A stretch of 32,000 nucleotides of DNA, taken from NCBI GenBank assembly GCA_963692945.1, contig OY843585.1, positions 120,001 through 152,000 of the forward strand. The letters are read 5' to 3'. Positions 1 through 32,000 of this stretch are shown one piece after another (positions within the stretch are counted from its first letter, which is position 1; every line of letters begins with the position of its first letter). The translations under genes and the position numbers were made by a program. The notes under the pieces were generated by a model, which made no database searches, was not told the origin of the DNA, and saw only the letters and a list, made by a program, of their open reading frames with translations. This stretch comes from Bdellovibrionales bacterium. GTDB taxonomy: Bacteria > Bdellovibrionota > Bdellovibrionia > Bdellovibrionales > UBA1609.

Positions 1-1
1 C

Positions 2-1363
2 TTAACTCGGCAAAGAGTTTGGGGGGTTCCTTTTGTGGTTTTCTATTGTAAAAATTGCTCCACTCCTCTTTTAAATTCAAAAATCACTCATAACATTGCT
101 GATAAAATGGAGGAAAGCAAAGAAGGGATTGAATACTACTTCTCCAAAAAAGTTACTGAACTTCTCCCAAAAAATACAAAATGTGAATCTTGTAATGGAA
201 CAGATTTCAATAAAGGTTACGATATTCTAGATGTCTGGTTTGATAGTGGGATTCAACATGCTGTTTTCAAAAAAAATAAAAATTATAAATTACCATTTCC
301 TTCTGATTTATTTTTAGAAGGAAGTGACCAACATCGTGGATGGTTTCAAACAAGTCTCATTTCTTCTTTAGCCGTTGACGAAACCATCCCCTTTAAAACT
401 CTTTTAACTCATGGATTTGTTAATGATAAAGACGGGAAAAAAATGAGCAAAAGCAAAGGAAACGTTTTAGATCCTTTTGAAGTTATCAAGCAAAGTGGTG
501 CCGAAATTCTAAGACTATGGGTTTCCAGTGAAAACTACAACCATGACATCAATGCCGGGAAACACAGTTTAGAAAGAGTTACAGAAACCTATAGAAGATT
601 TAGAAATACTATTAGATTTTTACTTGGAAACTTGAATAACTTTGATTTTAATAAAGAGGAACAAAATTATAAAAATTTAACTTTAACAGATAAATGGACT
701 CTTTCCCAACTCAACCATTTAATTGCAAATTGCACAGAAGCTTTTGAGTGTTTTACTTTTTATAAGGCCTATCATCATTTGAATCAATTTTTTACAGTCA
801 CGCTTTCAGCCTTTTATTTAGATATCATCAAAGATCGCCTTTACACCTTTGGAGAAAATAGCCCAGAGAGGAAATCAGCTCAAACAGTCCTCTATCACCT
901 TTTAGATTGCCTTCTTCCTCTTATGGCTCCCCTATCCAGTTTCCTTTGTGAGGAAGCTTATGGATATTTTTCAGGGAAAAAAGAAGAGAGTGTTTTACTA
1001 GAAAACTTCCCTAAAATAAATGAGAACTGGAAAAACTCAGAAGTTGAAAATCTTTTCAAAAAATTATTTGTGTTGAGAGAAGACCTTAATAAACAAATAG
1101 AGTCTTTTAGAAAAGAGGGGAAATTAGGGTCTAACCTAGAAGCTTGTGCTGTCTTACAACTTCCAAAAAATTTCCTCGTCCCTCAGATGAAAGAACAAGA
1201 ACTTCTAGAATTTTTCTCAGTTTCAAATGTTAAAATGGTAGAAGGTAAAGAACCCTCAGTGAAAGCTCATTTAGCAAAAGGAGAAAAATGCTTGCGATGT
1301 TGGTTTTACAGTGAATCTCTCAACTCTGATAAAATATGTGCCAAATGCCGTAAAAATCTTTAA
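2..1363 (+). CDS. ileS: Isoleucine--tRNA ligase, C-terminal ~453 aa (5' end outside window)
   Basis: Frame 2 is open from nt 2 (LTRQRVWGVPF precedes the tracked GTG at 35). KMSKSKGN class-I aaRS signature. Cys-x2-Cys zinc knuckles (CKNC, CESC, CLRC, CAKC). Conserved ileS-lspA synteny. Confidence 0.95.
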   Translation, partial: LTRQRVWGVPFVVFYCKNCSTPLLNSKITHNIADKMEESKEGIEYYFSKKVTELLPKNTKCESCNGTDFNKGYDILDVWFDSGIQHAVFKKNKNYKLPFPSDLFLEGSDQHRGWFQTSLISSLAVDETIPFKTLLTHGFVNDKDGKKMSKSKGNVLDPFEVIKQSGAEILRLWVSSENYNHDINAGKHSLERVTETYRRFRNTIRFLLGNLNNFDFNKEEQNYKNLTLTDKWTLSQLNHLIANCTEAFECFTFYKAYHHLNQFFTVTLSAFYLDIIKDRLYTFGENSPERKSAQTVLYHLLDCLLPLMAPLSSFLCEEAYGYFSGKKEESVLLENFPKINENWKNSEVENLFKKLFVLREDLNKQIESFRKEGKLGSNLEACAVLQLPKNFLVPQMKEQELLEFFSVSNVKMVEGKEPSVKAHLAKGEKCLRCWFYSESLNSDKICAKCRKNL

Positions 1364-1393
1364 AATGTTAGAAATTTGGTATAAGGGTAAACT

Positions 1394-1888
1394 ATGAACT
1401 TTTATAAATACTTTTTAACAGCAACCATTTCTGGTTTCATAGTAAGCATTGACCAAGCGACAAAACTCTATGTTCATACTCAAATTAAGATGGGGGAACC
1501 TGTAACTGTTATCAAAGGTTTTTTTAATATCAACTATGTCCGTAATCCAGGAGGAATTTTTGGTCTATTTAGTGACAGTCCTGATTTCATCCGTTACATT
1601 CTCTTTCTTCTCTTTCCTCTTTTTTGTGTTTTCCTCATTTTTACTATGATTAGAGATACAAAAAATAAATTACAAATCACAGCTTTGGCTTTTATTTTAG
1701 GAGGTGCCGTAGGCAATTATATAGATCGTATTCGGTTTGGTTATGTTATTGATTTTATTGATTGGTATGTTAAGAGATTTCATTGGCCTACTTTTAACCT
1801 AGCCGACTCTTTTATTGTCCTAGGAGTTGCCATCCTTTCCGTTTTCTTTTTATTAGAAAAAAATCCTGAAAAAAATACAAAAAGTTAA
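1394..1888 (+). CDS. lspA: Lipoprotein signal peptidase (signal peptidase II)
   Basis: 164 aa, four hydrophobic segments, NYVRNPGGIFG and FNLADS motifs typical of LspA. Lies directly downstream of ileS. Confidence 0.9.
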   Translation: MNFYKYFLTATISGFIVSIDQATKLYVHTQIKMGEPVTVIKGFFNINYVRNPGGIFGLFSDSPDFIRYILFLLFPLFCVFLIFTMIRDTKNKLQITALAFILGGAVGNYIDRIRFGYVIDFIDWYVKRFHWPTFNLADSFIVLGVAILSVFFLLEKNPEKNTKS

Positions 1889-1891
1889 TTT

Positions 1892-2650
1892 ATGAATTCA
1901 AAAATGAAACCATCTCAAACTATACGTCTTAATAAATATCTTGCTCAATGGGGAGGTGTTTCCAGAAGAAAAGCAGATCATTGTATTGAAAAAGGTGAGG
2001 TTTTCATCAATGGAAATAAAGTAAAAAGTTTAGGCACTCTTATTGATCCCGAAAAAGATCAAATACGAATAAAAAATCGTATTATCCATAAACAAAATTT
2101 CTCACCAATTTATATTATGTTCAATAAACCTGAAAATGTATTAACTACAACCACTGATCCAAAAAATCGCACAACCGTTATGGATTTTATAAAAAAATAC
2201 AAACAGCGTATTTTTCCGGTTGGAAGATTAGACTGGAAATCCGAGGGCTTACTTCTCTTAACCAATGACGGAGATTTCGCACAAAAGATTCTACATCCTA
2301 AAAGTAAAATACCTAAAACCTATTTGGTAAAAATTCAAGGAAATCCCACTCCAGCTCATTTAAGAAAACTTGTAACGGGGGTCAGCACTCCTCTAGGAAA
2401 AATGAGAGCTCTTCATGCAGAAAAAGTTTTAAAAACAAGACAAAGTAATCAATGGATTAAAGTCATTATCTCTGAAGGAAAAAACCGACAAATCAGACAT
2501 ATGTTTGATAAATTGGGATACCGAATCGTAAAATTAAGGAGAGTCTCTATAGGAAGATTAAAATTAAACAAGTTGAAAAAAGGGACTTATGTATTCTTAA
2601 AAAAAACAGATGCTGAAAAAGCCTTTCTAACTTTAAAAGAACTCTATTAG
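1892..2650 (+). CDS. rluB: Pseudouridine synthase, RsuA/RluB family (N-terminal S4 domain)
   Basis: S4-like RLNKYLAQWGGVSRRKAD, catalytic PVGRLDWKSEGLLLLTNDG motif, KNRQIRHMF motif. Confidence 0.85.
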   Translation: MNSKMKPSQTIRLNKYLAQWGGVSRRKADHCIEKGEVFINGNKVKSLGTLIDPEKDQIRIKNRIIHKQNFSPIYIMFNKPENVLTTTTDPKNRTTVMDFIKKYKQRIFPVGRLDWKSEGLLLLTNDGDFAQKILHPKSKIPKTYLVKIQGNPTPAHLRKLVTGVSTPLGKMRALHAEKVLKTRQSNQWIKVIISEGKNRQIRHMFDKLGYRIVKLRRVSIGRLKLNKLKKGTYVFLKKTDAEKAFLTLKELY

Positions 2651-3111
2651 TTTGATTTGGCTCGCTTTTTTTTCATGGCTCTTTCTATTTGTCTGTCTGC
2701 TGTTTTCTTTTTTAAAGTGGCTCTCTTATCTCTATGTGATTTCCCAACCCCCAAAGCAATCTCTACTTTTGCTTTTCCTTTTTTAAAATAAATTCTTAAT
2801 GGAATGCAAGCCATTTTCTTTTGTTGAATCAAGCCTCTTATTTTCTCTATTTCTTTTTTATGGAGTAAAAGTTTCCTCAGTCTTTCTGGCTCATGCCCAC
2901 CTTGCAAAGAGCCTTCATAGGGACTAATGTGAGCTTTTTGCAAAAAAGCTTCATCACCAACAAAAGCAACATAGGCATCCTTTAAATGACACCGACCGTC
3001 CCTTAAAGGCTTAAGTTCACTTCCTTGAAGCACGATTCCTGCTTCAAACTTCTCTTTCAATTCATAGAGAAATCTTGCTTTTTTATTAAAAACAACTTCT
3101 TTAACCGACAT
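2647..3111 (-). CDS. smpB: SsrA-binding protein SmpB
   Basis: 154 aa. NKKARFLYEL, GIVLQGSELK and LLLHKKEI motifs, basic C-terminal tail. 4-nt convergent overlap with rluB. Confidence 0.93.
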   Translation of the reverse strand: MSVKEVVFNKKARFLYELKEKFEAGIVLQGSELKPLRDGRCHLKDAYVAFVGDEAFLQKAHISPYEGSLQGGHEPERLRKLLLHKKEIEKIRGLIQQKKMACIPLRIYFKKGKAKVEIALGVGKSHRDKRATLKKKTADRQIERAMKKKRAKSN

Positions 3112-3152
3112 ACTTTAAAAATAAAACGAGTCTCTTTTAAGAGCAAGATTCT

Positions 3153-3370
3153 TTTACAAAACTCTAATGTTACTCTACTTATTTTCTGACCTTTCATCGT
3201 AAGAGGGACACTCTTCAAGTTCAGAAAACAAGGAGGGGTATTCTTAGAGAAAAACTGATGTTTTTCGCATATTAGTTTAGGAGTTTTCATCGTAAAAGGG
3301 GACACTCTTCAAATCTCGTTAAAATAAGAGTTATGTAACAGTCTTATGTTTGAACTAGAGTTTTTGAAAA
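3153..3370 (+). repeat. Composite copy (two cores) of a nested-inverted-repeat element
   Basis: Left TIR TTTACAAAACTCTAATGTTA (3153-3172), right TIR TGAACTAGAGTTTTTGAAAA (3351-3370). Two conserved cores at 3192-3219 and 3284-3313. 3306-3331 is identical (26/26) to 7826-7851. Confidence 0.8.
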
Positions 3371-3954
3371 GCTTTGGGTTTAAAACCCTGCCTATTAACA
3401 ATACTGGAACTGCTTCCTGTCGCTCTTATCACAAACAAACCCTCTTTCTCAGCTCTTCTGTCAGAAGATTGGTTGGCTTTTAAATACGCAACGGCTCCAT
3501 AAACTTTTTTACCTTTAAATTCTGGCATAAAATCCGTAACTCTATTTAATTTCTTAATGAAATAATTCAACTCTTTAATATACAAAGTTGTTTTCACTTC
3601 TACAACAACGAGCTCCTCCCCGTTGAGAGCCAAAATATCAAATTCAAATTGTTGTTCCCCATGTTTTTTCACTATATTTGTTGCAGTCCGATCAACTTTG
3701 ATACCTTTTTGTTTTAGAAGTTTCACTAAATCTCCTTCAACTAAAGTTTCCATCAACTTACCCCAGTGACCATTGAATTTTAGATCCGTCTCTCTTATTT
3801 GTTTGGCAGTTGCTTTTAGGCTAGCTCGGAGCTCTTTAATATCTTCTGCTGCTTTTTTATCGCGCTCTTCTTGTGCTTTTTTTTGCTCTTTAAAAAGTTG
3901 CCAGATTTCTGCAAAATAAGATTTAGCTTCTAAAACAGTAGATTTATTACTCAT
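3355..3954 (-). CDS. Coiled-coil + PD-(D/E)XK nuclease-fold protein (DUF3782-like), function unknown
   Basis: 199 aa. N-terminal Lys/Glu-rich helix, then HWGK...E104-F-D106-IL...VVV-E119-V-K121, matching the D...(D/E)xK restriction-endonuclease-like motif and the layout I recall for DUF3782 proteins. AGGAGA Shine-Dalgarno (SD) site 5 nt upstream of the ATG at 3954. The stop codon lies inside the repeat TIR. Confidence 0.75.
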   Translation of the reverse strand: MSNKSTVLEAKSYFAEIWQLFKEQKKAQEERDKKAAEDIKELRASLKATAKQIRETDLKFNGHWGKLMETLVEGDLVKLLKQKGIKVDRTATNIVKKHGEQQFEFDILALNGEELVVVEVKTTLYIKELNYFIKKLNRVTDFMPEFKGKKVYGAVAYLKANQSSDRRAEKEGLFVIRATGSSSSIVNRQGFKPKAFQKL

Positions 3955-4025
3955 TATTTCTCCTTTTTTTAGTTTACCATAAGTTATATGCGAAAACCAT
4001 GCCCATTTTATAAAGAAATATTAAA

Positions 4026-4170
4026 AACAAAACTCTCGTTCATTTAACAAAACTCTAGTTCATTTCTAATACTCTTTTCTTTTTAGGAGATTTTCGTCGT
4101 AGGAGAGATACTCCTCAAACACCTAAAAAGAAAAGAGTTCTTACTTATAGTGAACTAGAGTTTTGTAAAA
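4026..4170 (+). repeat. Nested-inverted-repeat element (archetype copy) with a tandemly duplicated left end
   Basis: Tandem 20-mers AACAAAACTCT(C/A)GTTCATTT at 4026-4045 and 4046-4065. TIR 4043-4062 versus 4151-4170. Perfect 17-bp inner stem 4071-4087 / 4122-4138. Core 4091-4120 with hairpin AGGAG-AGATA-CTCCT (4101-4115). Confidence 0.85.
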
Positions 4171-4180
4171 GCGTCTCTCA

Positions 4181-4342
4181 TGTGGAGGGCTTGTAGATTT
4201 TATTTTTTATCTATTTATGAAAGAAGAAGATATTATTAACTTAGCTAAAGCAAAAAAGCCCTCTGTGGAGGGCTTGTGGATTCTATTTTTTAATTTGATC
4301 TATTTATAAAATGGGAATCAATTATTTATAAAATGGGAATCA
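4181..4342 (+). repeat. Duplicated ~40-bp module plus tandem 20-mer
   Basis: TGTGGAGGGCTTGT(A/G)GATT(T/C)TATTTTTTA...TCTATTTAT occurs at 4181-4218 and 4264-4307. TATTTATAAAATGGGAATCA occurs at 4301-4320 and 4323-4342 (22-bp period). Confidence 0.75.
4251..4275 (-). terminator. Rho-independent terminator for the 4340..5293 gene
   Basis: On the minus strand, AAGCCCTC-CACA-GAGGGCTT followed by TTTTG: 8-bp GC-rich stem, 4-nt loop, T-run. About 65 nt downstream of the stop at 4340. Confidence 0.7.
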
Positions 4343-5293
4343 CCAGCTAGAGTCTGAAAACAATTCAGCTGTTCTTTTCATCACAGCATCTCTCTTCTTT
4401 TTGATTTCCACTAATGCATTCCAATAACTTTCACAAAACTTCCCTTCTAACTTTATAAAATCTTTACAAATCTTTGCTTTGTGAGCTCTCTCATTGTCTA
4501 AATCTCTAACCTCTGCTACAAAGTTTTTCATATTATTACACATCTCTATATATATATCATACAACCCCTTATTCCAATATGGGTTAGAGTTTTGACTACA
4601 ATGGGTAGAGACCTCTTCTAATATATTTAAACTATAAATAGCACCTTGATAATGTCTAATAACAGGAAGCAAAGGAACACCAGTCCCCATACCCTCTTTA
4701 TAACCCGGTGAAGAGCGTTCTAATTGAGCATGATGATCTACAACTTGCAAAAAATACCTGTCAAAATACCCTGATGATATCAAATAAAAAGAAGCCAGTT
4801 CAAATAAATGGTCTTTTTCTAAAAGAGCATAAAGAACTGTAGAACCATCGGTTGAAGTAGCATTAGGATAGTTAGGGATGGATTTAATAAGATCTATAAC
4901 TTCTTTATAAGAGGCTATAGCTGAATCTATGATTTCACTATACCTCACTGTGTCTTCAATATCTCTAAAAGTCCCGTCGGTTGTTATATACCTAGCCATC
5001 ATATAAGCGGGGTAAACCCCTTTTTGATCTTTCCCTTTTATTAAATACTTAAAGGCTTCGTCTTTTTTGCCCCTTAATAACAAACATTTGGCTTTCATAA
5101 CTAAGAGGAGGTGATCTTTAGGTTGATCTTGTAGCTGTCTATCTACATCATTTTCATCTTCACAATCTATTATTAAAGATACACTAGAAAAACCAAAGAT
5201 TAAAAAAAACAGCAAGAAAAGAGTTTTAAAAAAATTCATACTAAAAGTTTTTTTAAAACCTTCCCGATAAACATCCTTGTCCCATAAAACCAT
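4340..5293 (-). CDS. Hypothetical signal-anchored or secreted protein, no recognisable family
   Basis: 317 aa. AAGGAGGT SD 3 nt upstream of the ATG at 5293. Hydrophobic segment FFKTLFLLFFLIFGFSSVSLII after an 18-aa N-terminus. Followed by a terminator. Confidence 0.7.
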   Translation of the reverse strand: MVLWDKDVYREGFKKTFSMNFFKTLFLLFFLIFGFSSVSLIIDCEDENDVDRQLQDQPKDHLLLVMKAKCLLLRGKKDEAFKYLIKGKDQKGVYPAYMMARYITTDGTFRDIEDTVRYSEIIDSAIASYKEVIDLIKSIPNYPNATSTDGSTVLYALLEKDHLFELASFYLISSGYFDRYFLQVVDHHAQLERSSPGYKEGMGTGVPLLPVIRHYQGAIYSLNILEEVSTHCSQNSNPYWNKGLYDIYIEMCNNMKNFVAEVRDLDNERAHKAKICKDFIKLEGKFCESYWNALVEIKKKRDAVMKRTAELFSDSSW

Positions 5294-5604
5294 ATAACCT
5301 CCTTGTATAAGTGTCTCAAAATGAGACTCATTTATATTAAATGATTTTCAAAAAAACACAATGAAAAGCTTCTTCATAAAGGAACTTTCTTTAATTTTAC
5401 AAAAGCAAGTGTTTAAAAACTGAACGGTTTTTGTTCTTTTTCCTTTTTAAAAGGATAAAAATCACTTTTTAAATGAGATTTAAATCCCATTCAATAAAAT
5501 TTAAAAAATCCATTCCAGATAAATTGAAATAAATAATTTATAAATAGAAATATAATAAATTTTTTAACTCCTTTTCCTATTTTTGACGATATAATAATAG
5601 GGCT

Positions 5605-6636
5605 ATGTATTTACAAAAAATTTTAAAGATCTTTGTATTTCTCATGATAAGTCCTTTACCTATAAGTTCAACAGCAAACTGTAATGATCGCAATATATGT
5701 AGACCAGAGACTCCAGCTTCAAGGAAGGGTCAAACGGGGCAGAAAAAGAATGTACCACTTGGTGGTGATAGTCATGATGGTAATCAAAATATAGTTGGAA
5801 CTGACTTTTCTGTAGATCATTATCGCATGGGCCGCTACAATCCACATAAAAAGACAGCCTCACAAACTAATATTATTCCTAATGTTGATGGTAATAATCT
5901 TAAAAAAAAATCTAAGATAGAGCAGATGTTATCCTTTCTTGATAAAGGTACTAGTTATAATCATCATTACGAAGTCTTAGGATATAAAAAATTTATTAAT
6001 ACATACTGTAACGGTTTTACGGAAAATTTAAATGAGATAAAAAAGAATCTAGATTATGAATACAGAGATGGTGAAGGACAAGCAGAAGGTATAGCTACAA
6101 ATCAATTAAAAGAGCTAATAATTGCTTGTAAAGATAAATTGAGCAAATTTGATTCTGGTATAGAAACAATCGAATCAGATCATAAAAAATATGAATCTAT
6201 TAAAGAATTAAATGATCGATGGAAAGAAATAAAAAAATTAAAAAATCAATGCCAAAACAGTTATAATCTGAACAAATCACTACTTAAAAATCGTGAAGAA
6301 GATACATTTAACCATTTTGAAACAGAGATACGCATACGTTTTGAAAATTGTGACATGAATGAATATATAGAAATTTATAAAGAAAAAATCAAAAAACTTA
6401 AAAAGCAAGAAGAAGCCAGATGTAACACCGACATCAACGAACCGGAGGGTTGTATAAAAGAACTCAATGATTTTCTCAAGCCTCTTAAGGGAGAAGGCGA
6501 CACTCTTTTATACAAATGCGGTCACTATCCTGAAACAAAAAAATCTTGTTGCAGTAATCTTGATCAAGAAGACTGTGAACATAAAAAATTTTTTAATACT
6601 TACTTAAAAAAATATAAAAAATCCTCATCAATGTAA
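5605..6636 (+). CDS. Cys-rich secreted protein, N-terminal part (frame 1), ends just after a poly-A frameshift site
   Basis: Signal-peptide-like MYLQKILKIFVFLMISPLPISSTA. Many spaced Cys residues and Lys/Glu-rich helices. Stop at 6634-6636 lies just after the A7 (6606-6612) and A6 (6616-6621) runs. Confidence 0.65.
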   Translation: MYLQKILKIFVFLMISPLPISSTANCNDRNICRPETPASRKGQTGQKKNVPLGGDSHDGNQNIVGTDFSVDHYRMGRYNPHKKTASQTNIIPNVDGNNLKKKSKIEQMLSFLDKGTSYNHHYEVLGYKKFINTYCNGFTENLNEIKKNLDYEYRDGEGQAEGIATNQLKELIIACKDKLSKFDSGIETIESDHKKYESIKELNDRWKEIKKLKNQCQNSYNLNKSLLKNREEDTFNHFETEIRIRFENCDMNEYIEIYKEKIKKLKKQEEARCNTDINEPEGCIKELNDFLKPLKGEGDTLLYKCGHYPETKKSCCSNLDQEDCEHKKFFNTYLKKYKKSSSM

Positions 6637-7768
6637 AAGTAAAGAGCTTTTAGAAAGTAACATATATAATAAAAGAATAGATATCTGTGAAGCTAATGTA
6701 AAACAATGTCATAACACTTGTAATACTGCTCTAGAACAATTCCGTGACAAATTTAAAAGGTGTTTTTATGTTTCCAGTTTTAAAGATGCCGTTAATGAAA
6801 ACTCTAAATGTGAGAAGCACATTGTGAACATCTCTATAAAGTATAAAGAGATTCTAACACAAATTAAAGATAGATTTTTTGATAGCAGTTCTACTAAAAA
6901 ATTGTATGAACCATCAACGGATGAATATTTATTAATTACAAAAGGAGCTTCAATAGATCATTTTCCAAATTGCGAAACAATAATAAACAAAACCATAGAA
7001 AACAACGAGGATAAAATAAAAGCAAGAGCCAAGTTTTATGCAGAACAAGCTTGTTTGGCTAAAAACTCTAAAGACCCTAATAAACCATCGTCAACAGCAA
7101 GTTTAGCAGGTGGTAGCTCAGGTAACAGCCAAGAGGACTCTTCTTCGTATAATGGGTTACCCCCCCCCAATTCTCAACCCCCTTCTTATTCTCAAGGAGG
7201 AACTGGATATAATGTAAGAACGACTTCTAACCCATCAGGAAGTTCTCCATCATCAAGAAATCCTTACAAATCCAATGGCGACCCATACGATTTAGAAAAA
7301 TTCCTTAAAGAAAGAAACAAAATGGCCAAAGACGACGAAACCCCTGATGGTCTTGAAGACACCGACAAAAAAACAAAAGACTTAGTGCCTGGGATAAATG
7401 ATGATAACAAGTTGACGGAAACAGATGAAGAATCAAAAAACAATCTTGCCAGTTCAGCCCTTCAGAAATCTACATCAGAAACACCCTCCGAAACAATGAG
7501 CACATGGCAAACTGTGAAAACAAGATTTTTTGGCTCAAGTTCAAAATCCAAAAAAACAAGTCGTGGTTCTTATTTACCAAAAGGTTTTGGGAAACGAAAC
7601 CTAGCTTCCAATCAAAAACCAGTGACACTAACTCAAACCTATCGTTCTAGAGATTCAGGAACAAAATCACCTATTGGTAGTGCCAATCAAAATATTTTTG
7701 AAATGGTTTCCAACTCCATGAATCATTTCTGTGTTACAAAAATCAAAAACTGTTACACCAGCTTTTAA
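6608..7768 (+). CDS. Continuation of the Cys-rich protein in frame 2 (no credible independent start); Ser/Pro/Gly-rich disordered middle
   Basis: Frame 2 is open from 6608. It has no ATG and only a GTG at 6824 without an SD. The Cys-rich pattern continues (HQCKSK, DICEANVKQCHNTCN, KRCF, SKCEKH). Removing one A in either run fuses 5605..7768 into 720 codons. Confidence 0.6.
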   Translation, partial: KNIKNPHQCKSKELLESNIYNKRIDICEANVKQCHNTCNTALEQFRDKFKRCFYVSSFKDAVNENSKCEKHIVNISIKYKEILTQIKDRFFDSSSTKKLYEPSTDEYLLITKGASIDHFPNCETIINKTIENNEDKIKARAKFYAEQACLAKNSKDPNKPSSTASLAGGSSGNSQEDSSSYNGLPPPNSQPPSYSQGGTGYNVRTTSNPSGSSPSSRNPYKSNGDPYDLEKFLKERNKMAKDDETPDGLEDTDKKTKDLVPGINDDNKLTETDEESKNNLASSALQKSTSETPSETMSTWQTVKTRFFGSSSKSKKTSRGSYLPKGFGKRNLASNQKPVTLTQTYRSRDSGTKSPIGSANQNIFEMVSNSMNHFCVTKIKNCYTSF

Positions 7769-7889
7769 CAAAACTCTAGTGTGTGAATTTTTATTTTCAC
7801 GAGCTTTTCATCGCAAGAGAGACGTTCTTCAAATCTCGTTAAAATAAGAGTAAGAAAATATCTAAGTAACTGAACTAGAGTTTTTTTAA
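7764..7889 (+). repeat. Nested-inverted-repeat element between convergent genes
   Basis: TIRs TTTAACAAAACTCTAGTGTG (7764-7783) and TGAACTAGAGTTTTTTTAA (7871-7889). Inner stem 7791-7803 / 7835-7847 (one mismatch). Core 7805-7833. Confidence 0.85.
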
Positions 7890-8678
7890 CTTTTCAAACT
7901 TTTGGTAAAGAGATAAAAACTGATTAGAAGAAAGTTCCTCAGCTCTTGTATTAAAACTCCAATTTTTATCTGTAAAAAATCTTTCCCACTCTATCAGAAA
8001 ATCTTTAGGAAGCTGTTTAATTAATTTTTTTCTTCTTTGAGCAAAACAAGATTTAATAAATTGTAAAAAACTCTTTTTATCCACAATAGAAACCAATTTC
8101 TTAGGTTTAAAACTTAACACCACCCCGTCCACTTCAGGAACAGGATAAAAATTATTTTTACCAACATGGATCATCCATTCTATATCCCAAAAAATTTGAG
8201 ACAAAACAGAAAGAAGTCCATAACTTTTTGTATGAGTTTTAGCTAAAATACGCTCGGACACTTCTTTTTGAACCATTAAGATCATCTGTGCTGGAGATTC
8301 TTTAAGAAGACTCATTTCTAAAATAAGAGAACCTGCAATTTGATAAGGTAAATTACCAAATAAAGTAAAGGGGGATGGGATTTGATTCCAATTGAATTTT
8401 AAAGCATCACTACAAAAAACAGAAAAACCTTTTTCCTTCCAATAAGAATCTAATTTTTGATCTCTTTCAATAAGAAAAATCTGATCTTTCTCAGAGTTAA
8501 AAAAATGTGTTAAAGCACCTAGACCAGGACCCACCTCCACCCAAGGAGGAGAACTGCTTTTCACCTTGTTCACTATCTTCAAAACTATCTCTTCATTTAT
8601 TAAAAAATTTTGTCCTAATTTTTTATTAGGTTTTATATCTAATTCTTTCAATTTGATTTTTAATTTTTGTAAATTCAT
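7875..8678 (-). CDS. rsmA: 16S rRNA (adenine1518/1519-N6)-dimethyltransferase
   Basis: KKLGQNFL motif, SAM-binding VEVGPGLGALT, NLPYQI motif. 267 aa. Confidence 0.92.
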   Translation of the reverse strand: MNLQKLKIKLKELDIKPNKKLGQNFLINEEIVLKIVNKVKSSSPPWVEVGPGLGALTHFFNSEKDQIFLIERDQKLDSYWKEKGFSVFCSDALKFNWNQIPSPFTLFGNLPYQIAGSLILEMSLLKESPAQMILMVQKEVSERILAKTHTKSYGLLSVLSQIFWDIEWMIHVGKNNFYPVPEVDGVVLSFKPKKLVSIVDKKSFLQFIKSCFAQRRKKLIKQLPKDFLIEWERFFTDKNWSFNTRAEELSSNQFLSLYQKFEKLKKL

Positions 8679-8713
8679 AATTTAAAAATAATTTTTCCTT
8701 ATGGTAAATACAA

Positions 8714-9748
8714 TTAAGAGGAGAAAAAATCTTTTTCCGTATGATGAGGAACACAAGGGATGTCTAAACTTGAAGATTGCCCTTTTAAAAAATAATGAAG
8801 TCCTGTAAAAGCAACCATGGCCGCATTGTCTGTGCAATAAACTTTCTCTGGGTAAAAACATTCCACTTGAGCTGACTTAGCCCATTTTTCTATTTTAGAT
8901 CTTAAACAAGTGTTAGCACTTACACCTCCACCAATTAAAATACGGTCACTTGGATATTTATTAAAAGCTCCCTTAAGTTTTTCTAGCAAATGATCTACAA
9001 TAACTTCTTGATAACTGGCACAAATTTCTGGCAAGTTCTCTTGAATCCATTCTTTTGATTTCTTAGATAACAAGCGGCGACCTGCACTTTTTATTCCAGA
9101 AAAGCTAAAATCTAAATCTTCTGTTTTAATTTTTGAAAATAAAGTGTTTTTTTGAAAATTTAATTTTTGAGAGTAAGAATCTATGTGAGGACCTCCAGGC
9201 CAAGGAAATCCTAACAATTTAGCAAATTTATCTAGAGCTTCCCCAGCAGCATCATCTAATGTTGAACCTAATAAAATAGAATCCCCCACACCTTTCACAT
9301 AAAATAAGGAACTATGCCCCCCACTAACCACCAAAGACAAAGAAGGAAATTTAAGAGGTTTAAAAGTGTGTTGAGATTTTTGACTCCAAAGATAAGAGCT
9401 AAATAAGTGGGCTTCAATATGATTAACTCCTATAAGAGGTTTATCCCACACCATACTAAGCGTTTTAGCTGTCACACAACCCACTAAAAGAGCTCCTAAA
9501 AGACCCGGCCGATTTGTAACTCCTATAACATCAATTTGTTCTTTTGGAACAACCTTTAAAGCCTCTTCTATGATAGGGAGAAGATAATAACCATGATTAC
9601 GACTGGCTAACTCAGGAACAATGCCACCATATTTTTGATGAATGTCATCTTGACTTTGATTTTTTAAAAATAAAACCTCTGCTTTATCTGTAACCAAAGA
9701 AACAGAAGTGTCATCACAACTTGTTTCTATACCTAAACATATAGGCAT
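8714..9748 (-). CDS. tsaD: tRNA N6-adenosine threonylcarbamoyltransferase
   Basis: LGIETSCDDTSV N-terminus, NHIEAHL metal-binding motif, GGVSAN motif. 344 aa. Confidence 0.93.
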   Translation of the reverse strand: MPICLGIETSCDDTSVSLVTDKAEVLFLKNQSQDDIHQKYGGIVPELASRNHGYYLLPIIEEALKVVPKEQIDVIGVTNRPGLLGALLVGCVTAKTLSMVWDKPLIGVNHIEAHLFSSYLWSQKSQHTFKPLKFPSLSLVVSGGHSSLFYVKGVGDSILLGSTLDDAAGEALDKFAKLLGFPWPGGPHIDSYSQKLNFQKNTLFSKIKTEDLDFSFSGIKSAGRRLLSKKSKEWIQENLPEICASYQEVIVDHLLEKLKGAFNKYPSDRILIGGGVSANTCLRSKIEKWAKSAQVECFYPEKVYCTDNAAMVAFTGLHYFLKGQSSSLDIPCVPHHTEKDFFSS

Positions 9749-9749
9749 C

Positions 9750-10478
9750 TTATTGTTTTTTTAATCTTTGTTTAGCTTTTTCAACCCAAGAAGATGTAGG
9801 GTAGGTTTTTATAATTTCTTTATAAAAAACTTGAGACTCTGGTAACATTTTTAAATACCTAAAAGATTCTCCCATATAATAAGTAGCCTCTATAATATAG
9901 ATTCCTTTAGGATTTTTATTCCGATAATCTTGAAACTTAGTGATAGCACTTTGCCAAGACTTTTCAGAGTACAATTTTTTAGCCTCAATAAAGGATTGAG
10001 AAGATGTATCCTTTTTTTGAGAACCTTCTTTATCTGACTTGTTCTGGATTTTTTCTTCTAACTTTATATCTTTCACAGGTTTTTCTTGGGAATCTTGATT
10101 TTTTAAAACAGTTTCTGGATCCTCATCACTAAAGTGGATGGCATCATCAGATATTTCTTCTGTCAAAATTTGCACTTTAGAATTCACTTTATCCCTATTG
10201 ACTGAAGATTTATTAGCAATAAGACGATCTATTTTCTTTTCTAAATTAGAAATCTTAACTCGTAAGACCTTATAACTTTCAACAACATTTTGCATCTTTT
10301 CTGAAATAAAAGCGAAATCATCCTTATCTAAATTAGCAACACTTCTTAAAGTATCCACAATGTCTTGCTTAGAAGAATAGCGATTCTTTTTTATAACACT
10401 ATCATAATGAGAAGTTTTTTTAGTTGTAGAGCAATTAACACAAAAAAAGAAAATCATTAAAAAAGTAAATCTTTTCAT
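9750..10478 (-). CDS. YbgF/CpoB-like protein (signal peptide, coiled coil, C-terminal TPR-like domain)
   Basis: N-terminal hydrophobic signal with Cys, central coiled coil and acidic linker. The C-terminal ~80 aa (AKKLYSEKSWQSAITKFQDY...YYMGESF...KTYPTSSWVEKAKQRL) resembles the YbgF TPR domain. Lies downstream of pal. Confidence 0.55.
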   Translation of the reverse strand: MKRFTFLMIFFFCVNCSTTKKTSHYDSVIKKNRYSSKQDIVDTLRSVANLDKDDFAFISEKMQNVVESYKVLRVKISNLEKKIDRLIANKSSVNRDKVNSKVQILTEEISDDAIHFSDEDPETVLKNQDSQEKPVKDIKLEEKIQNKSDKEGSQKKDTSSQSFIEAKKLYSEKSWQSAITKFQDYRNKNPKGIYIIEATYYMGESFRYLKMLPESQVFYKEIIKTYPTSSWVEKAKQRLKKQ

Positions 10479-10535
10479 AACTTTTTACTCCAGTTAAGAG
10501 ATTACCATAAAAACCTATCCGAGTTAATGTTTCTG

Positions 10536-10844
10536 TCACAAACTGTAGTCTCCCTTTTTATATCTAGTCCATCTCGTTAAATCTTCCGATTTTTCGGCCA
10601 TTTCTAGACATTGATTAAAATAATCCTTAGCCTGTCCATACAACCTTTTATCAAAAGAATGACTACCTTTTCTATAGAAATAAACCGCTTTTCTATACAA
10701 TTTAGGGTTGTATTTATTAGCTTCAAATTTTTTAGCCGCCTGAAGAGCTGTACGAGCTAAACTGTATTCCTTAACAGGCGGAGTTCCTGCACAAGAAATC
10801 AAAAATAACATCCAAAATAAAGTACTTATATAATACTTAATCAT
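10536..10844 (-). CDS. Small lipoprotein (DUF4398-like helical protein)
   Basis: Lipobox LISC-AG. 102 aa. Its start overlaps the pal stop by 1 nt (TAATG), suggesting an operon. Confidence 0.6.
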   Translation of the reverse strand: MIKYYISTLFWMLFLISCAGTPPVKEYSLARTALQAAKKFEANKYNPKLYRKAVYFYRKGSHSFDKRLYGQAKDYFNQCLEMAEKSEDLTRWTRYKKGDYSL

Positions 10845-11362
10845 TATTTATATATAGGGACAAAATTGACTCGCCGATTTAATGAATTATCTGTCTGAGA
10901 AAGTGGCTTTTCTTCCCCGTAACTTATAATACTCATTCTATCTTTACGAATTCCTATAGATACAAGATAATTCAAAACCTTTTCGGCACGTCTTTGCCCT
11001 AAACCAATATTATAAGATTCAGAACCTAAAAAATCACAATGTCCTTCTAATTCTATCCTTTTCACTTGAGCATTGTTATCAAACCAACTTTTATTATCTT
11101 TTAAAATTTGTTTCGTTTTAGCAGATAAACCAGAAGAATCTAAATCAAAAAACACTGTACTTAAACCACTGATAGAACCTGAATCACTTCCACGACTCCC
11201 ACTATCTATATCTACATTACTGATATCCTCAGCACCCACTCCTTCTATGATATTTTTTCCTTGCATTTTATCTTTCATTTTTTGCAAATACGAACAAGAT
11301 ACTAAAGATATAAAACAAGTGGTTAAAATTAAACTTTTCAAAAAAAGAATTGCTCTCTGCAT
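10844..11362 (-). CDS. pal: Peptidoglycan-associated lipoprotein (OmpA-family C-terminal domain)
   Basis: I place the start at the ATG at 11362 (MQRAILF...LVSC lipobox) with a GAGGGGG SD upstream. The tracked 231-aa ORF is an upstream over-extension. OmpA-like motif ELEGHCDFLGSESYNIGLGQRRAEKV. Confidence 0.85.
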   Translation of the reverse strand: MQRAILFLKSLILTTCFISLVSCSYLQKMKDKMQGKNIIEGVGAEDISNVDIDSGSRGSDSGSISGLSTVFFDLDSSGLSAKTKQILKDNKSWFDNNAQVKRIELEGHCDFLGSESYNIGLGQRRAEKVLNYLVSIGIRKDRMSIISYGEEKPLSQTDNSLNRRVNFVPIYK

Positions 11363-11435
11363 TATACGGCCCCCTCTTGACGATACAAACGATTGACCCT
11401 TAAAATTATATAGAAAATAGGAATAAGGAGCAAGC

Positions 11436-11972
11436 ATGAAATTAGAAACAACAAAGTCCTGGATTGAAAAATGTCTGATAGAAAAAAACTCCAAAACCTC
11501 AAATCTCATTGTAACCCAAGCAGAACTTAAAGAAATCACAAATGAAGTGCTTTTAGATTTACGATCTATTTTTGAACACTTTGTAGAAGCTTTTAACGAT
11601 TTAAAGTCTTCTCTTTTACAAAATACTGAAAAACATAAATGGATTGACCAAAAAGAGGGGCTTCCTTTTTCCCTTTTACGATCTATTCATATCTACGATG
11701 TTGTTGATAAAGAAAATGGTTTTATGTTATTTCGGAAAGGGCATCGCCTTATTTTTACACCAGAAAAAGCAGGTCGCATTCATATTCAACTCATCAAAAA
11801 AGAAAATGAAACCATCATTAAACATATTGACACTTATATCAATGCTTTCCTCAACAACGTCATGTCTATTCAATGGACTCATGAAGATCACAAAGGGTTT
11901 GTGGATTTAAACACTCTGTCTCGCTATTATATGAAATGTTTTCTAACAGAAAGCGAAAAACTCACAAACTAG
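11436..11972 (+). CDS. Hypothetical cytoplasmic protein
   Basis: 178-aa ORF divergent from pal, GGAG-type SD (aataaGGAGcaagcATG). No family recognised. Confidence 0.55.
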   Translation: MKLETTKSWIEKCLIEKNSKTSNLIVTQAELKEITNEVLLDLRSIFEHFVEAFNDLKSSLLQNTEKHKWIDQKEGLPFSLLRSIHIYDVVDKENGFMLFRKGHRLIFTPEKAGRIHIQLIKKENETIIKHIDTYINAFLNNVMSIQWTHEDHKGFVDLNTLSRYYMKCFLTESEKLTN

Positions 11973-12002
11973 TCTGCATTTAAAAGATCCAATTTATAAG
12001 GG

Positions 12003-13082
12003 TTACAAATCCTTAACAGCTTCACTCAAAGCAACTTCTGGATCTTCTTCCTCTTCAAATTGAGAGCAGTACTCAACAAAAGCAGATATACTTTTATTCA
12101 CTTGAGGAGAGTCAAATAACTTTTCAAACTCTCCCGTATTATGTTTATAAGAACGATAAGATAATAAACGAGCATTGTTCAGTTTGATTTTTGAAAAATA
12201 ATGATACGAATTGGTTTTCAAGTTAGGCTGTATATTCCTAAGAAAACGATTCTGAATGTCTTTTAATCTTTTTTGTTTCATTTCGGGAGTAACTTTTCCT
12301 TTATTTTGTTTATACCATTCATCCAACTCCCCATACTCCGTTGTCATAAAAGAAGAAAAAAGTAATTCATCTTCCCACTCTCCGTGCATTTTTTGTAAGG
12401 TCTCAGATTCCGCCCCTTCTTTTTCTAAATAAAATAATTCTGCAGATCTTCGCCCAACAAACTCTGCAAACCTCTCATTAAAATCAATGTGATCTTTAAA
12501 AAATAAAACTGTGTGAGCCAATTCATGAAACACAGTCACTACAAAATCACTTTCATCATAAGACAACATAGAAGATAAAATAGAATCTTCAAACCAATTT
12601 AAAGTGCTGTAAGCTGCTACACCTCTAACTAAAGTGTCATACTTGTCTTTTGGAAAAAACTTTGCAGCCTCCTTGGCTTTTTCCTTATCAAAAAAACCTT
12701 TATACGGAGTGTAACCTATGAACGGAAAATTCCATTTATAAGCTTTTAATTCATAAGCATAAGCCACTCGTAAAAGATAACTCACATAAGCTTCATCCAA
12801 CTTCACATAAGTGGAATAAATGTCCTCATCTATATCTAATTTTAATTTTTCAAGAGCAAATTTTTTAATTTGCGAAACCATTTTGAGTTTTTTTCGTTCA
12901 CTCTCAGTCAATTCATATTTTTCTAGAGCTTTTTCAATAGAAACCCTTTGGTTTAACAATTTGACCTGACCAAGACTGACATGTGCAAGATACTGCATAT
13001 CTTTGCAACCTGTAAGAAAAAGAAAGGAAAAAATTAGGATTTGTATTTTTTTATTTTTCTGTTTCACAAATAGGAACTCCAT
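12003..13082 (-). CDS. Putative zinc aminopeptidase lipoprotein (predicted-aminopeptidase family, HExxH)
   Basis: Lipobox FLTGC. VFHELAHTV metalloprotease motif. Overall resembles the 'predicted aminopeptidase' family (PF10023, from memory). Confidence 0.65.
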   Translation of the reverse strand: MEFLFVKQKNKKIQILIFSFLFLTGCKDMQYLAHVSLGQVKLLNQRVSIEKALEKYELTESERKKLKMVSQIKKFALEKLKLDIDEDIYSTYVKLDEAYVSYLLRVAYAYELKAYKWNFPFIGYTPYKGFFDKEKAKEAAKFFPKDKYDTLVRGVAAYSTLNWFEDSILSSMLSYDESDFVVTVFHELAHTVLFFKDHIDFNERFAEFVGRRSAELFYLEKEGAESETLQKMHGEWEDELLFSSFMTTEYGELDEWYKQNKGKVTPEMKQKRLKDIQNRFLRNIQPNLKTNSYHYFSKIKLNNARLLSYRSYKHNTGEFEKLFDSPQVNKSISAFVEYCSQFEEEEDPEVALSEAVKDL

Positions 13083-13136
13083 CTACAAGTTTTTAAAAGT
13101 ATCATTTCATCTTTCAAAAATCAAAAAATACAAAAT

Positions 13137-13538
13137 CTATCGTTTAGAAAATTGAGTGCTTTTTCGGGCTTTATGACGTCCGTATTTCTTTCGTTCCACC
13201 ATTCTTGAATCTCTTGTTAAAAATTGATTCTTTTTAAGAGTAGCACGATAAGTTTCATCTACTTCCAGAAGAGCTCTTGCTAAAGCATGACGAATAGCTT
13301 CAGATTGACCTGTAAAACCACCACCTTTAACAGTTGCGAAAACATCAAAAGATTTTTGCACCCCTAAAACTTCTAAGGGACTTAGAACCGATTGATATTG
13401 TTTCTGTTTTACAAAATAATCTTTAAGAGATTGCTTACGGTTAACTGTAAAAGAACCTGTTCCAGACTTTAAAAACACCCGAGCTGAACTTGTTTTTCTG
13501 CGACCCGTGCCATAAAAGAAAGGTGATTTTTTTGTCAT
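13137..13538 (-). CDS. rpsI: 30S ribosomal protein S9
   Basis: GTGRRKTSSARV and C-terminal KKYGRHKARKSTQFSKR. Confidence 0.97.
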   Translation of the reverse strand: MTKKSPFFYGTGRRKTSSARVFLKSGTGSFTVNRKQSLKDYFVKQKQYQSVLSPLEVLGVQKSFDVFATVKGGGFTGQSEAIRHALARALLEVDETYRATLKKNQFLTRDSRMVERKKYGRHKARKSTQFSKR

Positions 13539-13548
13539 AATATTTCCT

Positions 13549-13968
13549 TCATAATTCCATCACTGTTAAATTTTTATCTTTATAAATATGTTCTGTATCT
13601 TTAAAAATCCTTAAATTCTTTAAAAATTTTGGCCGATGATTGTTTTTTGGTAACATACCCTGAACTGCTTTTTTAATTAACTCTTCCGTCCCTAAATCTC
13701 TGGCAGACCATTCTTTTATGGAGCCTATATAACGGGAGTGAGTATAGTATTTTTTATCCTGCCATTTTTTACCAGTTAAAACGACTTTATCAGAGTTGAC
13801 AATAACAACATGGTCTCCATTAGGAACATGAGATGTATATTCAGGCTTATATTTGCCAGATAACAATTGAGCCACAACACTGGCTAAGCGTCCAAGAGAT
13901 TTCCCAGAAGCATCTATAATCTTCCAATCACTTTGAACATTTATAGGTTTTTTAATCCAAGTTTTCAT
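13549..13968 (-). CDS. rplM: 50S ribosomal protein L13
   Basis: W.IIDASGKSLGRLAS, HTPHV-like, MLPKN motifs. Conserved rplM-rpsI order. Confidence 0.97.
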   Translation of the reverse strand: MKTWIKKPINVQSDWKIIDASGKSLGRLASVVAQLLSGKYKPEYTSHVPNGDHVVIVNSDKVVLTGKKWQDKKYYTHSRYIGSIKEWSARDLGTEELIKKAVQGMLPKNNHRPKFLKNLRIFKDTEHIYKDKNLTVMEL

Positions 13969-13995
13969 AAGCTTTTTCCTTAGAGTTTATCTTTT

Positions 13996-14766
13996 TTAAA
14001 GGCTAATACACGCTCTGTCAAGAACAGAAGGGTAAAAGACCTCTTTTAGATAAAGACCTTGGCTAGGAGCTGTTCCTAAAGCCTTTCTTCGGTCTTTGCT
14101 TTTTAAAATGACCTTAAGAGTTTCCTCAGGTTTATCCTCCTTGAGAAGGTCTATTTGCGTCCCTACAATGTTTCTCACCATCTGCTTTAAAAAACCAGAA
14201 CCTTTAATTTCATAACTGAACATATGAGGAGATATTTTTATCCAACAAGAAGAATAAATGGTCTTTACTGTACTCCCCACATCAGACCCTGCACTTTGAA
14301 AACTTTTAAAATCCTGAGTTCCTTTAAATACTTTTGCCATTTTTTGCAACTTTTTAAAACAAATGGGTTGCTTCACCCACCAAACATACTCTCTAAAAAG
14401 AGCTGGAGGTATAGGACTCACAAAAAGAAAAAATTGATAGATTTTTTTTTGAGCAGAAAAACGAGCATGAAAGTCCTCAGAAGTCTTCCACACCTCTAAA
14501 ATAGAAATATCTTTAGGGAGCAAATGATTAAGAGCTTGGAATAAATTGATTTTTCTTAAATCCTCTTCATCTATCTCAAAATGAGCCTGCTGCCCTATAG
14601 CATGAACACCTGCATCCGTTCTCCCAGAACCTATAACAGAAATAGGTTTTTGAAAAATTTCTTTTAAGGATTTTTCAAGTTCACCTTGTATGGTTTGTTG
14701 ATTTTTTTGTTTCTGCCATCCAAAGAAGTGAGTTCCTTTATAGGAAAGAAGCAACCTAATCTTCAT
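13996..14766 (-). CDS. truA: tRNA pseudouridine(38-40) synthase
   Basis: YKGTHFFGWQKQ and catalytic GSGRTDAGVHA motifs. 256 aa. Confidence 0.93.
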   Translation of the reverse strand: MKIRLLLSYKGTHFFGWQKQKNQQTIQGELEKSLKEIFQKPISVIGSGRTDAGVHAIGQQAHFEIDEEDLRKINLFQALNHLLPKDISILEVWKTSEDFHARFSAQKKIYQFFLFVSPIPPALFREYVWWVKQPICFKKLQKMAKVFKGTQDFKSFQSAGSDVGSTVKTIYSSCWIKISPHMFSYEIKGSGFLKQMVRNIVGTQIDLLKEDKPEETLKVILKSKDRRKALGTAPSQGLYLKEVFYPSVLDRACISL

Positions 14767-15440
14767 AGTTTGAAACTTAAACCAGCTTCACAAAAAGCCA
14801 ATTTGCTATCTAATTTGATTCCTGCTTTCTCTTCCCTATGGAACCAAGAACATTGACCTATAATTCCAATATCGTTGATTCCATAATCCTTGTCTAAGCT
14901 GTAAATCGCTATTTTATCTATCAGTTTAAAACTAAGAAACAAGCCGAAAGATATATAGGATTTAAACTTATTAGAAGGTTTCTCAAAAGAAATTTTCTCA
15001 CTCACCTTATAAGAAAAACAACGAGACCTTGCCAAACCAAACTCAACAAACGGAGTAAAATATTCAACATAAGTAAAAGCCCCTCGTAAACCTCCACGGT
15101 AAATTAAAGTTTGCAATGACTTTGAAGATTCACATTGAAACTGATTTTTATCATAGGCCTTCTTAAACCAATGAGCACCTAATCCTAAACTTATCTTAAA
15201 AAAATCTCTATACGATTGGGCTACAAGCTTGTTCATTTCTGGAATAAAAAAATGATATTGTAAGGAATAACCAGATACAATATTTTTCAAGTCAGGAAGA
15301 GATTTGTAATCTACAATTCCTCCTCCATAGAAACCACTTCTTTCCATAGAAGAAATAGGTTTATATTGAACCATTGCTAAACTAGGCATGAGCCAAAACC
15401 AACAAATGAAAAAAATTATCTTTTGTAAAATAGGAATCAT
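14763..15440 (-). CDS. Hypothetical outer-membrane beta-barrel-like protein
   Basis: Signal peptide, alternating hydrophobic/aromatic beta-strand pattern, C-terminal GLSFKL. 4-nt overlap with truA. Confidence 0.55.
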   Translation of the reverse strand: MIPILQKIIFFICWFWLMPSLAMVQYKPISSMERSGFYGGGIVDYKSLPDLKNIVSGYSLQYHFFIPEMNKLVAQSYRDFFKISLGLGAHWFKKAYDKNQFQCESSKSLQTLIYRGGLRGAFTYVEYFTPFVEFGLARSRCFSYKVSEKISFEKPSNKFKSYISFGLFLSFKLIDKIAIYSLDKDYGINDIGIIGQCSWFHREEKAGIKLDSKLAFCEAGLSFKL

Positions 15441-15449
15441 AAATCCTCC

Positions 15450-16436
15450 CTAGTGTTTTTTAATATCCCAAAGCTTTTGAGCAATTTGTAACCCATTCAA
15501 ACTTGCACCTTTTAAAAGGTTATCAGCCACAAGCCACATAACCCAAGATGTTTCTGATAGACCATCCTTATGGATACGAGACATAAAAACACTCTCTTTA
15601 CCAGAGGCATGACGACCATGAGGAAGCGGCGTATCATTATCCGACTTATAGACTTCCACATAAGGAGCAAGAGCCTTTTCAATATCCTCTCTATGAACTG
15701 AATTTTTTAAAGAAAACCAAATGATTTCTCCATGAGAATTTAAAGTTGGAACACGCACTGTAAAGGCTGAAATTTTAAGATCAGGAATTTGCATAATTTT
15801 TTTACTTTCAGAAATGATTTTTGTCTCTTCCTCACAAAAACCGTCCTCACCTATTGAGCCAATATAAGGCACACAATTAAACGCCGTATCCATTTTTTCT
15901 GTTTCATAAGTTTTTTTAGATTCTAAAATGCTTAAACTCTCTTTCTTTAATGTTTCAAGAGCTGCACTTCCAGCTCCACTAATAGATTGTAAACTGACAA
16001 CACGAACTTCTTCTAAACCAAAAGATTGATGTAAGGGATGTAAAGCCATAACCAATTGAATCGTTGAACAGTTAGGATTAGAGATAATTTGAGGTTTATA
16101 ATTTAAAAGTCCCCCATTGACTTCTGGGACAATGAGTAACTTATCTGAATCCTTACGAAAAGCCGAAGAATTATCTATAACAATAACCTTTTCTTTTTCT
16201 GCTTGAGGACACCATTTATGGCTTGCTTCTTTCCCTGCAGAAAAAAAACAAATGTCTAAGCCCTCAAAGCACCCTTCTTTTAAAGGCTTTGTTTGGATTT
16301 TCTGCCCATTAAAGTAACAATCTTTATTGGAACGAGAAAAGAGACGAAGTTCTTTAATTTCATTTTGAAAAGGACTTAAAATCTTTAAAAATCTTTGACC
16401 TACAAGACCTGTAGCCCCAACAACACCTAGCTTCAT
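15450..16436 (-). CDS. asd: Aspartate-semialdehyde dehydrogenase
   Basis: MKLGVVGATGLVGQ Rossmann N-terminus, active-site NPNCSTIQ. 328 aa. Confidence 0.93.
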   Translation of the reverse strand: MKLGVVGATGLVGQRFLKILSPFQNEIKELRLFSRSNKDCYFNGQKIQTKPLKEGCFEGLDICFFSAGKEASHKWCPQAEKEKVIVIDNSSAFRKDSDKLLIVPEVNGGLLNYKPQIISNPNCSTIQLVMALHPLHQSFGLEEVRVVSLQSISGAGSAALETLKKESLSILESKKTYETEKMDTAFNCVPYIGSIGEDGFCEEETKIISESKKIMQIPDLKISAFTVRVPTLNSHGEIIWFSLKNSVHREDIEKALAPYVEVYKSDNDTPLPHGRHASGKESVFMSRIHKDGLSETSWVMWLVADNLLKGASLNGLQIAQKLWDIKKH

Positions 16437-16493
16437 ATAAAAATACTCATAGTATAAAAAAATAAAAAAAGAAACTTTTATTTTTTGAGAAAA

Positions 16494-17201
16494 TTACTTT
16501 TTCTTCTCTTTAGCAGCCTTCTTTTTAGCTGCTTTCTCTTTAGCAGCCTTTTCTTTAGCTGCCTTCTTTTTAGCTGCCTCGGCTTTTTTCTGAGCAGCCT
16601 TTCTTTCTTTCCGTCGTTCTTTTAAAATCTTCTTTGCTATATGAGATGGGGATGCTGTTTGCCCACGACCCTCATTGAGACGAAGATGATTTATAAGTTT
16701 TTCACTAAGTTTTATTTTAGATGTTTTAATATCTAAGAAAATAACATCTGCTTCTGGTTTTAGAACTCCTCTAGCATGAGATATGGAGTTTTCTACAATG
16801 TAAAGAGCATTCGCTTGAAAAAGAGGAGATTTTTTTTTGTTCTTTAAAACAGGAAGGGCTTCTTTCACCACTTCTGCCAATACATCTATAAAAGGCTTAT
16901 AGGTGTTAATTTCTGTTTCCAAAGGAGAGAGTAAAGAGCTTCGCAGACCATCTGTATCAGGTCTCATAAATAAAATTTTAAGACCAACCTTTAACTTGGA
17001 AAGAGCCTCATCTGGGTCAATAGCATCACTTTCTTTGTTTTCAGATTGATTTGAAGTCGTTTTCTGTGTTTTTTGGATGTAAGAATTTACAATTTTTCGC
17101 ATTTGCTCATAATCTTTAATTTTTAGATTTTCATAAGTGTAGTTGCCCCATGAGACAGAACATAAAAACACAAAAAATAAGACCAAAAAATTCTTCAACA
17201 T
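16494..17201 (-). CDS. Secreted protein with Lys/Ala-rich repetitive C-terminal tail
   Basis: Signal peptide MLKNFLVLFFVFLCSVSWG. Tail KKAEAAKKKAAKEKAAKEKAAKKKAAKEKKK is encoded by imperfect 15-nt tandem repeats (about 16500-16600). Confidence 0.65.
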   Translation of the reverse strand: MLKNFLVLFFVFLCSVSWGNYTYENLKIKDYEQMRKIVNSYIQKTQKTTSNQSENKESDAIDPDEALSKLKVGLKILFMRPDTDGLRSSLLSPLETEINTYKPFIDVLAEVVKEALPVLKNKKKSPLFQANALYIVENSISHARGVLKPEADVIFLDIKTSKIKLSEKLINHLRLNEGRGQTASPSHIAKKILKERRKERKAAQKKAEAAKKKAAKEKAAKEKAAKKKAAKEKKK

Positions 17202-17253
17202 AACTAGATGTTAGCCTATCTTGATAAAGAATAAAACAAAAAAATCACTTTAA

Positions 17254-17282
17254 TTGATTTGCTCTAGGGTCTTTTTTATTAT
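17254..17282 (+). promoter_or_regulatory. Candidate sigma70-type promoter for the dsbA-like gene
   Basis: TTGATT (17254-17259), 17-nt spacer, TATTAT (17277-17282). About 38 nt upstream of the ATG at 17321. Confidence 0.4.
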
Positions 17283-17320
17283 AGTCTATGCTTAATTTCA
17301 TTTTCAAAATAGGAGGTAAA

Positions 17321-18067
17321 ATGAATCCTAAAGTTATTTTATTAGTCGTGGTAGCGTCTATTGTTACTTTTATTCTATCCGTTGTTTTTTCTATCAATAT
17401 GGTTTTTATCAAACCAAAAAATCTTGCTAATGTAATCAAAGATGACCCTGCTACCTTTATGGAGGCAGTCCAAACAGCAGCTAAAGATTATTCAAGATTT
17501 AGTGCTGAAAAAAAATTAGAGGAACAGTTTAAAAATCCAGCTACAATAAAAACAAAAGGTCGTGTGACTTTTGGAAATAAAAAAGCTCCTATCACTATTG
17601 TTGAGTTTTCCGACTTTCAATGTCCCTATTGTGCAAAAGCAAGTCAAAGAATGAAAGTTTTGATTAAAAAATATGATGGAAAAGTGAAAGTTGTTTATAA
17701 AAATTTTCCATTAAGTTTTCATCCTTTTGCTAAACCAGCAGCGGAATATTTTGAAGCCATCGCTCTTATCAGCCATAAAAAAGCAAAAGAGTTCCATGAT
17801 GCTATTTTTGACAACTTTTCAAAGTATGAAAGAGTTAAAGGTCAAAAAGAAATTACAAGAAAGTTAAATGACCTTGTTAAAAAACTAGGCTTGAATATAT
17901 CCGATGTTAATAAAAATTTAAAAGAAGCAAAAAGTATTGTCAAAGCAGACATCAAAGAAGCAGGAGTCCTTGGTGTAAGTGGAACACCGAGTTTCTATGT
18001 GAATGGGGTTGATGCTAAAAATGTCGGTCCTGAAGTTATTATTGAAAAATTTCTTAAAGATTTATAA
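17321..18067 (+). CDS. DsbA-family thiol:disulfide oxidoreductase
   Basis: I place the start at the ATG at 17321, preceded by AGGAGGT (17311-17317). N-terminal membrane anchor. Thioredoxin-fold active site FQCPYC. Confidence 0.85.
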   Translation: MNPKVILLVVVASIVTFILSVVFSINMVFIKPKNLANVIKDDPATFMEAVQTAAKDYSRFSAEKKLEEQFKNPATIKTKGRVTFGNKKAPITIVEFSDFQCPYCAKASQRMKVLIKKYDGKVKVVYKNFPLSFHPFAKPAAEYFEAIALISHKKAKEFHDAIFDNFSKYERVKGQKEITRKLNDLVKKLGLNISDVNKNLKEAKSIVKADIKEAGVLGVSGTPSFYVNGVDAKNVGPEVIIEKFLKDL

Positions 18068-18082
18068 CCCCAAGTTTAATGA

Positions 18083-18117
18083 AAAACCTGTTTTCTATTT
18101 TATAGAAAACAGGTTTT
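18083..18117 (+). terminator. Strong hairpin terminator after the dsbA-like gene
   Basis: Perfect 15-bp stem AAAACCTGTTTTCTA / TAGAAAACAGGTTTT with a 5-nt loop. T-run forms the 3' end of the stem. Confidence 0.7.
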
Positions 18118-18202
18118 ATCTCTAATGAACATAAAAAGACCTTTAGAAAAACGCTAAAAAATCTCTTTCCATTCCCTCTTATATATTATAAATAAGAACT
18201 AT

Positions 18203-19114
18203 ATGGAATCTTTGAAATTTCCTGAAAAAAAACCAGAATGGCTCAAGGTTAAAATCCCTTCAGGCACAAAATACTCTTCTATTAAGAAACTATTTACAAA
18301 TTTAAATTTATCTACAGTTTGTGAGGAAGCCAATTGCCCTAATATCGGTGAATGTTGGAGTGGTGGAACAGCAACCATTATGCTTATGGGAGATGTTTGC
18401 ACAAGAGGCTGTCGTTTTTGTAATGTAAAAACAGGCAACCCTAAAGCTTGGTTGGATGAAAAAGAACCTGAAAAAGTAGCCCTTACAGTTTCTAAACTCA
18501 ATTTAAAATACATTGTCTTAACCAGTGTTGATAGAGATGACCTACCTGATGAAGGTGCTGGTCATTTTTCAAAAACTATTTCCTACATTAAACATAAATC
18601 TCCTGATCTTCTTGTGGAGGTTTTAACTCCAGATTTCAGTGGAAGGAAAGACTGTCTAAAAACTGTTCTTTTAGCTCAACCTGATGTTTTTGCTCACAAT
18701 ATAGAAACCGTAGAACGATTAACTCCTAGAGTGAGAGACCCTAGATCTACATACAAACAATCTTTAGGAGTCTTAGATACAGTTAAAAAGGAATCGCCAA
18801 GTCTATATACTAAATCCTCTATCATGTTAGGACTAGGAGAAACAAATGTGGAGATTAAAGAGACCCTTAAAGACCTCAGAACGGTTGGCTGTGATATCAT
18901 TACCTTTGGACAGTACTTACGACCCAGAAAACGACATTTACCTGTTGAAAGATATGTCAGTCCTCAAGAATTTAAAGACTGGAAGATTCTTGCTGAAGAC
19001 ATGGGATTTTTATATTGTGCTTCTGGGCCTTTAGTAAGAAGCTCTTATAAAGCTGGGGAGTTTTTTATGGAATCTCTCATTAGAAATCAAAGGAAAATAA
19101 AAAATGGAAATTGA
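18203..19114 (+). CDS. lipA: Lipoyl synthase
   Basis: CEEANCPNIGECW auxiliary-cluster motif and radical-SAM CTRGCRFCNV. 303 aa. Confidence 0.95.
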   Translation: MESLKFPEKKPEWLKVKIPSGTKYSSIKKLFTNLNLSTVCEEANCPNIGECWSGGTATIMLMGDVCTRGCRFCNVKTGNPKAWLDEKEPEKVALTVSKLNLKYIVLTSVDRDDLPDEGAGHFSKTISYIKHKSPDLLVEVLTPDFSGRKDCLKTVLLAQPDVFAHNIETVERLTPRVRDPRSTYKQSLGVLDTVKKESPSLYTKSSIMLGLGETNVEIKETLKDLRTVGCDIITFGQYLRPRKRHLPVERYVSPQEFKDWKILAEDMGFLYCASGPLVRSSYKAGEFFMESLIRNQRKIKNGN

Positions 19115-20321
19115 AAATATTAAACTTCCTGACCTTGGTGAAGGTGTTACAGAAGGGGAAATTATAAAGATCAAAGTTTCTCCAGGAGATACAGTATCTA
19201 TGGACCAAGTTCTTTTGGAAGTTATGACAGATAAGGCTTCTATGGAAATTCCTTCTTCCATAAATGGCAAAGTTACAGAAGTTAAAGTCAAAGAAGGAGA
19301 TATGGTTGCTGTAGGGCAAGTTGTCTTAACTATGGAAACTAAAGAAACAAGAAAGGATACCATAAAACAAGAAGAAATGAACTCTTCTAAAAAACAAAAA
19401 AAAATGGAACAAGAACTTCCTAAAACATCCAACACAATCACTCAAAAAGATTATGACCTTGCTGTTCCTGCCACGAGAAAACTAGCTGAAGAATTTGGTG
19501 TTTCGTTAAAAGATATTCCTAAAAGAAATAACAAAGTTACAAGAGAAGACCTTATTAGGCATGTTAAATCTTCTTCCAAGTCTCATTTTCAACCCCTAAC
19601 TCCCTTAAAAGTAGAAGGCGAAGAAATAAAAAGAGAAACTCTTACGGGAATTAAAAGGATTATGTTTGAAACCATGACTCTTTCTAAGGCTACAATTCCT
19701 CATTTTACTATAACCGAAACAGCCAATGTGAAACATCTTGTGAATGTTCGGACAAAATTAAAAGAGCAATTAAAATCTCAAAATATAAAATTAACCTACC
19801 TACCTTTTTTTATAAAAGCCATTTTATCGGGTTTTAAAGAGTTCCCTATTTTTAATAGTAGTTACGATGAACAAAATAAAGAAGTGGTCTATAAAAAATC
19901 AGCCCATATAGGTTTTGCCGTAGATACAAATCAAGGACTCATTGTCCCTGTTATAAAAGAAGCCGAAAAGAAAAGTGTTTTAGACCTAACTAAAGAGATC
20001 CAAAACCTTGGAGAACAAGCACGAAAAGGGACTGTCCAAAGAGAAAATTTAACAGGGGGTTCTATTACACTAACCAACATTGGTAGCCTTGCTGGTCTTT
20101 CAGGAACACCTATTATCAACCCTCCTGAAGTTGCTATTTTAGGAATCTATCGTATGTATCAACAAATTGTAAAAACAGACTCTTCTGGTTTTGAAGAAAA
20201 TCCTTTTATAAATTTCTCTATCACTTGCGACCACCGTTTAATAGATGGTGCTACAGCGGCTCGGTTTTTAAAGAACTTTATTTCTAGAGTAGAAGAACCT
20301 AGCCTACTTATCTTAGATTGA
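19104..20321 (+). CDS. 2-oxoacid dehydrogenase E2 component (dihydrolipoamide acyltransferase)
   Basis: N-terminal lipoyl domain (EVMTDKASMEIPS), peripheral-subunit-binding domain (VPATRKLAEEFGV), catalytic CDHRLIDGA. 11-nt overlap with lipA. Confidence 0.9.
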   Translation: MEIENIKLPDLGEGVTEGEIIKIKVSPGDTVSMDQVLLEVMTDKASMEIPSSINGKVTEVKVKEGDMVAVGQVVLTMETKETRKDTIKQEEMNSSKKQKKMEQELPKTSNTITQKDYDLAVPATRKLAEEFGVSLKDIPKRNNKVTREDLIRHVKSSSKSHFQPLTPLKVEGEEIKRETLTGIKRIMFETMTLSKATIPHFTITETANVKHLVNVRTKLKEQLKSQNIKLTYLPFFIKAILSGFKEFPIFNSSYDEQNKEVVYKKSAHIGFAVDTNQGLIVPVIKEAEKKSVLDLTKEIQNLGEQARKGTVQRENLTGGSITLTNIGSLAGLSGTPIINPPEVAILGIYRMYQQIVKTDSSGFEENPFINFSITCDHRLIDGATAARFLKNFISRVEEPSLLILD

Positions 20322-21264
20322 TCTTTTTAGAAGAAGCTTTTTCCAGACGATTCCAAATGGCATTCCATATATCTCCCTCTTGATTTTTTTCTCTAACAAC
20401 AAAGATAATATTATTTTTATCTTGAGATAATTTTCGTAAATCAGAATAAAGATAACGAGCTAAAATTTGTGGAGATTTTTCTAAACAAAGTTTTTGAATA
20501 GATTTTTTAGGATACTTAGATTTTAAGAAATCCGTGATTTGTGAATCCTCTTTATCACTTTCTATAAAAATCAAAGGGACATCGGGTTGATAGTGCTCCA
20601 TTTGTCCACCTGGTTGAAAAGAATCTTTTTTATTACAAACAGAGAAATCCAAGTTATTATCTTTTAAAAATTTTTGCAAATCTTCTTCTGTGATGATTCC
20701 AGGTCTTAAAATAAAAATTTGTTTATTTTTTACATCCGGTTGGATGATAGTGGATTCTAAACCCACTTCACAATCTCCTCCATCTAACACTGGAATGGAT
20801 CCTGAAAAAATAGAGATAACATCTTTTGCTTGTGTAGGACTCAACTTACCGTACAAATTAGCACTAGGAGCTGCTAAAGGAATATTTAAATTTTTTAACA
20901 AATCTCTCACTAAAGGATGTTTTGGAATCCGTAAAGCAACGGTCTCTTGGTGAGCTGTAATGATTGGAAGTATTTTATCGTTTTTAGGCACAACAATTGT
21001 GAGAGGTCCTGGAGAAAAATATTTCCATAAACTCTCTACAAATGAAATATCTCCTGAAATATATTGTTTGGCTTGAATCGCATCATAACAATGAACAATT
21101 AAAGGATCAAAAGAAGGTCTCTTCTTAATTTTAAAAATATTTTCTAAAGTTTTTTGACTGTCAATTCTTCCTGCCAATCCATAAACTGTTTCTGTAGGTA
21201 TAGCAACAATCTCTCCAGACTTTAAAAGGTCTAAAGCTTGATTGTAAGTAACTTGAGTGTTCAT
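20308..21264 (-). CDS. L-threonylcarbamoyladenylate synthase (YrdC domain + Sua5 C-terminal domain)
   Basis: VAIPTETVYGLAG, PLIVH and SANLYGK motifs. 318 aa. 14-nt convergent overlap with the E2 gene. Confidence 0.88.
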   Translation of the reverse strand: MNTQVTYNQALDLLKSGEIVAIPTETVYGLAGRIDSQKTLENIFKIKKRPSFDPLIVHCYDAIQAKQYISGDISFVESLWKYFSPGPLTIVVPKNDKILPIITAHQETVALRIPKHPLVRDLLKNLNIPLAAPSANLYGKLSPTQAKDVISIFSGSIPVLDGGDCEVGLESTIIQPDVKNKQIFILRPGIITEEDLQKFLKDNNLDFSVCNKKDSFQPGGQMEHYQPDVPLIFIESDKEDSQITDFLKSKYPKKSIQKLCLEKSPQILARYLYSDLRKLSQDKNNIIFVVREKNQEGDIWNAIWNRLEKASSKKINLR

Positions 21265-21281
21265 TGATAATCTCTTACTCT

Positions 21282-22292
21282 TTAATATAATTTTTTATTC
21301 CAAACTTCAGGAAATTTAGAGTTAGTGATTTCTATTTTATTATTGTAAGAAAATTTTTTAACTCCCTGTTTTTTAATCCATAAAACCATTTCTTTTAAAG
21401 CGGTTTCAAGCTTTGTTGAAACTTGATAATTTAAAAGTCTTTTTGCTTTTTCTGAACTGCAATGGGCTTCTTTAACCTCTTGCAATCGCATTTGAACATA
21501 TCTAGGTTTTATATTTTTTCCCATGATTTCATTTAGTAAAGAAACCAGATCGTTAAGAGTTATATATCTTTCATCAGGACCTATATTGATAGTTTCTCCT
21601 TGAATTTTTTTAGAAAACAAAAGATCTTCAAAAATTTTGACAACATCTTGAATAGGGGAAAAACTTCTCCTTTGCTCTCCATCTCCATAGATAAAAGGAG
21701 GTAAATCTTGCAACATTTGATTGATAATTATAGAAACAGCATTTCTATACGGGTCATTATAGATTTGTCTTGGTCCAAAAATATTATGAGGAACACAAAT
21801 CACATATTCAAAACCATGAGTTTCCGCAAGATTTTTTACCAGATTTTCTCCAGCCACTTTAGCAATACCATAGGGAGTATTAGGCTGAGGCTTCATCTCT
21901 TCTGTAAAGGGACTTTTTTGCTGTCCATAACGAGCCATAGAAGAACAAAAAATAAATCTTTTAACCTGATTGTGTATAGACCCACTTAAAAGAGAAGAGG
22001 TTATAGTAAAAGTATTTTGCGTAACTTGATAAGGAGAAAATAAACTCAAATTATCAAAAGGATAAGCCGCTGCATGAAAAACAATATCAACATTTTTTGT
22101 ATATCTTTTATTTTTTTCTAAATCTAAAAGATCATACTCGTAAAACTCCACACCCTCTGGAACATTCTCCTTATTTCCTAAAGACAGGTTATCAACCCCT
22201 ATAACTCTATAATTTTTTGAAAGAGCTCTCTCTGCTAAATGACTTCCTAAAAAACCTGCCACTCCAGATATAAAAATACAAGGGTTAGCCAT
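21282..22292 (-). CDS. NAD-dependent epimerase/dehydratase (extended SDR)
   Basis: GVAGFLGSHL Rossmann motif, catalytic YGIAK (YxxxK). 336 aa. Confidence 0.85.
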   Translation of the reverse strand: MANPCIFISGVAGFLGSHLAERALSKNYRVIGVDNLSLGNKENVPEGVEFYEYDLLDLEKNKRYTKNVDIVFHAAAYPFDNLSLFSPYQVTQNTFTITSSLLSGSIHNQVKRFIFCSSMARYGQQKSPFTEEMKPQPNTPYGIAKVAGENLVKNLAETHGFEYVICVPHNIFGPRQIYNDPYRNAVSIIINQMLQDLPPFIYGDGEQRRSFSPIQDVVKIFEDLLFSKKIQGETINIGPDERYITLNDLVSLLNEIMGKNIKPRYVQMRLQEVKEAHCSSEKAKRLLNYQVSTKLETALKEMVLWIKKQGVKKFSYNNKIEITNSKFPEVWNKKLY

Positions 22293-22294
22293 AG

Positions 22295-23734
22295 TCAGTT
22301 AGAAGAAGCTTTAGAATAACCCGGCTTGCCGTTAAAATCATAAAGATTTTCTGTTTTAATCACATCCATATCTTCTTTCAACAATCGCAACATTAAATCT
22401 ATCACATCTTGTTTTGCAGTCTTTTTAGATTCTGAAAAGAACCGACAACGCCAATGATCCGATTTGTCAGCAAGTGGTTCTTCACCAGGCCAAAAATTCA
22501 ACCCACGACTTGATAAAGAATTAAGTTTTAATTTTTTGATCTCTACTTTTTTTAATTTTTGAACTAAACTTTCAACACTATCTGTAACTTCATCAATATA
22601 AACATCTATCCCTACCAGCTCTTTCTTCTCTTTAGAAGGCTCTTTGATTTTTAAAGAAGCACTCTGAGTTTTCTTATAAGAAACAGGTTCTAATTTTTTA
22701 GGCGATTGTCCAAACCGTTCTACAATAGCCTCACCAAATTCTTTTGTCCCTACTTTTTTATGACTAACACCTTCTTTATAAATATCATAAGTGTGAATCC
22801 CATCTTCTAAAGTTCTTAACCAAGCATTTTGTATTTTTGTTGCTTCTTCATCAAAATTCAAATGAACCAACATCTGCACAGCAGCTAAAAGCAACCCTGA
22901 AGGATTGGCTAAGTTTTGTCCTGCTCTTCTAGGAGCAGAACCATGTATGGCTTCAAACATAGCATACTCTCCACCAATATTAGCGGAACCTGCTAAACCT
23001 ACAGAACCCGTAATTTGAGCCGCAATATCTGATAAAATATCTCCATAAAGGTTAGGAAGAACAATCACATCAAATTGTTCTGGAGAATCAGCCACTTTTG
23101 CCATTCCAATATCTACAATCCAATGTTCATTTTCAATATCAGAATACTCTTTGGCAATCTCTTCAAAAATATTATGAAACATTCCATCTGCTACCTTCAT
23201 AATATTATCTTTTGTGAAACAAGTGACTTTTTTGCGATTGTTTTGTCTTGCATATTCAAAGGCATAACGAATGATTTTTGAAGAACCTTTTCGGGACAGA
23301 AGTTTTAAACTTTGAAACATTTCCTGAGTTTGTCGGTATTCAATTCCTGAATAAAGGTCTTCTTCATTTTCACGAACGATAACCAAGTTCATTTTAGGAT
23401 GTTTTGTTTCTATATAAGGATGATAAGAAAGGCATGGCCTTACATTAGCATAAAGCCCTAAAGTTTTTCTGATAGTGACATTGAGACTGCGATAACCCCC
23501 TCCTTGAGGAGTGGTAATAGGAGCTTTCAAAAAAACTTTTGTTCTGTAAAGAGACTCCCAAGTTTTGCCCTCTATCCCTGTAGGAACACCTGCTTTATAA
23601 ACATCCTCACCAATTTCAACCTCTTCTATCTCTAAAGGAACTTTTGCTTCTTGAAGAATATGCAATGTCGCACCCATAATTTCTGGACCAATTCCATTTC
23701 CATGAGCAACTGTGATTTTTCTTTTATTTGGCAT
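22295..23734 (-). CDS. icd: Isocitrate dehydrogenase (isocitrate/isopropylmalate dehydrogenase family, long form with C-terminal extension)
   Basis: GNGIGPEIM, SLNVTIRK, NLYGDILSD and GSAPRRAGQNLANP motifs. I prefer the start at the ATG at 23734 (MPNKRKITV) over 23755. Confidence 0.85.
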   Translation of the reverse strand: MPNKRKITVAHGNGIGPEIMGATLHILQEAKVPLEIEEVEIGEDVYKAGVPTGIEGKTWESLYRTKVFLKAPITTPQGGGYRSLNVTIRKTLGLYANVRPCLSYHPYIETKHPKMNLVIVRENEEDLYSGIEYRQTQEMFQSLKLLSRKGSSKIIRYAFEYARQNNRKKVTCFTKDNIMKVADGMFHNIFEEIAKEYSDIENEHWIVDIGMAKVADSPEQFDVIVLPNLYGDILSDIAAQITGSVGLAGSANIGGEYAMFEAIHGSAPRRAGQNLANPSGLLLAAVQMLVHLNFDEEATKIQNAWLRTLEDGIHTYDIYKEGVSHKKVGTKEFGEAIVERFGQSPKKLEPVSYKKTQSASLKIKEPSKEKKELVGIDVYIDEVTDSVESLVQKLKKVEIKKLKLNSLSSRGLNFWPGEEPLADKSDHWRCRFFSESKKTAKQDVIDLMLRLLKEDMDVIKTENLYDFNGKPGYSKASSN

Positions 23735-23801
23735 ATTAAAAATAAAAAAACACAAAAAGAAATGAAAGGCAATATCTTATAAGAAAAACTAAAAAAGTAT
23801 T

Positions 23802-24869
23802 TTATAAATCATCATAATCAATCCGAATTTTTTTAGAAAGAGGATAACACTGACAGGTTAACATTTCTAAAGACTGAATATTTTCTTCATCTAAAATACC
23901 TTCTTCCAGTTGAAAAACCTTACCTTCCTTAAGTTTAGCCATACAAGTCATACAAGCCCCTGAAGTACAGGAAAAAGGAGGGTTATAGCCTTGATCTAAA
24001 AGCTGCTCTAAAAGAGATTTCTCTCGATTCAAATCTATTTTGATTTGCTCTCCATTTAAAATGGCTTCCAGAGTCTCTGGCTCTCCTTCTTCATAAACTT
24101 TAGTCTCAAAAAAAACAGAGTATTTGTCTGGTGTAGGTCCACGCACTGGAACAACATTAAAGTCTTCCTTATAGATACTTTCTGAAGAACAACCTTTATC
24201 CATTAAAGTATCCGTAATTAAATTCATATAATTTTTAGGTCCACAAAGATAAAATAAAGAGTTATCCAATGAAATTTTTTCCAAAATAGAGGATAGTTTT
24301 TTAGAATCCAAACGACCGTTTTCTTGAGATAAAATATTTTGAATTTTTAGTTTATCAGGATATCGTTTTTGCCATTCTTTGAGAGATTTTTTATAAATGA
24401 TACTATCTTCATTTCTATTAGAATAAATGAGAATCAATTTTTCACAAAGATTTGAACTTAAAACTGTTTTTAAGATAGCAAATAAAGGAGTGATACCAAT
24501 ACCAGCTCCAAATAAAACATAAGTTTGAGTTTTTAAAGTTTTAGGAAGATTAAAAAAATCTCCTAAAGGTTTTTGAGATAAAACTTCATCACCCTCTTTG
24601 CAAAAATCAATCATATAGTTAGACACCACACCATCTACAACTCTTTTTACAGAAGTCTGTAAAGGCTCATCTAAAAAAGAGGAAGAAGATAAAGAGTAAC
24701 TACGAACATAGTCTTTTCCGTCAATAGAAAATTTAAAAGTTAGAAATTGAGCTGGGCGATAAGAAAAAAGAGACTTACACTCTGTAGGAACAGAAAAATA
24801 AAAAGAATAACTATCTTCTGTTTCCTGAATTTTTTTTATTATTTTTAAAGGATAATATTCTGCGGACAT
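23802..24869 (-). CDS. FNR-like oxidoreductase with C-terminal plant-type 2Fe-2S ferredoxin domain
   Basis: FAD-binding RSYSLSS, NAD(P)-binding GAGIGITP, C-terminal CTSGACMTCMAKL...C cluster motif. PaaE/phthalate-dioxygenase-reductase-like architecture. Confidence 0.8.
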   Translation of the reverse strand: MSAEYYPLKIIKKIQETEDSYSFYFSVPTECKSLFSYRPAQFLTFKFSIDGKDYVRSYSLSSSSFLDEPLQTSVKRVVDGVVSNYMIDFCKEGDEVLSQKPLGDFFNLPKTLKTQTYVLFGAGIGITPLFAILKTVLSSNLCEKLILIYSNRNEDSIIYKKSLKEWQKRYPDKLKIQNILSQENGRLDSKKLSSILEKISLDNSLFYLCGPKNYMNLITDTLMDKGCSSESIYKEDFNVVPVRGPTPDKYSVFFETKVYEEGEPETLEAILNGEQIKIDLNREKSLLEQLLDQGYNPPFSCTSGACMTCMAKLKEGKVFQLEEGILDEENIQSLEMLTCQCYPLSKKIRIDYDDL

Positions 24870-24969
24870 GACTGTTTATTGATAATCTAATTGAAAAAAT
24901 ATTTCAACAACTAATACACCTACTTCTTAATCCATTTCAATCATTCAAATAAAAAATAAAGTTAAAAAA

Positions 24970-25836
24970 CTAATATCCCCACTTCACAGCAGATGTTAAT
25001 AAGGCTGGAGTCTTCAGTTCAACAATCAATTCACCTCCTGGCATATTAACAAAAACTTTATCAAAACGATTATCAGGAAACTTATGAGCAAAAGCATAAG
25101 CTATAGATAAAGCTCCTGTCCCACAAGCCAGAGTAAAATCTTCAACTCCCCTTTCAAAAGTTATAGCTTTTAAATGATTTTCTTTTTCTACCTGATAAAA
25201 AGAGACATTCATACCATCTTCACTGAAAGGATTTTTAAACCTTAGCTCTTTAGCTAAAGGTTTTAATTTTTCTTTTTGAAAAAAAGATTTCCATTCTAAA
25301 ACAGCATGAGGAACTCCCGATTCAAGAAACAAATACGAGTGATTTTTTCCTTCAAAGAAAAAAGAAAGATTTTCTTTTAAAATAGGTTTATTTTTTAAAG
25401 AGACAGCCCAATCCCCTCTGAAATTTTTAAATGTTTCCACTATCTCTTCTCCAAGTTGAAAAGATTGAAACGACAAGTTTGTTTTTTGACTGTAATTCAC
25501 TACACAACAAGCTGCATTTCCACACATTTCAGGTATAGAACCATCTTTATTATAAAAATCATAATGAGGAACTAAACTGGTAGAATCTTTTAGAATGATA
25601 AAACCATCCGTGTTAAAATCCGATTCCAAAGACATAATCTCTTGAAAAAACAACTGCCTTTCTTTAAAAGATTTTTTAGACAATTGGGAAAAATCTTTAA
25701 AAGATTTTTCTATAGAAAGACAATAAGGAGATAGAAAATCTATGACTTTCTTTTCAAACCATCTAGGGTCTGCAATAAGAAATGTGTTTCCTGCTGCTGA
25801 TATCTTTATTAGAAATTGATTTTTTTGTTTATCCAT
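24970..25836 (-). CDS. dapF: Diaminopimelate epimerase
   Basis: SAAGNTFLI, catalytic MCGNAACC and ACGTGALS motifs. 288 aa. Confidence 0.85.
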   Translation of the reverse strand: MDKQKNQFLIKISAAGNTFLIADPRWFEKKVIDFLSPYCLSIEKSFKDFSQLSKKSFKERQLFFQEIMSLESDFNTDGFIILKDSTSLVPHYDFYNKDGSIPEMCGNAACCVVNYSQKTNLSFQSFQLGEEIVETFKNFRGDWAVSLKNKPILKENLSFFFEGKNHSYLFLESGVPHAVLEWKSFFQKEKLKPLAKELRFKNPFSEDGMNVSFYQVEKENHLKAITFERGVEDFTLACGTGALSIAYAFAHKFPDNRFDKVFVNMPGGELIVELKTPALLTSAVKWGY

Positions 25837-25871
25837 TTTGAATGACCTTTTTAAATGACTCCCACTCTAAA

Positions 25872-26762
25872 TCAAGAATCTATAAGGAGTTTTGGATCAA
25901 AAACATCTCTTAATCTTTCCCCCAACACATTCACACACAAAATTAAAGTTAAAATACAAATACCAGGAAATGTAACTAACCACCAAGAGCTTTCTATATA
26001 AGACCTTCCATCAGCAATCATCACTCCCCATTCTGAAAGAGGAGCTTGAGCTCCTAAACCTAAAAAACTCAAAGCCGCCACACTTAATATCCCTTCACTA
26101 AAAGTTAAGATAGTTTGAACAGATATTTCTCCAAAACTATTAGGTAAAATATGAAAAAAAATTAAACGGAAAGGATTGGCTCCAAAACTTTTACTAGATT
26201 CTACATAGCTTTGATTTTTTTCTCTCAACACAAGACTTCTAACAAGACGTATCATAGCAGGAATAGACATCACACTAACTGCCAGACAAGCATTAAAAAG
26301 TCCAGGACCTAAAATAGCAACCACAACAATAGCAATAAGTATTCCTGGAAATGACATTAAAATATCAACTACACCCATAATCCAAGAATCCATTTTTTTA
26401 AAATATCCAGAAATCACTCCAAAAAAAACTCCAAATAAAAAAGCAATCATCATAACTATAAAACCGACCAGTAAAGAAATTTTCCCACCATAAAAAATCC
26501 TTGCCATAAAATCACGACCAAGATCATCTGTGCCTAATATAAAAGAGGCTTGACCACCTTCCATCCACATAGGAGGAGTATTCAAAAAATTTTCATTAAT
26601 CTCGTTAGGTGAATGAGTTAAAAACAAAGAAGAAGTCAAAGACAAAAAACAAATAGTAAAAAAACCGAACAAACAAATCATAGAAACTTTGTCGTTTATT
26701 ATATGTTTAATCATCCTAAAAAAAATCATTCCAATAAGAGGTTCAACTTTAGTAGGACTCAT
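25872..26762 (-). CDS. Peptide ABC transporter permease (DppC/OppC type)
   Basis: Six predicted transmembrane segments, N-terminal OppC-type segment, EAA-like loop SKSFGANPFRLIFFHILPN. ATGA overlap with the upstream permease gene. Confidence 0.88.
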   Translation of the reverse strand: MSPTKVEPLIGMIFFRMIKHIINDKVSMICLFGFFTICFLSLTSSLFLTHSPNEINENFLNTPPMWMEGGQASFILGTDDLGRDFMARIFYGGKISLLVGFIVMMIAFLFGVFFGVISGYFKKMDSWIMGVVDILMSFPGILIAIVVVAILGPGLFNACLAVSVMSIPAMIRLVRSLVLREKNQSYVESSKSFGANPFRLIFFHILPNSFGEISVQTILTFSEGILSVAALSFLGLGAQAPLSEWGVMIADGRSYIESSWWLVTFPGICILTLILCVNVLGERLRDVFDPKLLIDS

Positions 26763-27790
26763 ACTCTTTCACTTTTAAAAATAGCATTTTTCATTCTAGG
26801 ATCTGCTTTAATATAAATAACATCAACAGCTATATTAATTCCTATAATAATAAAAGATATAAGTAACACTCCACCTTTAATTACAGGATAATCTCTAGAT
26901 AAAACAGCTTGAACTAACCATTGACCCACTCCTGGCCAAGAGAAAACAGTTTCTGTTAAAATAGCTCCTGTTAATAAAGTCCCCATTAAAAATCCAACAA
27001 CTGTTATAATAGGAATCAAAGCATTCACAAGAGCATGATGAAAAAACACTTTATAAAAACTCAATCCCTTCCCTTTTGCTGTTCTTATGAAATCTTTAGA
27101 CACAGTTTCTAATACACTAGAACGAGTCATACGAACAATGAAAGCAAGTGGTATGGTTCCCAAAGTTAAACTAGGAAGAAGAAGATGGTGTAAAACATTT
27201 AAAAAAGCTTGAATTTTTTCTTCGGCAAACCAAACATCTACTAAATACAATCCAGTGACAAAAGGAATTTCATATAAGACATCTATCCTTCCAGATACAG
27301 GTGTAACACCTAAAGTGACAGAAAATATTAATATGAGCATAATACCCCACCAAAAAATAGACATGGAAAAACCAAAAAGAGATAAACTGATGACCGTATG
27401 ATCTACAAAAGTATCTTTTTTTAAAGCTGCAAAAACACCTAAAGGTATTCCTAGAAAAAAAGCCCACAACAAGGCAAAAAAAGAAAGTTCAACAGTTGCT
27501 GGAAAATAAGAAAAAAATTCTTTAACAACAGATTCTCCTGTAATTATAGAAAAACCAAAATCTCCTTGAAATAAAGCAGCTAAAAACAATCCATATTGTT
27601 GCCATAAAGGTTTGTCTAAGCCTAAATGGGAACGCATTTCTTGAACAGCTTCAGGGGAAGCACCTCTTTCCCCTAGAAGCTGCTGAACAGGATCTCCTGG
27701 TATAAGGTAGAGTATGCTGAAAGCAACTATTGTTACTCCAAAAAAAGTTGGTAAAACATATAAAAATTTACGAAATAAAAAAAAAGCCAT
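26759..27790 (-). CDS. Peptide ABC transporter permease (DppB/OppB type)
   Basis: I place the start at the ATG at 27790 (MAFFLFRKFLYVLPT), 4 nt after the binding-protein stop. EAA loop RTAKGKGLSFYKVFFHHALVNALIP. Confidence 0.88.
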   Translation of the reverse strand: MAFFLFRKFLYVLPTFFGVTIVAFSILYLIPGDPVQQLLGERGASPEAVQEMRSHLGLDKPLWQQYGLFLAALFQGDFGFSIITGESVVKEFFSYFPATVELSFFALLWAFFLGIPLGVFAALKKDTFVDHTVISLSLFGFSMSIFWWGIMLILIFSVTLGVTPVSGRIDVLYEIPFVTGLYLVDVWFAEEKIQAFLNVLHHLLLPSLTLGTIPLAFIVRMTRSSVLETVSKDFIRTAKGKGLSFYKVFFHHALVNALIPIITVVGFLMGTLLTGAILTETVFSWPGVGQWLVQAVLSRDYPVIKGGVLLISFIIIGINIAVDVIYIKADPRMKNAIFKSERV

Positions 27791-27794
27791 TACC

Positions 27795-29375
27795 TTAATT
27801 AGAAGATAAAGAAAGATGATAAAATTTTTCAGAACCAAAAAGTGGTAAAACATAACCTTTCACCTTAGGTGATAAAGCCGTAAAATTATAAGCATGAACA
27901 AGTGGTAAAAATGGCAGTTCTTTATTAAAAAGAACTTGAGCTTTTTGATAAAGCCGTTTCGCATTATTTCTATTGTAGGACTTCATAGCTTGATTTATCA
28001 ATTTGTCATAATTTTTGTTACACCATCTTGCTAAATTAGAACCTGCTGATACAGATTGACAAGAAAGTAATATTTGTAAAAAATTACTTGGATCTCCCAT
28101 ATCTGCTGTCCAACCGGATTGAATCAAAGCATGCTCTCCCCTAGAACTTTTAGCAATATAAGTTGGCCAATCATAAGTGAGCAATTTGGCATGAACACCT
28201 ATCTTTTTTAAATCGGCTTGCATCAACTCTCCCATCTTTTTTCCATTAGGATTGTAGGGACGAGAAATAGGCAATGTCCAAAGTTCAATGTGAAATCCTT
28301 TTTCATAACCAGAGTCTTTTAAAAGTTTTTTTGCTTTTTGAATGTTATACTCAGGACTTTTTATATTTTTATTATAACCCCACAAATTAGGAGGCAAGGG
28401 TGTATGAGCCAACTCAGCCATCCCCTTATAAATAGCTTCTATGTAAAGTCGGCGATTTAAAGCATGAGCAATGGCTTTTCTAACTTTAGTTTTTTTCAAA
28501 ATAGGATGATTCGTATTCATAGCTAAGTAAGCAACATTATAAGTCACAGATTGAATGACTTTTATATTTTTATATTTTTTCATTAAAGGAATATCTATGG
28601 GCTGTGGTTTAGCTATTAAATGACATTCTTTCCTTTTTATTTTTTGAAAACGAACGGAAGGATCAGGAGTGATAGAAAAAACAATTTTTTCTAAAGAGGG
28701 TTGTCCTAAAAAATATTTATTATTTCTTTCATATCTTATAAGACTTCCTTTAACATATTTCTTAAAAACAAACGGTCCCGTTCCTACAGGTTTAAAATCT
28801 ATTTTTTTCATTTGCTTTCTCTTTAGTAACCAATCTCCATACTCTTTAGAAAGAACACTAGCAAATTCCATTGTTAGGTATTGTATAAAAAGAGGAGTTT
28901 CTTCTTTTAAAACAAATTGAACTGTGTGCTGATTTATTTTTTTAATATCTACTATGAGATTTTGTAAATTAAGAGATTTAAAAAATTTGTAACCACCTCC
29001 GTTAATTTGATAATAAGGATGTGAAGAGTCTCTTTGACGATTAAAAGTAAATAAAACATCATCAGCAGAAAAAAACCGACTGGGTTTAAATTTTCCTTGA
29101 GGAGAAAAGGAAACACCTTTTCTTAAATAAAAAGTATAAGTTTTTTTATCTTTAGAAAGAGTCCAACGCTTAGCTAATTTAGGTTTGATATTCTCCTTTT
29201 TTAAATCAAAATCTATAAGACGATCATAAAGAAGAACACTTGCATCAAAAGCAGCACCACTAATAGATAGTTGTGGATTAAAATAATCAGGACTGGCTTC
29301 AGAACAATAAATCAAAACAGAAGAGGAGGCATAACTTCCAAAGAAAAAAAGCATAAAAGAAAAAATGTATTTCAT
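27795..29375 (-). CDS. Peptide ABC transporter substrate-binding protein (family 5)
   Basis: Signal peptide, 526 aa, family-5 SBP layout (PFVFKKY, YERNNKYF, GWTADMGDPSNF). Confidence 0.88.
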   Translation of the reverse strand: MKYIFSFMLFFFGSYASSSVLIYCSEASPDYFNPQLSISGAAFDASVLLYDRLIDFDLKKENIKPKLAKRWTLSKDKKTYTFYLRKGVSFSPQGKFKPSRFFSADDVLFTFNRQRDSSHPYYQINGGGYKFFKSLNLQNLIVDIKKINQHTVQFVLKEETPLFIQYLTMEFASVLSKEYGDWLLKRKQMKKIDFKPVGTGPFVFKKYVKGSLIRYERNNKYFLGQPSLEKIVFSITPDPSVRFQKIKRKECHLIAKPQPIDIPLMKKYKNIKVIQSVTYNVAYLAMNTNHPILKKTKVRKAIAHALNRRLYIEAIYKGMAELAHTPLPPNLWGYNKNIKSPEYNIQKAKKLLKDSGYEKGFHIELWTLPISRPYNPNGKKMGELMQADLKKIGVHAKLLTYDWPTYIAKSSRGEHALIQSGWTADMGDPSNFLQILLSCQSVSAGSNLARWCNKNYDKLINQAMKSYNRNNAKRLYQKAQVLFNKELPFLPLVHAYNFTALSPKVKGYVLPLFGSEKFYHLSLSSN

Positions 29376-30079
29376 TGCAAATCCTCTTTCTTAATGGTTA
29401 CATGAGCAGACCAATCTATAGGCCTTACACCTTGTGATTTCAAATAAGTATTAGCTTTGGAAAAATGACAACAACCAAAAAAACCTCTATCCGCAGAAAA
29501 GGGTGAGGGATGAGGAGATTCTAAAACACAATGTTTAGACCTATTTATAATACTTCCTTTTTCCTGAGCCGCTTTGCCCCAAAGAAAAAAAACTAATTTT
29601 TCTTTTTCCGCATTAAGCAAAGAAATGATTTTATCCGTAAATTGCTCCCAACCTTTACCTCTATGAGACCCTGCTTTCCCTGCCTCTACTGTTAAGGTGT
29701 TATTTAAAAGAAGGACTCCCTGGTTTGTCCATTCTTCTAAACATCCACTATTTGAAATAGGAACACCTACATCTTTTTTCATTTCTTTATAAATATTATA
29801 GAGAGATGGAGGAACAGAGACTCCTAAAGGAACAGAGAAACTTAAACCATGAGCTTGACGAGGGCCATGATAAGGGTCTTGACCTATAATCACAAGTTTT
29901 ACATTTTCAAAATCAGTCCTATTTAAAGCTTGGAAATATTCACTGGGTTTAGGATAAATAACCTTCTTTTTTTTTAGTTCTTGAGAAAGAAAAGATTTTA
30001 ATTCTTTCATATAAGGCTGATTAAATTCAGAATCCAATCGCTTTTTCCAAGAAGATTCTAGTAAAATTTGACTCGACAT
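29372..30079 (-). CDS. ung: Uracil-DNA glycosylase (family 1)
   Basis: Catalytic GQDPYHGPRQAHGLSFSV and HPSPFSA motifs. ATGA overlap with the downstream SBP gene. Confidence 0.95.
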   Translation of the reverse strand: MSSQILLESSWKKRLDSEFNQPYMKELKSFLSQELKKKKVIYPKPSEYFQALNRTDFENVKLVIIGQDPYHGPRQAHGLSFSVPLGVSVPPSLYNIYKEMKKDVGVPISNSGCLEEWTNQGVLLLNNTLTVEAGKAGSHRGKGWEQFTDKIISLLNAEKEKLVFFLWGKAAQEKGSIINRSKHCVLESPHPSPFSADRGFFGCCHFSKANTYLKSQGVRPIDWSAHVTIKKEDLQ

Positions 30080-30118
30080 TAAGGAAAACTCCTTTTTTAA
30101 TATAAACCTATATAAACC

Positions 30119-30727
30119 ATGAGCCTATTAAAAAAAAGTTTTTTTACAAAAAAGACCACAGAAGTCGCTGAAAACCTCCTAGGTTGCTATTTAGTAAGGA
30201 AAACAAGAGATGGGTCACTCCTCAAAGGAAAAATTGTAGAAACAGAAGCCTATCTTGGAATAGAAGATTCTTGTTGCCATAGTTATAAAGGCCTTTATAC
30301 AAATCGCACAAAAACCATGTATCTTGAAGGAGGACATGCTTATATCTACTTCACTTATGGAATGCATCACTGCTTTAATGTTGTAACAGCCAAAAAAAAT
30401 CAACCCGAAGCGGTTTTAATAAGAGCTCTAGAACCCATTGAAGGGTTAGAAAAAATGAAAAAATATAGAAAAAAAGCAGACTTGAAAAACCTTACAACAG
30501 GACCTGGAAAATTGTGTCAAGCCTTGGATATCACAAAAGACCTAAATGGAATAAACCTTGTAGATTCAGATAAACTCTATATAGAAAAAGGAAAAAAACG
30601 ACAAGAAAAATCTTGTGTTGATACTCGTGTTGGTCTATCTCCATATAAAGAGGCTTGTTATTGGCCTTTAAGATTTTTCCTAAAAGACAATGACTATGTA
30701 TCTCTAAAGAAAAATTTGATAAAATGA
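30119..30727 (+). CDS. mpg: DNA-3-methyladenine glycosylase (AAG/Mpg family)
   Basis: IVETEAYLG, DSCCHSYKG, AYIYFTYGMHHCFNVV and GPGKLCQALDI motifs. 202 aa. Confidence 0.9.
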   Translation: MSLLKKSFFTKKTTEVAENLLGCYLVRKTRDGSLLKGKIVETEAYLGIEDSCCHSYKGLYTNRTKTMYLEGGHAYIYFTYGMHHCFNVVTAKKNQPEAVLIRALEPIEGLEKMKKYRKKADLKNLTTGPGKLCQALDITKDLNGINLVDSDKLYIEKGKKRQEKSCVDTRVGLSPYKEACYWPLRFFLKDNDYVSLKKNLIK

Positions 30728-30755
30728 TATTCTTCTATAAAATGGAGTTACTGGC

Positions 30756-32000
30756 ATGCTTTCTTTAATAAAACATATTTTTATCTTTCTTACTCTGTCT
30801 TCTTCCCTTTGCTTTGGAAAAATCTATGTCAACATAGGTTCTCCTAAAATTAAAAAAAGCGTTATTGCTCTTTCTCCTTTTATTCTAAGAGATGTTCAGC
30901 CTAATAGAATGAAATTAAATTTGGGAAAAAATATAAATAGACATTTAAATAAAAATCTAAATTTTTCTAGTTACTTTAAACTTTTATCTCCAAAAGCTTT
31001 TATTGAACACCCATCTGAAGTCTCTTCTATCCCTTATCCTAAAGACCCTAATGGTTTTCGTTGGAAAAATTGGAAGCTCAATGGGACTGATTTTCTTTTT
31101 TTTGGATATTACTCTATTGTAAAATCACAATTGATCCTAAATGTTTCTCTTTATAATATAAATTTACAAAATCTTGTTTTCCGAAAGAAATACTCAGCGG
31201 AAATCTCTAATGCCAAATCAGTTATAAATACACTCTCAAATGATATTGTTAAAAGTTTAAGTGGCACACAAGGAATCTTTAATACAAAAATTGTCAGTAC
31301 TAGAAGCACCTCTGGATCAAAAAAAGAGCTTTTTGTTATGAATTGGGATGGCAGTCAGCAAAAAAGACTAAGCTATCATCGCTCTATTGTGCTTTCACCC
31401 TCTTGGTCTCCTAATGGAAACCAAATTGCCTATACTGCTTTTGTCTATAACACAAAATTAAAAAAGAGAATGACAGCTCTTTTTCTTTTAGACTTAACTA
31501 CAAATAAGATTAAACTCCTGTCTAATAGAAATGGAGCCAATTTAGGAGCTGACTTTTTTCCTAATGGAAGAGAGTTATTAATCACTTTAGGATTGGGTTC
31601 AGGTTCTATGGATATTTTTAAAATGAACATCTCCTCTGCTTCTATCAAAGCTCTTACAAGAGGCCCCAGAGGTGCCATCAATGTAGAACCATCTATACAT
31701 CCTAAAAGTAAGCTCATTGCTTTCTCCTCAGACAAAAGCGGGAAAACAATGATTTACACTATGACTAGATATGGAACCCAGATCAAAAGAATCACTTTTG
31801 CTGGACACTATAACTCCACACCAGATTGGGACCCTAAGGGTCGTAGAGTTGTTTTCTCTGGTCAAGATAAAGGGAGGTTTGATCTTTTTATAGTTAACTC
31901 TAATGGAACGGGATTAAAAAGATTAACAAGTTTAAAAAAGTTTAATGGAAAGTGGGCAAATTGTGAATCTCCAAGTTTCTCACCCGATGGAAGATTTATA
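30756..32000 (+). CDS. tolB: Tol-Pal system beta-propeller protein TolB (3' end outside window)
   Basis: Absent from the ORF track because it has no stop in the window. Frame 3 is open from the ATG at 30756 (GGAG 9 nt upstream) to nt 32000. Signal peptide. Repeated propeller motifs PSWSPNGNQIAY, PDWDPKGRRVVFS and PSFSPDGRFI. Confidence 0.88.
   Translation, partial: MLSLIKHIFIFLTLSSSLCFGKIYVNIGSPKIKKSVIALSPFILRDVQPNRMKLNLGKNINRHLNKNLNFSSYFKLLSPKAFIEHPSEVSSIPYPKDPNGFRWKNWKLNGTDFLFFGYYSIVKSQLILNVSLYNINLQNLVFRKKYSAEISNAKSVINTLSNDIVKSLSGTQGIFNTKIVSTRSTSGSKKELFVMNWDGSQQKRLSYHRSIVLSPSWSPNGNQIAYTAFVYNTKLKKRMTALFLLDLTTNKIKLLSNRNGANLGADFFPNGRELLITLGLGSGSMDIFKMNISSASIKALTRGPRGAINVEPSIHPKSKLIAFSSDKSGKTMIYTMTRYGTQIKRITFAGHYNSTPDWDPKGRRVVFSGQDKGRFDLFIVNSNGTGLKRLTSLKKFNGKWANCESPSFSPDGRFI

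Follow-up and report, generated by a model that had tools for sequence, protein, structure and literature searches.

The 29-nt core that occurs four times in the window (G000:C1:120001-152000, the whole 32 000-nt stretch of DNA analysed here) is the centre of a mosaic palindromic repeat of the MITE/ERIC/BIME kind, which has spread recently and is confined to the source genome, a single contig of 1.56 Mb with 31.7% G+C. Covariation among the copies places the paired positions of the core in register with the surrounding palindrome and leaves a bubble of nearly invariant mismatches, within which units have repeatedly been broken and joined to others. On balance, we favour the reading in which this bubble acts in cis as a feature for recognition or cutting; it would then be a protein recognition or cleavage site in a family that is, or formerly was, actively mobile.

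The core was detected 57 times in the genome with the core pattern, 80 times with a looser regular expression and 91 times with a covariance model. Both strands carry copies, which are irregularly spaced from 123 kb to 1.41 Mb. Matches to the core consensus are expected 0.00 times by chance (100 shuffles), which bears out the preliminary description of the core as a conserved, non-random module. The 10-mer at the unit terminus occurs 150 times against about 10 expected, and the terminus motif was counted 82 times in the source genome and at most once in relatives. The core, the terminus motif and the covariance model were searched for in 40-60 relatives, nine same-genus genomes among them: the core pattern had no match in 60 relatives and the covariance model returned one marginal, chance-level match (E 0.006) in 40. 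The core pattern likewise had no match in public genome and metagenome contig collections, nor did the full element in plasmid and phage collections, and an exact look-up of the SmpB protein for a second strain with empty sites found none. The spread is recent, as dispersed copies share 95-100% identity with some other copy. The repeat is present in 76 of the 1376 intergenic regions (5.5%), with 4 of 80 cores located inside long open reading frames; 26% of cores lie in the gaps between convergent genes, compared with 14% of all intergenic regions. The orientation of the core is random with respect to replication (41:39) and weakly biased with respect to the upstream gene (48:32).

The units are non-coding and about 95-130 nt long, with the core at the centre of a long imperfect palindrome. 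They are built in the order TTACAAAACTCTAG, arm, core, arm' and CTAGAGTTTTGTAA, or more fully (T)TTAC-AAAACTCTAG, left arm, C-TTTTCATCGYAAGAGGGACRCTCTTCAAA-T, right arm and CTAGAG-TTTTGTAA, so that TTACAAAACTCTAG and CTAGAGTTTTGTAA form terminal inverted repeats as in MITEs. Each hairpin has a single asymmetric core, and the right arm has only CAAAT facing the core TTTTCATCG. At least seven arm types can be distinguished, each complementary across the core (TTATTTTAACGAG/CTCGTTAAAATAA, CTTTTCTTTTTAGGAG/CACCTAAAAAGAAAAG and TTATTTTCTGAC/GTTCAGAAAATAA are examples). In an alignment (A1) of the 80 copies found with the looser expression, 73 of them distinct, 17 of 20 arm pairs are altered on both sides, and 83% of the arm cells pair, compared with 34-59% when the partner is slid. 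Whichever strand is folded, intact units have predicted energies of about -46 to -51 kcal/mol. Often a unit is followed by a small hairpin module, B (GAAAACC-TACT-GGTTTTC-GCA). In about 45 further units, termed B-type, B stands where the left arm and the core's 5' third would otherwise be; such units make up tandem mosaics, among them those at 760.9-761.3 kb and 1028.4-1029.1 kb.

The window contains three elements, all on the + strand. E1 (3158-3364) is a composite with two cores, whose layout as read from the sequence begins with the left terminus AAAACTCTAA (3158-3167), an arm, core copy 1 (CTTTCATCGTAAGAGGGACACTCTTCAAG, 3191-3219) and arm', and continues through CTTAGAG (3243-3249) and module B (AAAAACTGATGTTTTTCGCA, 3250-3269) to core copy 2 (TTTTCATCGTAAAAGGGGACACTCTTCAAA, 3284-3313), a right arm that belongs to another type, and finally the right terminus CTAGAGTTTT (3355-3364). 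E2 (4049-4164) is a nearly perfect palindrome of 116 nt with an RNA minimum free energy of about -49 to -51 kcal/mol on either strand; it contains core copy 3 (TTTTCGTCGTAGGAGAGATACTCCTCAAA, 4091-4119), and an extra solo left terminus lies beside it at 4029-4045. E3 (7770-7884) is a chimera in which core copy 4 (TTTTCATCGCAAGAGAGACGTTCTTCAAA, 7805-7833) lies between a left arm of one type and a right arm of another. The preliminary description had located the same four core sequences, with two of the coordinates off by one base. E3 abuts the TAA of the upstream open reading frame, and the TAG of rsmA lies within its right terminus. An island paralogue at 726.8-731 kb lacks the elements and its homology ends exactly at the TAA (7766-7768), which shows that this stop codon is native and that E3 starts at C/AAAACTCTAG. 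The two-gene island itself (window 4176-7768; paralogue G000:C1:726800-731000) encodes a 317-aa protein and a split Cys-rich protein, is 86-92% identical to its paralogue at the nucleotide level and has fewer repeats of a terminator-plus-TTTATAAAATGGG module than the paralogue.

The central stem sequences AAGAG-GGACA-CTCTT, AGGAG-AGATA-CTCCT and AAGAG-AGACG-TTCTT had been read correctly, and from them a conserved 5-bp hairpin was proposed, with a check by covariation over all genomic copies. When this check was run on the 80 copies, it pointed to the register of the surrounding palindrome (i+j=30) instead of the hairpin. The hairpin register (36) has a summed mutual information of 0.18 with two compensated cells, compared with 1.74 and 45 for register 30; the next best register to the latter reaches 0.23 and 15. 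Among the 73 distinct copies, the hairpin pair 11-25 is A-T in 70 and G.T in three, 12-24 is A-T in 58, G.T in nine, G-C in two and mismatched in four, the middle pair 13-23 is G-C in 49 and an unpaired A.C in 24, 14-22 is A-T in 71 and G.T in two, and 15-21 is G-C in 64 and G.T in nine and is never compensated. Compensated change in the hairpin stem is thus limited to one pair in two copies. The T>C change at 4114, which had been taken to compensate A>G at 4102, is matched by G at position 12 in two of its six distinct carriers; in all six, core position 6 (4096) has changed from A to G. A variant that lacks the loop, AGGAG|CTCCT (...GTAGGAG|CTCCTCAAA), occurs at six distant, dispersed loci.

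In the palindrome register, pair 1-29 is T-A in 45 copies and C-G in 15, pair 6-24 is A-T in 64, G-C in six, G.T in three and never mismatched, pair 9-21 is G-C in 63, A-T in eight, G.T in one and mismatched in one, and pair 10-20 is T-A in 52, C-G in 16, T.G in two and mismatched in three, counts that probably reflect only 4-6 compensatory events in the evolution of one genome. Of all column pairs in the core, these four have the highest mutual information (0.49, 0.47, 0.37 and 0.30); no other pair exceeds 0.13. Three of the four compensations are visible in the window alone. Core copy 1, which has two mismatches to the consensus, shows C-G at 1-29, where T-A prevails elsewhere; copy 3 has G-C at 6-24, with A-T at 11-19, and copy 4 has C-G at 10-20, with G.T at 9-21. 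Copy 2, 30 nt long through G13>A and an extra G, has an A.C mismatch in the 5-bp stem and an intact in-register helix. The flanks that had been described as single-stranded are in register with the arms and covary with each other. The pyrimidine-pyrimidine (Y.Y) mismatches T4.C26, C5.T25, T7.C23 and C8.T22 involve eight positions that are all invariant or nearly so, while all indels and nearly all substitutions fall in positions 11-19, the apical loop of the in-register fold. Nearest-neighbour folding of the canonical variant prefers the 5-bp hairpin over the in-register fold; for the common G13>A variant, the minimum free energy structure of the opposite strand is the in-register fold. As a conserved fold, the 5-bp hairpin is poorly supported. 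A separate mini-hairpin formed by the helix 9-11/19-21 (2-3 bp) was also considered, and this helix fits better as a section of the continuous register. The case carries a methodological lesson: a neat local hairpin, backed by a single 'compensatory' change among four copies, proved to be the wrong fold once 80 copies were compared.

When single-stranded, extruded or transcribed, a unit would be expected to form one long imperfect hairpin with the register running straight through the core. T1-3 would pair with A27-29, followed by the bubble of T4.C26, C5.T25, T7.C23 and C8.T22, which would be divided by the covarying pair 6-24 and closed by the covarying pairs 9-21 and 10-20, with the variable, purine-rich loop of positions 11-19 at the apex. 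The bubble would be the cis feature recognised by the putative mobilising or recombining activity of the family, with cutting and joining taking place beside it. A role of this kind would explain why the bubble is constant while the arms turn over, why different arm types have been recombined around it and why elements are joined to one another precisely at 25|26. Such joins are seen at eight junctions of the form ...CTCTT|TTACAAAACTCTAG, in which the core is cut at 25|26, inside the bubble, and continues with the left terminus of another unit. Left and right arms of non-matching types flank the core in 19 of the 73 distinct copies, and the point of exchange must therefore lie in or beside the core. 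No consistent direct repeat was found as a target-site duplication at 36 paired ends, where the inverted repeat runs on into AT-rich flanks; TTTAAC is present on both sides at E3 only. A recognition site in the core had been put forward from the window copies. The invariant unpaired bases and compensated paired bases agree with that proposal, and a nuclease or transposase target was a reasonable guess; the part that is not supported is the 5-bp stem.

A passive repeat without any recognition function, which we regard as unlikely, would account for the same core in another way: the core would be constant owing to recent expansion from one master copy, and the compensations would arise not by selection but because one arm of a quasi-palindrome serves as the template for correcting the other, through template switching or hairpin mismatch repair. 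The close identity of the copies to one another, the presence of the family in one genome only and the few events behind each covarying pair are all consistent with this, as is the symmetry of G.T and A.C mispairs, which is expected of a process at the DNA level. However, the arms have diverged into at least seven types that differ in many places while the eight mismatch positions have barely changed, and templated correction should have removed the four mismatches, yet they are invariant. The site-specific breakpoints also speak against a passive repeat.

As a possible partner of the core hairpin, the preliminary description suggested the protein encoded at 3355-3954 on the - strand, a Hjc-like PD-(D/E)XK nuclease (PF01870, 33.8 bits against a cut-off of 21.1) whose last codons and stop lie in the E1 terminus. 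The genome holds five copies of this gene with 83-91% amino-acid identity; all five end inside an element terminus and four of the five have elements on both sides, although elements occupy just one in eighteen or so of all intergenic regions. Two intact genes for YhgA-like Transposase_31 proteins, also of the PD-(D/E)XK type, are bracketed by repeats as well (337911-338966, + strand, and 1143081-1144124, - strand); short fragments of the Transposase_31 family adjoin both. The bubble could accordingly be the recognition or cutting site of a non-DDE, non-HUH mobilisation in which the Hjc-like nuclease with its four paralogues, or a YhgA-like protein, recognises and mobilises the folded or cruciform repeat as RAYTs do REPINs, an arrangement that we consider rather improbable. 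A structure-specific nuclease is a plausible partner, Hjc being a Holliday-junction resolvase, and conventional transposases are absent among the families searched. Such nucleases, acting on an extruded hairpin or cruciform, could form a REPIN/RAYT-like replicator with a different enzyme.

The distribution of the nuclease family argues against this partnership. The family has 2278 homologues in public proteins and, in 14 of 60 relatives, which all lack the repeat, is present in several copies (3-22 matches), so the proposed tie to the 3355-3954 protein is not borne out. The gene ends in ...FKPK(A/I/V)FS* in the relatives, and fusion to the terminus is therefore secondary in the source genome. 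Sixteen other, unrelated genes are bracketed by elements too, and the outer ends of the elements point toward the gene. A nuclease-linked dispersed repeat in one relative, G017, was pursued and dropped, since the conserved 3' flank of the nuclease there occurs only beside the gene, with no dispersed copies. In G017, the same ~60-nt 3' flank with a hairpin, CTTTTGTAGCATAAGGTTCCGGAAGAGATCTCCAAAAG, follows most copies of the Hjc-like gene (L050-L060), and gene and flank together look like a small mobile cassette. For the source genome, the possible link between the repeat and the adjacent Hjc-like nuclease is at most suggestive.

Other mobilising enzymes were looked for in six-frame searches of the genome, which found no Y1/HUH, rve, DDE_Tnp_1, DDE_3 or TnpB protein; RAYT/Y1 (PF01797) had no match at E <= 0.01, with control genomes responding. 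With no parent insertion sequence or transposase among the families searched, mobility is deduced from the dispersal and identity of the copies alone. A classical DDE MITE was rejected for the lack of rve, DDE_Tnp_1 and DDE_3, and single-strand transposition of the IS200/IS605 or RAYT type for the lack of Y1, TnpB and a replication-strand bias. Retro-mobilisation was considered and dropped; the sole reverse transcriptase is far from any element. This 588-aa open reading frame (G000:C1:1379518-1381284, - strand; C-terminal RVT_1, 77 bits; N-terminal half unassigned), which is flanked by similar short repeats (…TCGTGATTTCCGAAAAAATCACT…AATCACTGCAAAAAT…), is probably a reverse transcriptase of the defence or retron type. 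The genome also encodes three tyrosine recombinases: one XerC-like, one XerD-like and one phage-type integrase.

A role of the core at the RNA level in a transcribed + strand, as a small-RNA module or processing site, both among the initial suggestions, or as part of a terminator, appears to us about as improbable as mobilisation by the nucleases. The + strand had been taken as the RNA on the basis of one G.T pair in copy 4. Across the genome, G.T and A.C mispairs are equally frequent, with 39 and 35 in intact arms and 23 and 28 in the 5-bp stem; as A.C corresponds to G.T on the other strand, there is no strand signal of that kind and no excess of G.U-compatible mispairs on the + strand. Read on the opposite strand, the four Y.Y mismatches form two tandem 5'-GA-3'/3'-AG-5' motifs, one on each side of pair 6-24, and pair 11-19, A.C on the top strand in 59 of 73 copies, becomes a G.T wobble. 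Stacking of tandem sheared G.A pairs is favourable in DNA as well as in RNA. On the bottom strand such pairs would account for the upkeep of the otherwise isolated pair 6-24, as far as can be judged from the sequence, and the better-folding strand, if it is either, would be the one opposite to that initially proposed.

Seventeen units lie next to a tRNA gene or to a displaced tRNA 3' end, and every one of them has the core in the tRNA sense; the arm types differ among these units, which therefore represent separate events. Such an orientation bias would not be predicted for a symmetric DNA transposon and hints at an RNA-level or transcription-coupled constraint. The excess of cores between convergent genes and the form of the unit, a long hairpin followed by TTTT on both strands, are also in keeping with a transcribed function. 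Against it stand the orientations of the cores relative to upstream genes and to replication, the stem proposed initially, which is broken in a quarter to a third of copies, and the lack of conservation beyond the source genome. Rfam 15 at the gathering score has no match in the window, and around another copy the tRNA alone matches. Neighbouring genes have their own canonical terminators, e.g. at 4256-4275, and a simple terminator scan did not call the elements and found separate canonical terminators nearby. The duplicated, GC-rich terminator hairpins at 4256-4275 (- strand) and 4170-4200 (AAGCCCTCCACAGAGGGCTT followed by TTTTG) sit between the gene for the 317-aa protein and E2, and termination of these genes is therefore independent of the repeat. 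By-eye comparison of the core with consensus sequences for IHF sites and promoters gave no convincing match.

The neighbourhood of tRNA genes has other features. Outside the window, inserts of roughly 170-430 nt that contain no genes lie directly after tRNA genes (G000:C1:184750-185030, 917770-918315, 972640-973079 and 1028482-1028740), in one case stacked in tandem. Each ends in a copy of the last ~21 nt of that tRNA plus CCATTTAC. In some of them a 23-nt sequence, CTTGCGACTTTAGGAGCAAATCA, is repeated in tandem, with up to nine copies, and the hairpin repeat comes after the displaced tRNA end. In the same-genus genome G003, the tRNA trailers carry other, species-specific repeats, with at least three families in the 3' flanks (L076-L105; e.g. 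...CATTTCAGGAAATGTCGGGGTATTTCAAGCCCCCGTG... and ...GGTCTATTCTGGAGACATACTTTACAC...), none of which is related to the hairpin repeat. With repeats at this position in both genomes, tRNA trailers look like a general landing zone in the genus.

A CRISPR-like repeat or an integron attC-like recombination site can be set aside with little hesitation: the core on the minus strand does resemble a stem-loop with a tail, the pair of unit termini ACAAAAC...GTTTTGT is loosely similar to the attC R''/R' boxes RYYYAAC/GTTRRRY (five of seven positions each) and the elements come after genes, but there is no regular repeat-spacer array, the copies are irregularly spaced over 1.4 Mb on both strands with every core embedded in a palindrome, and the integron-integrase models score far below their cut-offs against the tyrosine recombinases (TIGR02249, 110-115 bits against 265).

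The hairpin repeat shares features with several known systems. Integron attC sites are imperfect palindromes at the 3' ends of genes that vary in sequence while keeping their fold and their unpaired or extrahelical bases, which mark the strand and the cleavage site. In the hairpin repeat too, the sequence varies while the fold and the unpaired bases persist; in contrast to attC, whose centre is the variable part, its centre is conserved, its copies are dispersed and neither an integron integrase nor a cassette array accompanies it. In IS200/IS605 elements, the subterminal hairpins are recognised as folded single strands with conserved irregularities, and joining takes place at a fixed adjacent position without target duplication. 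The hairpin repeat differs in its symmetric inverted-repeat termini and in its even orientation with respect to replication, and no TnpA (Y1) or TnpB was found with it.

REP sequences are palindromes of 20-40 bp with an unpaired GTAG or CGTC tag (PMC3733652). These tags are present in 11 (GTAG) and nine (CGTC) of the 73 distinct cores, the majority having GTAA or CATC. As in the REP, BIME and REPIN-RAYT systems (PMC3116915, PMC3733652), extragenic palindromes are combined with short motifs into mosaics, in which module B and the B-type units act as BIME linker motifs would, unpaired conserved bases lie beside a stem and a nuclease gene is flanked by repeats. Unlike REPIN-RAYT systems, the source genome has no RAYT/Y1 transposase, and each unit has one asymmetric centre in place of two inverted REPs, with long, AT-rich stems. 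There is a likeness, too, to ERIC/IRU of the Enterobacteriaceae (imperfect palindromes of about 127 bp) and Correia/NEMIS of Neisseria, which are bacterial MITEs (PMC3184786). Like these, the hairpin repeat is non-coding, roughly 100-150 bp long and bounded by terminal inverted repeats, with the whole unit forming a long stem-loop; it is intergenic, often directly after genes, is present in dozens to hundreds of copies and has size variants that stem from events at fixed internal sites. It differs from them in its centre, an invariant mismatch bubble, in its mutually complementary arm types, of which there are at least seven, and in its confinement to one species-level genome, and neither a TA or other target duplication nor, among the families searched, a cognate insertion sequence or transposase was found for it. 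It thus fits the definition of a MITE apart from two points, a target duplication that can be demonstrated and a cognate transposase. The repeat does not belong to the REPIN/RAYT, attC, CRISPR or IS200/IS605 systems and is an undescribed family of a familiar kind of small palindromic, selfish or structural repeat (ERIC, Correia and BIME-type mosaics).

The family sits in a reduced, AT-rich genome. It is useful mainly for strain typing, for marking accessory islands and for annotation, as gene ends extend into its termini, which provide stop codons. Should the bubble prove to be a true recognition site, the hairpin repeat would offer a tractable case for studying how REP-, ERIC- and CGTC-type repeats without a dedicated transposase are propagated, and would allow the role of multicopy PD-(D/E)XK nucleases in this process to be tested.

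Follow-up and report, generated by a model that had tools for sequence, protein, structure and literature searches.

A gene predicted to encode a nuclease lies between two inverted 24-nt sequences in a 32-kb window (the whole stretch of DNA that was analysed, 32,000 nt) of a small, low-GC genome of the Bdellovibrionales type. This arrangement raises the question of whether the repeats are the ends of a small mobile cassette, as proposed in the original prediction, or whether the gene, its repeats and the surrounding DNA have to be explained in another way.

The ORF of 199 aa (3355..3954, minus strand) was found as predicted. Its short 5' leader (3955..3976, minus strand) carries AAAGGAGAAATA immediately 5' of the ATG, in agreement with the strong Shine-Dalgarno sequence ascribed to the gene. 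The encoded protein combines a coiled coil with a Hjc-like PD-(D/E)XK domain. In the AlphaFold model (mean pLDDT 87.7), a single long helix (residues 3-82) leads into an alpha/beta domain. This succession of an N-terminal coiled coil and a C-terminal nuclease had been claimed before and is the same as in the DUF3782-type endonucleases of the literature, in which a coiled-coil stalk precedes the PD-(D/E)XK domain (PMC4786415). A Foldseek search with the structure confirmed the proposed fold: the 14 best PDB matches are PD-(D/E)XK nucleases with a probability of 1.00, and the matches ranked below are mostly PD-(D/E)XK nucleases, too. AF1548, NucS/EndoMS and Can2/Card1/Cdn1 are among the top matches. 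When 36 family members were aligned, all four residues of the proposed motif (E104, D106 and E119-x-K121) proved invariant, and E73, the glutamate of helix 1, is kept in at least 90% of the 36 sequences. Judged by this conservation, E73, D106, E119 and K121 are the predicted catalytic residues, with E104 as an additional invariant position. An intrinsic-terminator-like hairpin (4256..4275, minus strand) ends the upstream gene (4340..5293, minus strand), so the nuclease gene would be transcribed as a unit of its own. The gene is intact and genuinely belongs to a large, uncharacterised family of predicted restriction-like nucleases with a coiled coil.

The assignment of this family had to be revised. 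The protein had been likened to DUF3782 proteins, yet the Pfam model of that family (PF12644) does not match the nuclease at E ≤ 1 and matches two of the 36 relatives weakly (best E = 0.0028). PDDEXK_10 (PF07788) has no match to the nuclease at E ≤ 1 either and matches four of the 36 relatives, again weakly. Pfam Hjc (PF01870) was found with 33.8 bits (gathering cutoff 21.1) and also in 35 of the 36 relatives. DUF8196 (PF26618) is a precomputed domain of the exact protein and of most homologs, is flagged '(weak)' in homologs and was absent from the local hmmscan. The family is Hjc-like, with a probable assignment to DUF8196. An ortholog of Hjc would score above the equivalog cutoff, consist of a single domain of ~130-140 aa and occur once per genome. 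Orthology was rejected because the NCBIfam equivalog NF040854 reached 24.1 bits where the cutoff is 70, the protein has 199 aa including a coiled coil, and four paralogs are present in the genome. PADLOC indicated similarity at domain level to CARF-associated PD-(D/E)XK domains and did not find the full gene set of a defined anti-phage system; the protein lacks a CARF domain, and the gene lacks partner genes.

More than 2278 homologs of the nuclease were found, with at least 475 matches in GTDB genomes, and the family comprises 4076 clusters at 50% identity with a patchy distribution. Counting of paralogs supported the proposed multicopy nature of the family, with four copies on one contig of 1,561,448 bp. 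Among homologs, 81 loci carry 116 family copies; tandem arrangement is frequent, with arrays of up to 7. The description as a single-gene unit also agrees with these loci, as no partner gene conserved among the 81 was found. All-against-all clustering of their ORFs recovered nothing beyond the nuclease family and shadows of it in alternative frames, and the 146 neighbours surveyed with Pfam and PADLOC were a mixed set without a recurrent gene. In the literature searched, no mention of DUF8196 was found, and DUF3782 and DUF1626 are mentioned only in fold-classification and coiled-coil papers. The latter two families have no assigned function and a patchy distribution which suggests horizontal transfer (PMC4786415, PMC1913061, PMC3424549); DUF1626-type relatives are entered as 'unknown' (PMC3424549).

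Comparison with related genomes defined the DNA unit in which the gene resides. In three related Bdellovibrionales (L082, L083 and L084), tsaD-ksgA-smpB are contiguous and ksgA adjoins smpB with 73-133 nt between them. In the window, smpB and ksgA are separated by a lineage-specific island of 4.7 kb (3148..~7885). In addition to the nuclease gene, it holds three orphan ORFs without a Pfam family (4340..5293, minus strand; 5605..6636 and 6824..7768, plus strand) and four copies of a palindromic element. Synteny in blastn against the relatives stops at 3147 (3146-3147) and at 7881, beside the outer terminal repeats of the elements. If the cassette had been the mobile unit, junctions were expected at 3258 and 4000; all of 3148..~7885 is missing from the relatives, and the junctions lie at terminal repeats of the elements. 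Hence, the unit which differs between genomes is the 4.7-kb island and not the 743-bp cassette. There is no tRNA or tmRNA beside smpB. The junctions of the island show no evident target-site duplication, nor could one be defined for the elements.

The elements are ~130 nt long, non-coding and fold into long imperfect hairpins. Their 17-19-nt terminal inverted repeats, GCTTTTAACAAAACTCTAG, enclose a conserved asymmetric core. Being small, non-coding and multicopy with terminal inverted repeats, they are MITE-like; a cognate transposase was not identified in the window. Four copies were detected in the window at E ≤ 4e-27, all of them within the island. Element A (3148..3262, plus strand; nhmmer E = 4e-27) forms the left boundary of the island with its outer terminal repeat. 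It is followed by element B (3240..3376, plus strand; nhmmer E = 8e-29, and alignment), whose terminal repeat on the right (3351-3372) supplies the nuclease gene with its final three to five codons and its stop (AFQKL*). On the other side of the gene, an orphan duplicated left terminal repeat, AAACAAAACTCTCGTTCA (4024..4042, plus strand; direct repeat D8, inverted pairs I13/I23), is found 69 nt 5' of the ATG, next to element X (4040..4176, plus strand), the copy with the best pairing (RNA fold -49.7 kcal/mol, z = -7.8). The fourth element (7758..7896, plus strand) forms the right boundary and has terminal repeats that overlap two stop codons, those of ORF 6824..7768 (plus strand) and ksgA (7875..8678, minus strand), so that together with the nuclease gene three genes have a stop codon overlapped by a terminal repeat. 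Three of the four copies touch the nuclease gene, which is more than a pure bystander model predicts. All four paralogs of the genome end in F(Q/T)KL; in homologs of other genomes, the ending is ...KAFS. The view that the nuclease gene is located in accessory DNA rich in structured repeats was therefore correct. Rfam has no match to the elements at gathering thresholds, and at E ≤ 1 returned just hairpin-type chance matches, e.g. to plant miRNA precursors and leader peptides.

The proximity of gene and elements would also be explained if both were partners, i.e. if the Hjc-like enzyme cut the extruded cruciform or hairpin, and if cutting drove the spread of the element or the recombination and duplication of adjacent DNA including the nuclease's own gene. 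For this reading speak the three copies within 100 nt of the gene and the restriction of all four to its island, the last codons contributed by the terminal repeat together with the retention of this ending in all four paralogs, the near-perfect long hairpin of element X, and the fact that a family of Holliday-junction resolvases is the best Pfam match. Furthermore, a different MITE-like family adjoins four homolog loci in two other Bdellovibrionales genomes, which would agree with a looser form of the idea. However, the co-occurrence of repeat and gene family expected in this case was not found: the element model has matches in none of the 81 homolog loci and none in the three syntenic 21-kb regions of related genomes (63 kb, nhmmer), and JGI metagenomes, scanned for the terminal-repeat pair and separately for a degenerate core, gave no match. 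Strongly structured hairpins are not significantly enriched beside family genes, neither across all loci (Mann-Whitney p = 0.14) nor in the Bdellovibrionota subset (p = 0.08; Fisher p = 0.16). In addition, no strand-transfer chemistry is known for a stand-alone PD-(D/E)XK nuclease, and the co-location is equally expected if genes and elements both accumulate in tolerated accessory DNA. Taken together, a partnership at this locus is unlikely. Its generalization, according to which the coiled-coil Hjc-like family would be the trans-acting partner of genome-specific cruciform-forming MITE-like elements, a PD-(D/E)XK counterpart of RAYT/REP, is considered quite improbable. If true, it would explain why the family is multicopy and tandem in symbionts of sponges and invertebrates, whose genomes are rich in repeats, with cruciform cutting driving the spread of elements, the formation of islands and the nuclease's own duplication.

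The 24-nt inverted repeat around the gene was analyzed separately from the elements. The match of 19/24 between 3258-3281 (left arm, plus strand) and the reverse complement of 3977-4000 (right arm, minus strand) was confirmed; this ATGKTTTTCGCATAT pair contains the exact 11-mer TTTTCGCATAT, and the motif has no further occurrence within the 32-kb window. Inverted 24-mer matches of at least 19/24 were obtained in 1.9% of 1000 dinucleotide-preserving shuffles of the flanks 3112-3354 and 3955-4339 (p ≈ 0.02), i.e. the match is only marginally above chance. A stronger inverted pair exists further out around the same gene (3146-3169 / 4153-4176, 20/24) and consists of terminal repeats of the ~130-nt palindromic elements; a tighter one is 3351-3364 / 4029-4042 (13/14). 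A decayed arm of an element was rejected as the origin of the right arm, since the element model has no match over 3955-4023.

The right arm overlaps a candidate σ54-type -24/-12 promoter, GGGCATGGTTTTCGCA (3989..4004, minus strand). The reference consensus is TGGCAC-N5-TTGCA, with the GG and GC doublets 10 nt apart; GGGCATGGTTTTCGCA has this GG-N10-GC spacing and departs from the consensus in both boxes (GGGCAT / TCGCA). Upstream of the homologs L015, L036, L048, L058 and L066, plus L011/L029, TGGCAC-N5-TTGCATAT was found 37-65 nt 5' of the ATG. At the same distance, homologs carry TGGCACGGATTTTGCA and close variants, the 15-mer pattern being partly built from the very sequences scored. The canonical consensus gave 7 matches with a score of at least 10 upstream in sense orientation, compared to 1 in antisense and 0 downstream. 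The motif is kept upstream of homologs from Bdellovibrionales and of one Spirochaetia set, and the homologs carrying it do so without any inverted partner arm. Neither rpoN nor an activator gene was detected within the window. Based on the conservation of the motif, GGGCATGGTTTTCGCA is a candidate σ54-type promoter. As part of the preferred reading as a whole, which has moderate confidence, the right arm would be the nuclease gene's own -24/-12 promoter. The left arm belongs to the left half of element B and is devoid of the GG that marks a -24 box; it would be a partial, -24-less look-alike.

A further explanation for the arms is pairing at RNA level, by which the 5' leader (3986-4000) and the 3'-UTR (3258-3272) of the same mRNA would close the transcript ends and either stabilise the transcript or limit translation of a toxic nuclease. 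Both segments are indeed paired in the minimum-free-energy folds of all three hypothetical transcripts, and the duplex energy of -14.7 kcal/mol is reached by 0.25% of random 24-mers of the window. Nevertheless, a transcription start ~12 nt 3' of the -12 box would leave most of the right arm untranscribed, and no such pairing is present in homologs, which makes a role of this kind very unlikely.

Homologs were also inspected for cassette-like ends. At the 80 homolog loci, a set apart from the genome's own other three paralog loci, the motif is paired in none. Flanking inverted repeats at E < 1e-3 are present at just five other homolog loci (L002 and L017 represent the same place); two of the five are tandem arrays with repeated spacers, and none has the 24-nt sequence. 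When the 5' unit boundary was compared with the 3' coding end in other Bdellovibrionales loci, inverted matches spanned just 7-11 nt, except for L006 with a 20-nt match (85%, E = 0.64). Homology between paralog pairs elsewhere reaches 160-290 nt upstream and ends 0-27 nt from the stop codon, and hence has no symmetric ends. One distant homolog (L002/L017) has a 39-nt inverted repeat on both sides and a 69-nt direct repeat of the 3' end of the neighbouring gene, which appears insertion-like. Despite this case, and although the 19/24 match exists and occurs just once in the window, it is most improbable that 3258-4000 represents a discrete cassette, selfish or mobile, with 24-nt inverted ends, because the promoter motif accounts for the right arm and occurs in homologs without a partner arm, the left arm falls within element B, the other homolog loci do not have the sequence, homology between paralog pairs elsewhere does not stop at symmetric ends, and the difference to relatives is the 4.7-kb island.

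The explanation preferred is that the locus harbors a functional accessory gene for a stand-alone endonuclease, equipped with its own σ54-type promoter and located in a 4.7-kb island bounded by MITE-like elements; we consider this probable, though by no means assured. The island probably arose either as a composite MITE-bounded insertion mobilised in trans or by repeated insertion of elements into tolerated accessory DNA. The junction between terminal repeat and gene 3' end is probably older than the fourfold duplication of the gene in this genome. A σ54-type promoter implies expression only upon a dedicated activator, and transcription would remain off until an enhancer-binding activator fires the promoter. 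Once produced, the coiled coil may bring two or more nuclease domains together, and the E73/D106/E119/K121 site would then cleave DNA in a Mg2+-dependent manner. A conflict-type (defence-like or selfish) and potentially toxic nuclease appears to fit better than a housekeeping resolvase. Nonetheless, a lineage-specific link between gene and element may exist, given that the gene is in contact with three of the four copies in the window and that its last codons come from the terminal repeat.

The PD-(D/E)XK core is common to the nuclease, Hjc, the C-terminal domain of NucS/EndoMS, AF1548 and Can2/Card1/Cdn1, and Hjc-like domains and the nuclease have a common catalytic pattern of E in helix 1, D, and then E-x-K. 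In contrast to archaeal Hjc, the nuclease is bacterial and multicopy, and has an N-terminal coiled coil of ~80 residues and extra C-terminal strands. Sensor domains, such as CARF, are absent from it. With DUF3782 and DUF1626 (PDDEXK_10) it has the coiled-coil-stalk architecture and the patchy distribution in common, but retains the catalytic lysine, which is often replaced by Thr in DUF1626 (PMC1913061). DUF8196 is a domain of unknown function, and membership gives no functional clue.

The elements resemble MITEs, Correia elements, Rickettsia palindromic elements and REP/BIME in being small, palindromic, multicopy and located at gene ends. Here, they supply stop codons, and two copies bracket a cargo of 4.7 kb, like in a MITE-bounded composite insertion. 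Likeness to RAYT/REP (REPtron) and TnsA is limited to the idea of a nuclease-type gene flanked by possible target repeats. RAYTs are HUH/Y1 transposases with a fold other than PD-(D/E)XK, TnsA acts together with TnsB in the multi-gene Tn7 machinery, and neither architecture nor gene context of RAYT or Tn7/TnsA was found at the nuclease locus.

The nuclease family is very large: it comprises thousands of clusters in many phyla, is present in several copies per genome and stands out in MAGs from symbionts of sponges and other invertebrates. To date, it was known from Pfam entries without an assigned function. The locus adds three handles: a clean empty-site comparison, according to which the gene came on an island of 4.7 kb with palindromic elements at its borders; a terminal repeat of the elements which alters how three genes end at their 3' side, those of all four nuclease paralogs included; and a conserved candidate σ54-type promoter. 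If the nuclease acts on palindromes, it would represent a new kind of repeat-mobilising system; if it does not, the locus would be an insertion rich in repeats that carries an ordinary accessory nuclease.

The 199-aa product of ORF 3355..3954 (minus strand, AAAGGAGAAATA-ATG at its start; window GC ~32%) matched the Pfam Hjc family at residues 73-153 with 33.8 bits (gathering cutoff 21.1). The NCBIfam Hjc equivalog model gave 24 with a cutoff of 70; as this is far under the cutoff, the nuclease domain is, by profile score, Hjc-like but not that of an Hjc ortholog. Across 36 aligned family members, E104, D106, E119 and K121 never vary and E73 varies little, and according to the Pfam alignment register E73/D106/E119/K121 would correspond to the Hjc catalytic tetrad. 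An AlphaFold model built on this alignment reached a pLDDT of 87.7, with AF1548, NucS/EndoMS, VC1899 and the nuclease domains of Can2, Card1 and Cdn1 as top Foldseek PDB matches. By these results, the restriction-endonuclease-like fold and motif of the original prediction were called correctly. The sole PADLOC matches were PD-(D/E)XK modules of CARF-fused effectors, and searches of PHROGs and PDB sequences with the nuclease gave no useful match.

The label DUF3782, proposed together with the fold, is only approximately right. DUF3782 in Pfam describes the coiled-coil stalks of a prokaryotic PD-(D/E)XK endonuclease family (Hartmann et al., PMC4786415), and the architecture agrees with that literature, but the model itself did not match the nuclease at E ≤ 1 and gave weak matches in 2 of the 36 relatives. 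A related DUF1626 architecture was described by Knizewski et al. (PMC1913061). The precomputed database annotation is Hjc plus DUF8196; a literature search on DUF8196 found no mention.

More than 2278 homologs were obtained by a word-indexed search and 4076 clusters at 50% identity by an exhaustive profile search (E ≤ 1e-3; 525 clusters at E ≤ 1e-30). When GTDB species representatives were scanned with profile guidance, at least 475 loci were obtained. The top 80 fall mostly in MAGs labelled Spirochaetia, Bdellovibrionales, Arenicellales, Gammaproteobacteria, Poriferihabitaceae, Nitrospirales and Thiosymbion; a large share come from host-associated long-read assemblies, and genomes carry several loci each. 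The source genome carries four paralogs (77-100% identity) on the same 1,561,448-bp contig, which differ mainly by coiled-coil insertions and deletions. In 81 loci, 116 family copies were counted, and the longest tandem array has seven. Same-strand arrays are present at the homolog loci L031 (7 copies), L059 (4), L030, L037 and L009 (3 each) and at other loci; their spacers are highly similar (90-100% identity in the compared loci) and, as among the source-genome paralogs, the main difference between copies is how many heptad-like ETDRQ(M/L)(Q/K) repeats the coiled coil contains. Clustering of ORFs over the 81 loci found no conserved partner gene. The 146 flanking proteins are heterogeneous and include numerous housekeeping genes, AAA_14/DUF4143 ATPases, a small number of transposases (IS110 and rve) and a few defence-type matches. 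Between dispersed paralogs of other genomes, DNA homology comprises 160-290 nt upstream plus the ORF and ends 0-27 nt from the stop codon. The ~1.2-kb segment at L002 (3692-5014; L017 is the same place), in a Spirochaetia MAG, holds a distant homolog and has two insertion signatures, namely a bracketing 39-nt inverted repeat (82%) and a bracketing 69-nt direct repeat (85.5%), the latter duplicating the 3' end of the response-regulator gene that lies upstream. It looks as if an insertion had rebuilt the end of that gene.

The gene had also been proposed to form a cassette (3258-4000) bracketed by a 24-nt inverted repeat. The two 24-mers (3258-3281 and 3977-4000) indeed agree in inverted orientation at 19 of 24 positions, including the exact 11-mer TTTTCGCATAT, and a degenerate search found the motif at these two sites only in 32 kb. 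When the flanks (3112-3354 and 3955-4339) were shuffled 1000 times with dinucleotide content preserved, an inverted match of ≥ 19/24 arose in 1.9% of the shuffles, whereby the flanks are repeat-built and not random sequence; the match is real but only marginally beyond chance. Judged from the motifs, a mobile cassette with this pair as its ends is not supported: the right arm overlaps a candidate promoter motif that has no inverted partner in homologs, and flanking inverted repeats are rare. The right arm overlaps a candidate sigma-54 -24/-12 promoter, GGGCATGGTTTTCGCA (3989-4004, minus strand), with GG-N10-GC spacing. Other Bdellovibrionales homologs carry TGGCACGGATTTTGCA, TGGCACAGATTTTGCA, AGGCATGGATTTTGCA or TGGCACGGAATTTGCT 37-65 nt upstream of the ATG, five further loci have degenerate versions, and a GC-rich Spirochaetia pair has GGTATGGTTTCCGCA as sigma-54-like motif. 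The canonical consensus (≥ 10 of 12) was found 7 times upstream in sense versus once antisense, and 0 times downstream. No homolog with the sigma-54-like motif has an inverted partner downstream. The left arm falls in the variable left arm of the palindromic, MITE-like element B and is without the -24 GG. Flanking inverted repeats at E < 1e-3 occur at five other loci among 80 homolog loci: L002 and L017 (same place, insertion-like signature), two tandem arrays (hairpins in repeated spacers) and L006. The nuclease gene is probably under sigma-54 control. Pairing of the two arms at the RNA level, leader with 3' UTR, is computationally possible, but would need transcription to begin upstream of the predicted start.

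The 16-mer TTTATAAAATGGG[A/C]AT occurs exactly three times, at 3999-4014 (minus), 4303-4318 (plus) and 4325-4340 (plus), with a chance expectation of 0.35 at ≤ 2 mismatches; one copy directly adjoins the candidate promoter of the nuclease gene and the two tandem copies overlap the stop of ORF 4340..5293. Just upstream of the sigma-54-like motif, the homolog loci L048 (2590-2730, within a tandem 61-nt repeat), L036, L058 and L066 have a palindrome, AAAACCC(T)TTTGGGTTT, which could be an activator binding site and has no equivalent in the window.

Four palindromic elements of ~130 nt were delimited with nhmmer (all E ≤ 4e-27): A (3148-3262), B (3240-3376), X (4040-4176) and a fourth (7758-7896). 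They have common terminal inverted repeats (consensus GCTTTTAACAAAACTCTAG), variable arms and a conserved asymmetric core, TTTTCATCGTAAGAGGGACACTCTTCAA, in constant orientation, and fold into long hairpins (element X: -49.7 kcal/mol, z = -7.8); Rfam gave no match to the four. Between element X and the upstream gene, TGTGGAGGGCTTGTRGATTYTATTTTTTA is present in two copies (4181-4209 and 4264-4292, 93% identical), the second being part of a terminator-like hairpin (4256-4275); the pair looks like a duplicated terminator module.

For comparison, the syntenic loci of three related Bdellovibrionales genomes were used, whose TsaD is 84%, 82% and 76% identical to that of the window. All three have the order of the window flanks, tsaD-ksgA-smpB followed by rluB-lspA-ileS on the opposite strand, with 73-133 nt between ksgA and smpB. 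In blastn, window positions 5-3147 and 7881-11971 aligned (~80-83% identity), while 3148-7880 remained unmatched. Towards smpB, homology restarts at ...cttgctcttaaaagagactcg..., which directly borders the outer terminal repeat of A on its outer side; towards ksgA, it reaches into the fourth element's outer repeat. By this comparison, the unit that varies between the genomes is a 4.7-kb island, not the proposed cassette. The island is bounded by one left and one right terminal repeat, in the layout of a single large composite element. Within it lie the nuclease gene, the elements B and X, a terminator, and three orphan ORFs, none of them with a Pfam family. Neither the element nor a nuclease homolog was found in the relatives' 63 kb. 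Two island ORFs (5605-6636 and 6824-7768, both plus strand) encode low-complexity proteins without Pfam family, one Ser/Pro/Asn-rich and one Cys-containing, possibly secreted effector-like cargo.

A second difference from the three relatives is 11972-13137, ~1.1 kb between rpsI and a 178-aa gene, where the relatives have only ~120 nt. It carries ORF 12003..13082 (minus strand), a putative aminopeptidase (Pfam PF10023, E = 2e-74), and no palindromic element is present there. At 16503-16586, a 15-nt periodic repeat (CTTCTYTTTAGCWGC, ~5 times) within ORF 16494..17201 (minus strand) presumably encodes an Ala/Lys-rich low-complexity stretch.

Element terminal repeats overlap three gene ends. The right repeat of B forms the last nuclease codons, GCT TTT CAA AAA CTC TAG (AFQKL*). 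In the fourth element, the right repeat contains the ksgA end ...KKL* and the left repeat the TAA stop of ORF 6824..7768. All four paralogs end in F(Q/T)KL versus ...KAFS in homologs of other genomes, and translation of the right repeat of X from the minus strand would give AFTKL*, the exact ending of paralog P0003. The shared ending shows that the repeat-derived stop is older than the paralog duplications, but not that each paralog is still followed by a complete element.

The nuclease could also act on the palindromic elements, as the original prediction suggested; we consider this improbable. In its favour, gene and elements are close together in the window, the nuclease stop codon derives from an element terminal repeat, a junction-resolvase-type enzyme adjoins cruciform-capable palindromes, and two other Bdellovibrionales genomes have homologs next to an unrelated second MITE-like family (TTCAGGAGAGAA...TTCTCTCCTGAA). 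Against this, co-occurrence across genomes was absent for the window element and the nuclease family, the enrichment of hairpins beside family genes was not significant, and both nuclease and palindromes are expected to build up in tolerated accessory DNA anyway. The second family (~115-135 nt, palindromic, TTCAGGAGAGAA...GGATTTAAAAGGCTCGGACATGC...TTCTCTCCTGAA) was located within a few hundred nt of homologs at L036 (2690-2802), L066 (2504-2617), L048 (3724-3860 and ~3999-4113) and L058 (~3908 and ~5517). At L010 (5115-5209), a homolog locus of a Bdellovibrionales MAG, a perfect palindrome of 46+46 nt around a 3-nt loop (z about -20) does not adjoin the homolog but lies ~1.5 kb away.

A nuclease-palindrome partnership is attractive, but of low probability. 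The gene is a genuine accessory coiled-coil Hjc-like nuclease and probably active; its family is large, uncharacterised and already in databases, and the gene resides in a palindrome-bounded 4.7-kb island.

Follow-up and report, generated by a model that had tools for sequence, protein, structure and literature searches.

MITE-like palindromic repeats at the joints of a gene island between smpB and ksgA in a Bdellovibrionales bacterium

Introduction

What are the nested inverted repeats of about 125 bp that recur within less than 5 kb of a Bdellovibrionales chromosome, and what do they have in common with the genes that lie between them? Small palindromic repeats of this size are well known from other bacteria: Correia/NEMIS elements of Neisseria, the ERIC/IRU sequences of enterobacteria (~127 bp) and RUP of Streptococcus are bacterial MITEs or long palindromic intergenic repeats. 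An earlier note, made from the letters of the DNA, had described a family of such elements as MITE-like hairpins whose inner stems differ between copies. Here we analyze this family in its genomic context. The stretch analyzed (32,000 nucleotides of contig OY843585.1, here called the window) is chromosomal DNA with a GC content of ~32%, in which the gene order is ileS, lspA, rluD, smpB and then ksgA, tsaD.

Results

Copies of the element and their distribution

The three loci reported before (3153-3370, 4026-4170 and 7764-7889) are all present, but the first of them consists of two tandem copies. Altogether the window contains four copies, named A1, A2, B and C, and one solo end, B0; all of them are in one orientation, with the cores on the + strand (Table 1). 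The length of the element is 100-128 bp. The end 16-mer ACAAAACTCTAGTTCA, when up to three mismatches are allowed, occurs six times in the window compared to 0.85 expected occurrences, and none of 100 shuffles reaches six; all six occurrences fall inside the three loci. The 28-nt core consensus based on A1 was found twice in the window (0.00 expected) and a degenerate core pattern three times (0.00 expected), the latter count being descriptive only, as this pattern was fitted to the copies. Identity between the copies is 81-85% in the cores and 68-74% over the whole elements.

Table 1. Coordinates of the repeats and of the genes of the smpB-ksgA region in the window.
Feature	Position	Strand	Size	Core	nhmmer E-value	Remarks
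smpB	2647-3111	-				flanks the island on the A1 side
Whole insertion	3152-7889		4.7 kb			between smpB and ksgA
Copy A1	3152-~3250	+		3192-3218	4.9e-19	
Copy A2	~3251-3372	+		3285-3312	5.7e-20	
PD-(D/E)XK nuclease gene	3355-3954	-	199 aa			Pfam Hjc (E 3e-8) and DUF8196; flanked by A2 and B0/B
Solo left end B0	4023-4042	+				AAAAACAAAACTCTCGTTCA; one mismatch to the end 16-mer; abuts B directly
Copy B	4043-4170	+		4092-4118	3.4e-27	
Island ORF	4340-5293	-	317 aa			no recognised family
Island ORF	5605-6636	+	343 aa			no recognised family
Island ORF	6824-7768	+	314 aa			no recognised family; TAA stop from the C left end
Copy C	7764-7889	+		7806-7832	5.1e-29	
ksgA	7875-8678	-				flanks the island on the C side

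With nhmmer, nothing in the remaining 27 kb of the window scored better than E=0.07 as a further copy, and a profile search of ~97 kb of other DNA, comprising 63 kb of three syntenic relatives and ~34 kb of other loci, yielded no copies of the repeat. The shared orientation of the cores, which had been noted for three loci, extends to all four copies, but its chance probability is 1/8, which is not significant. A uniform orientation of four out of four copies is, at p=1/8, unlike the prediction of simple random transposition.

Ends and core are conserved in sequence

Intact copies start with 20-bp terminal inverted repeats, which are followed inwards by an inner stem and by a central asymmetric core. 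Sequence conservation is highest in the ends and in the core, above that of the arms. The three right ends agree fully in the 14-mer TGAACTAGAGTTTT, and the end block AAAACTCTAGTTCA is invariant in the three right ends and in the left end of B; the outermost 6 nt of the ends vary among the copies and the inner 14 nt are invariant. In the left ends, TTAC or TAAC precedes AAAACTC. The core comprises 27-28 nt (TTTC-R-TCG-Y-A-RGAG-RGAYR-YTCY-TCAA) and holds a 5-bp hairpin, which in B reads AGGAG-AGATA-CTCCT; this hairpin shows one compensatory pair (A-T in A1 vs G-C in B) and one G.T in C. B, with 20-bp ends that differ by one mismatch, is the best-preserved copy. A1 is composed of the left end TTTTACAAAACTCTAATGTT, the inner stem ACTCT.CTT.TTTTCTGA / TCAGAAAA.AAG.GGGGT and a degenerate right end (CTTAGAG). 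Both repeat ends contain stop codons, and there is no ORF inside any copy; a small ORF within the elements was considered and rejected, the ORF 3057-3305 overlapping with smpB and B having no start codon.

The fourth copy, A2, combines features of the others. Its left end is degenerate (AAAAACTGATG), its proximal left arm is B-like (TTTAGGAG), its core is A1-like, its right arm is C-like and its right end is intact (TGAACTAGAGTTTTTGAAAA). The right arms of A2 and C are 94% identical over 31 nt (direct repeat 3301-3331 / 7821-7851). Judged by these segments, A2 is a mosaic or decayed copy. Its mosaic structure, along with the right half common to A2 and C, shows that sequence is exchanged between the copies, and the tandem junctions A1|A2 and B0|B show accumulation of copies at each other's ends.

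Pairing of the arms

We tested the pairing of the inner arms alone against 2000 shuffles per copy. As reported before, the stem 4071-4087 / 4122-4138 of B pairs perfectly over 17 bp and the stem 7791-7803 / 7835-7847 of C pairs at 12 of 13 positions; for both copies, 0 of 2000 shuffles paired as well. The stem of the first locus, TTTTCTGA / TCAGAAAA, also pairs, with the right arm at 3221-3228 as described and the left arm at 3182-3189, one base off the earlier position; for the inner arms of A1, the fraction of shuffles pairing as well was 0.006. The arms of A2 are unpaired (fraction 0.63, z +0.4). Hence the observation that the inner stems differ and nevertheless stay paired holds for A1, B and C, that is, for three of the four copies, and fails for A2.

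To judge whether the pairing is specific for each copy, we used a cross-copy matrix of arm pairing along with shuffles. The 5' arms of A1 and B each pair best with their own 3' arm; the 5' arm of C pairs about equally well with its own 3' arm and that of A2, because the 3' arms of C and A2 are nearly identical. The copies are homologous in the outer portion of their inner stems (ACTCT..TTTT / AAAA..AGAGT). Differences, with compensation in the opposite arm, are confined to the 4-8 bp adjoining the core: TAGG/CCTA in B, CTGA/TCAG in A1 and CACGAG/CTCGTT in C. Within this differing segment, A1 shows clear copy-specific pairing; in B and C it is modest. The proposal that selection on, or templated repair of, a ~125-nt hairpin maintains the element draws on three paired copies and is contradicted by A2, and the case for it is weaker than had been claimed.

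When whole elements were folded, B reached -49.7 kcal/mol as RNA (z -8.4 vs shuffles) and -31.0 kcal/mol as DNA (z -7.9), with both strands equally good. A1 folds alone into a nested hairpin; the whole-element folds of A1 and C are only modestly better than those of shuffles. The arms are constrained mainly as pairing, the ends and the core at the level of sequence. Because the ends and the core are constrained in sequence, recognition by a protein is suggested: the conserved ends and centre fit protein recognition of a DNA element capable of forming a hairpin or cruciform.

The repeats delimit an island between smpB and ksgA

In three relatives (L009, L010 and L020, whose TsaD proteins are 84%, 82% and 76% identical to that of the window, respectively), ksgA is directly followed by smpB with a gap of 74-134 bp, and therefore the 4.7 kb found here between the two genes are a gain in this lineage. 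The genomes of the relatives are ERZ26695812 (contig_3), GCA_029782575.1 and GCA_051011135.1. On the ksgA side, homology to the relatives reaches as far as the outer edge of C; on the smpB side, it resumes 3 nt past the outer edge of A1. By these limits of homology, A1 and C lie exactly at the borders of the island. About 60-110 bp of the ancestral intergenic spacer are missing at the site, and therefore the island is not one clean insertion. Its components follow in the order A1 A2 | nuclease | B0 B | three orphan ORFs | C.

The three orphan ORFs had no match in Pfam or PHROG, and only matches with E 0.004-0.08 in NCBIfam/PADLOC; for the 314-aa protein, no homolog besides itself was found among 5.8 billion proteins. 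The TAG stop codon of the nuclease gene (3355-3357) sits in the right end of A2, the TAA stop of the 314-aa ORF (7766-7768) in the left end of C, and the TAG stop of ksgA (7875-7877) in the right end of C. Stop codons provided by repeat ends are typical of small repeats inserted at gene ends. Neither a transposase, an integrase or another recombinase nor a HUH gene was found in the 32-kb window.

The nuclease gene is fused to a repeat end

The PD-(D/E)XK nuclease is represented by four paralogs on one contig of 1,561,448 bp, which are 77-100% identical (BLASTP). All four C-termini are F[QT]KL followed by the stop. In the paralog from the window, the last three codons and the stop codon are encoded by the repeat end (TTT CAA AAA CTC TAG), and the T variant of the tail matches the canonical repeat end TTT ACA AAA CTC TAG. 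The tail was found in 0 of 42 homologs examined from other genomes, which end with ..KPKxF[S/C/N] and the stop, low-GC homologs having KPKxF plus 0-2 residues. Given the repeat-end tail on four out of four paralogs, we infer that the genome has at least three further repeat ends at other loci, each joined to a nuclease gene at the same codon.

More than 2,000 homologs make up the nuclease family, whose genes often occur in other genomes in several copies or in tandem; in an alignment of 46 homologs, D106, E119 and K121, the catalytic residues, are invariant. The predicted structure (pLDDT 83.5) consists of a long N-terminal helix and a generic PD-(D/E)XK domain, and among structural matches the nuclease domains of NucS/EndoMS, AF1548 and Can2/Card1 come nearest to this fold, while Hjc ranks 48th. 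A specific identity as a cruciform or junction resolvase finds no specific support in this generic predicted fold, with Hjc only 48th, and was rejected. A link between nuclease and hairpin as a rule for the whole family was rejected as well: at the loci L018 and L019 there is no nested hairpin at the 3' end of the nuclease gene, and the locus L008 has many nested inverted repeats of its own, which are unrelated to the element described here.

Searches for known relatives of the repeat

The repeat could not be matched to any named family in the earlier note, and searches of Rfam, plasmid and phage records and the literature as well as pattern scans gave no match. At gathering thresholds, there were 0 Rfam matches in the window; with permissive E-values, only models of miRNA-precursor hairpins were hit; these hits lay on both strands and scored 17-31 bits, the thresholds being 60-200. 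BLASTN against 72,556 plasmids gave no match, and against 50,697 phage records only chance matches of 24-30 nt. The core pattern, searched in one genome per prokaryotic species, had two matches, both in coding DNA without repeat ends; the paired-ends and core patterns had only chance matches in phage genes among viral contigs; in JGI metagenomes, the paired-ends pattern had 0 matches and a loosened core pattern had seven, all in higher-GC DNA without repeat ends. The end 14-mer does not occur in the literature searched. The ends of Correia, ERIC, RPE, RUP and REP/BIME elements are probably different (for example, TATAGTGGATTAACAAAAA in Correia).

Three other identities were considered and rejected: a retron ncRNA (a reverse transcriptase is lacking), att sites of a single integrated element (the copies at the borders are only ~70% identical) and a dif/Xer site (there is no resemblance).

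Discussion

The explanation that we prefer, and to which we give about an even chance, is that the element is an undescribed, lineage-restricted, MITE-like palindromic DNA repeat, the copies of which recombine with each other and serve as junctions of modules. The designation as MITE-like, already proposed in the earlier note, agrees with the small size and non-coding nature of the repeat (100-128 bp, no ORF), with the conservation of its 20-bp terminal inverted repeats (six occurrences vs 0.85 expected) and with its presence in several copies. It has to be qualified: unlike classic MITEs, the family is not highly dispersed, because no copy was found outside the island in the window, in the relatives or in the other loci searched. 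A search for a target-site duplication gave no direct repeat beyond the 20-bp ends; TA stands just outside (A)CAAAAC at five of six intact ends, which is uninformative in DNA with 32% GC. An autonomous partner element sharing these ends was not encountered.

The array invites comparison with integrons, and the repeats may be recombination sites of a cassette array, similar to attC or VCR, with modules inserted site-specifically at the folded palindrome; we regard this as unlikely. With such sites, the direct orientation, the placement of repeats at every joint and the chimeric nature of A2 would be accounted for. Like attC sites and the VCR of Vibrio cholerae (~123 bp), the repeats are imperfect palindromes of ~125 bp in direct orientation at each joint of an array of mostly orphan genes, and their structure is kept better than the sequence of the arms; the order repeat-cargo-repeat-cargo-repeat at a single housekeeping locus, the ORFan cargo, and the ends with 6 variable outer and 14 invariant inner nucleotides also fit, and the - strand ends of B and C (GTTAAAT and GTTAAAA) come near to GTTRRRY. 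However, RYYYAAC and GTTRRRY never occur both in one copy, on either strand: on the + strand, the left end of B (ATTTAAC) fits RYYYAAC but its partner is GTAAAAG, and the right ends of C and A2 are GTTTTTT and GTTTTTG. Unlike attC/VCR, the best copy, B, is also without extrahelical bases and without an unpaired central spacer, its stem being perfect: continuous Watson-Crick helices make up both the end stem, predicted to fold over 16 bp, and the inner stem of 17 bp; the centre, which is variable in mobile attC sites, is here the most conserved block besides the ends; and there is no integrase or other recombinase nearby, that is, in 32 kb. In contrast to VCR arrays, only two or three "cassettes" are present, of which one spans 3.6 kb and carries genes in both directions, and ordinary homologous exchange between copies that are 68-74% identical could yield the mosaic as well. 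The fusion of the nuclease gene to the repeat allows another reading, namely that the repeats belong to a mobile module carrying the nuclease, which cuts the hairpin or cruciform or an end-like target in the manner of a homing endonuclease. In all four paralogs the fusion to a repeat end falls on the same codon, the catalytic residues are invariant, and the repeats were seen only in the island that bears the nuclease; the syntenic regions of the three closest relatives have neither nuclease nor repeats, none of the best 120 nuclease matches lies on contigs of these relatives, and the 3' end of ksgA in L009 (GTTACAAAAAG) is similar to the outer portion of the repeat end. On the other hand, the gene lies outside each repeat, between copies and not enclosed by the inverted ends of a single copy; a distance of 3.8 kb separates C from the nuclease; homologs of other genomes are multi-copy or tandem without a nested hairpin at the 3' end (L018, L019); and the fold is of the generic NucS/Can2 type of PD-(D/E)XK domains, with Hjc far down the ranking. 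We therefore think that this reading is quite improbable. A further reading, in which the repeats and the four-copy nuclease would form a new kind of selfish module whose nuclease recognises the folded repeat or an end-like target and drives repeat-bounded gene modules into copies of the repeat, yielding integron-like arrays without an integrase, seems to us very unlikely.

Selection could also act on RNA, if the elements were transcribed into a structured RNA, either a small RNA gene or a stabiliser or terminator in 3'-UTRs. Stems that differ and remain paired in three of four copies, the compensatory pair and the G.T in the core hairpin, the arms ACTCT/GGGGT of A1, which pair only via two G.U wobbles on the + strand, and the long hairpin followed by a T-run on both strands at gene 3' ends would be expected in this case. 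But A1, A2 and B have neighbours on the - strand only, and on that strand the three G.U pairs turn into A.C mismatches; the mismatch in the hairpin of A2 is of the opposite kind. The evidence on the strand that comes from the usage of G.U is too thin to support an RNA. Further, the sub-threshold miRNA-hairpin matches, found on both strands, are all that Rfam offers, A2 is unpaired, and the pairing of B is just as good on either strand and under DNA parameters, as expected of a DNA palindrome. There is no conserved promoter; the sole promoter-like site, located in B, is weak (9 of 12 matches), and promoter-like sites are no commoner in the region than in shuffles. A role as RNA is accordingly doubtful in our opinion, no less so than that of a homing-like nuclease module.

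Among the known systems, Correia/NEMIS, ERIC/IRU and RUP resemble the MITE-like repeat described here in general design: they are non-coding, 100-150 bp long, have terminal inverted repeats, form one long hairpin, are found at gene ends or in intergenic regions where they can give stop codons or terminators, and have copies that recombine and flank variable gene islets. Unlike Correia, ERIC and RUP, the element has no sequence similarity to the records searched, an apparently low copy number (copies were seen in a single island only), no target duplication that is clear, and one orientation, and it carries a strongly conserved asymmetric core between arms that differ by copy. Repeats that delimit modules are known as well. 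PeSL repeats (early promoter and stem-loop) flank mobile ORF cassettes in genomes of T4-type phages, and "minimal mobile elements" lie between conserved genes in Neisseria. As in these two systems, short structured intergenic repeats of the same orientation delimit modules of orphan genes, and recombination between repeats would shuffle or insert modules between conserved genes; unlike PeSL, the repeats are located in a bacterial chromosome, contain no conserved promoter and have full terminal inverted repeats.

The nuclease gene, bracketed as a passenger by two small repeats without a transposase, is reminiscent of mobile insertion cassettes and of composites flanked by MITEs; as in the latter, the unit of gene plus repeat would be present four times in the genome, three of these units being deduced from the C-termini of the paralogs. 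Unlike mobile insertion cassettes, there is no known cognate IS, and mobilisation is putative. PATE (derived from IS200/IS605) and REP/RAYT have subterminal hairpins but no terminal inverted repeats, a fixed left target of 4-5 nt and a Y1 HUH transposase (TnpA or RAYT). The full terminal inverted repeats seen here, unlike those systems, argue against membership in either of them.

The island most likely arose in the following way. An enzyme encoded elsewhere in the genome would spread the repeat in trans, along with the fused nuclease gene. Once several copies were present, they would recombine with each other and act as portable homology that joins foreign modules in direct orientation; such joining at repeats would lead to the array of repeat, nuclease, repeat, orphan genes and repeat between two housekeeping genes. 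At the 3' ends of genes, the long hairpin with a T-run on both strands probably acts as a transcription terminator as well.

In summary, this analysis mainly enlarges the catalogue of MITE-like families. It adds an example from a poorly studied lineage of Bdellovibrionota with small genomes, in which palindromic repeats delimit gained genes and rewrite gene 3' ends, and the ksgA-smpB locus offers a ready comparison of a filled site with an empty one. If the link to the nuclease is functional, the repeats and the nuclease would constitute a cassette-building system without a known recombinase, and the finding would be of greater importance.

Insertion point at ksgA

Comparison of positions 7875-7905 of the window with positions 11860-11890 of L009, a relative without the island, shows that ksgA in L009 has a native 3' end (GTTACAAAAAG) similar to the repeat end in its outer part (TTTTACAAAAC). 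A target resembling the element's own end may thus account for the insertion point at ksgA; alternatively, this likeness may be due to chance, the DNA being AT-rich.

Features of the window and of loci with nuclease homologs
Feature	Locus	Position	Remarks
Direct repeats, ~55 nt each	window	about 4178-4237 and 4262-4326	GTGGAGGGCTTGTrGATTyTATTTTTTA..ATCTATTTAT
343-aa ORF	window	5605-6636	island; adjoins 314-aa ORF
314-aa ORF	window	6824-7768	island
Putative aminopeptidase gene (PF10023)	window	12003-13082	between rpsI and 178-aa ORF
ORF without Pfam match	window	16494-17201 (- strand)	in-frame repeats at 16503-16586
Four tandem nuclease paralogs	L019	2086-5993	conserved ~230-nt modules upstream
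Two nuclease copies	L008	2738-3388 and 10001-10672	~290 bp of upstream sequence in common

Other features of the island and the window

The spacer between repeat copy B and the 317-aa ORF (4171-4345) contains a pair of direct repeats, the second of them with a GC hairpin (AAGCCCTCCACAGAGGGCTT, 4256-4275) resembling a terminator; they are followed by a tandem duplication (TTATTTATAAAATGGGAATCA x2, about 4300-4345). Among 5.8 billion proteins, the 314-aa island ORF matched only itself and had no other homolog, and the 343-aa ORF is Cys-rich, with a signal-peptide-like N-terminus and internal ~50-nt DNA repeats (5958-6007 and 6555-6604). Both look like orphan proteins, secreted or surface.

The putative aminopeptidase gene, missing at the corresponding position in all three relatives that lack the island (L009, L010 and L020), is a second lineage-specific insertion in the window, with no repeat ends near it. 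The repeats in the ORF without a Pfam match have a period of 15 nt (CTTCTCTTTAGCAGC-like) and would encode a Lys/Ala/Glu-rich repetitive stretch.

Nuclease homologs in other genomes

L008, a locus of a more distant genome (45% GC) with nuclease homologs, has its own nested inverted-repeat elements (16551-16670 and 19447-19707), whose outer arms are perfect (31-32 nt) and which have an inner palindrome in common (TTTCCTGCGAAGCGGCC / GGGCGATTCGCAGGAAA) in opposite orientations, as well as several inverted repeats of the TAGTCGTTCCTGAAAAAG type; none of these is related in sequence to the repeat family of the window. The DUF8196/PD-(D/E)XK nuclease family, with >2,000 homologs and frequently several copies per genome, may in itself be a family of selfish or defence-related genes.
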